DNA of 64,000 nucleotides, taken from assembly GCA_038227875.1 (NCBI GenBank), contig JBBRPR010000009.1, forward strand, positions 143,331 to 207,330, written 5' to 3'. The notes below the pieces were generated by a model, which saw only the letters and a program-made list of their open reading frames with translations, searched no databases and was not told where the DNA came from. Below are positions 1 through 64,000 of this stretch, piece after piece (positions within the stretch are counted from its first letter, which is position 1; each line of letters opens with the position of its first letter). The translations under genes were made by a program, and so were the position numbers. Source of the stretch: Planctomycetota bacterium. Its GTDB lineage: Bacteria; Planctomycetota; SZUA-567; H5-PLA8.

Positions 1-131
1 CGGAGCACGCGGAGCGCGAAGGCGTAAAGTTCGTCCTGGTATCGAGCAAAGAATTCGGACAGCGCCGCGGGATCCTGCCGCTCGGCGTAGGTGCGCAGCA
101 GCTGGCGCTCGTCTTGGGAGTTTATGGGCAT
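1..131 (-). CDS. ECF sigma-70 factor, N-terminal part (runs off window)
   Basis: Manual translation from ATG at 131: MPINSQDERQLLRTYAERQDPAALSEFFARYQDELYAFALRVL, typical start of ECF sigma region 2. Confidence 0.7.
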   Translation of the reverse strand, partial: MPINSQDERQLLRTYAERQDPAALSEFFARYQDELYAFALRVL

Positions 132-361
132 GGAACGCACTCTTTTCCTGACCGGCACCCTGGTCCCTGTCCTGAACCTGCCCGCTTTCACTGCACTGGA
201 TACCGCAGGCGGTACCCCGATTACAAGAATCCGAATTTTTTAAACGGTAATGAACGTTGAAATTATCCCAGCATATATTGAGCCCAGTCCATCCTACTAA
301 GGATGTGTAAAAAGAAGTGCAGAAACTTTAACTCCCGCCGTCTGTCTAAGTAAGGGTGCGC

Positions 362-823
362 ATGTTAAAGAAAGCGTCGGTCGACGACCTCAAATCGGGT
401 GCAATAACGCGAGCCACAAGTTACATAGTGATTACGATGTGCCACTACCCGCGGGGTATACGTAAGGAGTTGTCGGACGAGTACGTCAAAGCCCTCGCCC
501 CGGACCCAGGCCTGCTCAAAGACTTCCAGAGCGAGAAAAAGCGGCGGGAGGGCAGTCACAATGCCGCATTTGCCTGCGTCCACTATGAACAGCGGTTTAA
601 GCTGGAGCCGGAAGGAATCGCCGAGCTGCGCCGCCTGGCGGGGCTGAGCGGCGAAAGGGATGTCACCTTTGTCTGCCAGTGCGCGGCGGATGAACGCTGT
701 CACCGGGAATTATTACTCATTCTCGCGCGACAATGGTATGGGGCGAAGACGGAGATTCGCCGGTTTTCGTACCCGCTCTTTGAACGCCGCATTCCTGAGA
801 AAGAAGGCCCGCTCAAGTCCTAA
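362..823 (+). CDS. DUF488 (YeaO-like) family protein
   Basis: YPRGIRKE...LAP motif and C-terminal CxC...CHR motif. Confidence 0.7.
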   Translation: MLKKASVDDLKSGAITRATSYIVITMCHYPRGIRKELSDEYVKALAPDPGLLKDFQSEKKRREGSHNAAFACVHYEQRFKLEPEGIAELRRLAGLSGERDVTFVCQCAADERCHRELLLILARQWYGAKTEIRRFSYPLFERRIPEKEGPLKS

Positions 824-900
824 GATCGACCTCATTTTAAAGTAGTAAAAGCGTCTACCCACCGGCGCGATCCCGTTGTAAGATTCATTCGGGCTTGAAC

Positions 901-3177
901 ATGAAAGGAATAGCGCCCTTGCCAACCCGCACCGACATCCACCCGCTGCACCCGCTCTTTCGCAGGACCGCCGTGATGCTTCTGGCGGTATTCAGTCTCA
1001 CCTTTCATTTTCGAACCAACGCGGCGGAGAAGCTCAAGCCTGAGCATGTGGCGATCCTGGTGCCGCAGATTCTCGAGATCCACGTCAAGCAGCACACCAT
1101 GGATCCGGCGTTCATGCGCCGCCTGATGAAGGAATACGTCGAGCAGCTCGATCCGGGCCGCAGCTTCTTTTTGAAATCCGAATACGACGCCGTGTTGACG
1201 CTCACCGACGACGAATGCAACACGCTGGCTCAGCGCGCCACCGACGGCGACTTGGGACAGTTCAAAACGATCCTCAAGAACTTCCTCGACAAGCAGATCG
1301 CGCGCGACACGGAGATGTACGCCTCGCTGGACAAGCGCGCCGATGAAATCCGCCAGAAGGCCAAGGACCGTTTGAAGGCCCGCACCGACAAGGCCGACGC
1401 GACCAAGCCTGACACCGCGATCAAGCCCGACACCGCCGTGAAGCCCACCAAGCCCGACGAAACGGTGACCAAGGACAAGGACAGCGAGGACGATTACATC
1501 GATCCCGACGGCATCATCTGGAAGGACCGCCCGGCGACCAACGAGGAACGCGAAAAGCGTCTGATCATCTCCACCGCGTCGCTCTACTCCCTGAACAAGG
1601 AGTACCTCAAGGACGACGAAGCGATGAAGCTCGCCATCCAGGCAATTCAGCGCAACCGCGAAAAGTGGCAGAAGACGGTCGTCGACGACGACGTCGCCAA
1701 GATTTTCCTGAAGAGCTTCATGATGGCGCTGGACCCGCATTCCGATTACCTGGAAGGCGACGACGAAGAAGATTTCACCTCGCACATGGAACGCAGCTTC
1801 GCGGGAATCGGCGTGCAGATTCGCCCGTGCCCGCTGGGCGCGCATATCGAAGATGTGATCAAGGGCGGACCCTCGGACAAGAGCGGCAAGTTCGCGCGCG
1901 GCGACCAGATCGTAGCCGTCGACAACGTGGTGCTGGCCGGCATGACCATCAACAAGATCGTCAAGCTGATCAAGGGCGAGAAGGGCACCGACGTGAAGTT
2001 GACGGTGCTGAAGCGCGACACCAGCAAGACCGATGTCATCACCATCAAGCGCGACACGATTGAACTGGCCGACATGCGCGTGAAGGGCAAGACCATCGAT
2101 TCTCCGGACGGCCCGGTGGGCTTGATCTCCGTGCAGGCGTTCTACCAGGGCGTGCACAACGACGTCCGCGACCGCCTCAATGAAATCAGCAAGGGCAAGG
2201 CGCTCTCCGGCGTGGTGCTGGACCTGCGCAACAACACCGGCGGGTACCTCGACGAAGCGATCGGACTGGCGAGCCTGTTCATCGAATCCGGCGCGGTGGT
2301 CGGCGAACGCAACGGCCGCAACAAGATCCAGTGGCAGGACGATCCGGACGAGAAGATCGAATTCCGCGGCCCGCTGGTCATCCTGACCAACCAGTTCTCG
2401 GCCAGCGCATCGGAAATCGTGACGGGCACGCTGAAAGCCTACGGCCGCGCGGTGGTCGTCTCACACACGCAGACGTTCGGCAAGGGCACCGTTCAGAAGG
2501 TTCTGCCGCTCAATTCGCACGGCCTGCCGGGCGAAATCAAGGTTACGACCGATCAGTACTTTCTGGCCAATGGTTCGTCGGTGCAGTTGAAGGGCGTTGA
2601 TCCGGACGTGATCATTCCCGGCCCGAAGCTGCTCAACGAAGACGGCTACCTGGAAGCCGCGACGCCCAACGCGATCGCATGGAACCAGATTCCCGGCCGC
2701 CTCGACAACGCCAAGCCCGAAGTGAAGATGTGGATGGAGTGGAAGAACAAGAACATGAAGTCGCTGCAGGGTCGTTCCAAGCAGCGCATCGACGCCAACC
2801 CGGAATTCGCGAACCTCTTCGACTTGAAGAAGCGCAAGGAAAAGGAAAAGGCGAACCCCGAGAAGGACAAGCCCGACAATCCTGACGCTCCGCCGGCGCT
2901 TGACGAGAAGAAGAAGGACGAGAAGGATCCGCAGGCCGACGAAGCCGTGGCGATTGTGCGCGACATGATCAGCACGTGGCCGTTGAACGACGGACAAGCC
3001 GTGGCCGAAATGCCGCCGCCTCCGCCGGTTGTCGCTCCGTCCGTCGCTGCCGACACCGAGCTGCAGGCGCAGATCGAAAAGTTGAAGGAAGAGAACAAAC
3101 AACTGCGCGAAGAGAACGAGAAGCTGCGCAAAGGCGTGACCCAGTCCAAGCCCGTGAAAGACGAAATCACCAAGTAG
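901..3177 (+). CDS. prc: Tail-specific / C-terminal processing protease, peptidase S41 with PDZ domain
   Basis: LDPHSDY, PDZ GIGV, DLRNNTGG, SASASEI (catalytic Ser), TFGKG (catalytic Lys); hydrophobic N-terminus; start uncertain. Confidence 0.9.
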   Translation: MKGIAPLPTRTDIHPLHPLFRRTAVMLLAVFSLTFHFRTNAAEKLKPEHVAILVPQILEIHVKQHTMDPAFMRRLMKEYVEQLDPGRSFFLKSEYDAVLTLTDDECNTLAQRATDGDLGQFKTILKNFLDKQIARDTEMYASLDKRADEIRQKAKDRLKARTDKADATKPDTAIKPDTAVKPTKPDETVTKDKDSEDDYIDPDGIIWKDRPATNEEREKRLIISTASLYSLNKEYLKDDEAMKLAIQAIQRNREKWQKTVVDDDVAKIFLKSFMMALDPHSDYLEGDDEEDFTSHMERSFAGIGVQIRPCPLGAHIEDVIKGGPSDKSGKFARGDQIVAVDNVVLAGMTINKIVKLIKGEKGTDVKLTVLKRDTSKTDVITIKRDTIELADMRVKGKTIDSPDGPVGLISVQAFYQGVHNDVRDRLNEISKGKALSGVVLDLRNNTGGYLDEAIGLASLFIESGAVVGERNGRNKIQWQDDPDEKIEFRGPLVILTNQFSASASEIVTGTLKAYGRAVVVSHTQTFGKGTVQKVLPLNSHGLPGEIKVTTDQYFLANGSSVQLKGVDPDVIIPGPKLLNEDGYLEAATPNAIAWNQIPGRLDNAKPEVKMWMEWKNKNMKSLQGRSKQRIDANPEFANLFDLKKRKEKEKANPEKDKPDNPDAPPALDEKKKDEKDPQADEAVAIVRDMISTWPLNDGQAVAEMPPPPPVVAPSVAADTELQAQIEKLKEENKQLREENEKLRKGVTQSKPVKDEITK

Positions 3178-3236
3178 CGCGCTAAAGCGCGAGGGGCCAG
3201 GGCCAGGGGTCAGAAAAGAGCGAGTGATTTGAGATG

Positions 3237-3271
3237 CAGGCGCGACCAGAAATGGTCGCGCCTGTTTTTTT
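3237..3271 (+). terminator. Intrinsic terminator after S41 protease
   Basis: CAGGCGCGACCA-gaaa-TGGTCGCGCCTG followed by T7. Confidence 0.85.
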
Positions 3272-3370
3272 GATCGGGGACCATATGGACTGTAGTCCCT
3301 AAGTAAAAACTACCACACAACTCGCCGTTCTTTGCGACTTAGCGGCTTTGCGTGAGATTAAGACGAAGTA

Positions 3371-4039
3371 TTAGCCGCTCACGTCCGCGTTGGGCGGCTC
3401 GGTTTTCCAGAGCTCCACGCTGACGCCCTCGGGGCTGGGCGTAAAGCGGTAGATCTTGTCGGCGTACTTTTCGAAGACCGTGTGTTCGTGATGGCTGATC
3501 ATGATCACCTGGAAGCCCAGCTCGCGTCCGGCGCGGTGGACGATGTTCACCAGGCGCGGGACGAGGTCCGGGCGCAGCCAGCAGTCCTGTTCGTCGAGCA
3601 CCAGAAACGGGCGGTGTGTTTTGGGATCCAGCGTCGCCAGCGCGTACATGCGCAGACCGACGGAAAGCACATTGGCGACCGAACCGCCCTGGCCGCGGAT
3701 GATGTCCTCCTCGCAACCGTCGCGGACGACGGTGAACTCAATCGCAGCAGCTTTATTCTTGATCGTCTGCGTGACTTTCACCGCGATGGGCTGGTCGAGG
3801 ACTTCGACCAGCGCCTGCGTCAGATTGCGTTCCAGCAATTGGCTGATGTGCTGAAAGAGCTCGCTGCTGAGTTGCTCCAGCGCTTCGCTGACCTGCGTCG
3901 ACATCGCCAGGTACGCGCTGACGCGTTCGAACTCGGCGCTGATGCGCGTTTTCTGCGCGGCGCTGGTTTCGTGCAGCACGGTGAGGCGATCGAGCCGGCG
4001 CGCAAGCGCTGCGGGTGAGCGCAGATCGGGCGGCGGCAT
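3371..4039 (-). CDS. C-terminal half of Rad50/SbcC-like ABC ATPase (coiled coil, signature-like motif, Walker B, H-loop; no Walker A)
   Basis: GQGGSVANVLSVGLR, FLVLDEQD, MISHH; TGATG coupling with upstream ORF. Confidence 0.8.
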   Translation of the reverse strand: MPPPDLRSPAALARRLDRLTVLHETSAAQKTRISAEFERVSAYLAMSTQVSEALEQLSSELFQHISQLLERNLTQALVEVLDQPIAVKVTQTIKNKAAAIEFTVVRDGCEEDIIRGQGGSVANVLSVGLRMYALATLDPKTHRPFLVLDEQDCWLRPDLVPRLVNIVHRAGRELGFQVIMISHHEHTVFEKYADKIYRFTPSPEGVSVELWKTEPPNADVSG

Positions 4040-4374
4040 CAGGCGCGGCGTCCTTCAGCAGGGATGCTGCCGCCGTGCGCGGCGCGGTGGGATTCTTCGA
4101 CGCTGGCCAGTTGCGTCTCGATCCCGTCGAGGTGCTTCTGATAGTCGGCGCGCAGGCGCTCGTTGTTGGCGATCATGTCTTTGAGCTTCTTCTGCAGCTC
4201 GGCGAGATCGTCGGTCTGGTATTCGTCGCGCGCTTTCTTGCGCAGCTTTTCGAGAGCTTCCTCGGCGGACTTGCGGTTGGTCTCCGCGGCGATGCGCTTT
4301 TCGTTCAGCGCTTCGAAGCGCTTGCGCAACTGCTCGATATTTTCCTGCGCCGCGTCACTTTTCAACTTTGCCAT
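4039..4374 (-). CDS. Small coiled-coil protein in SbcCD-like operon
   Basis: 111 aa, heptad-rich helical sequence; overlaps both neighbours. Confidence 0.75.
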   Translation of the reverse strand: MAKLKSDAAQENIEQLRKRFEALNEKRIAAETNRKSAEEALEKLRKKARDEYQTDDLAELQKKLKDMIANNERLRADYQKHLDGIETQLASVEESHRAAHGGSIPAEGRRA

Positions 4375-5323
4375 CGGGCACGACCTCCTTCGCCAGCTCC
4401 AGAATTTCTTCCTGCACCGCCGCGGGGTAACGGTCGATGTTCTTCTTTAAAAACGAGGTCAAGCCGCCGCCGCCCTGCGTGCGCAGCGTCCGCAGCTCGT
4501 TCAAGCCGGAGACGAAGAGCGAACGTTCGGTGTCGGCCGCCGCGGTCTTGGCGGCGCCAGCGTGAAACACCTTGGCAAATTTTTCGTGCGGCACTTCGAC
4601 GATCTCGCTGCGCCAGCCGTGCGTGTCGATGTCGACGCGGAGCACCGCGGGGACGCGCTCCTTGTTGCCGTCGCTGAATTTCACGCGCGCGATGTTGCCG
4701 GGATTCATCCACGTGGTCACGCCCTGTACCACCGCGGGCGCGGGCGTGTGGATGTGGCCGTTGACCAGCAGCGTGACGCCAGGAATCTCCGTCGCGTTGA
4801 AGCGCCCGCTCGATTCGTAGCCGGCGAAGCGGATGTCGTGGTGCGCCATCCAGAAAACCAGCGGCCGATCCTGGACCAGGAATTCTTCGGGCATCTCGAA
4901 CGCCTCGGGAATGCGCTGCCCCCAGGAGGTGCCGCCGATGATCACCAGCCGCGACCCCATCCAGCCGCGCCACGGACGGTCGAAGTCGACGATGCGCAGC
5001 CGTCGCGCGCGAACCACGATCTGCAGCGTGTCGTCGTCGCTGAGTTCATTGGTGGCGCAGTCGTGATTGCCGTAGATGCAGAGGACCTCGCCGTCGAGTA
5101 TCGCCATCAGTTCGGCCAGCAGCCAGTTGGCATTGTCGCGCGGCCAGTGGAAGACGTCGCCGAGGATCGCGGGGATCAGCTTGTTCTCCTTGGCGTACTT
5201 CAGGCACCACTGCAGCTTCTTCAAAATTGCGCGCGGATAGTCGTCGGAACGGAATCCCGGCACGCGGCTGGCGAGATGCGGGTCGCCGATGAAGAGGATG
5301 CCTTTGTAGATTTCATTTGGCAT
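4355..5323 (-). CDS. Mre11/SbcD-like calcineurin-type metallophosphoesterase (nuclease)
   Basis: GDPH, GDVFH, GNHD, HHD, GHIH, NPG motifs. Confidence 0.85.
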   Translation of the reverse strand: MPNEIYKGILFIGDPHLASRVPGFRSDDYPRAILKKLQWCLKYAKENKLIPAILGDVFHWPRDNANWLLAELMAILDGEVLCIYGNHDCATNELSDDDTLQIVVRARRLRIVDFDRPWRGWMGSRLVIIGGTSWGQRIPEAFEMPEEFLVQDRPLVFWMAHHDIRFAGYESSGRFNATEIPGVTLLVNGHIHTPAPAVVQGVTTWMNPGNIARVKFSDGNKERVPAVLRVDIDTHGWRSEIVEVPHEKFAKVFHAGAAKTAAADTERSLFVSGLNELRTLRTQGGGGLTSFLKKNIDRYPAAVQEEILELAKEVVPDGKVEK

Positions 5324-6662
5324 GGGTGTGCTCCCGCCGCGAGAGCAGCGACTCAGCGTCCACCGCGCCGCCGCAGGTCGGGCACGTCGGATTGCTCGAC
5401 GCCCACGCGCGGATTTCGTTCATCACGCCTTGGCGCTCGGCCTCGAGATCCTTCGCTTCCTGAGCCGCGTCCCTGGCGCGGGCTTCCAACTGCGCGCGGC
5501 TCTCGAGCAGCTCAACCAGCGCGCGAGTTTCCTGCTCGGCTGGCAAGACGCGGAGCACTTTCAACACATCGCGGGCCTGGACATGAGCCGCGAAACGGCG
5601 CTGCGCGGCCTCGAGTTCCTCGGTCAGGTGCGCGAGCTTCGCCGCATCGCCGAATTCCGGCGGCTCGTCGAGAATGGAAAGCTGTTCCGCGCGCCCCGCG
5701 TTGACGGCGTGCGCGCGTTCCTGCTCCTCCAGATGCTGGCAGAGCCACGCCAGAGCCGCGGCATCGCCGAGCCGCGGCGGCGGGGTGATCGCGCGCAACG
5801 CCTGCGACTGCGCCGTCCATGTGTCGCGCGCGTCGTGGTAATGCGCGAGGGATTCCAGCACCACCGTCAGTGCGCCGGTATCCGGCAGAGGGGGCGGGGG
5901 AGTCAGCGCGCGGATCAGCTCGACGGCAGACTGGCAGCGGCCATGGATTTCCGACTGTGTCTCCAGGTGTTCGACCAACTGCCTCAACTTTTCCGTCTCG
6001 CGTTCAGCGGAGACGATCGTCTCGTAAGCGCGCTCGGCCTCCGCGATCGATTTGTTCAGCTCCGCGACCGGATCGAGCGCCGCGAGCAGCGCGTCGGCGG
6101 CATGGAGCTCCCGTTCCAGGCGCGTCTTTTCGCGGGAGGCTTCCATGACCTTGGTGCGGTGGCGCTTCTGCATTTCGACCAGCAGCGCCGCGTCGGAGGC
6201 CGACGCGAAAAACAGCGCCGCGCGGCTGGGCGGTTCATCGAGCAGAAAGATCGGCGCTTTCTGCGTCGCGAAGTGGATGTCGAAGGCTTCGCGGCGTTCG
6301 GCGGCGTCCGGCGCGTCGGTGGGGATGACCTTGGGCAGGCGCAGCACGTCCTGGATCTGCTCCAGGATGTCCTTTTTGACCCGATGGACGGGTTCGCCGT
6401 CGAGTACGTAGCCCGGCACGCCTTTTTTCCGGAACCATTCGATGGTGTGGCCGTCGTCGGTTTCGACGATGACCTGGCAGTCCTTCTCGTTGTGGCGGAC
6501 CATGTAGCTGCCCTTTTCGTTGCCGCAAAGGGTTTGGAGCGCGCTGACGACCGCCGATTTGCCGCAGTTATTGGGGCCGATCAAGACGGTGAGGCCCGCC
6601 GCCGGTTCGATAACGGTGAGCGCGTGGGACATGTAATTTTTAAGCGTGATTTTTTTCAGCAT
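5313..6662 (-). CDS. N-terminal half of Rad50/SbcC-like ATPase (Walker A, helical arm, terminal CPTC zinc hook)
   Basis: ITLKNYMSH start, GPNNCGKS Walker A, FATQ Q-loop-like motif, CPTCGG near the C-terminus. Confidence 0.85.
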   Translation of the reverse strand: MLKKITLKNYMSHALTVIEPAAGLTVLIGPNNCGKSAVVSALQTLCGNEKGSYMVRHNEKDCQVIVETDDGHTIEWFRKKGVPGYVLDGEPVHRVKKDILEQIQDVLRLPKVIPTDAPDAAERREAFDIHFATQKAPIFLLDEPPSRAALFFASASDAALLVEMQKRHRTKVMEASREKTRLERELHAADALLAALDPVAELNKSIAEAERAYETIVSAERETEKLRQLVEHLETQSEIHGRCQSAVELIRALTPPPPLPDTGALTVVLESLAHYHDARDTWTAQSQALRAITPPPRLGDAAALAWLCQHLEEQERAHAVNAGRAEQLSILDEPPEFGDAAKLAHLTEELEAAQRRFAAHVQARDVLKVLRVLPAEQETRALVELLESRAQLEARARDAAQEAKDLEAERQGVMNEIRAWASSNPTCPTCGGAVDAESLLSRREHTHAK

Positions 6663-6708
6663 GACCGCGTTGAACTATAACGCGTTTCGCGGAGCCGTAC
6701 AGCGGCGG

Positions 6709-8229
6709 CTATCCCGTCGACCGCCGTCTCATGAATTTTCGAGCGGTGAGAATCAGAACGATCGCGAGGACCACGACTGCCGCCGTGGGATAGAAGTGCA
6801 GGTTCATACCGGGCGTGGTCGTGATCGTGAGCGTTCCATTGGACAGGGTCGTAGTCGAGACACGCGCGGCGGATGGCGACATCAACAACCAGGCGAAGCC
6901 CAATCCCACGGGCACCAGCGCGAGTGGCAACGCGAGCACAAATGCCGCAATCGCCAGTGGCGAGTAGCCGCCCCGCGCAGTCTTTGCGTCGCGCCAGGTC
7001 ACGGCCGGCGCGGTGGCCTGCGCCAGCGTTGATTCGGGCGCGGGCTCGAAGACCCGCACGCCGTTGGGACCCACCTCAATGCGGCGGCCGTTCTTCAACT
7101 GAAAACACGCCGCCAATCGCGATACGCGTTCACGTTCGGGCGAAGCTTCCGGAGCCGCGGTGATCGATGGCGTGGCGCTCGGAACTTTGCTCGGAAACGG
7201 AATCGCGGGCGCGGCAGCAGGTTGGGCAGCGGGCGCGGCCACAGCTTCGTGCTTTGACGAATACGTCGACGCGATGCCCTCCACGTCCTTCGACAGCATC
7301 CGCGCGCGCTGGTAGCGCATGTCGGGTTCCTTCTCGAGCGATTTAAGGATGACTTCGTCGAGGCGCACGTCGACTTCGACCCGCTTCGACGGCACCTGAA
7401 AACGCCCGATCGGCAGTTCGCCGGTGAGCATTTCGTAGAAGATCACGCCCAGCGAGAAAATATCGGCGCGGTGATCGACGGTCTTGGCGCGTTCGCGCTG
7501 TTCGGGCGCCATGTATTCCGGTGTGCCCATCAGCACGTGGGTGTGAGTCAGACGTTGTTCGGGCAGCGACATCTCGCCGTGGATCATCCGCGCGAGACCG
7601 AAGTCGGTGATCTTCACGTGTCCGTCGGTGGTGAGCAGAATGTTTTCCGGCTTGATGTCGCGGTGGACCAGGCCTTTGCCGTGCGCGTATTCCAGCGCGG
7701 CGCAGATCTGCGGCACGATTGCCAGCGCCTGTTCGGGCTTGAGCTTGCCGTCCAGCTGCAGGCGGCGCAGGCTGACGCCTTCGACGTATTCCATTACCAG
7801 GTAGAATGTGTCGCCGGAGATGCCGCGGTCGATGATTTGAACGATATTATGGTGGTTGAGCGTCGCCAGCGCGAGGGCTTCGCGTTCGAAGCGCGTGCGG
7901 AATTTGGAGTCGGCGGCCAGGCGCTTGGGCAGTACTTTAACCGCGACTTTCCGCTCGAGCGATTTCTGGACGCCCAGGTAGACGACGCCCATCCCGCCGC
8001 GCCCGATTTCCGATTCAATCAGGTAGCCGCCCAGGTCCGCGCCGCGCGCCAACCCCGGCGCTTCGTTGTTCTCGACCGGGGCTTCGCCCGATTGCGAGAC
8101 CGGTTGCGGCACCGTTTCAACGCGCGCGGGTTCAAACTGCCTGGCACAGGCATGGCACGTCAGCACCCCTTCCGATGCCGGATTGCCGGCACCACAGTGA
8201 GGACAATGGAAGGTGTTTGCGTCGCTCAT
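6709..8229 (-). CDS. Hanks-type Ser/Thr protein kinase with N-terminal zinc ribbon and C-terminal TM helices
   Basis: CPHC/CHAC; GRGGMGVVY, VAVK, HRDIKPEN, DFG, GTPEYMAPEQ; two hydrophobic segments. Confidence 0.93.
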   Translation of the reverse strand: MSDANTFHCPHCGAGNPASEGVLTCHACARQFEPARVETVPQPVSQSGEAPVENNEAPGLARGADLGGYLIESEIGRGGMGVVYLGVQKSLERKVAVKVLPKRLAADSKFRTRFEREALALATLNHHNIVQIIDRGISGDTFYLVMEYVEGVSLRRLQLDGKLKPEQALAIVPQICAALEYAHGKGLVHRDIKPENILLTTDGHVKITDFGLARMIHGEMSLPEQRLTHTHVLMGTPEYMAPEQRERAKTVDHRADIFSLGVIFYEMLTGELPIGRFQVPSKRVEVDVRLDEVILKSLEKEPDMRYQRARMLSKDVEGIASTYSSKHEAVAAPAAQPAAAPAIPFPSKVPSATPSITAAPEASPERERVSRLAACFQLKNGRRIEVGPNGVRVFEPAPESTLAQATAPAVTWRDAKTARGGYSPLAIAAFVLALPLALVPVGLGFAWLLMSPSAARVSTTTLSNGTLTITTTPGMNLHFYPTAAVVVLAIVLILTARKFMRRRSTG

Positions 8230-8283
8230 GAAAAACCTGTTCTCGGTGTTGCGCGGAACTCACCCACTTCGATTCAGTACATC

Positions 8284-8919
8284 TTAATCGTCGAGCCCCT
8301 GTTCGCCTACTGATCCGCTGGTCTTCTTCGGCGCAGGATTGGAGTTGGTAGAGGCATTCGTCTTGGGCGGATCCGGTCTCTCCACGGCGCCGAACTCGTC
8401 GGGGTTCTGTTCCCCAACCGAACCGGTCGTGGCCGAGCGCTGCGTGTTGGCTGGAGTCCGCGCACCGTTCGAGGGCGGCGGGGGGATTACAGGCGGAGCG
8501 GTGACGCTGATTATGCCTCCATTAGCACCGTTCCCACCCGAGGCGTTCATGCCGCCAGTGCCACCCGGTCCCGATAGTGTAATTATTGAAGGCGCTGCGG
8601 GCGGGGTACTCGGCGTCACCGTCATGTATACAGCCGGCGGGGAAATCGTGCTCGTTCCGTACGTTGCGCTCGAACCGCTTCTGCCGCCTGCCAGAAAGCC
8701 GAAGAACAGGAGTATCGGCACGATCAGGAGACTCATCGAGCCCAGCAGAATGGCCAGCAGCGCCAGACCGCGTCCCCGTACCGCGCCGCCGGAACGGTCG
8801 ATCTGCCGCAGCGCCATCACGCCGAGAACGATGGGCAGGATGCAGAAAATAAAGATGGCCAATCCGACTCCACCGATGGCCAAAAAAGCGCCGGGAAACA
8901 TGGAATTCGTGGGACTCAT
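8284..8919 (-). CDS. DUF4190-like membrane protein with low-complexity tail
   Basis: LGVMALRQIDRSGGAVRGRGLA motif between TM helices; Pro/Gly/Thr-rich C-terminus. Confidence 0.7.
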   Translation of the reverse strand: MSPTNSMFPGAFLAIGGVGLAIFIFCILPIVLGVMALRQIDRSGGAVRGRGLALLAILLGSMSLLIVPILLFFGFLAGGRSGSSATYGTSTISPPAVYMTVTPSTPPAAPSIITLSGPGGTGGMNASGGNGANGGIISVTAPPVIPPPPSNGARTPANTQRSATTGSVGEQNPDEFGAVERPDPPKTNASTNSNPAPKKTSGSVGEQGLDD

Positions 8920-8940
8920 TTTTCCTCCAGACCTTAAACG

Positions 8941-9333
8941 CTACGCCGTTTCCGTCACCGGTTCAATCGGGATGATGATCCAGGCGAGCACATAAAAGAA
9001 CACGCTGATGCAGGTCAAAATCGCAACCACCGTAATGATGCGCACGAGCGCCGCATCGATGCCGGCATAGCGCGCGAATCCGCCGCAGACGCCGCCCAGC
9101 ACACTGTCGTTTCGCGAGCGGTACAAGCGCTGTTGTTGTGCGAGCGCGCGCTGAGGTGGCTCGAACCGCGTGGGCGCCGCCGGATACGCGGCGGGTATCG
9201 CATCGGCCAGGCACGTCTTGCAGTGGTGCTTGCCGGCCACCGTCACGTCGCATTCCGCACAGACCAGGTTGCCGCATGAAACGCAACCCGCCACCGCCTC
9301 ACGGTCATCATGAATCTTGCAGTTCAACGCCAC
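8941..9333 (-). CDS. B-box-like zinc finger + PspC domain protein
   Basis: CxxH..CxxC..CxxC..CxxC then LYRSRNDSVLGGVCGGFARYAGIDAALVR...YVLAWIIIP (PspC); GTG start after GGAGG. Confidence 0.82.
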   Translation of the reverse strand: MALNCKIHDDREAVAGCVSCGNLVCAECDVTVAGKHHCKTCLADAIPAAYPAAPTRFEPPQRALAQQQRLYRSRNDSVLGGVCGGFARYAGIDAALVRIITVVAILTCISVFFYVLAWIIIPIEPVTETA

Positions 9334-9351
9334 ACCCCTCCGGCACTTCAC

Positions 9352-9840
9352 TCAATTGCAGATCCAGAAAATCGCCGCGACCAACAGCGTCCAGAACATC
9401 GCGGCCCCATAATCGGTGATGCCGAAAAGGCCCAGCACACCACCCCTCTCTTTGATGTCCGCTCGCGGTACGACCATGACCGCCATCAAGGCTCCGACGA
9501 GGTAGATCCCGAACCCCGAGCCCAGAGCACACAGAATCGCGAAGAAGATGCCCTCCAGATCATGGTGCCGGTGGGAGATCTGGCCTCCAACAAAGCCCAT
9601 CATTCCACCGACGACGACCGCAAAGGTGATCAGTCCGAAATTGAAGCCTCGCGCAGCGCGCGTTTCGCGATTCGCGGTCGCGGTTACCGCCAGTTGCGCC
9701 GGCACGGCTTCGGCCTCGGCCAGACACTTCTTACAGACGTGATGATCGGCCAGTTGCACGTCGCAGGCCTCGCAGATCAGATTTCCGCAGGACGCGCAGT
9801 GCAATTCCGCTTGCCGGTCCGCGTGCAGGTAGCAGTTCAT
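9352..9840 (-). CDS. B-box-like zinc finger membrane protein
   Basis: MNCYLH..CASC..CEAC..CKKC followed by about 3 TM helices. Confidence 0.72.
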   Translation of the reverse strand: MNCYLHADRQAELHCASCGNLICEACDVQLADHHVCKKCLAEAEAVPAQLAVTATANRETRAARGFNFGLITFAVVVGGMMGFVGGQISHRHHDLEGIFFAILCALGSGFGIYLVGALMAVMVVPRADIKERGGVLGLFGITDYGAAMFWTLLVAAIFWICN

Positions 9841-10131
9841 CGTTGAAATCCCAAGTTCGTATCGACCTCTACAATAGACCACGATTGCAAGGCGAATGCC
9901 ATCAGAAAGTATTCGCTTGGCGCCGTCGCATCTATCGCTCCGGCCATGGTTTGCGGGATTGAATCAGCCGGAGTGATAGGACGGTGAAACGCGGCCGATT
10001 AAAGATTCTTTCCGCGTGAGGTATTAAGAATCTTTAGCCCCCACGCATCAGACCCCCAGGCCCCGAGTTCTGGGGTCGACGGGAATACGTTCACTCTTGC
10101 ACCGCCACGCAATCGCGCGAAGATAGGACGC

Positions 10132-11058
10132 GTGAAAACGTCGGTCGTGATTCCCACCTTTAATGGCGGCGCGGAGATCGGTCCGCTGCTGGCCGCGCTG
10201 CGCGCGCAGCAGCCCAGGCCCCCGGACGAAATTCTCGCCATCGATTCCGGCTCGCGCGACAACACTTGCGAACTGGTCCGCAACGCCGGTGGCCGCGTGA
10301 TTGAATGGAAAGAGCGCTTCAACCACGGCCTGACGCGCGACGCCGGCATCGCCGCGTCCACCGGCGAGATCGTGCTGCTGACGGTTCAAGACGCCGTTCC
10401 GCTCAATACCGATTGGCTGGCTCGGATCGTGGCTCATTTTGAGGACGCGAAAGTCGGCGGCGTCAGTTCGCGCCAGATCCCGCCCGCCGATGGCCCGCTG
10501 GAATTGCAGATCAAGGCGAAGCTGGAAGCCGAAGCGATGCCACACCCGGTGCGCCTGAGCTTGAGTGAGCATCCCAACTACGCCACGTACACGCCTGCGC
10601 AGCGATTGGAACTCTACCGCTTCGACGACGTCTGTTCGGCGCTCCGCCGTTCGGCGTGGGAGAAAATTCCCTTCGGCCCGTGCCGCTACGCCGAGGATCT
10701 GCTCTGGGTGCGTCGTGCGCTGGAGGCCGGCTACACGATTGTGCGCGATCCGCACGCGCCGGTGATTCACGCGCACCGCCGGCGCTTCTGGTACGAGCTC
10801 CGCCGCGCGCTGCTCGACGCATGGGTGCTCGACGAGGCCTTCGGCTACCGCTACCGCCTCCGCGACAAACTCAACCGAGTCACACGCATCGCCGGGTCGA
10901 GCGACGGACCGCGGCCGACGTTCGGTTCACGGCTCGGTGCAATGAAAACGTATTCGGCGCACGTCCTCGGCCGGACGCTTTACAGCACGTACCGCGCGGT
11001 CGGTCGTCCGCTGGGGGTGGGGCAGGGGGCGATGGATTGGATGACGCGCGGGATCTGA
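10132..11058 (+). CDS. Glycosyltransferase family 2 (rhamnosyltransferase-like)
   Basis: SVVIPTFNG, IDSGSRD, FNHGLTR, VQDA, YAED motifs. Confidence 0.88.
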   Translation: MKTSVVIPTFNGGAEIGPLLAALRAQQPRPPDEILAIDSGSRDNTCELVRNAGGRVIEWKERFNHGLTRDAGIAASTGEIVLLTVQDAVPLNTDWLARIVAHFEDAKVGGVSSRQIPPADGPLELQIKAKLEAEAMPHPVRLSLSEHPNYATYTPAQRLELYRFDDVCSALRRSAWEKIPFGPCRYAEDLLWVRRALEAGYTIVRDPHAPVIHAHRRRFWYELRRALLDAWVLDEAFGYRYRLRDKLNRVTRIAGSSDGPRPTFGSRLGAMKTYSAHVLGRTLYSTYRAVGRPLGVGQGAMDWMTRGI

Positions 11059-11169
11059 ACGGAGACATCTCATTTTGTGATGGTGCCACTGATGCGCGGG
11101 CTCTTGAGCGTAGCGAAAGAGTCCGTTCATCCGTGCTAGACGCATTGAACTAGCGGTTCGCTGAAGTGA

Positions 11170-11227
11170 ACCCTGGCGCAAATTTGCGCCAGGGTACAGA
11201 CTGTTCAAGTTTCGGCACTCTCGTGCC
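11170..11227. repeat. REP-like palindromic element
   Basis: Perfect 26-bp palindrome ACCCTGGCGCAAATTTGCGCCAGGGT plus small hairpin GGCAC-tctc-GTGCC. Confidence 0.55.
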
Positions 11228-11310
11228 AGCTGTCACGAGGATCATTTTGACCCGCAAGTGATACACCAGTACTACAGGCAAATTTGCCTGAGGGTTATCA
11301 GGAGCCAACG

Positions 11311-11793
11311 ATGTTCACACTCAAACCCGCGCTCGAATCCGATATCCCGCTGCTGCTCAACTTCATCCGCGAACTGGCGGAGTTCGAGAAACGCGCGCAC
11401 GAAGTCGTCGCGACGGAAGCGTTGCTGCGCGAGAATTTCTTCGGCGCGAAAAAATGCGCGGACGCGGTGATCGGATATCTCGACGGCCAGCCCGTGGCGA
11501 TGGGCGTGTACTTCTTTACAATCTCGACGTTTCTCGGGCGGCCGGGGCTTTACGTGGAAGACGTTTACGTCCGTCCGGAATGCCGCAGCAAAGGACTGGG
11601 CAAGGCGATCTTCGAACATCTCGCGCGCGTGGCGGTCGAGCGCGGATGCGGGCGCATGGAATGGTCGGTGCTCGACTGGAATCAGAAGGCGATCGACTTC
11701 TACGACCGCCTCGGCGGCGTGCGGATTGACGAGTGGAAGAAGTACCGCCTGAGCGGCGCGGCGCTAGTGAAATTAGGCGCTTCGAAAAGTTAA
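11311..11793 (+). CDS. GNAT acetyltransferase (spermidine/diamine acetyltransferase-like)
   Basis: IRELAEFE, LYVEDVYV, RSKGLGK, WSVLDWN..AIDFY; GGAG RBS. Confidence 0.9.
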   Translation: MFTLKPALESDIPLLLNFIRELAEFEKRAHEVVATEALLRENFFGAKKCADAVIGYLDGQPVAMGVYFFTISTFLGRPGLYVEDVYVRPECRSKGLGKAIFEHLARVAVERGCGRMEWSVLDWNQKAIDFYDRLGGVRIDEWKKYRLSGAALVKLGASKS

Positions 11794-11916
11794 ATTTAAG
11801 AGTGAAAAACAGTGCTTTTATTGCCCTGCTTTGAGTGGCGCGGCGTGGCTATTTCTCGTAGAATTTCAGCACCAAATTGGACGTGAAGATTCGTTACGGA
11901 GAGCACCCGAAAAACC

Positions 11917-14682
11917 ATGCCACCGCCCACAGATCCGCCCGACGACAGCACCTATCAGACCAACGAATTACGCGACAATCACGGCGGCCGAATCGAAAAT
12001 CTGCTCATCGAAGATGAGCTGAAAGAAAGCTACCTGACGTACGCGATGTCGGTGATCGTCTCGCGCGCGCTGCCCGATGCCCGCGACGGACTGAAGCCCT
12101 CGCAGCGCCGCGTGCTGATGGCGATGAACGACTTGAATCTGGGGCCGCGGTCCAAGCACAGAAAGTGCGCCAAGATCTGCGGCGACACCAGCGGTAATTA
12201 CCATCCGCACGGTGAATCGGTGATCTACCCGACGCTCACGCGCATGGCCCAGTACTGGAACACGCGCTACACGCTCGTCGACGGACAGGGCAACTTCGGT
12301 TCGGTCAATCCCGATCCGCCGGCCGCGATGCGATACACCGAAGCGCGCATGACCGGTCCCACCGTCGACATGTTCGACGATCTGGAACGCGACACCGTAG
12401 ACCTCGTCCCCAATTACGACGAAACACGCACCGAACCGACCGTGCTGCCGGGCCGCTTTCCCAATCTGCTCGTCAACGGCGCGCAGGGCATCGCCGTCGG
12501 CATGGCCACGCAGATTCCGCCGCACAACCTGCGGGAAATCTGCGATGCGCTCGTTCACCTGATCGAAAATCCCGACTGCTCCGTCTACGACCTGATGCAG
12601 CACGTCAAAGGTCCGGACTTTCCGACCGGCGGCATGATCTGCGGCCGCGAAGGCATCGACCAGGCCTTCCAGACCGGCCGCGGGCATTTGACGCTGCGCG
12701 CCAAGGTCGAATTCGAAATGGAAAAGGACCGCGAGAAAATCGTCGTCCTCGAAATTCCCTACCAGGTCGGCTTGACCCGCCTGTGCGAAAAGATCGTCGA
12801 AGCGGTGAAGGCCGACCGCATCAAGGGCATCAGCGACGTCCGCGATGAAAGCAGCAAGGAAGGCCTGCGCGTTGTCGTTGAACTCAAGCGCGGCGAAAAC
12901 CGCGACGTGGTTTTGAATCAGCTCTACAAGTACACGCCGCTGGAAACGACCTTCGCGGTCAACACGCTGGCGCTCGTTCGTGGCCGGCCGCGCGTGCTGA
13001 ACCTCAAGCAGATGCTCGAGCAGTACCGCGAACACCGCAAGGAAGTGATTACGCGGCGCACGCGCTTTTTGCTCGCGCAGGCCGAAGAACACGCCCACAT
13101 ACTCGAAGGCAAGATCATCGCCGTCGATCACATCGACGAAGTGATCAAGATCATCCGCGCCGCGAAGGACGCTGAAGTCGCGCGCGACAACTTGATCGCG
13201 CGCTTTGAGCTCACGCCGCGGCAGGCGAAGGCGATTCTGGACATGTCGCTGCGCGCGCTGACGGGCTTGGAACGCGACAAGCTGAAAACCGAGTACGCGG
13301 AAGTGCAGGACCGCATCCGCGACTACCAGTCGATTCTCTCCGACGTCAACCGCGTGCTCGATATCATCAAAGAAGACCTCTTTGAGATGAAGGAGAAGTA
13401 CGGCGACGACCGTCGCACGATCCTGGTCGGCGCGGCGGGCGATATTTCCGCGATGGACTTGGTCGCCGACGAAGTGATGGCCGTGACCATCTCCCATAAG
13501 GGATACGTCAAGCGCGAACCGCTGGCCAGCTACCGCCTGCAATCGCGCGGCGGCAAGGGGATCATCGGCGCCCGCAGCAAGGACGACGAGGATTTCCCCG
13601 AGAACATCTTCATCGCGAGCACGCACGATTACCTGTTGTTCTTCACGAACGACGGGCGCGTGTACTGGCAGAAAGTGTATGACCTCCCGCAGCTCGGCCG
13701 CATGGCGCAGGGGCGCGCGATCGTCAATCTGCTCGAACTAAAAGGTGAGCAGAAAGTGGTCTCGATCGTGCCGGTCAAGAATTTCGAAGAGGACGCGTCG
13801 ATCTTCCTCGTCAGCCGCCAGGGCTACATGAAGAAGTGCCGCCTGAGCGAATACAAGAACCCGCGCCGCGACGGCATCGCCACGATGGGCTTGGAAGAAG
13901 GCGATCACATCATGGCCGCGCGATTCGTGCGCCGCAATCAGGAAGTGGTGCTCTGCACGCGCATGGGCATGGCGGTGCGCATCGATGAAACGGTTGTGCG
14001 CGACATGGGCCGCACGGCCCGCGGCGTCAACGGTCCGCACCTGCAGGAAAACGACAGCATTGTCAGCGTCGTCGTCGGCCAGCCTGGCGACTACCTGCTG
14101 ACGGTCTGCGAAAAGGGCGTGGGCAAGCGCAGCCAGATCGACGAATACCGCAAGACCGGCACGCAGCGCGCCAAGGGCGTGATCAATGTGAAGATCACCG
14201 AGAAGAACGGACCCGTCGTTGCCGTGATCGCCGTGAAGGAAGGCGACGAGCTGATGCTGATGGCCGAAAAGGGAAAAGTCATCCGCTCGAAGATCGACGA
14301 CGTCCGCGAAACCGGCCGCAGCGCCATCGGCGTGTACCTGATGGATCTGGAAGACGATGACAAGGTCGTCAGCGTCGCCAAGATCGCCGCCGAAGACGCC
14401 GAAGCCGCTCACGAACAAGCCGCCGCGCGCAAGGCCGAAGAAGCCGACCAGAAGGAACGCGACGGCACGACGATCAAGAAAAAGGATAGCTCCGCTGACG
14501 CCGAAGCAACTACTCCTGCGGACGAAGCTCCGAAAGTGGAAGGCACTCCCGATCAGGTGAATGATCTGGTCGACCGCGCCGACGCGGACGCCGAGGCCAA
14601 AGAGCAGGAAAAGAAGGCCGCGGAAGAGAAGCAGAAGGAAGAAGAGTCCGGCGAGAAGGAAGAAGGTAGCGAAGAGAAGTAA
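11917..14682 (+). CDS. gyrA: DNA gyrase subunit A
   Basis: [24 protein letters not shown] (catalytic Tyr), GyrA-box QSRGGKG at 13540-13560, pinwheel repeats, acidic tail. Confidence 0.97.
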
Positions 14683-14823
14683 GTCGCAAATTCGCGAGTC
14701 AGAGCCGAGGGTGGCCCGGTGCAGCCAATTGTTTTTCACCGGACTGCCAGGCGGTACGTGACTATTTGAATTGCAATGCCAGATGAAATATCTCAGAGAC
14801 GTCTAGTCGCGCTTCTTCCGCCT

Positions 14824-14945
14824 GGACCCCAAAGGGGTCCGTTTTCACTAGCGAAGGGCGGCGCAGGATCGGCGCGAATGCGCCGGTCCTGCGCCGCCCT
14901 GGAAAAAAGTACGCCACAATTTTATTGTCCTGAAGGGACAATTTA
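14824..14945. repeat. Left REP-like multi-hairpin cassette flanking Y1 transposase
   Basis: GGACCCC-aaa-GGGGTCC; 21-bp stem with GAAT loop; TGTCCTGAAGGGACA; inverted counterpart at 15421-15542. Confidence 0.8.
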
Positions 14946-14957
14946 GGAGGCGCGCCA

Positions 14958-15410
14958 ATGCCGCAATCTCTCACCAAAATCCTTATTCATATTGTATTCA
15001 GTACGAAAGACCGGATTCCGATGATCGACAAGGCTATCGAAACTCAGTTGCATGCGTACATGGCGGCAATTTTTCGCGACCTTGATTCACCCATACTGAT
15101 AATCGGTGGCCGTCCCGATCATGTTCACGTTCTCGCGTCGATGTGTCGAACGCGTGCATTGTCCGACGTCATCAAGAAGGTCAAAGGCGAATCGTCAAAG
15201 TGGATCAAGACCAAGGGCGATCCGTATCGTCGATTTTTCTGGCAAGCTGGATTTGGCGCATTTTCAGTCAGCGAATCGCTGGTTGAAAAGGTTGAAAAAT
15301 ATATCCGCGAGCAAGACATCCATCACGACGGTGCCTCATTCAAGAGTGAAATGCGCGGCCTATTTCGCAAACACGGAATAGCCTACGATGAGCGATACGT
15401 TTGGGATTGA
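14958..15410 (+). mobile_element. tnpA: IS200/IS605-family Y1 HUH transposase (TnpA, RAYT-like), no TnpB
   Basis: HIVFSTKDR, DHVH (HUH), FWQAGFGAFSVS, YIxxQ catalytic Tyr; lower GC than neighbours. Confidence 0.9.
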
Positions 15411-15420
15411 AACCCGTTTA

Positions 15421-15542
15421 TTAAACTGTCCCTTTAGGACAACAGACGGTCGCGGGCCCTTTTACCAGGGCGGCGCCGAATTGACGCATTCGCGTCAACT
15501 CGGCTTGCCCTTCGCTGTTGAAAACGGACCCCGTTGGGGTCG
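15421..15542. repeat. Right REP-like multi-hairpin cassette (inverted copy of left cassette)
   Basis: Reverse complement aligns with 14824-14945; same three hairpins. Confidence 0.8.
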
Positions 15543-15753
15543 GAGCGTCGTTCAGCGCCGTACAGTTAGTGCGGCTATCCTTTGGATGCCACTGTTCATA
15601 TACTGCCCCACAAAACCTCACTTGTTTTCATTCAAACAATTAAATATCCCACCTTAATAGATGCGATAGGCTGAACGCTTACTGACCCGCGCACTTTTTT
15701 AAAAACAGTCTGTCTCAAAAGCCCTCCGCCGGGATTTAGGCATTGGGTGCAAA

Positions 15754-17479
15754 ATGGTGACGATGACAGCGACAACTCCATACAACTCCACAGTGAAAGC
15801 GCTGGCGCAACTGGCGCGCACACGCGATCCGGATGCCTGGGGCTACCTGCTGCAGCAGCACGGTTTTTCGATGCTGCAGGTGGCCGGCCGCATTACCGGA
15901 GACGTGGCGCTGGCGGAAGATGTCTGCCAGGAAACGCTGCTGCAGTTGCGCGATTTCGCGGGCAAGTTTAAGCCGCGGGAGAGCGATCCGGAGGGTTCGG
16001 CGCGCGCGTGGATTCTGCACGTGACTTGCAACACCGCGCTGAAACTCAAGCGCAGTCGGCAGCGCGCGCAACATCACCACAGCGAGGCCGCGCAGATGCA
16101 GACCGATCCGGCAGCACAGCAACAGCAGAACGCCGCCCGCGAGAAACTTGCAGCCGCTGTCCGCGCCGAACTTCAGCAGCTTCCCGAAGCCTTCCAGCAG
16201 CCGCTCGCCTTGCGTTATTACGGCGGCCTGGATGTCCGTGACGTCGCCGGTCAACTGCGGCTCTCGGAAGAGGCCGCGCGCAAACGCATCAGCCGCGGAC
16301 TTGAGCAGCTCCGCAAGCGCCTGGCGCTGCTGGGGCTCACGCTGGCCGAGGCCGAACTCGTGGCCCTCTGTTCGGCGGAAATCGCAGAAGCCGCCGGAAC
16401 CGCCGGACACCTGTCGCTGTCATCGCATCATCTTGCCCAGTGGAAGGGCTTACTCACAAGCCCGCAACACGCGGCGCTCAACGCGCTGGCGTCAACTGGA
16501 GGCATGACTGTCATGGCCAAATGTGCAATCGGGATCACCGCGCTGGTACTCGCCGGCGTAGTGGGAATTCAGGCTCGAAAAACGTGGACCAGCGAAACAC
16601 CGGCGGCGCCCGCTGCGATCCAGACTCAGATCATCGCCGATGCTGCGCCGCAAGTGACGACGACGTTGACGGTCAAAGGCGATGAGAAGAAATATCCGTT
16701 CGTAATTCCGATAGAACTCGGCGACCGGTCGTTCCTGCCCGGTGACAACATCGTCATCCACGAAATCCGCGGCACGCAGGCCGACTATGGAAAGGGCGGA
16801 GAATTTCAGGTCTGCGGGATGTACACACTGGCGTCGGCGGAGCGAGCCGGGCTCAATCTGCCGTACATTGGCGGTTATAGCTCCATCTCGATCACCAAAG
16901 GCTCGGCGCCATTCTTCTTGACCTTTGCTCATGACGGATCCGTCTTTCCACGTTTGGAAATTGTTGGTGAAAAACTCAGCTCAGCGCTCGGCGGCCAGTT
17001 TTTCGGCAAGGGGTTGTCGGCGTTCAAAACCGAACGCCTTACGGAAAAAATTCCATTCGCCATCGGGAATTCAAAATTTCAAGCCGGCGATTCCATCGTG
17101 ATCACGTCAGTGGAATCCGACCGTAAGGATTTTGAAATCGGCGGCACCTATCGTGTCTCCGGCACCTACACGCTGGCGTCGCGCGCGGACGGCGGAGTGG
17201 TCATCTTCGGCACCACCCAAACGATTCAACCCGACGCGACATGGGGGCATCGACTATATCCAGCACGCTACCAAAGGAGCCGGCACCTTCGCGCTCACGT
17301 TCAAGCTCATCGGAGCCTGCTGGCCGCACGTCAGCTTCTATCCGAGTGGCGGCGGGAATTCCTTTGGCGGCATCTATTTTGGAAGTGGAGAGTTCCTGAA
17401 GAAAGCGTCCGACGACGACCTCTCGCCCCAAACCCCGCAGACGCCGCAAACGCCTCCGAATAAGCAGGATGACTTTTAA
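15754..17479 (+). CDS. ECF sigma factor fused to TM helix and two tandem beta-rich extracytoplasmic domains; apparent frameshift near 17243-17247
   Basis: AEDVCQET, sigma4 ARKRISRGLEQLR; TM AIGITALVLAGVVGI; duplicated FxxGDxIVI...GxYTLAS domain; second copy continues in the frame ending at 17479. Confidence 0.8.
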
Positions 17480-17490
17480 AATACGTCATG

Positions 17491-17522
17491 AAAAAAACGC
17501 GCCGCAATTTGCGGCGCGTTTC
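17491..17522. terminator. Bidirectional intrinsic terminator
   Basis: AAACGCGCCGCAA-t-TTGCGGCGCGTTT with A7 on the left, between convergent genes. Confidence 0.8.
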
Positions 17523-17526
17523 CTAC

Positions 17527-17572
17527 TCGACATTCGACATTCGACATTCGACATTCGCCATTCGAAATTCGC
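17527..17572 (-). repeat. Heptamer tandem repeat (CATTCGA)x~6 directly after ABC-F stop codon
   Basis: tcgacat tcgacat tcgacat tcgacat tcgccat tcgaaat tcgc. Confidence 0.9.
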
Positions 17573-17573
17573 A

Positions 17574-19391
17574 CTACTTCTGCTTCTGCTCCAACTCTTC
17601 CCACCGCGTGTAGAGCGTCTCGATCCGAGTTTGCGCTTCAGCCAGGGCAGTGCAGACGTCCTGCAGGCGTTTGGTGTCGGCGGCCACGGCGGGGTCTTCG
17701 AGTTCCTTCTGGCGCGCGGCGACGGCGGACTCCGCGTCCTGGATCGCGGCTTCCATTTCGTCGAGTTCCTTCTGTTCCTTGTACGACAGTTTCTTCGACG
17801 GCTTGGGCGGAATGGGTTCCCGCTTGACGGATGACTTGGGCCGGTCGACGGTGCGGGCTTCGGCGCGCGTTTCTTCGCGCGCGTTCTCCCACTGCGTGTA
17901 ATCGGTGTACTGATTCACGCCGCCCTTACCGTCGAATCCGAGAATGTCCGACGACAAACGGCGCAGCATGTACCGGTCGTGCGTCACCAGCACCACGGCG
18001 CCGGGGAAATCGGCGAGGCTGTCTTCGAGTACTTCAAGCGACGGAATGTCCAGATCGTTGGTGGGCTCGTCGAGCAGCAGCAGATCAGCCGGGCGAAGCA
18101 TCAAGCGCGCAATTAGGATGCGCGCCTGTTCGCCGCCGGAGAGACTCTTGACCGGCATGTCGAGCTGTTCGATGCAGAACAAAAAGCGCTTGGCCCACGC
18201 GGTCACGTGCGTCGCCTGCTCGCGGAACCAGACGGTGTCGCCGGTCGGCGCGAGCGCTTTGCGCAAAGTCACTTCCTTGTCGAGCTGCTCGCGATTCTGA
18301 TCGAACCAGACCACGCGCAACTTGTCCGCGCGTTCGACTGTGCCGCTGTCCGGCTCGAGATCGCCGGCGAGCAGCCGCAGGAAAGTCGTCTTGCCCGTGC
18401 CGTTGCGGCCCAGCAGTCCCAGCTTCATGCCGGGTGACAGGACGATGTCGAGATTTTCGATCAGCGTGCGTTCGCCCAGGCTTTTGTTGACGCCTTTCAT
18501 CACCACGAGCTTATTGGCCTGGCGGTCAGTCGAGGTGAAATCGATCTTCACCGTTCCGCCCTGCGAATTGCGGAACTTCGTCGCCGCCAGTTCGCCGATC
18601 AGGCGTCCCGCCTCTTCGATGCGAGCGCGAGACTTGGTCGTGCGCGCGGGAGGTCCGCGCCGCAGCCACTCGACTTCGCGGCGCACTTTGCTTTCCAGCG
18701 CGCGCTGCGCGGTCAGCTGGCCGCTGAGGAATTCGTCGCGCTTGATCAGGAAGTCGCTGTACTTGCCGACGCTGGTGTAAAAACCTTCGGGATACGCGCG
18801 GTTCAATTCAAAGACGCGGTTAGCGGTGTTCTCCAGGAAGTAGCGGTCGTGGCTCACCAATAGCGTCGCGAACGGCGCGTTGGAAAGAAACTTTTCCAGC
18901 CAGAGAATGCCTTCGAGATCAAGATGATTGGTCGGCTCGTCCATCAGGAGCAGATCGGGATTGCGCACGAGTTCGCGGGCGATCGCGACGCGTTTGCGCC
19001 AGCCGCCGGAGAGCGTCGAGATCGGCGCGTCGCGCCAGTCCTCAGCAAAACTGATGCGGCCAAAAATCGCGTTGATGCGGTTGGACTGCTCGCGCTCGTC
19101 GAGATGTTCCTCGGCCACGGCAGCAATCAGGATGCTTTCGGGCGTGTCGTCGGGATTGAACGTGTCGGTCTGCGGCACGTAACCCATGCGCAGTCCTCGA
19201 CGGAGACTTAAAATACCGCTGTCGGATTCTTCGAGGCCGGCCAGGATTTTCAGCAGCGTCGATTTGCCCGACCCGTTGGGGCCGACAATGCCGAGCCGCT
19301 CGCCGTCGTTCATGCCGAACGTCAGGTTTTCAAACAGGAGCCGTGTGCCGAACGTTTTCCCGATGGATTGACAACTGAACAGGACTGCCAT
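17574..19391 (-). CDS. uup: ABC-F family ATPase, Uup-like
   Basis: Two ABC domains (GPNGSGKS, LSGGW, DEPTNHLD; GRNGTGKT, LSGGE), ARTTKSRARI linker, KKLSYKEQKEL C-terminal coiled coil; no TM. Confidence 0.88.
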   Translation of the reverse strand: MAVLFSCQSIGKTFGTRLLFENLTFGMNDGERLGIVGPNGSGKSTLLKILAGLEESDSGILSLRRGLRMGYVPQTDTFNPDDTPESILIAAVAEEHLDEREQSNRINAIFGRISFAEDWRDAPISTLSGGWRKRVAIARELVRNPDLLLMDEPTNHLDLEGILWLEKFLSNAPFATLLVSHDRYFLENTANRVFELNRAYPEGFYTSVGKYSDFLIKRDEFLSGQLTAQRALESKVRREVEWLRRGPPARTTKSRARIEEAGRLIGELAATKFRNSQGGTVKIDFTSTDRQANKLVVMKGVNKSLGERTLIENLDIVLSPGMKLGLLGRNGTGKTTFLRLLAGDLEPDSGTVERADKLRVVWFDQNREQLDKEVTLRKALAPTGDTVWFREQATHVTAWAKRFLFCIEQLDMPVKSLSGGEQARILIARLMLRPADLLLLDEPTNDLDIPSLEVLEDSLADFPGAVVLVTHDRYMLRRLSSDILGFDGKGGVNQYTDYTQWENAREETRAEARTVDRPKSSVKREPIPPKPSKKLSYKEQKELDEMEAAIQDAESAVAARQKELEDPAVAADTKRLQDVCTALAEAQTRIETLYTRWEELEQKQK

Positions 19392-19467
19392 TGCTGCAAA
19401 TTTCCAAAACGTGCCGAGTCTGACTTCACAGCACATCTTATAGCGGCACAGGCACGCGTTTACACTC

Positions 19468-19773
19468 TCAGATGTTGCGGTACACAATCGCGACGCGGGC
19501 CACGAAAGAGCAGGCGCAGAGGCTGGTGCAACGCGCATGGTTGTAGGTCACCGATTTTCGGTCGCGCAGCATCGATTCCACTACGGATTCCAACTGCAAT
19601 TTCGCTTCGCGGCAACCGCCGCAGGTCAGGCGTGTCGGGGCCAGCAGGAGCGCATCGTTGTAGTGGCTGTGAAATTGAATCGTGTTGGTTGGCCACGATT
19701 TAACCGTGACGTGAATCGTGTCGATGTCGGGATCCAGTTGAAATACATTGCCTACATTTACGGATCGAATCAT
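19468..19773 (-). CDS. Hypothetical 101-aa protein, possible zinc binder
   Basis: GGAGGA RBS before ATG; CGGC...CTSLCAC; this is the 3' part of the longer track ORF 19468..20664. Confidence 0.45.
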   Translation of the reverse strand: MIRSVNVGNVFQLDPDIDTIHVTVKSWPTNTIQFHSHYNDALLLAPTRLTCGGCREAKLQLESVVESMLRDRKSVTYNHARCTSLCACSFVARVAIVYRNI

Positions 19774-20064
19774 GCGTCGTCCTCCGCAGTAATCAGTGTC
19801 ATTAAGTATTCCCGGGAGAGCGAATGTGACGCCAAACAGCCCGTCGAAAATCACCACTCTTCCAAAGATTTCGTGAAACGCATGCTGTAGAGGCTTTCTG
19901 TTGTGTCGGCAATGAGACGTTGAAATAGCACGTTTCCGGGCGCGAAAATTCATAAAGAGTATGTGATGATTATTGGGCGGTCTGGTGTCTTTCGAACCTT
20001 GTGAAAGCACGCGATCTGATACATCATCGCCTGTGTACCATCTTTTGCCACGGGGACTGTCTCG

Positions 20065-20820
20065 ATGAATCTGGTGGAACTCGGCGGCCGCATCAAGCAG
20101 TTGCGCGAACGCCGCGCGCTCAAGCAATTGGATATCGCCAACGCGCTGCAGATCAGCGCGCAGGCCGTCTCCAAATGGGAACGCGGTGAAAATGCGCCGG
20201 ATATAGCGGTGCTGCTGGAATTGTCGCTGCTGCTGGGCGTCACCACCGACACACTGCTGGGTCGCGCCGAAAAATCCAACGACACGTTTGAAGCCACCGT
20301 CTTCTGCACCGGCATCAATCACTTCGCCGATCGCAGCACGCAGATGCCGCCGCGCGACGTGGCGCTCTGGGCCAACGGCATTTTCCATCTCGTCACTGAG
20401 TCGGTCGTGCGCCACGACGGCGTGCCGGTGAAGTACGTCGGCGATGGCTTTCTCGGGTTCTTCTCCGGTCCGAACCACGCCCGCCGCGCCCTCGACGCGG
20501 CGCTTGATGCCAAGAACCATGTCCACAGTCCCGACCTGGTGATCATGCTCAACAGCGGCGACATTTATCTCGGTTCGATCGGCCATTCCGAATACGCGCG
20601 GCCGGACATCATCGGCGACACGGTCAACACGTCGTTTCTGGTGATGTCCTGGGTCGCCAAGCATCTGCCCGAACGCGTCGGCCTGACGGAGTCGGTGGTG
20701 AGCCGGCTGGGCGAAACGGAAGCGTGGACCGACCCGACCCGCGTGCGCGTCCCTATTCTCAATAAGTATGTAAAAGTGTATACTCCCAAACGTCTATCTG
20801 TTCGGGGCGCCAAAAAGTAG
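20065..20820 (+). CDS. XRE-family HTH fused to class III adenylate/guanylate cyclase-like domain
   Basis: ISAQAVSKWERGENAPD HTH; VKYVGDGFLGFF and IIGDTVN cyclase motifs. Confidence 0.85.
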   Translation: MNLVELGGRIKQLRERRALKQLDIANALQISAQAVSKWERGENAPDIAVLLELSLLLGVTTDTLLGRAEKSNDTFEATVFCTGINHFADRSTQMPPRDVALWANGIFHLVTESVVRHDGVPVKYVGDGFLGFFSGPNHARRALDAALDAKNHVHSPDLVIMLNSGDIYLGSIGHSEYARPDIIGDTVNTSFLVMSWVAKHLPERVGLTESVVSRLGETEAWTDPTRVRVPILNKYVKVYTPKRLSVRGAKK

Positions 20821-20860
20821 GCAGCAGGCGGCCTCCGCGCTGCTCTAAGGTTCCAGACAC

Positions 20861-21490
20861 ATGGCAGGTCGCCGCACGGACTCTACCGATTTGGAACCGC
20901 GACCCGGGCCGGTCCCCACGGCCCCTGTGGCGGCTCCGCCAACCGGCGTGCGCGAACACGCCGCCGCGGACGGCCGTTGCATCGCGGCGGTGCTCGGCGG
21001 TAATCGCGAGAAATTCGGCGAGCTGATCGAACGCTATCAGCACTTGGTTGTCACGGTTGTGCGCGGCTACGTTCAAGACGCCCATGCCGCCGAGGATGTC
21101 GCGCAGGATATTTTTGTCAGCGCGTTTACGTCGCTCCACCAGCTTCGCGAACCCACGAATTTTCTGCCGTGGCTGCTCCAGATCGCCCGGCACCGCGCCG
21201 CGTTGACGGGCAAGCGCCGCGACGAAGCTCCCGTCCGCCCCGCCTCGGAACAGCTGGACGTGGCCGCCCCGGAACCCGAACTCGAAGCCGGCCTACGCCT
21301 GCAAACGGTCTTCGCCGCGGTGGAACAGCTGCCCGAACCGTACCGCGAGACCGTGCTGCTAAAGTACCAGCAGAACTTGAGTTGCAAAGAAATCGCGGAG
21401 CGTGACGGCGTTGCCGTGGGCACCATCACCAGCCGTCTCACCCGTGCACTGTTGATTTTGCGCGGCGCGCTCGGGAGTGATTCAGAGTAG
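20861..21490 (+). CDS. ECF sigma-70 factor
   Basis: AEDVAQDIF, FLPWLLQIAR, LPEPYRE, GTITSRLTRA. Confidence 0.92.
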   Translation: MAGRRTDSTDLEPRPGPVPTAPVAAPPTGVREHAAADGRCIAAVLGGNREKFGELIERYQHLVVTVVRGYVQDAHAAEDVAQDIFVSAFTSLHQLREPTNFLPWLLQIARHRAALTGKRRDEAPVRPASEQLDVAAPEPELEAGLRLQTVFAAVEQLPEPYRETVLLKYQQNLSCKEIAERDGVAVGTITSRLTRALLILRGALGSDSE

Positions 21491-21571
21491 TTGGGAGAAT
21501 TTAGGACGAATCGTAATTTCGTGCAGCAAAGCACTTTCTTGAGCCTCTTGGAATGCTGAGGGACAGGTGCG

Positions 21572-22750
21572 ATGGTGGACCACACAGAATTGCTGAAACA
21601 ACTCGATGCGCTGCCCGCGGCATGCCAACATGCGCTTGACGCTCAGACGTTGCGCCTGGTGGGCGAACCTCTCAGCATGACCGCATTCGCGGAGGTGAAC
21701 GCGCATCTGGAATCCTGCGCCGGTTGCCGGGCGCGGATCGCCCAGATGGCGACAGCCGTCCGCGCCGTTCACGCCGCCTTCCCAACTGCGCGCGCCACGC
21801 CTGATTTTGCCGCCCGTACACTCGCCGCGTTGCCGGCCGCTCAAGCTCCGCAGTTGCGCGTCTACGCGACGGCGCAAAATCCGAGCGCCTGGAAATGGGT
21901 GCGCGTCGCCGCGTTGGTGGCGTTGATCGCCGGCGGAATTCTGACGATCGCCAGCATCGCAGCCTCCAAGCCCGTGCTCGCCGTCTCCATTCAAAAGGGA
22001 AAGCTCGTCGACGACAAAGGCGCGGCCATCACCAGCATTCGTGCTGACCGCGTCCTTCACGCGCAGGAAGACACGCTCCTTCGCGGCAAGCACGACGAAC
22101 TGCTCAACCTGCGCAAAGGCGCGCGCTTCAAGCTTCAGAACAACGCCGCCTCCACGCCGGAAGTTCATCTGGAAGACGGAGACCTCTACGCCTCTGCCAC
22201 GCTCTCCAATCCCGTGCGCATGGGCTGCGCGAACTTCGACGCCGAACTGAGCAACGGCGAGTGCTACCTTGCGCAGGAAACCAGCGCGATTCCCCAGAGC
22301 GTCATGATTCTCTTCGACGGCAACGCCAGCATCCATCCTAATCAGCGCGAACCCCGCGACCCGATTGGACTGCGCGGCGGCCAGATCTACTACAGCGTTG
22401 GTCTCGCTGAAGATGCCTACACCGACACGCTCGAACTTGTCGACTACACCGAAGGCCGCATCCCCGAAGCCGCCAAGGTTGACCCCAGCGACATGCGCCG
22501 CCGCTACGAACGCCAGGTGGAAGGCTACCGCGCCGAATTGTCCGCGCTCAACGCGCGCATCGCCCAACTCCCGGCCGCCGACCCGGCTGTCACTGATCTG
22601 CGCGACCGCTGCGTGCGCATCCAGAATTACCTGCGCGCGCACGAAACCCGTTTGCAGACTCTGCCCAAAGGAAATCATCCCGTCACGCTGCCGCTGGACT
22701 GCATCGAACGCGGACTAAAGGAACATCACGATCCGAAGACCTGGATGTAA
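21572..22750 (+). CDS. Zinc-binding anti-sigma factor with TM helix and FecR-like periplasmic domain
   Basis: HLESCAGC (HxxxCxxC), TM helix, beta-rich region; directly after ECF sigma. Confidence 0.8.
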   Translation: MVDHTELLKQLDALPAACQHALDAQTLRLVGEPLSMTAFAEVNAHLESCAGCRARIAQMATAVRAVHAAFPTARATPDFAARTLAALPAAQAPQLRVYATAQNPSAWKWVRVAALVALIAGGILTIASIAASKPVLAVSIQKGKLVDDKGAAITSIRADRVLHAQEDTLLRGKHDELLNLRKGARFKLQNNAASTPEVHLEDGDLYASATLSNPVRMGCANFDAELSNGECYLAQETSAIPQSVMILFDGNASIHPNQREPRDPIGLRGGQIYYSVGLAEDAYTDTLELVDYTEGRIPEAAKVDPSDMRRRYERQVEGYRAELSALNARIAQLPAADPAVTDLRDRCVRIQNYLRAHETRLQTLPKGNHPVTLPLDCIERGLKEHHDPKTWM

Positions 22751-22777
22751 TCGCACCATTCAACAGGAGCATTGCAC

Positions 22778-23812
22778 ATGGACATGAAGAAAGTGGTCGC
22801 AGCCGGAGTCGGCATGCTGGCCTTGAATTTCAGCACCGTCACGCTGCGCGCGGAAGACGCCGCGCCTCCGCCTCCAGAACCGAAACCGGCCGCGGATGCG
22901 CCGCCCGCTCCCCCGCCGGCTCCCAATCCGGACGGTCAGCGCAAGCGCCGGCACGGTGGCGACAACAACAACGCGCCTGGCGGAGCCGGCAACCGCGCCG
23001 ACGCGAATCCCAACGGCCCTGCAGGTCCCGGTGGCCCCGGTGGACCGGGTGGACCGGGTGGCCCCGCCGGCATGTTTCAGATGCTCCTGAACGGCGGCGG
23101 TGGTGGCGGCAAAAACATGATGTACGACATGGCCAGTCGCATCGCCGGCACAACCTTCGAAGACCCGAAGGCGCTGGCAAAAGTCGACAACCTGCCCCTC
23201 GGCGCGGATCGTCATTTCGTGCTGATGGTTCCCGTCGGCGGCGTCGACAATCTCGGCGCCCCGGGCAGCGGTTTCAAGATGGAAGCCGTCTTCGGCCTGA
23301 CCGATGAACAGACCAAGGCCGTCACCGCGCTCCGCGACGAATACGCGCAGAAGCAGAAGGAACTCGAAGCCAAAATCGCCACGCAGCAGAAGGCGCTGGC
23401 CGACGAAGCCATCGCCCTGCGCGCCAGCTTCGAAAAGCGCGCCAACGATGTCCTCACCGGCGCCGACAAGGACGCCAAGGAGAAAGTCGACACGCTGGCC
23501 TCCGACGCCGAAAAGAAAGACGCCGCCGCGGCCTCAGATGCGCTGACCAAGCTCGACGATAAGAATAACGACCCGCGCCAGTTGATGGGTGTCGCACGCA
23601 ACGTTAAGGATCAGACCGACAAGACCATCGCCGAAGCCCGCAAAGCGATGCTCGACGCCCTGCCTACCGACGCCCGCGCCAAGGCCGAAGAGCTCTTCAA
23701 GCAGCAGGACGCGCAGAAGCAGCAGTGGAATCCCGAGAACTGGCGCCGCCGCGGCGGCAACCGCCCGGGCGATACGCCGCAAGCTCCGCCGAAAGAGAAC
23801 AAGGATTTTTGA
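22778..23812 (+). CDS. Secreted Pro/Gly-rich, helical protein (Spy/CpxP-like LTxxQ motif)
   Basis: Signal peptide ending LRA-ED, GPG repeats, GLTDEQ, ends PPKENKDF. Confidence 0.65.
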   Translation: MDMKKVVAAGVGMLALNFSTVTLRAEDAAPPPPEPKPAADAPPAPPPAPNPDGQRKRRHGGDNNNAPGGAGNRADANPNGPAGPGGPGGPGGPGGPAGMFQMLLNGGGGGGKNMMYDMASRIAGTTFEDPKALAKVDNLPLGADRHFVLMVPVGGVDNLGAPGSGFKMEAVFGLTDEQTKAVTALRDEYAQKQKELEAKIATQQKALADEAIALRASFEKRANDVLTGADKDAKEKVDTLASDAEKKDAAAASDALTKLDDKNNDPRQLMGVARNVKDQTDKTIAEARKAMLDALPTDARAKAEELFKQQDAQKQQWNPENWRRRGGNRPGDTPQAPPKENKDF

Positions 23813-23813
23813 G

Positions 23814-24000
23814 AACAGATGGCATCGGGGATCGGGCACCCGGCATCGGTCAAAGGGTGTGGTTGAAGTCAGAATCACGCGACCCGCGAAGAGAATCGTT
23901 TAACTAAAGAAAATCGCCCCCGATCATGTCGGGGGCGATTCATTTCAAAAGGTATTCGAACTGACCGATGCCTGATGCCCGATCCCCGGTGCCGTCTGTT
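23814..24000. repeat. 39-bp inverted repeat pair built from heptamers, enclosing a terminator-like hairpin
   Basis: 23814-23852 vs 23962-24000 (4 mismatches); central AATCGCCCCCGA-tcatg-TCGGGGGCGATT at 23912-23940. Confidence 0.85.
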
Positions 24001-24010
24001 TGGCCGTTCA

Positions 24011-25114
24011 TCAGTTGCCCAGATACGGCGCGACTCCCAAGTTCCGATACAAATACAACCCGTCCTTGCCAGGCGCGACAATGTCCAGCTTGCCGTCTTT
24101 GTCGATGTCGACGACTTGGAAGAAAATCCCGCAGCCCTTGCCTGAACGGATCGGCCCGAAGTCGATCGGCATCTTTACGAAGTTCTCGCCGGTCCATTTG
24201 AAATAGTAGATGCCCGGTGGATCGTATTCGCCCGGATCGCGGCCGCAGTGCGCGCGGTAGCGCTTGCCGGTGATCAGCTCGTTCTGCCCGTCGCCGTCAA
24301 TGTCCGCCCAGATCAGGTCGTGATACTGGCTGTTGAACGGATCGATCGGATGCTTGATCCACGTCCGCTTTCCGCCCTCAATCTTCTGCTCGTACCAGTC
24401 CAGACCGTAACCGTGCGCCTGGCCGACGATCATGTCGTTGAGCCCATCCTTGTTCACGTCGACGACCAGCACCGGGCAGCTGGCGCAGCCCAGCTCGAAC
24501 TCCGGGTGGAACGTCCACTTCTCGCCGCCGAGCGGATTCTTGGGCGCTTTGAGAAATCCGTTGTGCAGGATGATCTCGCCGCGGCCGTCGTTATCGATGT
24601 CGCCGAACCCAAAGCCATGCCCCGTGGGCTTGTCGTGGATCGTGACGGTCTTGAATTTCCCCGTGCCGCGTCCGTTATCCGTGATCAGCTTCAAGACCTG
24701 CTGCGGACCGCCGGGCGTGTTTGGCACGATTTCCAGTTCGCCGTCGCCGTCGACGTCCCACGCGCGCGTCGTCTCGACGTTCCCGACCTCCGCGATGACA
24801 TGCTCCGCCCACGGTTTCGTCGGATCGCCCTTCGGATTCTCAACCCAGCGCACCGTATTGCCCCACCAGCCACCGGTGATGAAATCCAGGTAGCCGTCGC
24901 CGTTGACGTCCATCGCGATCGTCGAGAAGTCGTCGAAGTACTCGCCCTCCGCCTTCACGTCGTTAATCTTGAATTTCTGCGTGAAGTCCGGCCCCTTGTA
25001 CCAGTACGCGCCGCAGACAATGTCGAGCACCCCGTCGTTGTCGACATCGAACACGCCCGCCGACTCGTACCGTTCATCCGAAATGAAAATCTTCTCAAAC
25101 CGAATCGGTCCCAT
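24011..25114 (-). CDS. FG-GAP/VCBS repeat beta-propeller protein, no signal peptide
   Basis: Seven DxDxDG Ca-binding motifs. Confidence 0.85.
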   Translation of the reverse strand: MGPIRFEKIFISDERYESAGVFDVDNDGVLDIVCGAYWYKGPDFTQKFKINDVKAEGEYFDDFSTIAMDVNGDGYLDFITGGWWGNTVRWVENPKGDPTKPWAEHVIAEVGNVETTRAWDVDGDGELEIVPNTPGGPQQVLKLITDNGRGTGKFKTVTIHDKPTGHGFGFGDIDNDGRGEIILHNGFLKAPKNPLGGEKWTFHPEFELGCASCPVLVVDVNKDGLNDMIVGQAHGYGLDWYEQKIEGGKRTWIKHPIDPFNSQYHDLIWADIDGDGQNELITGKRYRAHCGRDPGEYDPPGIYYFKWTGENFVKMPIDFGPIRSGKGCGIFFQVVDIDKDGKLDIVAPGKDGLYLYRNLGVAPYLGN

Positions 25115-25135
25115 TGAACTCCCCTTTTTCAACAC

Positions 25136-25164
25136 AACTCAAAACTAAAAATTCAAAACTCAAA
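25136..25164 (-). repeat. Heptamer tandem repeat (TTTTGAG-like)x4 after epimerase stop
   Basis: aactcaa aactaaa aattcaa aactcaa a. Confidence 0.75.
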
Positions 25165-25180
25165 GCTGTCTTCGAACTGC

Positions 25181-26032
25181 CTATTTCAGCAGGCCGCGCA
25201 AAAACTTCACCCCGCCCGACGCCAGATCATCCTGCGTCTTCGCCAGCGGCCGCCAGATCGCCGCCGCTGCCGCGATCGCCTTGCATTCCGGCGTGAACGA
25301 TTCGATCACCGCGTCACCGCTGTAGTGGATTTCCTTCAGCCCCTTCGCGAGTCCCTTCCAGTCGATCAATCCGTTGCCCGGCGTCCCGCGGTTGCATTCG
25401 CAGGCGTGAACGTGAGCCAGCGACTTGCCCGCCAGCTTCACCGCTTCGTAAATGCTGTCTTCTTCAATGTTCATGTGGAAAGTATCGAGATGAATGCGCA
25501 CCGCGTCCTGGCCGATGTCCTTCACCAGCTGCACGACCTGCGCCGCCGTGTTGATCAGGTCCGTCTCGAAGCGGTTGAGCGGCTCGATGGCCAGCGTCAC
25601 GCCGTGATCGGCCGCGATCTTGCCCGCTTCCTTCAGGCCCTTCACCGCCAGATCCCACTCGATCTTTTTCTGCTCGGGCGACACCTGCCGGCGCTTGCCC
25701 ACGGCAGAATACATCGGCCCGCACATCACCTTCGCGCCCCAAGTCTGGCAGAGCTTCACCGCGTCGCGAATGTACGCGATGCTCTCCGCGCGGAATTTTG
25801 GATCTTCATGAGTCAAGTCGCGGCTGGGCCCAAACGCGCCGCAGACGATCGGCCGCAGCCCGCTTTCCTTGATCGCCGCTTTCACTTTCTCGGCGCTGAC
25901 GTTGGCCGGATCTTCCAGCGCAATCTCGAACGAATCGAAGCCCATCGCCTTCGCCTTCTGCAACAGGCCCAGTGACTCGTTGGTAAACGGCGAGGTCCAG
26001 ACCCACGAATTCACGCCAATTCCGATCGCCAT
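25181..26032 (-). CDS. Sugar epimerase, D-tagatose/D-psicose 3-epimerase family
   Basis: IEPLNRFET, HLDTFHMNIEE, HVH..E..RGTPG.G, IESF. Confidence 0.88.
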   Translation of the reverse strand: MAIGIGVNSWVWTSPFTNESLGLLQKAKAMGFDSFEIALEDPANVSAEKVKAAIKESGLRPIVCGAFGPSRDLTHEDPKFRAESIAYIRDAVKLCQTWGAKVMCGPMYSAVGKRRQVSPEQKKIEWDLAVKGLKEAGKIAADHGVTLAIEPLNRFETDLINTAAQVVQLVKDIGQDAVRIHLDTFHMNIEEDSIYEAVKLAGKSLAHVHACECNRGTPGNGLIDWKGLAKGLKEIHYSGDAVIESFTPECKAIAAAAAIWRPLAKTQDDLASGGVKFLRGLLK

Positions 26033-26197
26033 AGTCAACTCCTCAATAAAGTGTGGACTTACCCCGACTTTAGCAATGGTTGCCATTGCATTTCCGCGTG
26101 GCATCACTGTTCCACACCTATATACTGCTAAAGTAGGCTTAGCTGGAATGGACCCGCTTGGCGATTCATTGTCTGTTCTTGCTCTAAGTGATCAGGA

Positions 26198-26992
26198 ATG
26201 AAAGAAGGCTCTATGCACGTCGACGGAAACCCCGCAAATCCCGATGGCAACAACGTGCTCCTCCGTGGCTGCGGCGAGATCCGCCCGCAGATCGATTGGA
26301 AGCTTCCCGAGCACGTTCATGACGACTTCAACGAGATGATCTTCGTCGTCCAGGGTCAGATCGAAACGTGTATCAACGGCGAAGTCCTCGTCGGCCAGCG
26401 CGGCGACGTCCTCTGGTACCCCGCCGGAATTCCGCACGCCGAACGCGCCGTCGGCGGCAAGCCGCTCCACACGATCTTCACGTCCTTCATCGAGACCACT
26501 CCGACGGCCGTGACCTTCCCGCTGACGACGTTCGACCGCGACGGCCGCATCGAACAGCAACTGCGTTGGATGTTCGACGTCTTCCCGACCAACAACGCCG
26601 AAGGCCGCAAAATTCTCAACCTGCTGATGTACACCGCCGCCTACGAGTACCGCCGCCTCGCCGCGACGCCGCAGCAGAGCGAAATGGTGCTGCGCATCAA
26701 GCGCTACATCCGCAAACGCATCAGCGATCCGATCACGCTCGACGACCTGGCCAACGAAGCCGGTCTGAGCCGCTTCTACTTCGCGCGCGCGTTTCGCACG
26801 GAATCCGGCATGTCCCCCATGAGCTTCCTGCGCCGACTCCGCGTCGAAGCCGCGCAGACGTTGATCCTGCGCACCCCGATGCCCCTGAAGTCGATCGCCG
26901 CCCAAGTCGGATTCGCCGACGAATTCCACTTCTCCAGAGTCTTCCACCAAATCACCGGCCAGTCCCCCGGCGCGTTCCGCAAGCGAGCGTAG
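26198..26992 (+). CDS. AraC-family regulator (cupin + HTH)
   Basis: HVHDDFNE cupin; LSRFYFARAF; IAAQVGFADEFHFSRVF. Confidence 0.92.
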   Translation: MKEGSMHVDGNPANPDGNNVLLRGCGEIRPQIDWKLPEHVHDDFNEMIFVVQGQIETCINGEVLVGQRGDVLWYPAGIPHAERAVGGKPLHTIFTSFIETTPTAVTFPLTTFDRDGRIEQQLRWMFDVFPTNNAEGRKILNLLMYTAAYEYRRLAATPQQSEMVLRIKRYIRKRISDPITLDDLANEAGLSRFYFARAFRTESGMSPMSFLRRLRVEAAQTLILRTPMPLKSIAAQVGFADEFHFSRVFHQITGQSPGAFRKRA

Positions 26993-27031
26993 TCAGCGTT
27001 TGCATTTTAGACCGAAGTGATTGTCAGAGCG

Positions 27032-28123
27032 CTACCCCGTCCCCTTCCGCGGCCGCGCCACCGAATCCCCTTCCTGCCGCTCAGCGCGAACGTACACCCG
27101 TTCGATACGTACCGGCTTACGGTTAATCAGTTCCACAGCTGTGTAGCCGATGTGCGTCAGATCGATTCGCGGGCCGGACCAGTTCCGAGACAGTGAATGG
27201 GAATTGGTAGCGAAGGTTTCGATGCTGAGGTCGCGCGGTATTCGCAGCCCCGCGTTGTGTGCGGCACGTGCGAGTTGCTCGGCGTGGGTCGAACTGGACG
27301 TGACCACCGCGGTGAAGGGAGGCTCGGCGGACAGGATCTGCATCGGCGTAGGGCTGGTGTCGTCGAAGTTCGCGCTGAAAATCGTGTAGTCGCGCGGCGG
27401 AATTCTGAACTGCTTGCACGCTGCGAGAAATCCGGTCTGGCGCTCTTTACTGTCGGGATCGATGTCCCGCAACCGGCCGACCAGCGAACGCACGAACGCC
27501 AGGCGCCGATGTCCCAGCGCAATCAGGTGCGCGGTGGAATCGAATGCCGTTTGATAATTGTCCACGGTGACGGAGTGAATTTTGAAACCCATCGGCGTTT
27601 GATCCAGCAACACGACGGGGATCGGCAGCGATTCCAGATGCTTTAACAACTGCGGCGGAGCGCCGCAGGGAAGCAGGATGCCGCGCAGGCGCAGTAACTC
27701 CAGACCTTCAGGATTCATGTACTCTTGCGCGTCCAGGTATTGAATCGCCACGACGCGAGCATGAGCGTTGAACGCCGCCCGCGCCACGCCCGTCCAGATA
27801 TCCCGGGTGAAATCGGCGAGAGCGTACCAGTTGACGATCATACCGATCGCGTTTTCGGTGGGAGAATTCGCGCCGGACTTGACCAGCGCGACCGACGGGC
27901 GTCCGGCCTGCACCCGGACCAGGCCCTTCTTGCCCAGTTGCCGCACAGCCAGGCGGATCGTCGCCACGCCCACGGCGTACGATTTCGCAAAGCTTCGGTA
28001 CGAGGGAATCGGTTCGCCCGCCGGCCATTCGCCCAAGATCAAGCGGCGCGAAATGTCCGCGGCAATTGTGCGGTGACGGGCGTTGGCGCCGGGGGGACGT
28101 CCGCGCCTTCGGGCAGTTTTCAT
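27032..28123 (-). CDS. GntR-HTH / LacI-type sensor-domain regulator
   Basis: GEPIPSYRSFA..Y.VGVATIR; VDNY, LGHRRLAF, RIPRDLSI. Confidence 0.85.
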   Translation of the reverse strand: MKTARRRGRPPGANARHRTIAADISRRLILGEWPAGEPIPSYRSFAKSYAVGVATIRLAVRQLGKKGLVRVQAGRPSVALVKSGANSPTENAIGMIVNWYALADFTRDIWTGVARAAFNAHARVVAIQYLDAQEYMNPEGLELLRLRGILLPCGAPPQLLKHLESLPIPVVLLDQTPMGFKIHSVTVDNYQTAFDSTAHLIALGHRRLAFVRSLVGRLRDIDPDSKERQTGFLAACKQFRIPPRDYTIFSANFDDTSPTPMQILSAEPPFTAVVTSSSTHAEQLARAAHNAGLRIPRDLSIETFATNSHSLSRNWSGPRIDLTHIGYTAVELINRKPVRIERVYVRAERQEGDSVARPRKGTG

Positions 28124-28260
28124 CGAAAAATCTCTCCATGAATTAAGGTATCAGGAATAGCACAGTTTGCAATTATTGTGCGTCTCCCGTCAGTGCCCTG
28201 TGTTACAGCGGCGCATCGGGTGTAGTTTCCCTGTCAACGCCCCTCAGGGAGGATCGCAAC

Positions 28261-30858
28261 ATGGCACGCGATAGACGAGAGACGACCACGCTCATTCAAG
28301 GCCTGGTGTTCAGTGTTCTGATGTTCGGATCGATCGCGCGAGCGGCGGAACCCAAGGCGGCAAACATCGCGGCCAGCGGTACGGCGCCGGAGCTGATTCA
28401 AACTTACATGGCCGGCAAGGACGCTGGATTTCCCGCCACCTTCAGCATGGGCAGAGGTTTTCAATTCATCGGCGATTACCTTTATGTAAGCACCCGAGCG
28501 GGAGGTGGAATTCAGTATTTCAAACGCGACCCGCAAACAGGGACGCTCACGTATGTCGACAGCGTCGCGCATTCGACGCTGAAAGCCTCGTTTTCGCTCA
28601 GCGCTGCCGGCGGACGGCTGTACGGCCTGGGCTTGTTCGTGTGGGGCGTTACGGACGGCGACAAGCACAAAGTACTGAGTTGGTTTGACATCGATCCCAA
28701 CACGGGGAAGCCGATTGAGAAAGGAACGATCGAAGTCACCGCGGCCAGTTGGGGGGAGCAACTGCTGGTGGGGCCCGACGAGAAGGATCTCTACGCCTTT
28801 TTGTGGACGCCGGAGGGCAACAAATTCATGCGCTACAAGCTCGGCGCAGACGGCAAGCCTGAGAAGGCCGCTGAGATTACAGGCGGCGGACTCTCCGCCT
28901 CTGCCTGCCTCTCTCCGGACGGAAAAAATATTTACACCGCCGGCGATCACGCCATTGCCATTGTCGAACGCCAGGCGACCGGCGCGATCGCGTACAAAAA
29001 AGCGCTCTCGCTGAATTGCATCGTGGAACTCAAGCCGCCGGAGGTGATTGAAGCAGGAGATCTGCAGGCCTCGGTCAGCGGTATCTCGCCGGATGGAAAA
29101 TGGCTTTATATCTCGCTCGGCAGCCGGATCGCCCGGACGAAAAATTACTTCGGCATTTTCAAACGCGATCCGGCGACGGGGGAGCTGACCTACTCGGAGG
29201 GCGGTTCCGACGCCGATCCGCGCTACAGTTCACTCGCCAGTCTCGGCGGCATGAACCTGGTGTTTGGGCCGGACGGCAAATCCGGATTCATCACCAACGG
29301 ACGGTGCCTGGTACAGCAGTTCCAACTGGAGGCCGCGACCGGCCGGATCAAAATCCTCAACGATGTTGTGCTGGGCAAACCCGGCGAGATCAAGTGCCGG
29401 CCCTACGGATGCCTGGAGGCCGATTTCAAGAAAGGCTTCCTGTACGGAGCCGGCGTCTGGCAGCACGATTCATACGGCGGCTGCTCGCGCGGACTCTGGT
29501 CCGCAAAGTTCAATCCGGCGGCGGCGCCTTCCGGCACGGAACGAGCGGATCTCCAAACGCCGCTCGTGGCCGCCGCGAACACCAAAGCCGCGGGCGAAGA
29601 CTGGCCCACCAAACTCGGCGTGAATGGCGATGGAAAAAGTTCTCTGAAAAACATCCGCAAAGACTGGAGCGGCGGCCTGAAGAAAGTCTGGGAAGTCACC
29701 GGCTTGAGTCCCGGCGATTCCACCTGGTCGACGCCCGCCGTGCTGGGCAACAAATTGATCGTGATGGGGACGCACGGATTCATCGACGAAGTCTTCTGCT
29801 TCGACGCCGACAAAGGCGGCCGCCCGCTGTGGATCACCGACCTTTCGGGAGCCGGCGACATCTCCCAATATGGCGGCCGCGATGGCTGGTGCGGCGGCCC
29901 GGTGACGATGCCCTGTATCAGCGGCGACAAAGTCTACGTCACACAAAGCGGCAAGTTCAATTGCCTGAGCATGACGGATGGAAAAGTGTTGTGGAGTAAA
30001 ACCGTCGTTACTCCCTGCCATACGTATGCGGCCACGCCGCTGGTGTGCGACAATCTGTTGATTGTGCCGGGAACTTTCCAGGCCGATGGCAAGAAAGCAT
30101 TCTTGCTGGCCGCGTTCAACAAGGACACGGGCGACACGGTCTGGACCTACGATGGCGTCGGGAATTTTTCTGGCGGCGACAGCCCCACTTTTGGCCACGT
30201 CTCGCCGCTGCGCATGAAAATCAACGGCGTCGATCAGATCGTCTACAATACCGGCGCGCTGGCCTGCGGTCTGAACATCAAGACCGGCAAACCCATCTGG
30301 GAATACCCGTTTGAAGCCAAGGGCTCCAACGTCAATGCCTCTGAACCGGTCTCGGACGGTTCAACCGTCGCGATCATGCTGGGCGACGGCGCCGCTAGTC
30401 CCTTCGGTCTGCAGGTTGAGGGCGCGTCCGTGAAACCGCTCTGGAGCAAAATTCCCAACTTCCGGGCCTATTGGAGCGATGCGATTCTTAAAGACGGATT
30501 CATGTACACGTTTTCGTCGGATGGCCTGTACAGCGCCGGCAACAGCGATTTTCGTTGCGTCGACCTGAAGACCGGGCAGCCGAAATGGGTCCAGCCCAAA
30601 ACCGGTTGCGGGACCACGCTGGAAGTCGACGGCCATCTGATCTGCCTGACCTATTCCGGCGACCTGTGGCTGGTGAATCCTTCGCCGGAGGGCTTCAAGA
30701 AGGTCACGGAATGGAAGGGAGCCGTCAAACAGGAGCCGTGGTGGACTCACGACGGCGGAAAAACCCCCGCGCCCTGCTGGACCACCCCCATCATCGCCCA
30801 CGGAAAGCTCTACATCCGCTACAGCGATACGTTGACCTGCTACGATTTGCTGAACTAA
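28261..30858 (+). CDS. Secreted protein: lactonase-like beta-propeller + PQQ/BamB-like beta-propeller
   Basis: Signal peptide; SPDGK and FKRDPxTGxLTY repeats; DWP..G, TGK..W, GKLYIR. Confidence 0.8.
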   Translation: MARDRRETTTLIQGLVFSVLMFGSIARAAEPKAANIAASGTAPELIQTYMAGKDAGFPATFSMGRGFQFIGDYLYVSTRAGGGIQYFKRDPQTGTLTYVDSVAHSTLKASFSLSAAGGRLYGLGLFVWGVTDGDKHKVLSWFDIDPNTGKPIEKGTIEVTAASWGEQLLVGPDEKDLYAFLWTPEGNKFMRYKLGADGKPEKAAEITGGGLSASACLSPDGKNIYTAGDHAIAIVERQATGAIAYKKALSLNCIVELKPPEVIEAGDLQASVSGISPDGKWLYISLGSRIARTKNYFGIFKRDPATGELTYSEGGSDADPRYSSLASLGGMNLVFGPDGKSGFITNGRCLVQQFQLEAATGRIKILNDVVLGKPGEIKCRPYGCLEADFKKGFLYGAGVWQHDSYGGCSRGLWSAKFNPAAAPSGTERADLQTPLVAAANTKAAGEDWPTKLGVNGDGKSSLKNIRKDWSGGLKKVWEVTGLSPGDSTWSTPAVLGNKLIVMGTHGFIDEVFCFDADKGGRPLWITDLSGAGDISQYGGRDGWCGGPVTMPCISGDKVYVTQSGKFNCLSMTDGKVLWSKTVVTPCHTYAATPLVCDNLLIVPGTFQADGKKAFLLAAFNKDTGDTVWTYDGVGNFSGGDSPTFGHVSPLRMKINGVDQIVYNTGALACGLNIKTGKPIWEYPFEAKGSNVNASEPVSDGSTVAIMLGDGAASPFGLQVEGASVKPLWSKIPNFRAYWSDAILKDGFMYTFSSDGLYSAGNSDFRCVDLKTGQPKWVQPKTGCGTTLEVDGHLICLTYSGDLWLVNPSPEGFKKVTEWKGAVKQEPWWTHDGGKTPAPCWTTPIIAHGKLYIRYSDTLTCYDLLN

Positions 30859-30892
30859 CGGCCACCAGATTTGCGTCTAAGTGTGGCGTTGC

Positions 30893-33787
30893 TTACTCTT
30901 CGACTTCGACGGTCACCGTGACCGGGTTGCCGCCGCGCACACCGTCACTCACGGCCAGATCGAATTTGTAAACGCCAGGCGAGCGGATCTTGAAGCTGAC
31001 TTGCTTGTCGGCCATCTGTTCGGCCCGAAGCGCCAGGTCCTCGCCACCGGTCTGTTCCCAGACACAGTAAAGCGGCTTGTCCTTCGGCCCGATGCTCGCG
31101 CTGCCGTCGAGGATCACCAAGCCGCGGACCTTCGATTGCACGGTCGTATTCTTGACCAGCGCAATCGCGCCGACGTATTCGGAGAGCTCACGGAACGCGC
31201 TAATCAGCGCTTCGTCGCCAGGCTTTACGGCCCACGCGCCGCGGTACATGGCCTCGGCTTCTTCGAACGATTGCGCGGCCTTGATCTTGTCGTCCTCGGT
31301 CTTCAACGCGGCATGGCCCAGCGCGTCCTGGAAGGCCCGTTTGCCGGCGGCCAGTGCGCCCTCGAAGTCCTTCGGAATCGGAGGCAGCGGACGCTTGGGG
31401 TGGGGCGGACGCGGATCCTTTTTCTTAGGCGGATCGCGCGGCGGCGGCAGCGGCGCAGGGCCCGTCGCCTTCGCCGGGTCGGTCTTCGGGGGATCGGTCT
31501 TCGCGACTTTTTTCGGGTCGGGTTTCGTCTCTGTCTTCGGCGGATCGACCTTGGCCGGCGCCGGGTCGGGCGTCTTGGGAGGATCCACTTTCGCGGTGTC
31601 GGTCTTGGCCGGCTCCGTCTTCGGCGGATCGGTCTTCACGTCTTCAGTCTTGGGGGGATCGGTCTTGACGACTTCATCAGGCTTCTTGGCGGGCGCGCCG
31701 GTGGCCTTCGTGACCTCCGCCAGCAAGGTCGCATCGGGCGTGTAGCCGAGCTCCTGGAGCGCGGTGAGGTGCTTCATCGCCTCGGCATCCTGCTGCGTAC
31801 CGTGTAGCGCAATGGCCAGATCGCGGTGGATGCGGTAATCGCTGACCTTCGCGGAATTGGCTTGCGATTCGGCCGTTTGTAACGAGGACAGCGCGCTGGA
31901 GTAGTCCTTGGTGCCCAGCACGGCTGAGCCGTAATTCCACATGATCTCCCACGACACCTGCTTGTTGGTGCCGGTGCCGCGGCGGTACCATTCGCGGGCT
32001 TCATCCATCGCGCCGCCGCGGGCGTTGCAGTGGCCGACATACATCATGGCTCCCGCGTCGCCGGCGTTGGCGGCTTCTTCGAATTTCAACACAGCCGGCG
32101 CGAATTCCCGCAGCTCGAACAACGCCACGCCCAGGTCGTACGCGGTCTTCAGGTCCTGCGGATTGGCGGCCAGCGCGTCGGTCAGCGTCTGCTTGGCGTC
32201 CTTGTAATTTCCCGCCTTCATCAGCTTCACGCCCTGCTTGTGAAGGTCGTCGGCCTTGGCCGGATCAACTTTCACGGGCTCCGTTTTTTCCGGTCCCTTG
32301 GCGGGAGCCGGCGCGGGGTCCGTGGTCGTTGTTTTCGGAGGCATGGCATCCGTGGTCTTGACCGGCGGAGTCGGCGGCGGATTGGCGGACGCGATGTCGG
32401 TCTTGTGTGTTTCGGGTGGTTTGGTTTCCGTGGTCTTTGCCGGTTCGGTGGTGCCGGTCAGGGGCGTGTTGCCGACTTCCGTTCCGGTCGCAACGGGCTT
32501 TTCGCTGGGATCTTCTTCGACCTGCACTTCCACTTCCACCGGCTTGCTCGACACCCCGTTGGCGGAGACGGTCAGTTCGAAGCGATAAACGCCGGCTTCC
32601 GGAATGCGCATGCCGATGCGGTCCTTGGTCAACGCGTCGGGCGTGAGCGCCAGGTCCGGTCCTGAAGTCTGCGACCAATGGAATTGCAGCGGGCCGCGGC
32701 CGATGCTGTTGCGCGCGTCCAGTTCCACGAGCTGATTGTGTTCGACCAGTTCCTGCCACGAGCCGGTCTTTTTGCAGGCGCGGGCGTGGATCAATTTCTT
32801 GGCCGGAATCGCGACGGGCTGATCGCCCTGAACCTGCGCCGGCAGAGGAACGGCCGTGTCATCAGAGGGCGCAGGACGCGCGACGAGTCCCGCCGAATCA
32901 ATGCGCGCTTCGACCTGCGCTTCGCCGCGGAGCATCTGGCAGATGTCAAAGTTCCACACCAGCTTTGTGCCCTCGGTCTTCATCGCATTGCTGTTGCGGA
33001 CCTTGCCTTTCAGATCGAGCACGAACTCCCAGCGGACGTTGTAAAACAGGAGCAGGTTCTTCTGGTAGAGATCGCGGTTGCTGTCCTTGCCCTTGCGGAA
33101 GCGGTACGAACGGACGCCGGCTTCGGTGTCGAAGAACGACGCGCCGTTGAGCATGTAGAAGCCGCCGGTGTCGAAACCCTTGGCAAAGTTCGTCAGCGAT
33201 TCGAACGTCTTGAACGAGAGCAGCCCGATGGTTTCGATCGACTTGCCGCTCGGCGCGTCGACGCGCGCTTCGAGATGCTTCATGCCTTCGTCCATGAAGT
33301 TGATCAGCTCGACTTTGCTGTATTGATTCTGGCGGAGGTCTTCTTCGGTGTAGGTCCGTTCCGGCTGGCCCATCAGGCGGTCAAAGCGCCGGCCGCATTC
33401 GGCCAGCAAGGTGCGGTCCGACCAGAGCGTCAGATTGCCGCTGCCGTCGGGTTGAAGTTCCAGCGTGACGCGATAGCCCACCTTGCTCTTGCCGCATTTG
33501 GCCAGGAGTTCCGCGTACTTGACGCGTCCAGAACCGGTCTCGGTCTGGAGATGATGGAGCAGCTGGCGTTCGGCGGCAGAACCCAGCGAGACGAGTTTAT
33601 CGACGGCCGCTTTGGCGACCGCGGCATCCTTGTCACCGGCCTTCTCAATCAGATTTTCGACTTCGGGATCGGCGACGTAGGCGCCGCCATTACCGTTCGT
33701 GACGGGTGCATCGCCGGCAGCCCACGCAGGAACGTGACACGACAAAACACATAACGCCAGCGACCACAAAACCGAACTTCGCAACAT
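30893..33787 (-). CDS. Secreted TPR protein with two PKD-like Ig domains and Pro/Lys/Thr linkers
   Basis: Signal peptide; LD.RNS..W.QTSGP..G.Y.F.L.VS occurring twice; TPR helices; KTDPP pentapeptide repeats. Confidence 0.75.
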   Translation of the reverse strand: MLRSSVLWSLALCVLSCHVPAWAAGDAPVTNGNGGAYVADPEVENLIEKAGDKDAAVAKAAVDKLVSLGSAAERQLLHHLQTETGSGRVKYAELLAKCGKSKVGYRVTLELQPDGSGNLTLWSDRTLLAECGRRFDRLMGQPERTYTEEDLRQNQYSKVELINFMDEGMKHLEARVDAPSGKSIETIGLLSFKTFESLTNFAKGFDTGGFYMLNGASFFDTEAGVRSYRFRKGKDSNRDLYQKNLLLFYNVRWEFVLDLKGKVRNSNAMKTEGTKLVWNFDICQMLRGEAQVEARIDSAGLVARPAPSDDTAVPLPAQVQGDQPVAIPAKKLIHARACKKTGSWQELVEHNQLVELDARNSIGRGPLQFHWSQTSGPDLALTPDALTKDRIGMRIPEAGVYRFELTVSANGVSSKPVEVEVQVEEDPSEKPVATGTEVGNTPLTGTTEPAKTTETKPPETHKTDIASANPPPTPPVKTTDAMPPKTTTTDPAPAPAKGPEKTEPVKVDPAKADDLHKQGVKLMKAGNYKDAKQTLTDALAANPQDLKTAYDLGVALFELREFAPAVLKFEEAANAGDAGAMMYVGHCNARGGAMDEAREWYRRGTGTNKQVSWEIMWNYGSAVLGTKDYSSALSSLQTAESQANSAKVSDYRIHRDLAIALHGTQQDAEAMKHLTALQELGYTPDATLLAEVTKATGAPAKKPDEVVKTDPPKTEDVKTDPPKTEPAKTDTAKVDPPKTPDPAPAKVDPPKTETKPDPKKVAKTDPPKTDPAKATGPAPLPPPRDPPKKKDPRPPHPKRPLPPIPKDFEGALAAGKRAFQDALGHAALKTEDDKIKAAQSFEEAEAMYRGAWAVKPGDEALISAFRELSEYVGAIALVKNTTVQSKVRGLVILDGSASIGPKDKPLYCVWEQTGGEDLALRAEQMADKQVSFKIRSPGVYKFDLAVSDGVRGGNPVTVTVEVEE

Positions 33788-33925
33788 CAAACGCAAACCT
33801 CCGGGTAAAGGCCGTAAGCTTATACACTTTAGACGCCGATGCACATTATGAATTGGAGGAATTTTGCGAAAAATGACACGGAAAGGAGCGCTATAAGGAG
33901 GGATTGCAACACGGCTTGGATGAAA

Positions 33926-33956
33926 GCGGATGACGGACTAAAAGTCCGCCATCCGC
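33926..33956. repeat. REP-like/terminator-like hairpin
   Basis: GCGGATGACGGACT-aaa-AGTCCGCCATCCGC directly after the stop of 33964..34311. Confidence 0.5.
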
Positions 33957-33963
33957 ACCAAAT

Positions 33964-34311
33964 TCAATCTTTGACACGCACCCAGAAATTTACGATCTTA
34001 CCGCCGGACTTGTCGGGCTGTTCGACGCGCATCGCATCGGGATTCTTGGAGTTGAAGGTGCAGGTGACGGGTCCGTAAGAAAACTGCGTGCCGACCAGAC
34101 CTTCGACCCACTTGCCCGTCAACAGTTCCTTCGTGCCGTCGGTCTTTTTGCAGATGATCTCGAACTCCTTCGGGTTGTTCGGAATGATGAACACATTGCC
34201 CGAGGTCGACTTCCAGACGCCGATGGCGCTGGCGGCATGCGCTTCTCCAACGCAGACGGCCGAAATCAGAAATGCAGCGCCCAAGGTGTACGCGCGAACG
34301 GACGCGATCAT
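33964..34311 (-). CDS. Small secreted hypothetical protein
   Basis: GAGGGGG RBS, signal peptide ending AHA-A, G.WKS beta-rich body. Confidence 0.7.
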   Translation of the reverse strand: MIASVRAYTLGAAFLISAVCVGEAHAASAIGVWKSTSGNVFIIPNNPKEFEIICKKTDGTKELLTGKWVEGLVGTQFSYGPVTCTFNSKNPDAMRVEQPDKSGGKIVNFWVRVKD

Positions 34312-34410
34312 AGCCCCCTCTTTTAACTCAATTCACATAGGCAGAGACACGATGTGCTGCACTATGTGCTCAATGGAGGATTTCTAGCGAATGTTTCTGC
34401 GCTGTCAACG

Positions 34411-36501
34411 CTATTTATTGATCGCCCAGCCGGCCCAGACCACCTGCAGGCGCTTGGAGTCGCTGCTGTACACTTTCTGGATGGCGTGTTCGCTGTCGAG
34501 ACCTTCGCGGATCGCGACGACCAGTTTGGGGAAGAGTTTTGGTTCGTTGCTGATGAAGAAATTGACCATCGAGTAGCAGGTCAGATAGTCGAGCGCCGTT
34601 GAGCCGATCGGGACCATATTGAAGACGAGGTCCCACGTTTTCAGCTTGGCTTGCGCGGCGTACTTCTTGATTTCCGTGTCCCAGTTTTCGCCGAAGTGAA
34701 CTTCGTTCTTCTCGTACTGAAAGGCGTAGACGAGGTTCTTCTTGGTGATTACGTTTTCGCACCACGACGCGAAACCCAGGCGCAGCCACGCGGGGGCTTT
34801 GTTGTCGGTGGCGCGCATCATCAGCATTTCGCCAAACTGATAGAGCGCCATGCTGCGCGCGCCGGTGCCGCCGGCGCGTTGCGCGTTCAAGACGGCCATG
34901 TGCGGCAGCATGAAGCCGGTGGATTGTTTCTCCAGCGACCAATCGCCTTTTGGATCCTGCGCTTTCAGCGCGTCGAGGAAGAGCATGTAGCCGGCTTGAT
35001 CGGCGCCGATCAGGATCTGATCGGTCTCCGGCCGTGTCTGCGCCAGCACGGTGCAGAACTCCGTTGTCTGCAACTGCATCGTCAGTTGTTCGATGGCGTT
35101 GGCGACAATCTTGAGTTCGCTTTCCGGCAGGGTCGAACGGAGCGTGATGTGATGGGTTTCAACGTACGACAATTTGGCGCCGGCAAGTTCCTCCCATTTC
35201 TTATGAGCGGCCATCGCGCCTTCCAGGCGCGTCTTTTCAGCGGCGACCAACGTGCTGGGATCCTTGGTCGCGGCGCATTTGGTGCAAAAGCGGAACGGTA
35301 CCGCGTTGGCGGCGGTACTCGCCGTGATCGCTTCGGTACCGGCGTGAATGTACGACTTCAATCCAATCAACGGCAGGTAGCCGGTGCCCAGACATTGAGG
35401 ACAGATAGGAACTGGCGGAGGCGGAGCTGCCTTGGCTGGCGCCACGGGCTCGGCAGGTTTGGTGGCGACTTTTTTCTCCGGCGCATCGGCATCCGCAGGC
35501 GCGGAAGCCGGATCCGGACGCGTAGATTTCGGCTTGGCGACGTCTGGCGTGTCATCGGGCGCGTCGTTCATCGCGGGAGTGGAGGGCGCTTTTTCGGGCG
35601 GCTTCGTTTTCTTTGATGCGCCGACATCGACGTCGTCTTCGGGCGGCGGTAATTTCTTATCGGCGGCAGCGGCTTCGGCGAGTTTCTTCGCTTCCGCGGC
35701 GGCCATGGAGTCGGCGACTTTCTGCGCAAACGGAACTTCGCGCGGATCGTCCGGCGGGACGGACTTGGCGACCGGTTCTTCCGTCTTCGCGGGCGGCATC
35801 GGTGGCAATGCCGGCGCTGGGGCTTCCGACGGCACGAGGACGATGTTTGGCTTCGGCGCTTCGGCGACTTTGATCGGAGCCTGTGTCGCCGGCGTTTGTG
35901 CGACCGGCGTCGTGGCGGCGGGCGGCGGCGAACCTGAGCCCAATTTGCCCGCGATAAATGCGATGCCGAAAATCAATCCCGCCACGGCTACGCCACCCAC
36001 GGCGTAAACCAGCGGCGAACGCTTCCCTGCTTCCGCGGCGGCGCCGGGAACGACGGGAGCCTGGCGGCTGCCGACGACGAACGACGCGCCATCGTTTTCC
36101 GCCGGGACCATGATGTTGGCCTGGCAAACCGGACAGGGCGCCGCGCGGCCCGCGAGACCGGCGGGAAAGCCCGTGCGCTTGTCGCACGACGGACAGGTGA
36201 ACGTGATGAATGAAAGACCTTTCGTCGCGGACGCTTTGCCGCTGGATGCGGATGCAGAGGCAGGGGCTGAAGCGGGCGGGGAAGGGGGTGTGGAAGAAAC
36301 TTCGGCCGAGTCAGAGACTTCAGGAACCGCTGGATTGCCAGCGCTGCTTTTCACTTTGTCGATCGCGGTGCTATTGCTGGCGCCGATCGCCGGAATGCGA
36401 ATCACTGTTTTGCAGGACGGACATTCACCCCTTTTACCCGCGTACTTTTCGGGCACGCGGATGGTCTTGTTGCAATTCACGCACTTGAATTCGATCGGCA
36501 T
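34411..36501 (-). CDS. Membrane protein: two N-terminal zinc ribbons, TM, Pro-rich linker, Cys cluster, peptidase-MA-like domain
   Basis: CxxC/CPxC pairs twice; CPQCLGTG..CTKC; APAWLRLGFA (PxWLxEG-like). Confidence 0.65.
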   Translation of the reverse strand: MPIEFKCVNCNKTIRVPEKYAGKRGECPSCKTVIRIPAIGASNSTAIDKVKSSAGNPAVPEVSDSAEVSSTPPSPPASAPASASASSGKASATKGLSFITFTCPSCDKRTGFPAGLAGRAAPCPVCQANIMVPAENDGASFVVGSRQAPVVPGAAAEAGKRSPLVYAVGGVAVAGLIFGIAFIAGKLGSGSPPPAATTPVAQTPATQAPIKVAEAPKPNIVLVPSEAPAPALPPMPPAKTEEPVAKSVPPDDPREVPFAQKVADSMAAAEAKKLAEAAAADKKLPPPEDDVDVGASKKTKPPEKAPSTPAMNDAPDDTPDVAKPKSTRPDPASAPADADAPEKKVATKPAEPVAPAKAAPPPPVPICPQCLGTGYLPLIGLKSYIHAGTEAITASTAANAVPFRFCTKCAATKDPSTLVAAEKTRLEGAMAAHKKWEELAGAKLSYVETHHITLRSTLPESELKIVANAIEQLTMQLQTTEFCTVLAQTRPETDQILIGADQAGYMLFLDALKAQDPKGDWSLEKQSTGFMLPHMAVLNAQRAGGTGARSMALYQFGEMLMMRATDNKAPAWLRLGFASWCENVITKKNLVYAFQYEKNEVHFGENWDTEIKKYAAQAKLKTWDLVFNMVPIGSTALDYLTCYSMVNFFISNEPKLFPKLVVAIREGLDSEHAIQKVYSSDSKRLQVVWAGWAINK

Positions 36502-36809
36502 GTCGTCTCCGTGGAGTTCCCTTACAAAAGTAAGTCGATATAACTGACTAACCCACTGCACAAAGGCTTAGGCGGAAATGCGGAATTCAAAAGTTGAATT
36601 ACATTTCGGCAACCTCTGTATCACGCTTTCTCCGTGCACGATGAGAACTTCGCTGCTAAATCGTGCCGCCTGAACACGAAGCATCCAAAATATTTGAAGT
36701 TTGCATTTTCATTTCCAGTCCATTCCGTAAAAATAAGCGCACATTCAAGTTGAGCTGTTTTCAGAGTGCTCGAATTTCAACCCTCGCGCACCTCACTCCG
36801 GGGATCACT

Positions 36810-37916
36810 GTGGCTGGCGTGCAGTCCGAATCCATTTCCGTGCCCACCTTTGTCCCCGCTGAAAATCCGGTTCCAGCCCCGGCTGCGGCGGAAGGTAAGT
36901 TCACACAAAAAGCGATCTCGATCGTCATCCCGCTGCTCAATGAAGAGAAAAACGTCCCCATTCTTTACCAGCGCCTGGTGGCCGCGCTGGAGCCGCTGGG
37001 ACGCAGCTACGAAATCATTCTCGTCAACGATGGCTCCCAGGACTCGACGTCCAGCCTGATCGCTGCGCTGGCCGAACGCGACAAGAACATCGTCGCCATC
37101 GATTTCCGCCGCCGCTACGGACAGACCGCGGCGATGACCGCCGGCATCGACTACGCCGTCGGTGAAGTCATCATCTGCATGGACGGCGATCTGCAAAACG
37201 ATCCGACCGACATCGGCCGCCTGCTGGCCAAACTCGATGAAGGCTTCGACGTGGTCTGCGGCTGGCGCGAGAAGCGCAAAGATCCATTCATCCGCACGCT
37301 GCCGTCGCGCATCGCCAACATGCTGATCTCGCGTATCAGCGGCGTGCGCTTGCACGATTACGGCTGCACGCTCAAAGCCTTCCGTCATGAATTTGCCAAG
37401 GAGATCCGTCTCTACGGCGAGATGCACCGCTTCATTCCGATCTACGCGTCGTGGCAGGGCGCGCGCATCACGGAAATTTCCGTCAACCATCATCCGCGCA
37501 CGCTGGGCAAATCGAACTACGGACTCGAACGGACAATGAAAGTCGTGCTCGACCTGATGGTCGTGCAGTTTCTTTCGACGTATTCGACCAAGCCGATTTA
37601 CCTCTTCGGCGGCTTCGGGATTTTAAGTTGCCTGATGTCGGTCCTGGCCGGCGCGACGGCGCTGGTCTTGAAAATGCTCCCCGGCGTCACCACGCCGACG
37701 TCGTGGCACAAGGATCTGGTCAGCACGCCGTTGCCGGTGCTGTCGGTGGGCTTGTTCATCATGGGCATCCAGATGATCCTGATCGGGCTGCTGGCCGAAG
37801 TGCAGATCCGCACGTACTACGAATCGCAGAACAAGAGTATCTATCAGGTGAAGTGCGTGCGCGGACGCGCGGCGATCACCAGCACACCCAATTCCTTTGG
37901 TGGCGGAAAGAGTTGA
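36810..37916 (+). CDS. GT2 polyprenyl-phosphate glycosyltransferase (ArnC/GtrB-like)
   Basis: ISIVIPLLNEE, NDGSQD, YGQTAA, MDGDLQNDP, HDYGCTLKA, GEMHRFIP, 2 TM; start uncertain. Confidence 0.88.
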   Translation: MAGVQSESISVPTFVPAENPVPAPAAAEGKFTQKAISIVIPLLNEEKNVPILYQRLVAALEPLGRSYEIILVNDGSQDSTSSLIAALAERDKNIVAIDFRRRYGQTAAMTAGIDYAVGEVIICMDGDLQNDPTDIGRLLAKLDEGFDVVCGWREKRKDPFIRTLPSRIANMLISRISGVRLHDYGCTLKAFRHEFAKEIRLYGEMHRFIPIYASWQGARITEISVNHHPRTLGKSNYGLERTMKVVLDLMVVQFLSTYSTKPIYLFGGFGILSCLMSVLAGATALVLKMLPGVTTPTSWHKDLVSTPLPVLSVGLFIMGIQMILIGLLAEVQIRTYYESQNKSIYQVKCVRGRAAITSTPNSFGGGKS

Positions 37917-39905
37917 ATGTGCGGTATCGCCGGATTTGCTCATCCCCGTCACTGCAGCCTGCCACCTGAAAATCCTGACGTCATCCAGCGCATGCTCAGC
38001 ACGCTGGCGCAGCGCGGCCCGGATGCGCAAGGCGTCTATCAGCACGAACGCGTGACACTGGGGCACCGGCGGCTGTCCGTGATCGACTTGAGCGGCGGCG
38101 CCCAGCCCATGAGTTCTCACGACGGCGCGCAGCTGACCGTCACCTTCAACGGCGAGATCTACAATTATCAGGAACTGAACACAGAACTGGCCGCGCTCGG
38201 TTTTCACGCGCAGACGCGTTCGGATACCGAAACGCTGCTCAACGCCTACGCCGCGTGGGGCGAGAAGTGCGTCGAGAAGTTCAACGGCATGTTCGCGTTC
38301 GTGATTCACGACCGCCGCGCCAACCGGCTCTTCGGCGCGCGCGACCGCATGGGCAAGAAGCCGTTTTACTACGTGAGCTACCCGGCGTTCTTTGCCTTCG
38401 CCAGCGAACCCAAGGCGCTGCTGCAACACCCCGCGATCCGCCGCGAGATCGATCCCGACGCCGCGGCGCGGTATTTCATTTTTGAATTCGTTCCCGGCAC
38501 CCGCGCCATTTTCAAAGGCATGCACAAGCTCGCCGCCGGCGAGCGCTTCACCTACGCGCTCGACACGGGTACTCTGAAGGTGGAGACGTACTGGGACGTG
38601 CGCTTCGACGCGGTCGCCAAGGCGGCGCAACTGAGCGAGGCCGAATGGATCGAGCGCATCCAGTCGACGCTCGAGCGGGCCGTGCAGCGGCGCTTGATCT
38701 CCGACGTGCCGCTGGGTGTGTTTCTCTCCGGCGGCATCGACAGCTCGGCGATCGCGGCCGTGGCGGTGAAGCTGCGCCAGCCGCAGAAGGTCAGTACGTT
38801 CTCAATCGGATTCAGCGACAAGCGCTTCGACGAAAGTACGTACGCCAAGCGCATGGCCGAATTTCTGGGCACCGACCATCACGAGGAGCATCTCGGCCCG
38901 CAGGCAGCGCTGGACATCCTGCCGCGCGTGCTCGAATTTCTCGACGAACCTTTCGCCGACGCGTCGATTCTGCCCTCGTACCTGCTCTCCCGTTTCGCGC
39001 GGCAGTTTGTGACCGTGGCGCTGGGCGGCGACGGTGGCGATGAACTCTTCGCCGGGTACGATACGTTTCGCGCGCTGCCGGCGGCGAAAATCTACAACGC
39101 GCTGGTGCCGGGATTTTTTCACCGCGGCGTGGTGCAACCGCTGGCGCGGCGGATCCCGGTTGTGTACGGCAACTTCACGTTCGACTTCAAGATCAAACAA
39201 TTTCTGCGTGGCGTGAAACGTCCCGAGAACGAACGGCTCTGGAACTGGCTCGGCGCGTTTCTACCCGAGAGCGCGCTGGCGCTGCTGCAGCCGGAGTTCG
39301 CCGCCAGCCTGGACGGTTCACCGCTGCTGGAACAGACGCACCGGCTGCACGCCAACGTCGCGAACCTCGGGGCGATTGCGCGTGACAGTTATCTCTTCAC
39401 CAAGACCTACCTGGTCGACGGCGTGATGGTGAAAGTCGACCGCGCGACGATGGCCTGTTCGCTCGAAGCGCGCTCGCCGCTGCTGGATCCGGAGTTCGTC
39501 GACCTGGCGTTTTCCATCCCGAGCCGTTTGAAAGTGCGGCGCAATGCGTTGAAATACATCTTCAAAAAGGCACTGCAAGTTCGCGTCCCGGACGATATTC
39601 TGCGCCGGCCGAAAAAGGGTTTCGGCGTTCCCGTGGGCGAATGGTTCCGCGGGCCTCTTCGCGACGCCTTGTGTGACACGCTTCATGAACGACGGCTGCG
39701 TGAAGGCGGCTATTTGAAGCCCGAGGCCGTGCAGAAATTGATCTCCGATCACTTGAGCGGCGCCAGCGATAACCGCAAGGCACTGTGGACGGTCTTCATG
39801 TTCGAACGCTGGCGTGAGCGCTGGCTGAAAGCGGATTCGCCGCGCCCAGCGGATGCGGGCGGGATGCGCGCGAAAATCCAGGCACCCCTGAGGCACACGA
39901 CGTAA
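37917..39905 (+). CDS. asnB: Asparagine synthetase (glutamine-hydrolysing)-family amidotransferase
   Basis: MCGIAG, RGPD, HRRLSVID, FNGEIYN, LSGGIDSS, GDGGDELFAGY, KKGF. Confidence 0.92.
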   Translation: MCGIAGFAHPRHCSLPPENPDVIQRMLSTLAQRGPDAQGVYQHERVTLGHRRLSVIDLSGGAQPMSSHDGAQLTVTFNGEIYNYQELNTELAALGFHAQTRSDTETLLNAYAAWGEKCVEKFNGMFAFVIHDRRANRLFGARDRMGKKPFYYVSYPAFFAFASEPKALLQHPAIRREIDPDAAARYFIFEFVPGTRAIFKGMHKLAAGERFTYALDTGTLKVETYWDVRFDAVAKAAQLSEAEWIERIQSTLERAVQRRLISDVPLGVFLSGGIDSSAIAAVAVKLRQPQKVSTFSIGFSDKRFDESTYAKRMAEFLGTDHHEEHLGPQAALDILPRVLEFLDEPFADASILPSYLLSRFARQFVTVALGGDGGDELFAGYDTFRALPAAKIYNALVPGFFHRGVVQPLARRIPVVYGNFTFDFKIKQFLRGVKRPENERLWNWLGAFLPESALALLQPEFAASLDGSPLLEQTHRLHANVANLGAIARDSYLFTKTYLVDGVMVKVDRATMACSLEARSPLLDPEFVDLAFSIPSRLKVRRNALKYIFKKALQVRVPDDILRRPKKGFGVPVGEWFRGPLRDALCDTLHERRLREGGYLKPEAVQKLISDHLSGASDNRKALWTVFMFERWRERWLKADSPRPADAGGMRAKIQAPLRHTT

Positions 39906-41449
39906 TGCAAGTCCTGGACGATCGCAACTCGCTGCTTTTCGCAGCTGTACTGATTGTGTTCACCGCGGTGGCGTTTCAGGGCTCGCGCGCACTGTGGGAG
40001 CCCGACGAAGGCACGTTCAGCGCCGTCGCCGCCGAAATGTCCGATCGCGGCGATCTGCTGATGCCCACGCTGCACGGCAAACCGTATCCCGAAAAACCGC
40101 CGCTGATGTACTGGGGCATGATCGCCGGCCTGAAGGTGCTCGGCCGCAACGAATGGGGCGAGCGGATTTTCCACGGGTTCTGTTTCGCCGCGTGCGCGCT
40201 GCTGACGGGACTGCTCGGAGGGTCGATGTGGTCGCGGCGCGAAGGTTTGCTGGCCGCCATCATCTACGCGACGATGGCCGTGCCCTTTGTCGCCGGAAAT
40301 ATTGCACGCCCCGACGGACCGCTGGCGCTGGGGACAACGCTGGCGCTGTATTGTTTCTGGAAAAGCGTCGGCTCGCAGCGCGTGGCGCTGTGGAAGCTGC
40401 TGATGTGCGCGGCGTTTGGCATCGCGTTCCTGGGAAAGGGACCGGCGGCGCTGGTCTTTGCGGCGCCGATGTTCGTCTACCTGATCGCGCAGCGGAAAGT
40501 GATTTCGTATTTCCTCACACCGTGGGCGATTGTCGGTGCGGGGATTTTCGCCGTTGTCGGACTGTCGTGGTATTACTACATGGTCAAGACCGACCCGAAA
40601 ATCCTGACGTACTTCTGGGACAACGAAGTTCACGGCCGCCTGGTCTCTCCCAAATACCGCCGCAACCCGGGGTTGATGGGCGCGCTGACGGTCTACGGTC
40701 CCGTGCTGCTGGGCGGCGCGCTGCCGTGGGCGTTCTTCTGGCCGAATTGGATCCGCAAACTTGCGCCCGGATTCACCACACCCAAGTGGTGGCGCGAACT
40801 CTGCAACCGCCCCCAGGAACTGCTGCTCGCCACGTGGCTGATCGTGCCAACGATCGTGATGTGCCTGGCCAGTTCCAAGCTGCCGCTTTACCTGCTGCCG
40901 ATTTTCCCAGCGTTTGCGCTGGCCACCGCGCGCGGGTGGACGCTGGTCTCGCCGGAGGCGCTCAGCGATGTCCGCATGCGTAAGTTCGCGGCGGGATTTG
41001 CGGTGCTGCTCGTGGCCATCCGCGCGGGTTCAGCGTACTTCCCCAGCGACAAGGATTCGCGGCGCTTCTGGAACGAGATGAAAACGATGATTCCCGCGAA
41101 CACGAAGCAGTTCATCGCGATCGACCAGGATCTCAACGGGCTGGGCTTTTATTCGAACATTGAAATCGTCGAATCCACCAACCATGTGGAACTGTTTCCC
41201 GCGTTCGTGCCGCGCATCCTGTTGAGCGACAAGATCAAGGACATCGCCCAGAATAAGATCACCTGCGTGATCATCACCAAGGCCAAGAACAAAGCGAATC
41301 TGGACAAATTCAAAGAGCTGCTCAACAGCTCCGGCATACCGTTCGAAGCGGTGCCCATGCCCTTCAAGCGCAAGCTGCTGATCTGCTACCCGGGCGCGAA
41401 AGACGATCCGCCACAGCCGACCAAGCCGCGAGACTCGGCGGGGTTGTAG
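39905..41449 (+). CDS. ArnT/GT83-family polytopic glycosyltransferase
   Basis: LWEPDEG, EKPPL.YW, LGKGP, SKLPLYLLP; many TM helices; TAATG coupling. Confidence 0.88.
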   Translation: MQVLDDRNSLLFAAVLIVFTAVAFQGSRALWEPDEGTFSAVAAEMSDRGDLLMPTLHGKPYPEKPPLMYWGMIAGLKVLGRNEWGERIFHGFCFAACALLTGLLGGSMWSRREGLLAAIIYATMAVPFVAGNIARPDGPLALGTTLALYCFWKSVGSQRVALWKLLMCAAFGIAFLGKGPAALVFAAPMFVYLIAQRKVISYFLTPWAIVGAGIFAVVGLSWYYYMVKTDPKILTYFWDNEVHGRLVSPKYRRNPGLMGALTVYGPVLLGGALPWAFFWPNWIRKLAPGFTTPKWWRELCNRPQELLLATWLIVPTIVMCLASSKLPLYLLPIFPAFALATARGWTLVSPEALSDVRMRKFAAGFAVLLVAIRAGSAYFPSDKDSRRFWNEMKTMIPANTKQFIAIDQDLNGLGFYSNIEIVESTNHVELFPAFVPRILLSDKIKDIAQNKITCVIITKAKNKANLDKFKELLNSSGIPFEAVPMPFKRKLLICYPGAKDDPPQPTKPRDSAGL

Positions 41450-41573
41450 GGCGAACTTCAGCCTCGAATAGATTAATCGAGCCAAAATCCCGCGAGGGGC
41501 CGGGCCGGGCCACACCTCGCGGGTTAGTCGCTCGATTTATTCACAATCCCTCTTTGGGGTTGAAAGCCAAAAC

Positions 41574-41600
41574 AAAAAAACCCGAAGCTTTCGCTTCGGG
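41574..41600 (-). terminator. Intrinsic terminator of pnp
   Basis: CCCGAAGC-gaaa-GCTTCGGG then T7 on the minus strand. Confidence 0.85.
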
Positions 41601-41638
41601 CTTTCTTGCATGAAAAACATTGCTAACGTCCGGCTGGC

Positions 41639-43846
41639 TTAGTTCCGGCGCGGAGGTCGTCCGCCGCCGCCACCACCCCGGCGTCCGCCGCCACCACCAC
41701 CGCCACCGTGTCCGCCGCCGCCACCTTCACCACCGGGTGTCGGCTGCGCTTCGGTGCCCGGAGCGAGCACGGCTTTGCGGGAGAGCTTCAGGCGGCCCAG
41801 GTCGTCGATGGCCAGCAGCTTCACTTCCATCTTGTCGCCGACCTTGCAGAACTCCTGCGGATTCTTGACGTAGGTCACGTCCAGTTCCGAGACGTGGCAC
41901 ATGCCGTCGGTGCCCGGCATGATCTCGAAGAACACGCCGAACTCCTTGATGTTGACCACTTCGCCCATGTAGATCTTGCCCACTTCGGCCGTTCCAGCGA
42001 GGCCTTCGATTTCGCGCTGGCAGGCTTCGGCATTGTCGCGCTTGGGGCTGGCCACGATCACGCTGCCGTCGTCTTTCACTTCGATCGTCACCTGGTACTT
42101 CTCTTCCAGCTGGCGGATCATCTTGCCGCCCGGTCCGATCAGCTTGCCGATCTTGTCGACGGCCACCTTCATCTGCACGATCTTCGGCGCGTGCTGGCTG
42201 ATGTTCGTGCGTGGTTCGGCCAGGACCTTCGCCATCTGATCGAGAATGTGGATGCGGCCATCCTTGGCCTGGGCCAAAGCGCGGCGCATCACTTCCGGCG
42301 GAATGCCCATGCTCTTCAAATCCATCTGCAGCGCGGTCACGCCATTGCGCGTGCCGGCCACCTTGAAGTCCATGTCACCGTAATGATCTTCGTCGCCGAG
42401 GATGTCGGAGACGATGCAGTATTCACCGTTCTCTTCCACCAATCCCATCGCGATGCCGGCCACCGGGGCCTTCATCGGGACGCCCGCGTCCAGCAGCGCC
42501 AGCGTGCCGCCGCAGACCGTGGCCATCGAGCTGGAACCGTTGGATTCCATGATTTCCGAGACGAGACGGAGCGTGTACGGGAAATTCACGAAGTCGGGAA
42601 GCATCGGCTTGATCGCGCGGCGCGCGAGGTGACCGTGTCCGATTTCGCGGCGGCCAGGTCCGCGCGGCATCTTCACTTCGCCGACGCTGAAGCTCGGGAA
42701 GTTGTAATGCAGCATGAACTTGTCCGTGTATTCGCCGCGCAGCGATTCGATCGTCTGTTCGTCGCTGGTGGTGCCCATTGTGGCCACCACGATCGCCTGC
42801 GTTTCACCGCGGGTGAAGAGCGCCGAACCGTGAGCGCGGGGGAGCAGTCCGACTTCGCAGGAAATCGGGCGGATTTCGTTGCGCTTGCGGCCGTCGCAGC
42901 GGACGCCTTCGCGGATCAGCGTGCGGATCGCTTTTTCGTGGAGCGAATCGAACGCGGCTTTGACCACTTCCGCGCCCGGCTTGGAGGTGTCTTCCGGAGT
43001 CTTGCGCGCGTACTTCTCGATCAACTCCGCCCGGAGCTGCTTGAGGGCGTCGCGCCGGCCGAATTTCGTCGGCGTCAACGCGGCGCGCTTGCCGGCTTCG
43101 AGGTGCTCGCTGACGATCACGGCGACCAGCGGATGCGATTCGGGCGACTGGAACGGATCCTTCTTCGGCTGCACCTTCGCAACCAGTTCTTCCTGCATCG
43201 AAACGATTTCCTTGATCGCCGCGTGGCCGAATTCAATCGCGTTGATCATCGCTTCTTCGTCGAGTTCCTGGGCACCGGCTTCGACCATGAGCACGGCCGA
43301 CTTGCTACCGGCGATGGTCAGTTCCAGCGCGCTCTTTTCCAGTTCCGTGTGCGAGGGGTTGAGCTTGAACTGTCCGTCAACGTAGCCGACGCGGACGGCG
43401 CCCATCGGTCCCTGGAAGGGGAGATTGGAGACAGCCAGGGCCGCGGAGGACGCGATCATGGCGAGAATATCCGGATCGACATCGGGCTCGGCCGAAAGAA
43501 CCAGACACTGGATCAGCACGTCGCGGACGTAGCCGGTGGGCCAGAGCGGACGGATGGGCCGGTCGATCAGGCGCATCGTCAGCGTTTCCTTGTCGGAGGG
43601 CTTGCCTTCGCGCTTCATGAACCGGCCGCCGAAGATCATGCCGGAGGCGTAACCTTTTTCGCGGTAGTCGACGGTGAGCGGAAAGAAGTCGGTCCCCGCC
43701 TTGACGTCCTGGTCGGTGACCGCGGCGAAGACCATGGTTTCACCCACGGTGACGACGGCCGCGCCGCCTGCCTGCTTGGCAATCTTGCCAGTTTCGATTT
43801 TCAGTGTCCTGCCGCCGATTTGGCGTTCGACAATGACGTGAGCCAC
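41639..43846 (-). CDS. pnp: Polyribonucleotide nucleotidyltransferase (PNPase)
   Basis: FFPLTVDY, HGSALFTRGETQ, ESNGSSSMA, GDMDFKVAG, KH and S1 domains. Confidence 0.98.
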   Translation of the reverse strand: MAHVIVERQIGGRTLKIETGKIAKQAGGAAVVTVGETMVFAAVTDQDVKAGTDFFPLTVDYREKGYASGMIFGGRFMKREGKPSDKETLTMRLIDRPIRPLWPTGYVRDVLIQCLVLSAEPDVDPDILAMIASSAALAVSNLPFQGPMGAVRVGYVDGQFKLNPSHTELEKSALELTIAGSKSAVLMVEAGAQELDEEAMINAIEFGHAAIKEIVSMQEELVAKVQPKKDPFQSPESHPLVAVIVSEHLEAGKRAALTPTKFGRRDALKQLRAELIEKYARKTPEDTSKPGAEVVKAAFDSLHEKAIRTLIREGVRCDGRKRNEIRPISCEVGLLPRAHGSALFTRGETQAIVVATMGTTSDEQTIESLRGEYTDKFMLHYNFPSFSVGEVKMPRGPGRREIGHGHLARRAIKPMLPDFVNFPYTLRLVSEIMESNGSSSMATVCGGTLALLDAGVPMKAPVAGIAMGLVEENGEYCIVSDILGDEDHYGDMDFKVAGTRNGVTALQMDLKSMGIPPEVMRRALAQAKDGRIHILDQMAKVLAEPRTNISQHAPKIVQMKVAVDKIGKLIGPGGKMIRQLEEKYQVTIEVKDDGSVIVASPKRDNAEACQREIEGLAGTAEVGKIYMGEVVNIKEFGVFFEIMPGTDGMCHVSELDVTYVKNPQEFCKVGDKMEVKLLAIDDLGRLKLSRKAVLAPGTEAQPTPGGEGGGGGHGGGGGGGGRRGGGGGGRPPRRN

Positions 43847-44021
43847 GTGCGTTTCTCCTTAAACGATTCGGGATATGAGATTCGTGGTCTGGCGGAAGCG
43901 TCGAGCTGTCCCGAAACGATTACATCCGGCCCGAGTTGCGCGGAGGCCGGATGAAAGTAATCGAAACAAAATCGGGAGGAGCAGGTACTTCTGGCAATCC
44001 AAAATCTATTCCAAAATCAGA

Positions 44022-44291
44022 TTACTTGCGGAGTCCGAGGCGCTCGATGAGGGTCTTATAGCGCTCGACATCCCTGTCACGCAGGTAGGTCAGTAGGCGG
44101 TTGCGTCGCGCGACCATTTTGGTCAGGCCGAGACGGGAATGGTTGTCCTTGGGATGAGTCTTCAAATGGCCGGTCATGGAGACGATCCGCTCCGTCAACA
44201 GCGCCACCTGAACCTCGGTGCTTCCCGAATCTTTCGGGCTGGTCCGATAGCTGGTAAGAAGTTCTGTCCGACGGGCCGGCGTCATAACCAT
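44022..44291 (-). CDS. rpsO: 30S ribosomal protein S15
   Basis: DSGSTEVQVALLT..HPKD..RR.RLL.YL..LGLRK; upstream of pnp. Confidence 0.97.
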   Translation of the reverse strand: MVMTPARRTELLTSYRTSPKDSGSTEVQVALLTERIVSMTGHLKTHPKDNHSRLGLTKMVARRNRLLTYLRDRDVERYKTLIERLGLRK

Positions 44292-44584
44292 GACTGCTAT
44301 TTCTCACTCCTTGGCATCATTTCCGTCCCAGTGCGTTTCGCGCCCGGGCGTACTGTTTGTCCTGTCCATCTGGGCGCTCACCAATGAGCACCCGCGGCGC
44401 GCTTCCCCCTGTAAACGGCGCGCCCCATGCGTTTCCCTTGTTTACCGAGGGAGAACTTACTGAGTCGGGGAGCGATTGCAAGTCGCAATTCACAATCATG
44501 CTCACAGAAGCTTAAACTTTACGCGATTAGTGCTTCATTTCCACCCCGGCCCGCGCCGATGCCATAATAAGGGGGAATTTCGCC

Positions 44585-45202
44585 ATGAAACCATGGGCGT
44601 TCGTCGTCGCGTTGGTCATTATCGCCGGAGTCCTCTGTTTCTGCCGCGACAGTTCACGCGCCACGGAATCCGCAACTCCCGACTCCGATGCAGGAGAGGC
44701 TGAACTCGTGACCGCCTCCAGCCCCGCATATCAAGCGACGACCGATCCGTACATCGTCGTGCGCAAGGCCGATCGGCGGCTGGAACTGCATTCCGCGCAC
44801 GCGCTGCTCGGCACGTACCGCATCGCGCTGGGAAATTCGCCGGCCGGATCGAAGGTCCGCGAAGGCGACGGCCGCACTCCCGAAGGCCGCTACTTCGTCT
44901 GCACGAAAAAATTCAACAGCAAGTACTACCGCTCGCTGGGCATCAGCTATCCGGGCTTGAACGACGCCGAACGCGGACTGCGCGACAAGATGATCACACA
45001 GAAGGAATTCGACGACATCCGCGCCGCCATCGAAGACCGCGTCTGCCCGCCATGGAACACCGCGCTCGGCGGCGCCGTCTGCATTCACGGCAACGGCTCC
45101 GCGGCCGATTGGACGCTGGGCTGCATCGCGCTCGACAATGCCGACATGGATACGCTGTTCGAACGCGTGTCCGCGGGGACGGATGTGATTGTGATGCCGT
45201 AA
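44585..45202 (+). CDS. L,D-transpeptidase (YkuD) family protein, YafK/DpaA-like
   Basis: K.REGDGRTPEG.Y, ISYP, IHG...WTLGCIAL. Confidence 0.88.
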   Translation: MKPWAFVVALVIIAGVLCFCRDSSRATESATPDSDAGEAELVTASSPAYQATTDPYIVVRKADRRLELHSAHALLGTYRIALGNSPAGSKVREGDGRTPEGRYFVCTKKFNSKYYRSLGISYPGLNDAERGLRDKMITQKEFDDIRAAIEDRVCPPWNTALGGAVCIHGNGSAADWTLGCIALDNADMDTLFERVSAGTDVIVMP

Positions 45203-45294
45203 TTGTTTGAAGTTCGATCTACAATTTATACGTTGCTGATCTTTTATTCACACGCCCATCACGTAAAACCAATACGCCATCCCGGAGGAAAATC

Positions 45295-46014
45295 ATGATG
45301 AATCGATGGGGTATTCTCACGCTGCTTCTCGCGGTCTGCGCGTTTGGCGCTTGTGCGGCGGATAGCTTGAAGATCACGATCACCGGCGACACGCTGGCGA
45401 TCAACGGCGGCGAAACGAAGCTCAACGCCGCGCACTGGGCCAGGCCTGAAGAGAGCTGGCGCACGGTCGGAGAACTCGCGAAGTCCGCGCTGCCGCCCGC
45501 CGAAGCCGATGGCCGCCGCCCGAACGTGACGCTGCTGGTGGAAGTCGACAACAAGGCCAGTTGGGGCGCGCTGAAGACCGTGCTGATCGCGTCGGCGAAC
45601 CTCGGCATCGAAAAGGCACAGGTCACGGTGAAGGGCACCCCGGGCATGGCGCTCGCATTGCCCGGCGCCTATGCCGGCAAGGACGACGTTCCATTTGCTC
45701 TGGCAGAGGGCCCCGCCTCGACGCTCGTCGCGGAATCCGGCGGCAAGAAAATTCCCTGCGATGTCACGTCGCTGACCGCATTCGTCAAACAGAATCCAAA
45801 AGCCGTGTTTCTCGTCACCGCTGCGACTTCACTTCCAGCGGGAAAGGTGGCCAGCGTCGTCACCGTGCTTCAGCAGCACCACGCCGCAGTGAACTTTCTT
45901 CAACTGAAAGCTGCCACCGCCGACGACGTGGCCAAGCGCAACGAAGCCAAGGAGGCCGTCGACAAGGCTCTCGACGGAGCCATCGGCGGCATGGGTGGCA
46001 TGGGCGGTAAGTAA
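45295..46014 (+). CDS. Secreted protein with two ExbD/TolR-periplasmic-like segments
   Basis: Signal peptide; VEVDNKASWGALKTVL..LGIEK and TAATSLPAGKVASVV; GGMGGMGGK tail. Confidence 0.5.
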   Translation: MMNRWGILTLLLAVCAFGACAADSLKITITGDTLAINGGETKLNAAHWARPEESWRTVGELAKSALPPAEADGRRPNVTLLVEVDNKASWGALKTVLIASANLGIEKAQVTVKGTPGMALALPGAYAGKDDVPFALAEGPASTLVAESGGKKIPCDVTSLTAFVKQNPKAVFLVTAATSLPAGKVASVVTVLQQHHAAVNFLQLKAATADDVAKRNEAKEAVDKALDGAIGGMGGMGGK

Positions 46015-46015
46015 G

Positions 46016-47323
46016 TTGCCACGATTTCTTCCGCTTTTAATTTTGCTCCTTTCCGCTCGCACGTTAATGGCGGAAGACACGCGGTCGTCGAATACATCGC
46101 CACAGCCCGCGCCGATCGAATCCGACACGGATTGGTGGCACGGGAGGTGGGCGGCCGGCGATTGGAACGGTCATCGCGCCGAGCTGGAGAAAAAAGGCGT
46201 CGTCTTCGAATTCACCTATACGGCTGAAGTGCGCAGCAACACTGCCGGCGGCATCAATACCAACCACGCCACCGAGTACGTTCAGAACACCAACGCCTCG
46301 CTTGATTTTTTCACGGAGAAATTCGGACTGTATTCCGGCGGCGAATTTTTCATCCGCTACGAAGGCGTCGCGGGTTCCGGCATCTCGACGCACCATACCG
46401 GCGACAATCAACTGGTCAGCAACATCGACGCGCCGCCGTTCAATCAAATCAGCGAATTGTTTTATCGACACAGCATCCTGGACGATACGCTGCACTTTAA
46501 AATCGGCAAGCAGGACGGAACTGGCGATTTTCTCACGCTGAAATACGCCACAGAGTTCAACAACTCGTCCTTTGGCTGCATTCCCACCGTTCCGATCCCG
46601 AAGTTTCACAATTATGCGTTGGGTGCGGTAGTCAGCTGCGACGCGACGGATTGGTTCACGTTTACAGCAGGTGTCTACGATGGCGATTCGACGGGCAAGA
46701 CCACGGGTTTCGACACCGCCTTCGAGCACGCTTTTCATGAATACTCGATGCTGGAACTGACCTTCAAGCCCAAGCTCGCCGCCGATCTGCCCACGATCAT
46801 TCACGTCGGCACGTGGCATCAACGTGTGGGTCTGCCGTTGCCGGGAAGCATGACAGCGCCCGGTTCCGGACCGCCGCACACCGTGTTCCGCCATGACCTT
46901 GGCGCGTACGGTGAGTTCGAGCAATTGCTGTTCAACTTTGAAGAGAAGAAATCCAAGGACGCGACGAATTCTGAAAAGTCCGAGCCTGGAACCGAGCGCG
47001 GCATCGCCATCGTCGGCCAGGTGGGATGGAGTCCTGACGACCGCAACGAAACTCCGCGCTACTTCGGCGCGGGCGTGCGCGCCAAAGGGATCTTCGATGC
47101 GCGTCCTGCGGATGTCATCGGCGCCGGCATCGCCAGCGTGCTATTCGCGCCACGCGCGCGGCATCTGGAAGGCAAGAGCGAAGAATCGGCAATCGAATTC
47201 TTTTACAAGGTTCAGGCCAGCCAGTTCCTCTATTTCCAGCCTGATTTTCAATACGTCGTCAAGCCGGATGGAAATGAGCGCGATGCGGTGACGGCCGGAA
47301 TTCGTTTTCAAGTTGTATTCTAA
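46016..47323 (+). CDS. OprB-family carbohydrate porin
   Basis: GDWNG.R..LE.KG, SNID, KIGKQD, E.FYK.Q..QPDFQYV..P.G, terminal Phe; start uncertain. Confidence 0.88.
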   Translation: MPRFLPLLILLLSARTLMAEDTRSSNTSPQPAPIESDTDWWHGRWAAGDWNGHRAELEKKGVVFEFTYTAEVRSNTAGGINTNHATEYVQNTNASLDFFTEKFGLYSGGEFFIRYEGVAGSGISTHHTGDNQLVSNIDAPPFNQISELFYRHSILDDTLHFKIGKQDGTGDFLTLKYATEFNNSSFGCIPTVPIPKFHNYALGAVVSCDATDWFTFTAGVYDGDSTGKTTGFDTAFEHAFHEYSMLELTFKPKLAADLPTIIHVGTWHQRVGLPLPGSMTAPGSGPPHTVFRHDLGAYGEFEQLLFNFEEKKSKDATNSEKSEPGTERGIAIVGQVGWSPDDRNETPRYFGAGVRAKGIFDARPADVIGAGIASVLFAPRARHLEGKSEESAIEFFYKVQASQFLYFQPDFQYVVKPDGNERDAVTAGIRFQVVF

Positions 47324-47411
47324 CGCCGGAATTTTCAAAAATTCCCGACAGTGACTCCGCTTTGCATCGTTATCAATTCAGCTGCTCATTATAAGATGGA
47401 GACTCTTCCCT

Positions 47412-48563
47412 ATGACATTGCGCACGCTCTTGATGATTCTCGCGCTTCTGCCCAGCGCACGGGTGCTTGCCGCTGAACCCGAGAAGCCCGCAGAGCCGAA
47501 GTACGACTGGGGCGTCGCGTATTATCTTTCCTACGACAACAATCTCGCGCCCGCGATGCCGATCATTCTCAAGGCCATCCGCAGCGGTGTCACGGACAAT
47601 GCCATTGCCGCCGTCCAGGTCGACATGCCCGGCCCCGGCGGCATGCAACGCGCCGCGCTGATTGGCGGTGAGGAATCCAAGGTCATCAAGCTCGCGTCCG
47701 ACGATTCTTCCGACGAAGGCCAGGCCGTCGCGTATCTCGAATGGTTCGTGAAAACCTATCCGTGCAACCATTACGCCTTCGTCTTCCTCGACCACGGCGG
47801 CGATCTCGACGAAATGTGCGCCGACCTCAATCCCGACACCGACGGCAAGATCTTCATGTCTGGTCGTGTGCTGGGTGAGAAACTCCGGACATTCAAAGCC
47901 ACAAACAAGACAGCTCACGTCGATCTGCTCTTCTTCCAGCAGTGCGGTCGTGGTTCGCTCGAAAATCTCTACAGCTTTCGCGGCATCGCCGACTACGTGC
48001 TGATCTCTCCGGTAAATGTTGGCGCGCCCAACTCGTATTACACGCCGCTCCACCAATGGTTGAGCACTCACAAAGATGCGACCGGAAAAGACGTCGCCGC
48101 AAAAATCGCCGCCGAAGACACCGACTACAGCGTCTACACCTGCATCGACAGCGCGAAGCTCGACGACCTCCCGACGAAGCTCGATCTGGCCCTGAAGCCG
48201 ATCCTGGCAGGGAACTCGCTCAAGCTTCCGACGCGCACGCCGGCCGTTTATTCGCATTCCGACACCAACGAGAGCACGCTCGACGTCAAGGCATACCTGG
48301 AGCAACTCGCCAAAGAGAACGACGGCGCGAAAGAAGTCGCCGCATTTCAGAAATGGATCGACGAGGAACTGATCGTGAAGCGCTACATCCAAAAGGATCA
48401 CGCTGAATTGGAAAAGACGCACTGCGGCTTATCGCTCTTTGTTCCTGCGAATGCCGGCGAAGCCGTGAAGTACAAAGCGCTGGAGCTCTACAAGAAAAGC
48501 ACGCTCAGCGAACTGTGGAAAAGAGCGTTTCCCGCCAGGACGGCCGAAGCCATACAGAAATAG
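47412..48563 (+). CDS. Clostripain-related (C11) cysteine peptidase, secreted
   Basis: YLSYDNNL, YP..HYAFVFLDHGG (His), LLFFQQC (Cys), GLSLF. Confidence 0.75.
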   Translation: MTLRTLLMILALLPSARVLAAEPEKPAEPKYDWGVAYYLSYDNNLAPAMPIILKAIRSGVTDNAIAAVQVDMPGPGGMQRAALIGGEESKVIKLASDDSSDEGQAVAYLEWFVKTYPCNHYAFVFLDHGGDLDEMCADLNPDTDGKIFMSGRVLGEKLRTFKATNKTAHVDLLFFQQCGRGSLENLYSFRGIADYVLISPVNVGAPNSYYTPLHQWLSTHKDATGKDVAAKIAAEDTDYSVYTCIDSAKLDDLPTKLDLALKPILAGNSLKLPTRTPAVYSHSDTNESTLDVKAYLEQLAKENDGAKEVAAFQKWIDEELIVKRYIQKDHAELEKTHCGLSLFVPANAGEAVKYKALELYKKSTLSELWKRAFPARTAEAIQK

Positions 48564-48784
48564 CGAAGTCGATCGTGTCGCTCTTTTCGCTTTGAGCCCA
48601 GTGATAAAATCCCGCCAGTGAGTCCCGCGCAGCGACTATTTTGAAAAAAATGTGTCTCCTTAAGTCCCGCCGCTATCGCATCTTCTCGGACTTGGTTTTC
48701 AATTGTGGATTTCTGACCATTAGGCGAGCGCCGTTCAATGAGGTATGTTAGCGGAGGTCTAAACCAATACATCAGGGAACATTC

Positions 48785-49561
48785 ATGTCCAACAGCAATG
48801 GTCCGAGCCGGTTAGCGGTAGTGTGTGGCGGTGCGAGAGGAATCGGCGAAGCCATCGTCAGGCGCTTCTTCGCCGATGGCTGGCGCGTCGCGATCATCGA
48901 TCGTGAAATTGAAAAAGCCCGCTCGCTCGCGCAGGAATTGAACACGCGTGATTCCACGTCGGCTCACGCGGCGGACATTACCTTGATGCCCGATCTGGAG
49001 CGCGCGATCGCGGAGATCAAAGCGTGCCACGCCGGAGTGCCGATCGGCGCGGCGGTGAACAGCGCCGGGATTTTCAACATCCGCGGCAGACTCTTTCAGA
49101 CCACGCCGGAGGATTTCAAGAAGCTGCTGGATGTGAACGTGATCGGTGCGTTTCAGTTTTCGCGCGTGGTCGAACCCCTGATGGGGGAGGGCGCGAGCCT
49201 GGTGCAAATTGGTTCGATCAACGGGACGTATTCCGGCGGCGGGTTGGGTGCGTACAAGTCGTCGAAGGCAGCCTTGCACATGATGACCCGCTGCATGGCG
49301 CGCGAACTGGCCAGCGATCCGCGGCGCATCCGCGCCAATGTGGTGGCCCCCGGTTGGGTCGACACGCCGGGCGAGAGGTTGGTGGTTGCAAGCGAAGGCA
49401 AACCGGGCCTTCTCGATGATCCGGAATCCGCCAAAGGAATTCCGCTGAAGCGGCGAACCGAAGCGCGCGAAATCGCCGATGCCGTCGCGTTTTTGTGCTC
49501 GGATCAAGCCACGCACGTCACCGGACAGATTCTTCACGTGGATGGCGGAATGTCAGCCTGA
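48785..49561 (+). CDS. SDR-family oxidoreductase
   Basis: GGARGIG, NSAG, YKSSK, VAPGWVDT, VTGQ..VDGG. Confidence 0.93.
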   Translation: MSNSNGPSRLAVVCGGARGIGEAIVRRFFADGWRVAIIDREIEKARSLAQELNTRDSTSAHAADITLMPDLERAIAEIKACHAGVPIGAAVNSAGIFNIRGRLFQTTPEDFKKLLDVNVIGAFQFSRVVEPLMGEGASLVQIGSINGTYSGGGLGAYKSSKAALHMMTRCMARELASDPRRIRANVVAPGWVDTPGERLVVASEGKPGLLDDPESAKGIPLKRRTEAREIADAVAFLCSDQATHVTGQILHVDGGMSA

Positions 49562-50410
49562 AAAATTCTTGCGAATCAGCGGGGTGAGAAAGGCGACGGC
49601 TTTCGCGCCGCGCGCGTCGAACTCTTCGGCGGGCAGATCTTTTTCACCGTCGCGTACGCCGAGGCGTTCGATCATCAGCACGTCGTCGAAGCCGCCTTTG
49701 GCCAGGACGCCAAACATGTCGTCGTGATTGACATTACCTTCCCCCAGCGGTGGGAAGACCGGGTTGGCGCGCTCGCCGAGATGGTCCTTCAAACACACGC
49801 AACGCACGGACGGCACGACGGCAGGCAATCCCGGATCGGGGCAGACGCCTTCGTAGAACGAGACATTGCCAGCGTCCCAGCAGATCTTCAGCGACGGAGA
49901 TTTCAGCCGCTTCAATACCGGCGCGACCAGGCCGCTGTGAGCGACGAGTCCCGTGTGCGGCTTGACGCAGATAATGATCCCTAGCGCTTCGGCGTGCGGC
50001 AAAATCTGATCCATGCAGCCGTAAAACTGCGAGCAGATTTTCTGCCACTCTTCCGGCGCGTGAATTTCAGTCGGCCACTTCTTGTAATACCAGGGCCCGC
50101 CGATGATCGCGCGCTTGCAGCCCAGCGCCGCGAGAACGTCGAGTTCCCGCTTGAACTTCGCGACGCTGTCATCGGGTCCCAGATGAATCTCAAAGCACAA
50201 GCAGGAATTGGCTTTCAGCCCACGGTCGCTGAGCTGTTGAGCCATCTCGCGGACGTCAGCGTCGGACATCAGCCCGCTGCCGTAGCGCTTGTTCTCGTGT
50301 CCGGCGCCGATGCCCACGAATTTAAAACCCGCACGCGCAATCCCGTCGAGCGCGCGCAGAAACGGAAACGCGGCGTAGTTGAGTGTGCTGCAGGCGAGTT
50401 CAATGGGCAT
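49553..50410 (-). CDS. Sugar phosphate isomerase/epimerase (xylose isomerase-like TIM barrel)
   Basis: KPH, WDAGN, LKD, LGEGNV, MIE motifs. Confidence 0.8.
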   Translation of the reverse strand: MPIELACSTLNYAAFPFLRALDGIARAGFKFVGIGAGHENKRYGSGLMSDADVREMAQQLSDRGLKANSCLCFEIHLGPDDSVAKFKRELDVLAALGCKRAIIGGPWYYKKWPTEIHAPEEWQKICSQFYGCMDQILPHAEALGIIICVKPHTGLVAHSGLVAPVLKRLKSPSLKICWDAGNVSFYEGVCPDPGLPAVVPSVRCVCLKDHLGERANPVFPPLGEGNVNHDDMFGVLAKGGFDDVLMIERLGVRDGEKDLPAEEFDARGAKAVAFLTPLIRKNFSG

Positions 50411-50453
50411 GGTGACCTCGTAAAGGTTGGAGTGCTGACGCTTACTCTTTCAT

Positions 50454-50491
50454 AAAAAGCAATGCGCCGCAAGTTTCTGCGGCGCATTTTT
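50454..50491. terminator. Intrinsic terminator-like hairpin
   Basis: AATGCGCCGCA-agtttc-TGCGGCGCATT flanked by A and T runs. Confidence 0.7.
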
Positions 50492-50520
50492 GAGACGGAT
50501 CAATTTTTTACGGCGGACGG

Positions 50521-53181
50521 TTACTTCGTTTTTACGCTCGCCGCGCTGCCGTTCTTGCCCTGCGTCGACTTGTACAGGACGTTGGTCAGTCCGGTGAAGA
50601 CCGTCTTGCCGAGCGTGATGTTGACGCGCACGGGGATGGTCTTCGACGCGTTGGTCGTGTCGGTGAAACCGGCGCGGCCCAGCTGATCGCGGAACGTGCC
50701 CTTGCTGGCGAACGAGAACGAAGTCGGCTTGCCGCCGGCCACGGACGTGCCCTTCAGCGAGAGCGCAAACTTGCTCACCGGCGGTGTGCCTCCGGCAGGC
50801 AGGGTGAAGTTGAAGACCGGCGTGCCGCCCGTCGCGGCCTTGGCGATCTTCGCCGCCTTGGGCGTTTTGCCCATCGCATCCAGCTGGATGCTCTGATGCA
50901 GGTCGATGATGTCCACGCTGATGACCAGGTTCGCCGCGGCGATTCCCGCCGGCAGCGCCAACTGCGCCTTCAACGCCACCGAATCCTTGCCAAAGCCCAG
51001 CAGCCCCGTCTTCTTGTCGACGGTGAAGTCGAGCTTGGCGTTGAACGCCAGCAGCTTCGGATCGATGTCAATCGCGGAGACGATCTGGCGGATGCGGTTG
51101 TTGTTCGTGTCCGCAAAAACCAGCGTGCCGCTGCTGACAAAGATGTGCGTCGGGTTGTTGACCAGCGCCGTCGCGGAGACGTCGCCGTCTCCACTGAAAC
51201 CGGCCACGCCTGTACCACAGATCGTGGTGATCACGTTGGTGGACAGATCGATGGAGCGGATCCGGTTGTTGCCCGAATCGGCGACGATCAGATGCGTGCC
51301 CGCGGCGTCGAGCGTCACGCCGACAGGATTGTTCAATGAAGCCGAGAGCGCCGGACCACCGTCGCCCACGCTGGGGAAGGTCGGCGTGCCGCCACCGGCA
51401 AACGTCGAAACAATGCCAGCGCGGATCAGACGGATGCGATTGTTGCCCGTGTCGGCAATGTAAACGTCGCCCGCCGGTCCCAGCGCAAGGCCCGACGGAT
51501 TGCTGAGCGTGGCGTTGGGCGCGGTGAGTCCATCACCGAGCGGATTGGCGACGGTGTTCTTGGGCGTCGAACCGGCGAACGTATTGATCGTGCCGTCCGC
51601 CGACGAAACCGTGAGGACCTGGTTGTTGCTCGTGACATACAGCAGGCCGCTGGCGTCAGCAACCAGTGCCGAAGGCGACGGCACCTGCGCCAGCGTCGAG
51701 ATGATGTTGCCATTGCTGGTCAGGCTGACAGCGCGGATGCGGCTGTGGCCGGTGTCGGCCACGAAAATCGAGCTGCCAACGAAGAGCACATCACCGGGCG
51801 AGGAAAGATTGCCCAGCAGCGCCGGGCCGCCATCGCCGAGGCCATTCGCATTGCCATTGCCCGCGAAGGTCGAGACCGTGCCGTTGGTGGCGATTTTGCG
51901 GATCGAGTTGTCGCCGGTGTCTGCGACATACAAGTTGCCCGAAGCATCGAACGTCGCGCCCAGAGGCCCGACAAGCACGCTGAACTGCTTGGGATTGCGG
52001 TCGCCGATCAGACCCGTCACGCCCGTGCCCACGACGGTGTCGATGAACTGCGTCTTGGCGTCGATGCGGCGGATGCGGCCGTTTCCGGTATCATAGACAA
52101 AGGTGTTGCCCGCCGAATCGATGGCAATGTCTCGGGGCGTCATGCTGGCCGCCGTGGCCGGACCCAGGTCGCCCAGCGTCGAGCCGCCGCCGGCGATCGT
52201 AAAGATCAGCGAAGCGGTGAGATCGACGGCGCGCAGACGTCCCGCGCCGACGCAGGTGATAATCAGACGGCCGGTGGAGTCGAATGCAATGCCGCCCAGC
52301 GAACCGATCTGCGCGTTGGTGGCCGCGTTGCCGTCGCCGTTGAAGCCGGCGTTGCCGCCGCCGCTTCCCGCGACGGTCGTGATCGTTCCCGCGGTATCGA
52401 CCTTGCGGATGCGCCGGTTGCCGCTGTCGGCAACGTACAGGTTGCCGGAGCTATCCAGCACCACGCCGGTCGGACTGCTCAAGCGCGCGAGCGTCGCGGC
52501 CGCGTTGTCGCCAGTGAATCCGGAAGTGCCGGCCGTTCCCGCGATGGTCGCGATGGTGCCGCCGACCGTGAACTTGCGCACGCAGGCGTTGCCGGTATCG
52601 GCGACGATGACTTCACCCGAAGTCATCACCGCAATGTCGCCCATGGTTGAGAACGTGGCCAGTGTTGCCTGGCCGCCGTCGCCCAGTCCCGCGGGCGGAT
52701 TGGACCCGATCACCTGTCCGGTGAACAGACCGTTACCCGCAATCGTGCTGATCAATCCGGTCACCGCATCGACACTGCGAACCACGAAGTTGCCGCGGTC
52801 GGCGATGAGCAGATTGCCTTTTGAATCAAATGTGAGCCCGCCGGGCGAGTTCAAACCGGCGCTGGTGGCCGGCGTGCCGTCGCCGAAGTACGCGGCAGTG
52901 CCGTTGCCGGCGTAGATGGAAATGCGGCCGGTCGTCGGATTGATTTTCAGCACCTGATTGTGAACGGAGTCAGAGACATACAACTCGCCGATCGCGCTGA
53001 TCGCCAGACCTTGCGAATTGCCCAGGGCCAGATTGGCTTCGCCGGGTTTGTAGCCCTCCAGGCTGCCGCCTCCGGCCAGAGTCTGAATCACATCCGTGGC
53101 GCGCGCCGACGAATGAAGTACTGAGACCATGCCGATGGCAACCAGCACCAGTGCGACACGGTAGACAGACTTAAGCAACAT
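50521..53181 (-). CDS. Secreted NHL-repeat (teneurin-like) beta-propeller protein with basic C-terminal domain
   Basis: GGAGGAGG RBS, signal peptide, about 12 GDGGPA..P.G...D..GN.YVADTGN.RIR repeats. Confidence 0.9.
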   Translation of the reverse strand: MLLKSVYRVALVLVAIGMVSVLHSSARATDVIQTLAGGGSLEGYKPGEANLALGNSQGLAISAIGELYVSDSVHNQVLKINPTTGRISIYAGNGTAAYFGDGTPATSAGLNSPGGLTFDSKGNLLIADRGNFVVRSVDAVTGLISTIAGNGLFTGQVIGSNPPAGLGDGGQATLATFSTMGDIAVMTSGEVIVADTGNACVRKFTVGGTIATIAGTAGTSGFTGDNAAATLARLSSPTGVVLDSSGNLYVADSGNRRIRKVDTAGTITTVAGSGGGNAGFNGDGNAATNAQIGSLGGIAFDSTGRLIITCVGAGRLRAVDLTASLIFTIAGGGSTLGDLGPATAASMTPRDIAIDSAGNTFVYDTGNGRIRRIDAKTQFIDTVVGTGVTGLIGDRNPKQFSVLVGPLGATFDASGNLYVADTGDNSIRKIATNGTVSTFAGNGNANGLGDGGPALLGNLSSPGDVLFVGSSIFVADTGHSRIRAVSLTSNGNIISTLAQVPSPSALVADASGLLYVTSNNQVLTVSSADGTINTFAGSTPKNTVANPLGDGLTAPNATLSNPSGLALGPAGDVYIADTGNNRIRLIRAGIVSTFAGGGTPTFPSVGDGGPALSASLNNPVGVTLDAAGTHLIVADSGNNRIRSIDLSTNVITTICGTGVAGFSGDGDVSATALVNNPTHIFVSSGTLVFADTNNNRIRQIVSAIDIDPKLLAFNAKLDFTVDKKTGLLGFGKDSVALKAQLALPAGIAAANLVISVDIIDLHQSIQLDAMGKTPKAAKIAKAATGGTPVFNFTLPAGGTPPVSKFALSLKGTSVAGGKPTSFSFASKGTFRDQLGRAGFTDTTNASKTIPVRVNITLGKTVFTGLTNVLYKSTQGKNGSAASVKTK

Positions 53182-53417
53182 ATATTCCTCCTCCAGCGAG
53201 AGACGGCTAAAACCCCAAGTCATGCGCGCACTCCGTGCGCAAAATGACGCCCAATTTGGGGATGCTTTCCTGATTTGGATTACTTTGAAAATAGCACATA
53301 TTTGAATTCTGCATGAAATTTTTGTGTGGATGAAAATCAGTCGCAAGCGTACCCGATTGACTTTTAGCACAAAATGACGATCATCGATGCTCCGCAACGC
53401 ACCGTGGAGACGCGCCC

Positions 53418-54236
53418 ATGTCCGCTTCCCAGACTCAGTTGGTCCGGCTCCCGCGGCTGCAGTCGGCGCTGAACTATGAAGGCACCGTCAACGTTGCGTT
53501 TCACAATCACGCGGCCACGGAATTGGTCTTCACCGTCAGCGGCTCGATCCACATCGACGTGAACGGCCAGACTTTCGCCGGCCGCCCGGGAATCCTCTTC
53601 GTCCTGCCGGCAGTGGTGCCGCACAATCAACGCTGCGATGGCAATTGGAAAACGCGCTGCGTGCTCTTTTTCGACGACACCGGTCTGCTCGACGACACGC
53701 CGCGCGCGCTCGATCTCTCCGCCGACGCACTGACCGAGCGTTGGATCGCCGATCTCTGCCAGCTCCACGCCGCGCCCTCGCCGCTCCCGGAGGCCGTGGC
53801 CAATGGTTTTCTGTACACGCTGCTTTCGCGCCTGGGAAATTTCGAGCTGCAGCGCCGCAACACCGAGGAACTCCATCCCCGCCTCGCTCAGGCCGTGCAA
53901 TTCGTTCACGCGCATCTCACCGAAGAGATCGATGCCGATACGCTGGCCTCCGAATCCTGCGCCAGCTACAGCCACTTGAGCGCACTCTTCCGCAACGCAT
54001 TTGGCTGCGGCCCGCTGAAGTACCAGCAGAATCTGCGCCTGGCCTCCGCCCAGAAACTGCTCCTCAATCCCTACATGAGCCTCGACGAGATCGCCCAGCA
54101 AAGCGGCTACGAAGACACCAATTATTTCGTCCGTCTCTTCCGCAAAACCTACGGCATGCCCCCCGGAAAATGGCGCAAAAGCGCGCCAGAGGCGCGAGGG
54201 GTCAAGGGTCAGGTGCCAGGAATCAGAGGTGGGTAA
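53418..54236 (+). CDS. AraC-family regulator
   Basis: FHNH..E cupin; IAQQSGYEDTNYFVRLFRK..G.PP. Confidence 0.92.
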   Translation: MSASQTQLVRLPRLQSALNYEGTVNVAFHNHAATELVFTVSGSIHIDVNGQTFAGRPGILFVLPAVVPHNQRCDGNWKTRCVLFFDDTGLLDDTPRALDLSADALTERWIADLCQLHAAPSPLPEAVANGFLYTLLSRLGNFELQRRNTEELHPRLAQAVQFVHAHLTEEIDADTLASESCASYSHLSALFRNAFGCGPLKYQQNLRLASAQKLLLNPYMSLDEIAQQSGYEDTNYFVRLFRKTYGMPPGKWRKSAPEARGVKGQVPGIRGG

Positions 54237-54356
54237 ACGCGTGCGGCGAACTTTGCGTGCCTTCTGCCTACTCGCCCCCACCGCGCAAAAACCATCCGCC
54301 TTACTTGTCCGCACCCACCTCGGACCCCTGGCCCCTGTCCCCTGACCCCTCGGCGC
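54192..54356. repeat. Inverted pair of (AGGGGTC/AGGGGCC)-heptamer elements inside 3' ends of convergent AraC and MFS genes
   Basis: 54192-54233 (+) vs 54314-54356 (-); related copy at ~3187-3213. Confidence 0.75.
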
Positions 54357-55548
54357 TAGCGCCGGCGCCGCTCATCCAGAGCAGCAGCAGCGCCATGATG
54401 AACGGACACGCGGCCGCCGTCACGATGCCCCAGCGAAGATTGGAATGATCCGCGGTGATGCCCACGATCCACGGCATGAAAATGCCGCCGAGATTCCCCA
54501 GCGCGGCCAGCAGACCGAACATCGATGCGCCGCCGTGCGGAAAACGATCGCCCGCCACGCCCAGCATCGTCGGCCAGAGCGGGCTGCCCGTCATTCCCAG
54601 CAGCACGCACGCGACTAAAGCGGGCACGGTCCAGGGCAGGAAACACGCGAGCACAAAAAGAATCACCGACGTCCAGCAGCAATGTATCATCAGCGTCACG
54701 GGACGAATGCGCGTGCCCAGTGCTCCGGCCGCCATGCGCCCCAGCGCCATCGCGATGGAAAACGCCAGCAACGCCATGCCGCCGGTCCATTTTGAAGTCC
54801 CTAGCGTCGTCTCCGCGTAGGCCGGAAGCCACTGCGCCATTCCCAGCTCCGTCGCGCCGCCGAGAAAAATCGCCGCCAGCGCCGCTTGAAAATAGCGCTG
54901 CCGCACCAGCGAGCGCAGCGGCGTGCGTTCGTGTTCTTCAGAAACCAGCGGCGGAATCCGCACCGCAAAAAAACCCACGCAGACCAGCGCCGGCAGCAGC
55001 GTCAGCCACAACGCGATGAAGCGCCAGCGCACGCCGGCATCCAGCGCCCACGTCGCGATGACCACCGTGACGCTTGCGCCGACGCAGTAAAACGAATGCA
55101 GCCAGTTCATCGCGATCGCGCGCCGTTCCGGCTGCAGCGCGCAGACGATGGGACTCAAAACCATGTCGAGCACCCCCGCGCCCAGCCCCATGATCGCCAC
55201 AGCGACCAGCGCCAGTGCGTAATTTTGTGAGGAGCTCAGCAGCAACAATCCCGCGCCGATGAACGCGTTGCCCAGCAGCGCAAAAGGCTTCGCGCCAAAA
55301 CGGTCGGCCAGCGGACCGGTGACGAGAATGCCGACGACCAATCCCGCAAACGTGGACGCGCCGAAGCGGCCGAGCTGCTCGCCGGACAATCCCGAAGGTC
55401 CGCCCAGATCGCGGCTGAGCGTCGTTAGAAAAACGGGAACGAGATTGATCGTGATGGCCAGCGACATCATCGCCGCGTTGCACAGCGGAAGCGCCAGCGG
55501 GTGGGGGAGGGACTTGGAGCCTAAACCGGAGGCGCTGGGGCTGGACAT
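54301..55548 (-). CDS. MFS transporter (FucP/TsgA-like)
   Basis: About 12 TM, GPLADRFGAK, NWLHSFYCVGA. Confidence 0.9.
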   Translation of the reverse strand: MSSPSASGLGSKSLPHPLALPLCNAAMMSLAITINLVPVFLTTLSRDLGGPSGLSGEQLGRFGASTFAGLVVGILVTGPLADRFGAKPFALLGNAFIGAGLLLLSSSQNYALALVAVAIMGLGAGVLDMVLSPIVCALQPERRAIAMNWLHSFYCVGASVTVVIATWALDAGVRWRFIALWLTLLPALVCVGFFAVRIPPLVSEEHERTPLRSLVRQRYFQAALAAIFLGGATELGMAQWLPAYAETTLGTSKWTGGMALLAFSIAMALGRMAAGALGTRIRPVTLMIHCCWTSVILFVLACFLPWTVPALVACVLLGMTGSPLWPTMLGVAGDRFPHGGASMFGLLAALGNLGGIFMPWIVGITADHSNLRWGIVTAAACPFIMALLLLWMSGAGASAEGSGDRGQGSEVGADK

Positions 55549-55790
55549 GTCGCAGCTCTTCTACCCGAGAAATAAGAATCAGCAACGACGCTGTCGCCGC
55601 TCAGAAAACGTATATTTGAAATAAGCTGCAAGGTGCGCAAAAGGCTATAGGAAGATATTGCTTAACATTTTACGGTTTATTCCGATCTTTCGCGAGAACC
55701 TGTGGAATAGTGACGAATCACTCTTATATGTAGTGGTGCCAAGGATCGGCAGCGTCCACTAACAGCCATTTTCCGTCTACGGAGACCACC

Positions 55791-58700
55791 ATGCGCGTGC
55801 GTTATGCTCCTATGTTGATACTCGTTGGCCTGTGCGCGATCGCATCGGTTCAAGCGGCGACGTACTTCGTCTCCCCCGACGGCGACGACGCTTCAGCCGA
55901 CGCAACCAACAGCGCCACGCCCTTCAAAACCATCAACCACGCCATCGCCGTCGCATCCAGCGGCGACAACATCCGTCTGCTGCCGGGAAGCACCGGGATC
56001 ATTATTGAGAACGTGATCGTCACCAAGTCCCTCGACATCGCGTCCAATTCCACGGCTGCGCGGGTGACTGTCATACCGGGTACGGCAGAACCCGCTCCGG
56101 TTCTCGACGGATCCACGGGATCGCTCCCTGCCGGTCACAGCACGGTTTTTCTGATCCGAAGCAGCGACGTGACGATCCACGATCTCACCATCGATGGCAC
56201 CAATTCCGCCCTGGCGGGAAAGACCGTGGGCACCACCACGTATGTTGCGCGCAACGGGATCATCACCGATACAAATTTGAGCACGGTCTTTACCAACCTG
56301 ACCGTGCAGAACGTCACGGTCCAGAACATCTACCTGCGCGGCATTCAGAACGGTACCGGCGGCTTCACGCATGTAAAGGGTTGCACCGTCACCAACGTGA
56401 ATGGCGATTCCAACCGCTCAATCTCCATCTTCAATCGCACCGGCACTGCGTTGATTGAGAACAACATCGTCTCGCAAACATCCGACGCGATCTCCGCCAA
56501 CTTTTCACTCGGAACGACATTTCAGAATAACACCATCACCAATTCCGGCAGCGGCGTGCATACCGACAACTGCAGCGCCGCCGATGTCATCCAGGGCAAC
56601 ACAATCTCCAACAGCACCGCCGGCGGATACGGCATCTTTGTCTTCTATCCCTACAAAAACGCCGTCGTGCAAAACAACACCATCACCAACGTCACCATCG
56701 GTCTGGCCACATTTGGAGGCGTTGCGACAGCAGGCGTACAAGGCACGCCGGCCTTCACCAACAACACCGTCAACGGTCAACAGAAGGCCAATAGCATCGG
56801 CGCGTACCTGACGACCAATGTTACGCAACTCGGCTTTCCCGATATCGATTGCGCGGCCACTTTCAACAACAATACAATCACCGGCAACGTCACCGGCCTG
56901 AGACTCGAACAGACCTCCGGCTTCACCCTCACCGCGACCGTCGCCAACAACATTTTCAGCGGCAACAGCAGCGACGGCATCGACGCCTTCGGCCTCACCA
57001 ATCCGCTCACGATCAGCAGCTGCGATCTCTCCGGAAACGGCATCGCCGGCATCAACAATTTCTCGCCGGTCACCATCACCGCCACCAACAACTGGTGGGG
57101 CAGCGCGTCGGGTCCGCGCAATTCGGCGAACACCTTCAATCTCCCCGCGCAAGGCAGCGCCGCCGGAGCGCACGTGACCTTCGTGCCGTGGCTCAACAGC
57201 GGTGGAAATTCCGCCGCCGTCGGCTTCGTCCCGACCGGCAGTCCCTTCGCCCCCGTGACGACCTCCAGCCCCGCGGGTTCGTACGCCTCGATTCAAGCCG
57301 GAGTCACCGCCTCCAACGCCGCCGGTACCGTGACCGCCGCCGCCGGAAGTTACAGCGAAGGCGTCGCGATCACCAAGTCCCTGACGCTCACCGGCGCCGG
57401 CGCGAACACCACCACGATCTCCGCGGCCGCGGGCCTGACCGCCGGACCCGGCGGCGAAAGCGCGATCGTCTCCATCCGGGGCGCACCCACCACCAACGCC
57501 ACGGTCTCCGGCTTCACGCTCGATGGCTTCGGCGCCGCGCAGAATGGCAACGGCTTCTTCGGAGTCTTCGTCCGCGACGGCGCGGCCGGCAACATCCACG
57601 ACAACATCATTCAGAATCTCTCTCCGGCCGGAGCCTCCGCGACCGGCGTCGGCATTGCCATCGGCCGCAAGGCGCTCTCCACGACCGGCACCGCCACGGT
57701 CACCAACAACACCATCCGCGACTACGAAAAAGCCGGCATCGTCGTCGACAACATCAACTCCACCGCGACCATCTCCGGCAACACGGTCATCGGCGCCGGC
57801 CCGACCACCGCCATCGCCAGCAACGGCATCCAGATCAGCCGCGGCGCCACCGGCTCGATCACCGGCAACACCGTCATGAACAATTTCTACAGCGGTTCCG
57901 ACGGCCAGCGCGATCCCGCCAGCGACGTCCTCGCCGACGGCGCGTCCGGCATCCTGCTCTACGCCGCCGGCGTGATCCCGTCCGATACAATCACCGTCTC
58001 CGGAAACACGCTGATCGGAAATCAGTACGCCGTCTGGTCGGTCGGCTCGACCGCGCTCAACATTCACGACAACGCTCTGCAAGGCGACGGCACGAAAGGC
58101 GTCATCGGTTCCTCGCCCTTCGACGGCGGAATCCTCGTCTGGGATTCCGATCAGTACACGACCGTGCTCGGTTTCACCGCCGTCGGCACCGTCGCGACCG
58201 TGCTCAACAATGCGTCTGAAGACTTCGACTACGCGCTGCAAGTCCGCAACTACACCACCGGTGCGCCGGCGATGACCGTGACCGCGACGAAGAATGACTT
58301 CAGCGGATTCGGTTCGACTGCGGGCCTCTTCAGCAACGTCGCGATTGACGCCCGCCAGAATTGGTGGGGCAACGCCACCGGTCCCAAGCACGCGACCAAC
58401 GCGCCCGGCACCGGCACGACCTTGGGCGAATCGACTGCCGGCCTCGTCCAGTTCAGCCCGTGGCTCGGCGACGGCACCGACACGCAAGCCGCCGTCGGTT
58501 TCCAACCCAACGCCACGCCCCTCTATGGTCGGCCGCAGAAGCTGACCTTCACCGTCCAGCCCGTCGGCGCCGCGTCCGGCGCAACGCTCGCCACGCAACC
58601 CAGCGTCACCGTGACCGACAACGCTGGTTTCGCGAACCCCTTCACCACCGCAACCGTGGCGCTCAGCCTCGCCAGCGGCCCGTCGTCGGCGACGCTCTCC

Positions 58701-59546
58701 GGCACGACTTCTGTGACGCTCACCAACGGCACTGCCGCATTTACGAACCTCGCCGTCAACACCTCCGGCACGTACACGTTCTCCGCCGCGTCGACGGGAT
58801 TGACCTCGGCCACCAGCGCCGCGTTCACAATCACGATTCCTTCGCCGAGCCTCGTGAGCGCACCGATCGCGACGCCCAACCCCGCTGTCGTCGGCACCAT
58901 CGTCACGTTCACCGCCTCCGGCTCCGACGCCACCGGCCGTCCGCTCACCACCACCTGGAATTTCGGCGACGGCACCAGCGGCACCGGATCCACCGTGACG
59001 CACGCGTACACCGCGCCGAACACGTTTGTCGCCACCGTCACGCTGACCAGCCCCGAAGGCTCCAGCGTTTCCGGCACCGCGAATGTCGTGATCACCGCCG
59101 GCGCCGCGCCGCCCGCGCCGCAACCGTTCTCCGTCACGAAGAAATCCCTGCGCGCGAAAGTCCCCTCGCTGAACAAGGACACGATCCAGATCACCGGCGC
59201 CTTCGCGCTCCCGACCGGAACCACGTCACTGATCGGCCCCGTGACGCTGAACATCGGCAGCCTGAACCAGACGTTTAATCTCGACAAGCGCGGCAGCGGC
59301 AAAGTCGGCCCACAGAATTTCCGGATCAAGGCGAAGTTCAAGAAGAACGTGCTGCAGTCGTTGAACGTCACGTTCCAGGCCAAGCTGGTCGGCAACGTCA
59401 CCGCCGCCCTCTCCGCCGCCGGCCTCCCCACCGGAACCAGCGGCACCGCCACCCTCGCCGCCCAGTTCACCTACCTGAACACCACCTACGCCACGAACGT
59501 AACCGTCGCCGTCAAAGCCACTAAATCCGGCGCAACCGGGAAGTGA
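55791..59546 (+). CDS. Large secreted parallel beta-helix protein with Ig/PKD domains and basic C-terminal domain
   Basis: Signal peptide, YFVSPDGDD, PFKTI..AI, xxNxI repeats, two NWWG motifs, PKD WNFGDG. Confidence 0.88.
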   Translation: MRVRYAPMLILVGLCAIASVQAATYFVSPDGDDASADATNSATPFKTINHAIAVASSGDNIRLLPGSTGIIIENVIVTKSLDIASNSTAARVTVIPGTAEPAPVLDGSTGSLPAGHSTVFLIRSSDVTIHDLTIDGTNSALAGKTVGTTTYVARNGIITDTNLSTVFTNLTVQNVTVQNIYLRGIQNGTGGFTHVKGCTVTNVNGDSNRSISIFNRTGTALIENNIVSQTSDAISANFSLGTTFQNNTITNSGSGVHTDNCSAADVIQGNTISNSTAGGYGIFVFYPYKNAVVQNNTITNVTIGLATFGGVATAGVQGTPAFTNNTVNGQQKANSIGAYLTTNVTQLGFPDIDCAATFNNNTITGNVTGLRLEQTSGFTLTATVANNIFSGNSSDGIDAFGLTNPLTISSCDLSGNGIAGINNFSPVTITATNNWWGSASGPRNSANTFNLPAQGSAAGAHVTFVPWLNSGGNSAAVGFVPTGSPFAPVTTSSPAGSYASIQAGVTASNAAGTVTAAAGSYSEGVAITKSLTLTGAGANTTTISAAAGLTAGPGGESAIVSIRGAPTTNATVSGFTLDGFGAAQNGNGFFGVFVRDGAAGNIHDNIIQNLSPAGASATGVGIAIGRKALSTTGTATVTNNTIRDYEKAGIVVDNINSTATISGNTVIGAGPTTAIASNGIQISRGATGSITGNTVMNNFYSGSDGQRDPASDVLADGASGILLYAAGVIPSDTITVSGNTLIGNQYAVWSVGSTALNIHDNALQGDGTKGVIGSSPFDGGILVWDSDQYTTVLGFTAVGTVATVLNNASEDFDYALQVRNYTTGAPAMTVTATKNDFSGFGSTAGLFSNVAIDARQNWWGNATGPKHATNAPGTGTTLGESTAGLVQFSPWLGDGTDTQAAVGFQPNATPLYGRPQKLTFTVQPVGAASGATLATQPSVTVTDNAGFANPFTTATVALSLASGPSSATLSGTTSVTLTNGTAAFTNLAVNTSGTYTFSAASTGLTSATSAAFTITIPSPSLVSAPIATPNPAVVGTIVTFTASGSDATGRPLTTTWNFGDGTSGTGSTVTHAYTAPNTFVATVTLTSPEGSSVSGTANVVITAGAAPPAPQPFSVTKKSLRAKVPSLNKDTIQITGAFALPTGTTSLIGPVTLNIGSLNQTFNLDKRGSGKVGPQNFRIKAKFKKNVLQSLNVTFQAKLVGNVTAALSAAGLPTGTSGTATLAAQFTYLNTTYATNVTVAVKATKSGATGK

Positions 59547-59570
59547 GGAGGCGAGGACTGAGGACTGAGA

Positions 59571-59605
59571 AAAAACGAGCCGCCTCGAGCGGCTCGTTTT
59601 TATTT
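59571..59605. terminator. Bidirectional intrinsic terminator
   Basis: AAAAACGAGCCGC-ctcga-GCGGCTCGTTTTT; preceded by GAGGACT heptamers. Confidence 0.85.
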
Positions 59606-59730
59606 AGTTAAGCAAGCGCCCGCGCCGTTCTCCCCCCCTTGAAATGGGCGGGCTGGGAGGGTCGACGCCGCCGGACACGCCCCAACAACCCCACAAAGCG
59701 CCCATCGTCCACTCGCACGCCAAGCCCTTT

Positions 59731-59753
59731 GTAGTCCGGGCGGCTCGCCCGGA
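59731..59753 (+). repeat. GTAG-type REP-like element
   Basis: GTAG followed by TCCGGGCG-gct-CGCCCGGA. Confidence 0.5.
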
Positions 59754-59849
59754 GTTCCAAAATCATCGGCGGAAATGCAGATTTCTTCGATTGAAGTGGT
59801 CTATTGAGAAGCAACAATTTTACTAAGGAAAGAGCGGTAGGGAGTGACG

Positions 59850-60782
59850 TTATTTACCGCCGATGAGGTATTTTGGATCGCTTGACGCTTTGCTCCACCA
59901 CGCCAGGCAACGGTCGACGCGCGACAGGACATCGGCGCGCGCCGCGTCTGTCTTGTTCTGTTCCGCCGGATCAGGATGTTTTCGGCCAAAATCCTGACCC
60001 GTGGAGTCGGATAGGCAAGCCAGCAATTCATTCAAGTCGAATAGCCGGTCCGATTCCTGGCTCGTCTTGTTGTCGCGAACTTTTTTAACATTCTTGATCA
60101 GCCATTCCGCCACCCAAGGCTGGTGTAACCGTGCAGCCAACTGTGCCGCTTCGCGGTTCGCGGTGTCGCGTTCTGGCTGCGAGACCGCCGCCTTCAAAAA
60201 ACGTTCCTGCTCTTCCGGTGTCCCGGCTGGCAAAGAATGATCCAATCGATAGCGGATAAACACGACGACGTCGTGCGCGTCGGCCACGGTGATCTTCGGA
60301 TCAAGTGCGCGCTGCACATCCTCCTTGCGCGTCGTATTCCGGATCGCGAAGAGAAGTTCAGGGAAGAGCTTCGAATCTTTCAGCAGGGGGTCGAGCTTGC
60401 GGACGTCATCGTCCGTTCTGACTTGAGCCGCGAGATATTTCGCCAGTCCACTCTTTCCGGAGAAAAACGTGCGATTTCCCTCTTGCGACAATATTTCAAC
60501 CAGGAATGGAAGCTGTGAAGGCTCCTTTACGGCGCACAAAACCGTACAGCCCTTCCACACGAGTTCTTTGTTGGCTTGAACGATCCGATGCACACGGTCG
60601 AGATCGATTTCAAATTGCGAGTCGTCCGGATTGGGCACGCCCTCATTCCAGACCAGTTTGGCGTACAACCCGGAAAGATATTGCTTATCAGCCCCCGCCT
60701 CCTCGCACCTAATGGCGAACGACAGACCGAGTGCCACAATCAGAACAGCGAAGAGGTAAAATGAACGACCGATTCTGCTCAC
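59850..60782 (-). CDS. Secreted hypothetical alpha-helical (HEAT-like) protein
   Basis: GGGAG RBS, signal-like N-terminus, L..STGQDFG...WW ending. Confidence 0.6.
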   Translation of the reverse strand: MSRIGRSFYLFAVLIVALGLSFAIRCEEAGADKQYLSGLYAKLVWNEGVPNPDDSQFEIDLDRVHRIVQANKELVWKGCTVLCAVKEPSQLPFLVEILSQEGNRTFFSGKSGLAKYLAAQVRTDDDVRKLDPLLKDSKLFPELLFAIRNTTRKEDVQRALDPKITVADAHDVVVFIRYRLDHSLPAGTPEEQERFLKAAVSQPERDTANREAAQLAARLHQPWVAEWLIKNVKKVRDNKTSQESDRLFDLNELLACLSDSTGQDFGRKHPDPAEQNKTDAARADVLSRVDRCLAWWSKASSDPKYLIGGK

Positions 60783-60841
60783 CAGGTGAACTCCCGTCGA
60801 CCAACTTGGCTAGTTTGCGTTTTCCCTTGCGCGCTGCGCAG

Positions 60842-62485
60842 CTATCGACGTGATCGCCAGAACACAATCGAATAGGGCAATGCAATGAACAGTAGTACCG
60901 AACCCATCAACAACTTTGGCATGGCGTCCTTGGGCGCCACTTTGTCGAACCAGTCGGTTCGCATGATCAGCATGACTGTGATGAATAAAATAGCACCCAT
61001 CGCGCCAATGACCTTCGATAATGTGTCGAACACAAACGTAGGCTCCGCATCGTCGTCCTGTTCGCGCGTACGACGCTGAGCCGGCTTGAACCGTTTTTGT
61101 GGCGAAGCGGTCATTGTTGGAGCATATGGCGATTCAAAATTGGGACTGCAAACACGAAAAGACGATTGCCGCGGTGAGACTAACTGGGTCATGCATGGCC
61201 TTGCGGGGTCAGAGACTTGATCCAGCAGGCCCATCGCGTCCAACTTCTTAAGGAATTCGATTCCAGACTTCCCCGACAATTCGGATTCGGCTTCGGCTTT
61301 GGTAATGAGAATGACCTGCGAAAATCGAATCGTCTCTTCGCGCTCGCCTTCGAAGGTCATGCGATTGAACTCCTTGCTCTCAAATAGTGGCCACGAAATC
61401 AGTACGGTATCGAATATTGAATCCGGAGTGACAGAACTGCCCAAAGGTATTGTAAACATCGGCGCGACAGGCGCTTTTTTCGTAAATATGTATTTTGCTA
61501 ATACTACAAGCAGCCGGGAGGCCCAATGGAGATCAAATACCGATTTGGTATTGTCTGGAGACCAATCCTTCGAAATGTATAGGAGTAGTTCGTGCCGGGT
61601 ATATTCCTTTTTTTCCGGCGGAAGTTTTATTTCGACAGCGCTGATTCCCGACGTGGCCATCGTGTAGTAAGGGCGAGCATCCGTCGGCGGATAAATGTCG
61701 ATGTTTAAAATTTGTCTGGAGTTTTCGCCGGCAAGAACCGCCAGTTCGTAATTTTTTGTCGGTTCGCCGAAGTGCTTTTTGTAATGCTCCTGCACCGAAA
61801 GTATGCGTTCGTACGTTTCGACGTGCCGTTCATTTTCGATTTCAATCTGAGTGCGTTTGGATATGACGCAATTTCGATAGGGATCGAATGTTAAATTGTA
61901 TTCGCCCTTTCGATCGACTCTATCGAGAAGTCCACGCAGTTGATGTGTCTTTAAATAGTTCGTCTCCGCTTGAGTGATCGGCATGATCGCGGAAAAATTG
62001 ACGACCGTATTTCCATATTCAAGCGGATAGAAAGCGCTCTTTTCGCACAAAGGCGGGATATAGAGCGCAAATGGAAAATCCTTGAATTTGTCCGGCCGGT
62101 GATCCTCCATGTGCCCAACCGAACCCGGTCCCATGAACACATCCTGGTCCAATGAGTAGCGGGCTGCAAAGTAAAGATACATGGCGACCCACGTCGTCCA
62201 TTGATCTTTGGCTTCGAGATCCACCGGAAACATCGCGGGAATGTAAACCAGCAACTCCTGTCGCGCCCAGGGTTCCCAACCGGGATGGGGCGTCATCACT
62301 TTTGCGCTCATCCCACGTGTTGCGATTGTGTAGAACAGCCGTTCCGGAGTGGGGTCGAAGATCAATAAGTCGCAGGGATACTTTTCCACCAAATCCACGC
62401 GCGAGCGCCGATGGGGTCCGAAAAATGTGTGATAGTGCTGTTCAATTCGTGCGAGCGATTCGTCCGAGCCGCGTGGTTGATCCAC
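60842..62485 (-). CDS. Tandem Suppressor-of-fused (SUFU)-like domain protein with C-terminal TM hairpin
   Basis: Two copies of HY..FG...P...R.(F/Y)YT.AT.G.S...R.ELL.YI...IT.AE; 2 TM; AT-rich relative to the window. Confidence 0.82.
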   Translation of the reverse strand: MDQPRGSDESLARIEQHYHTFFGPHRRSRVDLVEKYPCDLLIFDPTPERLFYTIATRGMSAKVMTPHPGWEPWARQELLVYIPAMFPVDLEAKDQWTTWVAMYLYFAARYSLDQDVFMGPGSVGHMEDHRPDKFKDFPFALYIPPLCEKSAFYPLEYGNTVVNFSAIMPITQAETNYLKTHQLRGLLDRVDRKGEYNLTFDPYRNCVISKRTQIEIENERHVETYERILSVQEHYKKHFGEPTKNYELAVLAGENSRQILNIDIYPPTDARPYYTMATSGISAVEIKLPPEKKEYTRHELLLYISKDWSPDNTKSVFDLHWASRLLVVLAKYIFTKKAPVAPMFTIPLGSSVTPDSIFDTVLISWPLFESKEFNRMTFEGEREETIRFSQVILITKAEAESELSGKSGIEFLKKLDAMGLLDQVSDPARPCMTQLVSPRQSSFRVCSPNFESPYAPTMTASPQKRFKPAQRRTREQDDDAEPTFVFDTLSKVIGAMGAILFITVMLIMRTDWFDKVAPKDAMPKLLMGSVLLFIALPYSIVFWRSRR

Positions 62486-62671
62486 GGTGATCTCCGATAA
62501 ATTTGCGCAAAAGTATATTGGAATTCAGAGCAGAGATTAACGTGAGGAGGCGCCGGTGCAAGCCGACTCTTGGCCGCTTTGCCCAGTCCGCAGATACCAT
62601 GCAAGCAGTACCGAAATTGATTAAGCATGAGAGCAGCCACGAGGCCATGGGGAGTGCGTCAGTGCTTTTTC

Positions 62672-62699
62672 TTGACCGGGTAAATCCCGACAGTATCTT
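62672..62699 (+). promoter_or_regulatory. Putative sigma70 promoter
   Basis: TTGACC-N16-TATCTT just upstream of the structured leader. Confidence 0.45.
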
Positions 62700-62702
62700 C
62701 AT

Positions 62703-62825
62703 GGCAACGCGTACATGGACGCGTCCCGTCCGCGGGAAGGGTTCAACCCACCTGTCGTATCAGACCACCGAAGAACCCACTTCTGCCCGCTGCAGCGGAC
62801 CCGGGCGAACAGGAAGGGGTTCCAC
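62703..62825 (+). ncRNA. Candidate structured cis-regulatory 5' leader RNA
   Basis: Several hairpins plus complementary GTCCGC/GCGGAC segments next to the RBS. Confidence 0.4.
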
Positions 62826-63806
62826 ATGTCCACATCACCGCGCAAGCGGCTGCCCGTCCGTCCGTCCATCGAACATCTGAAGAAGCAGGCCAAGCGTCTC
62901 GCCAAAGAGCGCGAGTTGCCATTGGCCAGCGCGCAGCACGAACTCGCCGCTGACTACGGCCACCGCAACTGGGCCGATCTCGTGCAGGAAGTCGACATCG
63001 CCAGCGGCAAGGCGCAGGAGTTTTTCAAGGCTGCTGCCGAAGACAGCAGCGACCATCTCGGCAGAATGCTGCGCCACCCGCACTCCGAGCGAGTCCGCTA
63101 TGAAGCTCTGCGCATCGCGGCAGAGGCTGGCAGCACACCGTGCGTGGACCAACTCCTTTATACCGGGTTGAATGCGAACCACGCCTTCGAGCCTTTCGGC
63201 TCGGCGCCGTTGCATCTGGCGGCCTCGCGAGGGCATCAGCGTTTGGTCGAGAGACTCCTGGTCGTCGGCGCTGATCCGATGCTGAAAGACAAGTCCGGCA
63301 ACGATGCCGCGTCGCTCGCCAGAAAGTCCGGCCATCTCGAGGTAGCAGAGCTGCTGAAGCAGCACTCGCCATTCGCGTTCGCCGCCGCAGCAATGAAGCG
63401 GGGCGAGATTGCGGCGCTGAAGACCATCTTGAAAGTGCATCCTGAGATTACGCAGCAGACCGTCAAAGGCCGCTCGCTCCTCCACGTCCTCGCTGATTAT
63501 CCTGGCGATATGCCCAATGCGGGCGAGAGCGCCAGAGCCCTCGTGGCTGCCGGCATACCCGTTGACCTGCGCTGCGACCCACCCGGTGCCAACAGCACTC
63601 CCCTGTATTGGGCGGCGAGCTCCGACACCGCCGTGCCCTTGATCGAAGCCTTGCTCGATCTGGGTGCTGACATCAACGCACGCGCTGGCAATGACGAAAC
63701 GCCGATGAGCAACGCTCTCATCTATAACCTGCCCAACGTCGCCAAAGCTCTGTTCAAACGCGGAGCCCAAACCGGGATCGTCTATGCCGCCGCGTTCCTA
63801 GCCTGA
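62826..63806 (+). pseudogene. Ankyrin-repeat protein with N-terminal LKKQAK..AQ..LA..YG..W helical domain, truncated by IS insertion
   Basis: PLHLAA..GH, TPLYWAA, GADINA; stop codon lies within the IS end. Confidence 0.75.
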
Positions 63807-64000
63807 ATATTGCATGAAATCAGTTGTGTGAGGCTCCTGGTTTGCTTGCAAATTGTTTGTCGAAGACAATTTCCAGCAACCAGGAGTGCCTCACACATGG
63901 CTCAGTCTGTCCCGCAAGTTGCAGAAATCCAGAGGGTTCTTTTTCCGGGCGTGTTCGACAAGGACGTGCAGGTGGCCTTTGATGCGCCCAACCAGTCGTC
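63802..64000 (+). mobile_element. IS1380-family insertion sequence, left end (runs off window)
   Basis: Terminal CCTGAATATTGCAT, RBS-sequestering hairpin, transposase-like N-terminus. Confidence 0.72.
63897..64000 (+). CDS. IS1380-like transposase N-terminus (partial)
   Basis: MAQSVPQVAEIQRVLFPGVFDKDVQVAFDAPNQS resembles the VxxxFDxxxxSSDGG start of IS1380 transposases; AGGAG RBS. Confidence 0.68.
   Translation, partial: MAQSVPQVAEIQRVLFPGVFDKDVQVAFDAPNQS

Follow-up and report, generated by a model that had tools for sequence, protein, structure and literature searches.

A four-gene SbcCD/Mre11-Rad50-like cassette with a split ATPase in a Planctomycetota genome

The window analyzed here is a 64,000-nucleotide stretch of contig JBBRPR010000009.1 from a Planctomycetota bacterium. 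On its minus strand lies a cassette of four overlapping genes that encode, in order, the Walker-A half of an ATPase ending in CPTC, a nuclease, a 111-aa protein, and the signature/Walker-B half of an ATPase. The features are listed below; all motif coordinates were verified by translating window positions.

3236-3265, unstranded: GC-rich hairpin of 13 pairs, with a terminator-like site listed for the plus strand
3371-4039, minus strand: C-half ATPase gene (222 aa, from the ORF list)
3488-3496, minus strand: H-loop SHH (translation)
3578-3604, minus strand: Walker B/D-loop LVLDEQDCW (translation)
3680-3694, minus strand: GQGGS at the signature position (translation)
4039-4374, minus strand: small helical protein gene (111 aa, from the ORF list)
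4355-5323, minus strand: Mre11-fold nuclease gene (322 aa, from the ORF list)
5313-6662, minus strand: N-half ATPase gene (449 aa, from the ORF list)
5373-5384, minus strand: terminal CxxC (CPTC), a candidate zinc hook or zinc knuckle
5568-5918, minus strand: three tandem 39-residue repeats in the arm, each a PPxLxD turn plus helix
6555-6578, minus strand: Walker A GPNNCGKS (translation), invariant in alignment A2

Junction sequences show that consecutive genes overlap by 11, 20, and 1 nt, exactly as given in an earlier sequence-only reading of this DNA, and the motifs seen in translation bear out its assignment of the four products as a Walker-A half with CPTC, an Mre11-type nuclease, a 111-aa protein, and a Walker-B half. 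The N-half gene is covered by an antisense shadow ORF of 452 aa (5322-6680, plus strand), which a length-based ORF filter chose; the minus-strand frame was accepted because it is supported by homology. The three cassette genes kept by this filter have GC3 values of 0.80 to 0.85. The hairpin at 3236-3265 is located between the cassette end and a convergent S41 protease gene, with a T-run on the plus strand and an A-run on the other side; it may play a role for the cassette transcript.

In a survey of gene neighborhoods, five of five related genomes from the phylum sample had the identical four-gene order, as did 70 of 80 loci spanning several phyla. Five of the ten exceptions are truncated at contig ends, in three the small gene was not detected but the space left for it has the right size, and two (L080 and L091) have no detectable C-half. 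With the order kept to this extent, the arrangement is far beyond chance. Since the motifs follow one another as in a single SbcC (Walker A, then CxxC, then signature/Walker B), the cassette could be taken for a fragmented canonical sbcC pseudogene with an inserted nuclease gene. This is highly improbable: the same 70 of 80 loci, across phyla, keep the gene boundaries, the overlaps of start and stop codons, and the gene order, and none of the best 150 homologues has the canonical single-chain N-to-C order, except one 118-aa deletion chimera. The conservation data effectively refute a broken sbcC, and the earlier statement that this is not a frameshifted sbcC stands.

The N-half begins with an N-lobe bearing Walker A and the Q-loop, continues into a helical arm that contains 39-aa repeats, and carries the terminal CPTC. 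It carries the Walker A P-loop found in Rad50/SbcC, GPNNCGKS, and in the 42 sequences of alignment A2, residues G29, N31, N32, G34, K35, S36, Q134, C427, and C430 are invariant. Pfam matches (residues 1 to 68; AAA_23, 4e-10; AAA_15, 7.5e-9) are confined to the N-terminal 50 to 70 residues, and the protein also matches PHROG 16465 “exonuclease” (8.8e-19) and PHROG 77 “SbcC-like” (2.4e-13). In the arm, repeat motifs start at residues 256, 295, and 334, a spacing of exactly 39, and the A2 consensus contains a repeated LxxLxxPPxLxDxxxLxxLIxxL. The number of repeats varies among homologues, whose N-halves are 365 to 754 aa long. CPTC is located 19 residues before the stop codon, and those residues include HTH. 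Of 66 split N-halves, 64 have a CxxC within their last 60 aa, as do all 75 fused relatives (see below); among split forms, the polypeptide ends 13 to 30 residues past it.

In the C-half, an N-terminal helical stretch is followed by a C-lobe with GQGGS, LVLDEQDCW, and SHH, the last two of which supply the Walker B, D-loop, and H-loop of the Rad50/SbcC type. In alignment A4, G118, G119, S120, D149, E150, D152, W154, S182, H183, and H184 are invariant, and G116 and Q117 are nearly so (at least 90%). The canonical ABC signature is LSGG(Q/E). The conserved GQGGS (GxGGS in fused relatives) occupies the expected place and falls at a helix start in the model of a relative, while its sequence is non-canonical. 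The GQGG in place of the usual signature and the DEQDCW of the D-loop, both remarked on earlier, are seen in translation. Database matches of the C-half comprise a Pfam SMC_N match alone, sub-threshold and at the C-terminus, and PHROG 15167 “ATPase” (1.4e-8).

Evidence on how the two halves relate comes from relatives in which both lobes form one polypeptide. The lobes are fused, with the C-lobe ahead of the N-lobe, in 84 of the best 150 representatives and in all six megaplasmid loci inspected, out of 21 listed records (22 matched). In these six loci, the small protein and the nuclease flank the fused ATPase in the order small protein, C+N ATPase, nuclease (a metallophosphoesterase downstream), which is a cyclic rotation of the window operon (N, nuclease, small protein, C). 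By BLASTP, the window C-half aligned with residues 1 to 202 of the fused ATPase of a Pseudomonas megaplasmid (33% identity, 1e-26); residues 228 to 480 of that protein align with the N-half (2e-11). Because many relatives fuse both halves, the N- and C-halves are predicted to belong to one head, and these pairwise alignments tie the window proteins to both parts of the fusion. For the fused P0174, a distant relative of the window proteins, the AF2 model has a pLDDT of 84 (above 90 in the head). Its top Foldseek matches in the PDB are the N- and C-lobe chains of Pyrococcus furiosus Rad50 (4.3e-5; target-normalized TM of 0.54 to 0.71), followed by Smc5/6, SMC, and RecN. The sequence-only reading had proposed a heteromeric Rad50 assembled from separate chains, and had held that homologues normally present as single fused genes would speak against it. 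Fusions do exist, but only in permuted form, which strengthens the idea of a heteromer rather than refuting it; the conserved break next to the CxxC, the fusion of the halves in relatives, and the conservation of the small protein all favor it.

The nuclease matches Pfam Metallophos (4.3e-10), and GDPH, GDVFH, GNHD, and NGHIH can be read in its translation. Phosphoesterase motifs I to V are present with their metal ligands: GDPH, GDVFH, GNHD, H161, and GHIH are invariant in 21 sequences, and in alignment A1, D14, H16, D56, H59, N86, H87, H161, H190, and H192 are invariant. A complete two-metal site is predicted. The AF2 model (pLDDT of 77) has a C-terminal helical domain and adopts the Mre11 fold: among Foldseek matches in the PDB, 31 of the 31 listed within ranks 1 to 50 are Mre11 (best match 8.3e-11; TM of about 0.55, in a range of about 0.5 to 0.57). 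By sequence, the nuclease profile found nothing in the PDB below an E value of 0.3, PdeM was the only NCBIfam match (0.0024), and the match to PHROG 100 “SbcD-like” reached only 1.7e-5. All catalytic motifs of the ATPase and the nuclease are invariant in alignments A1, A2, and A4.

The 111-aa helical protein has a conserved central (Y/F)GTDD motif, and the mean column identity in alignment A3 (42 sequences) is 47%. Its homologues include the small ORFs that precede the fused ATPase on megaplasmids of Bosea (97.3%), Variovorax (96.2%), Acidiphilium (93.6%), and Vibrio (88.3%). By its alignment, it is a conserved member of the system. Co-folding gave a score of 0.52 versus 0.06 for the best control, which the tool rates as “weak support,” and the protein may be a partner of the ATPase.

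Rad50/SbcC and SMC proteins are single chains folded back on themselves, with one long antiparallel coiled coil linking the head to the hook or hinge. The window ATPase is not a single polypeptide whose lobes are joined by such a coiled coil with a central CxxC hook, and none of the curated Rad50, SbcC, and SbcD models reaches its cut-off on the cassette proteins. The highest ATPase score against NCBIfam sbcC TIGR00618, Rad50 PRK03918, and others was 31.5 bits, with cut-offs of at least 700. A search for a separate canonical sbcCD in the window's own genome, which is 88% complete, returned nothing for sbcC (TIGR00618) and no sbcD (TIGR00619) match at ≤0.001; the best AAA_23 match elsewhere in this genome is SMC. 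An sbcD above cut-off was found in 0 of 6 cassette carriers and in 32 of 195 other genomes, a difference that is not informative.

The cassette is present in 6 of 201 genomes of the phylum sample and in none of three genomes of the same family. Relatives with 41 to 57% identity occur in Planctomycetota, Desulfobacterales, Spirochaetota, Armatimonadota, Sumerlaeia, Poribacteria, and others, and this identity across phyla implies horizontal transfer. Such patchy spread across phyla is expected of accessory or defense modules, not of core repair genes. The split types group on one side of a branch with strong support (SH-aLRT of 100), as would fit a unit that has long been maintained both vertically and horizontally.

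The patchiness and the implied horizontal transfer, together with the autonomy of the cassette, which has no conserved neighbors among the loci surveyed, would suit an SMC/Rad50-like system of anti-phage or anti-plasmid defense with a logic comparable to Lamassu, Wadjet, or Gabija, in which the ATPase senses foreign DNA ends or topology and the nuclease destroys the invader or the cell's own DNA. Weak similarities to PADLOC models (AriA, 4.9e-10; LmuB, 5.2e-9; GajA, ~1e-8; mad3, 1.8e-8) point the same way. However, these matches are mostly limited to the first 45 to 80 residues, where the P-loop lies, or to lobes generic to ABC proteins, and the nuclease has no match among the PADLOC families. 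No full-length match to an ATPase profile accompanied by partner genes was found for Lamassu, Wadjet, Gabija, PARIS, Septu, or MADS, and the flanks lack such partners. The enrichment in defense islands that the sequence-only reading had thought worth checking did not materialize: of 132 ORFs flanking 19 loci, only 5, spread over 3 of these loci, match defense models (≤1e-10), and the cassette is surrounded by housekeeping genes both in the window and in the five related genomes. IMG/VR scans with two profiles (A1 and A4) found none, and relatives in phages and on megaplasmids are situated among replication and repair genes; five of the six megaplasmid loci are near topoisomerase, UvrD, RecQ, RecJ, LigD, or ParAB genes. 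We therefore regard a defense role as unlikely, if still worth keeping in mind.

Split versions are also present in Bacillus and Microbacterium phages: Bacillus prophage phBC6A51 (BC1852, BC1855, and BC1857), 0305phi8-36 (gp8 and gp5, with genes running from gp8 to gp5), and Microbacterium phage Magritte. The window N-half aligned over its full length with BC1852 (hhalign 98.8%, 1.2e-16), and the phBC6A51 and Magritte proteins tested gave hhalign values of 97.3 to 98.8%; the 0305phi8-36 proteins were placed by tblastn and annotation only. In phBC6A51, an SbcC-like N-half is followed by two small ORFs, the C-half, a small ORF, an SbcD-like nuclease, and a helicase; phage small ORFs have no detectable homology to the window's 111-aa protein. 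These phage relatives are situated in replication or recombination regions. Passages of Yoshida et al. 2011 (PMC3175470) describe 0305phi8-36 gp8 as an Mre11/Rad50 fusion without one P-loop segment and make no mention of a separate C-half gene; the family described here would supply the segment they report missing.

Occurrence of the family in phages and on megaplasmids, the mostly viral ESM Atlas clusters nearest to the C-half, and genomic contexts that differ between hosts might suggest that a recombination module from a phage or plasmid was domesticated or is decaying here, with no present role in the cell, and that its split goes back to nothing more than mobile-element ancestry. We consider this improbable given the four intact genes with catalytic residues invariant across 42 aligned loci, the window flanks free of phage, integrase, and transposase genes, and the position of the split types on one side of the strongly supported branch.

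The reading that we favor, and consider reasonably probable, is that the cassette encodes a heteromeric SbcCD/Mre11-Rad50-like ATP-dependent nuclease acting on DNA ends or hairpins. Starting from what was observed here, namely how the genes are built, which motifs are conserved, the fold, the fusions of the halves that occur in nature, and where the family is found, we infer the following on the geometry of the assembly, on zinc binding, and on the nuclease activity, its substrate, and its role in the cell. The N-half would supply the Walker-A lobe and an arm made of a long helix plus the 39-residue repeats; its terminal CxxC probably binds zinc, as a hook pairing two complexes or as a small knuckle. 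The C-half would contribute a helix that pairs with the arm base and the signature/Walker-B/H-loop lobe. The ATP site would be composed of parts from both halves and would close against a second head upon ATP binding, with the 111-aa protein bound to the arm and the Mre11-fold nuclease docked on the ATPase. The complex most likely uses ATP to recognize and cut DNA ends, hairpins, or blocked ends. Its role in this genome, which yielded no canonical sbcCD, would be to repair DNA and maintain replicons. The earlier suggestion had left the function as either DNA-end processing or anti-phage/anti-plasmid action. End processing fits better because of the setting of relatives in phages and on megaplasmids; defense gains no support from gene context.

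A literature search short of one key classification review found no published account or characterized homologue of the split cassette, and the possibility that it is an already characterized system, raised earlier as a ground for refutation, has so far not been realized. We tentatively propose, as a claim that could fall either way, an undescribed Rad50-like lineage in which the chain stops at a zinc-binding CxxC, the lobes are separate or fused in permuted order, a helical hairpin protein replaces part of the returning coiled-coil strand, and split and fused forms are related by cyclic rotation of the operon. How the nucleotide state is passed along the Rad50/SMC arm is still debated. If the proposal is true, nature has already performed the experiment of cutting the coiled coil at the hook, and signaling of the ATP state between head and hook needs no continuous antiparallel coiled coil. 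Since the family breaks the chain at the hook, separates or permutes the lobes, and adds a small helical subunit, it offers a test, set up by nature, of which covalent links are required, and also an Mre11-Rad50-like system that is compact and dissectable enough to suit structural work. The family also explains why, in the records inspected from planctomycetes, proteobacterial megaplasmids, and phages, “AAA family ATPase” or “hypothetical protein” is paired with “metallophosphoesterase.”

Compared to known systems, the cassette resembles Lamassu (LmuB) and other SMC/Rad50-like defense ATPases in having an SMC-like ABC head, a coiled-coil insert, and a nuclease effector, and the LmuB profile weakly matches residues 2 to 437 of the N-half (5.2e-9, 33.8 bits). 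Unlike Lamassu, it has neither LmuA or LmuC partners nor a defense-island context, and its nuclease is Mre11-like and belongs to no PADLOC family. Features common to the cassette, bacterial SbcCD, and archaeal and eukaryotic Mre11-Rad50 are an ABC ATPase that carries Walker A, Q-loop, Walker B/D-loop, and H-loop, a CxxC at the end of a helical arm, and, encoded in the ATPase operon, a partner nuclease that has the Mre11 fold and all phosphoesterase motifs. The cassette departs from them in encoding the C-lobe separately, as a protein of 222 aa, in having an additional conserved helical protein of 111 aa, in the Pro-punctuated 39-residue repeats of its arm, and in a GQGGS where LSGGQ/E is expected. 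The phage split versions, like the window, have an N-half ending in CxxC and separate genes for the C-half (~211 to 236 aa) and an SbcD-like nuclease; in contrast to the window, the nuclease comes last in phBC6A51, gp8 of 0305phi8-36 is annotated as one 769-aa “exonuclease” protein, and the Magritte genes are dispersed over 133 kb. The megaplasmid relatives, annotated as “AAA family ATPase” or “DNA repair ATPase-like protein,” differ in having the C- and N-lobes in one permuted chain and a rotated gene order, and the Pseudomonas nuclease has lost the motif-I histidine (GDPLL). Yet they belong to the same family as the window cassette, sharing the terminal CxxC (75 of 75), a homologue of the small protein upstream, and a metallophosphoesterase downstream.

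The cassette consists of four minus-strand genes, which lie in the window as follows:

5313-6662, minus strand: N-half (Walker-A lobe) ORF, 449 aa
4355-5323, minus strand: nuclease ORF, 322 aa
4039-4374, minus strand: small-protein ORF, 111 aa
3371-4039, minus strand: C-half (signature/Walker-B lobe) ORF, 222 aa

The ORF listing and inspection of the junction sequences confirmed the four overlapping ORFs in the order claimed by the sequence-only reading, with overlaps of 11, 20, and 1 nt between successive genes. Translation of the window coordinates likewise upheld the Walker A motif, the CPTC, the GQGG at the place of the signature, and the DEQDCW D-loop of that reading. The N-half contains GPNNCGKS (Walker A), HFATQ (a Q-loop candidate), and CPTC, the last of these 19 residues from the stop; the nuclease contains GDPH, GDVFH, GNHD, and NGHIH; and the C-half contains GQGGS, LVLDEQDCW, and SHH. 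Pfam recognized only the P-loop end of the N-half (AAA_23, 4e-10; AAA_15, 7.5e-9), matched the nuclease to Metallophos (4.3e-10), and gave a subthreshold match to SMC_N at the C-terminus of the C-half. No NCBIfam model came near its cut-off for the cassette proteins, the top one being Rad50 PRK03918, with 31.5 bits versus 700.

Opposite the N-half gene lies a 452-aa antisense ORF (5322-6680, plus strand), which was rejected as a true gene since all homology is in the minus frame. A scan of positions 3000-8600 found no sigma-70–like promoter, a negative that says little in this phylum. A Ser/Thr protein kinase gene (6709-8229, minus strand) ends 46 nt upstream of the start codon of the N-half gene and may share a transcript with the cassette; its product has a zinc-ribbon–like CxxC...CxxC N-terminus and a hydrophobic segment at the C-terminal end, and the gene is not a conserved neighbor of the cassette at other loci. 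Two adjacent genes (8941-9351 and 9352-9882, both minus strand) encode products with similar Cys-rich starts (C..C...CxxC...C), the first with a PspC domain and the second without any match to Pfam. The two resemble paralogs with a role in membrane stress. At the left edge of the window, the gene of a DUF488-N3a family protein (356-823, plus strand) adjoins that of an S41 tail-specific protease, whose C-terminal tail is long and Lys/Glu/Pro-rich.

Metagenomes yielded 399 relatives of the nuclease at E ≤ 0.001, hundreds of them with ~50% identity; the named ones come for the most part from Planctomycetota. In an even phylum sample of 201 genomes, the nuclease was found in six, the window’s own included, and in none of the three genomes from the window’s own family. 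When each species was represented by one genome, 149 relatives came up, from which 80 loci were kept. Besides Planctomycetota, these loci represent Desulfobacterales, Spirochaetota, Fimbriimonadaceae, Sumerlaeia, Poribacteria, Zixiibacteriota, Bipolaricaulia, Chlamydiae, Thiomargarita, and Chromatiales MAGs. Gene order, for which the sequence-only reading had proposed a neighborhood survey, is kept: all five other carriers in the phylum sample have the four genes in identical order, and the series N-half, nuclease, small protein, C-half is complete at 70 of the 80 loci, as judged by tblastn. Of the 10 exceptions, five are truncated by the end of a contig (L041, L048, L063, L084, and L098), three have a 380- to 430-nt gap at the position of the small gene (L044, L087, and L092), and in two the C-half was undetected despite the DNA being present (L080 and L091). 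A single ORF combining the small protein and the C-half was considered for two loci (L083 and L086) and rejected, as each has an in-frame stop when translated. Cultivable isolates of Planctomicrobium or Thalassoglobus (L043 and L059) are among the carriers.

The C-half was searched against 1.84 billion representatives. Its close matches are proteins of ~220 to 290 aa; from ~E 1e-25 on, many matches are 570 to 800 aa long and carry the C-half at the N-terminus, followed by a Walker-A lobe (identified with Pfam and our own profiles). When classes were tallied for the best 150 representatives, 84 had the C-lobe followed by the N-lobe and 60 had the C-lobe only (<300 aa); the remainder were five proteins of at least 300 aa with a C-lobe and an unexplained extension and one 118-aa deletion chimera. 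Comparison of the window’s halves with a Pseudomonas fused protein gave matches over residues 1-202 for the C-half (33% identity, 1e-26) and over residues 228-480 for the N-half (2e-11). The N-half and the C-half make one head: the sequence-only reading had asked whether they form a single ABC head, and the natural C-lobe/N-lobe fusions bear this out.

Five representatives (P0124, P0127, P0138, P0143, and P0151; 475 to 531 aa) have the C-half in N-terminal position. In the four that were scanned (P0124, P0127, P0138, and P0151), the extension of 250 to 300 residues has no Pfam match, and P0124 and P0127 do not match the N-half profile. In the 118-aa metagenomic chimera (P0270), the first 36 residues of the N-half are joined straight to the last ~68 of the C-half, a join that suggests either loss of the whole intervening stretch in some carrier or an artifact of assembly. 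In a C-lobe tree of 124 rows (quick IQ-TREE search), which is unrooted and does not give the direction of change, a branch with an SH-aLRT of 100 sets the 42 split sequences apart, and three phage sequences fall on another, though they are long-branched.

The AF2 model of the nuclease (pLDDT of 77, 21-sequence alignment) was compared with the PDB using Foldseek. Mre11 accounted for all 31 matches listed (ranks 1 to 50), with a top value of 8.3e-11 and TM of ~0.5 to 0.57; the nuclease sequence profile had no match in the PDB. Three helices at the C-terminus of the model (269-314) are plausibly an ATPase-binding domain. The head fold was modeled in a fused relative, P0174, rather than in the window’s own halves. 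The P0174 model (pLDDT of 84, with the head above 90; 75-sequence alignment) comprises, in order, N-terminal helices (2-82), the C-lobe (90-212), the N-lobe (238-385), a helix of 92 residues (388-479), three short helices of low confidence, a final helix (606-644), and a CxxC at 649-652. In the PDB it is matched best by P. furiosus Rad50, through the separate chains of the N- and C-lobes (4.3e-5, target-normalized TM of 0.54 to 0.71), and next by Smc5/6, SMC, RecN, and RecF.

Co-folding of the small protein with the N-half and the C-half gave scores of 0.52, 0.52, and 0.53, with a partner pLDDT of 76 and contacts that agree by at least 80% between runs. The best control, in which the N-half was replaced, reached 0.06, and two swapped-partner controls gave 0.00. 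In the calibration, whose counts are only approximate because our own alignments served as input, 116 of 157 solved complexes passed the mark, as did 2 of 215 mismatches; only 18 of the 157 solved complexes passed with a score of ≤0.60, a range that also held both of these mismatches. For the assembly of the halves with the small protein envisaged from the sequence, the result is classed as weak support.

The arm of the window’s N-half contains three repeats of a PPxLxD turn and a helix at an exact spacing of 39 residues. The number of repeats varies among N-half homologs, whose length is 365 to 754 aa. A CxxC is located within the last 60 residues in 64 of 66 split N-halves and in all 75 fused proteins, and only 2 to 43 residues follow it. 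Among the split proteins, 31 of 64 have HxH after the CxxC and 41 have two or more histidines there; for the fused proteins, the counts are 38 of 75 and 52. Given the few residues and frequent histidines after it, the terminal CxxC could serve as an interchain hook of the Rad50 type or instead form, in many members, a CCHH knuckle within one chain. The small protein has two helices flanking a conserved (Y/F)GTDD motif.

Plasmid records that carry the annotated fusion number 22 (21 listed, NZ_CP031226.1, CP136011.1, and CP099927.1 among the records), all typed as non-mobilizable; those listed range from 253 kb to 1.3 Mb. At all six plasmid loci inspected, a small ORF is followed by the fused ATPase and then by a metallophosphoesterase or a hypothetical protein. 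In Bosea (97.3%), Variovorax (96.2%), Acidiphilium (93.6%), and Vibrio (88.3%), this small ORF is a homolog of the 111-aa protein of the window; for the Pseudomonas and Alteromonas ORFs, the central GTD-like motif alone aligns. The order small protein, C, N, nuclease in the fused type is therefore a cyclic rotation of N, nuclease, small protein, C in the split type. The protein at the nuclease position of the Pseudomonas sp. FeN3W megaplasmid (L020:8838-9734), annotated as hypothetical, has GDPLL in place of the motif-I GDPH, and the nuclease may be inactive in this branch of the fused type. Two inspected megaplasmids of ~0.9 to 1.2 Mb from Pseudomonas and Vibrio (CP136011.1 and CP099927.1) have in common a block of topoisomerase, lytic transglycosylase, UvrD-like helicase, small ORF, fused ATPase, and nuclease-like genes, which suggests a common backbone module.

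Phage relatives keep the halves apart. Separate PHROGs families match the N-half (16465, “exonuclease”) and the C-half (15167, “ATPase”; 211 positions), and the ESM Atlas clusters nearest to the C-half contain proteins of 200 to 216 aa, for the most part viral. In Bacillus prophage phBC6A51, BC1852 (“SbcC,” 518 aa) matches the N-half end to end (98.8%, 1.2e-16) and has CPLC as its terminal CxxC, BC1855 (211 aa) corresponds to the C-half (97.3%), and BC1857 (“SbcD”) corresponds to the nuclease (97.8%). The order is BC1852, two small ORFs, BC1855, a small ORF, BC1857, and a helicase. Phage 0305phi8-36 has gp8 (a 769-aa exonuclease), gp7, gp6, and gp5 (a C-half–like ATPase); a Mre11/Rad50 fusion without one P-loop segment is reported for this phage (Yoshida et al. 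2011, PMC3175470). In Microbacterium phage Magritte, the three genes are scattered across the genome; gp4 was rejected as the N-half in the comparison. Homology of the small ORFs BC1853 and Magritte gp1 to the window’s small protein was not detectable, and scans of viral contigs with the nuclease and C-half profiles gave no relative.

Clustering of all 3172 ORFs of at least 80 aa at 84 loci revealed no non-cassette family common to more than four loci. In the window and the five related genomes, the flanks consist of housekeeping genes that differ from locus to locus, including those of an S41 protease, a Ser/Thr kinase, CTP synthase, RsgA, and SelA. The enrichment in defense islands raised by the sequence-only reading was not seen: only 5 of 132 flank ORFs, at 3 of 19 loci, match PADLOC at ≤1e-10 (a restriction-modification–like pair, Cas3/Cas8, and a probable permease). 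The variable flanks, the absence of a common neighbor family, and the few defense matches indicate that the cassette is autonomous and evolutionarily mobile, with no tie to defense islands. We consider it unlikely that the cassette is a defense system, a role for which patchy distribution and horizontal spread are the sole supports and against which these housekeeping flanks, poor in PADLOC matches, speak. At two of the 19 loci (L037:8993-12855 and L024:7929-11801), the cassette lies beside a Cas3g/Cas8g type I module or a nuclease/methyltransferase pair, whose nuclease is of the PD-(D/E)xK type.

The catalytic residues of the ATPase and the nuclease are all invariant, for which the parsimonious explanation is that the cassette would encode an active ATP-dependent nuclease. 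Its phage relatives are located among early and recombination genes, and its megaplasmid relatives adjoin topoisomerase, UvrD, RecQ, RecJ, LigD, or ParAB. This gene company points to a putative role in replicon maintenance, through processing of DNA ends or secondary structures. Comparable processing of DNA ends and secondary structures is carried out by SbcCD and T4 gp46/47, and the cellular role of the cassette is probably ordinary.

No separate canonical sbcCD was found alongside the cassette in the window’s genome (88% complete), where neither the sbcC nor the sbcD models had a match. The top AAA_23 match elsewhere in that genome (C24) was rejected as canonical SbcC, being SMC (TIGR02168, 1026 bits). 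Within the phylum sample of 201, sbcD exceeded the cut-off in 32 of 195 non-carriers and in none of the six carriers, numbers too small to test for an anticorrelation between the cassette and canonical sbcD.

The portion of the literature covered, which does not extend to the likeliest source (Krishnan et al. 2020, NAR 48:10045), contains no description of a split or permuted Rad50/SbcC and nothing relevant on circular permutation of Rad50, SbcC, or an ABC ATPase; the accessible part of PMC6690015 has nothing about split genes. A split Rad50-like family is of real interest for the field of Rad50 and SMC mechanisms. The cassette differs from Mre11-Rad50/SbcCD in that its ATPase is not a single chain and its proteins fall outside the curated sequence models, although the system is predicted to work in the same way as Mre11-Rad50/SbcCD.
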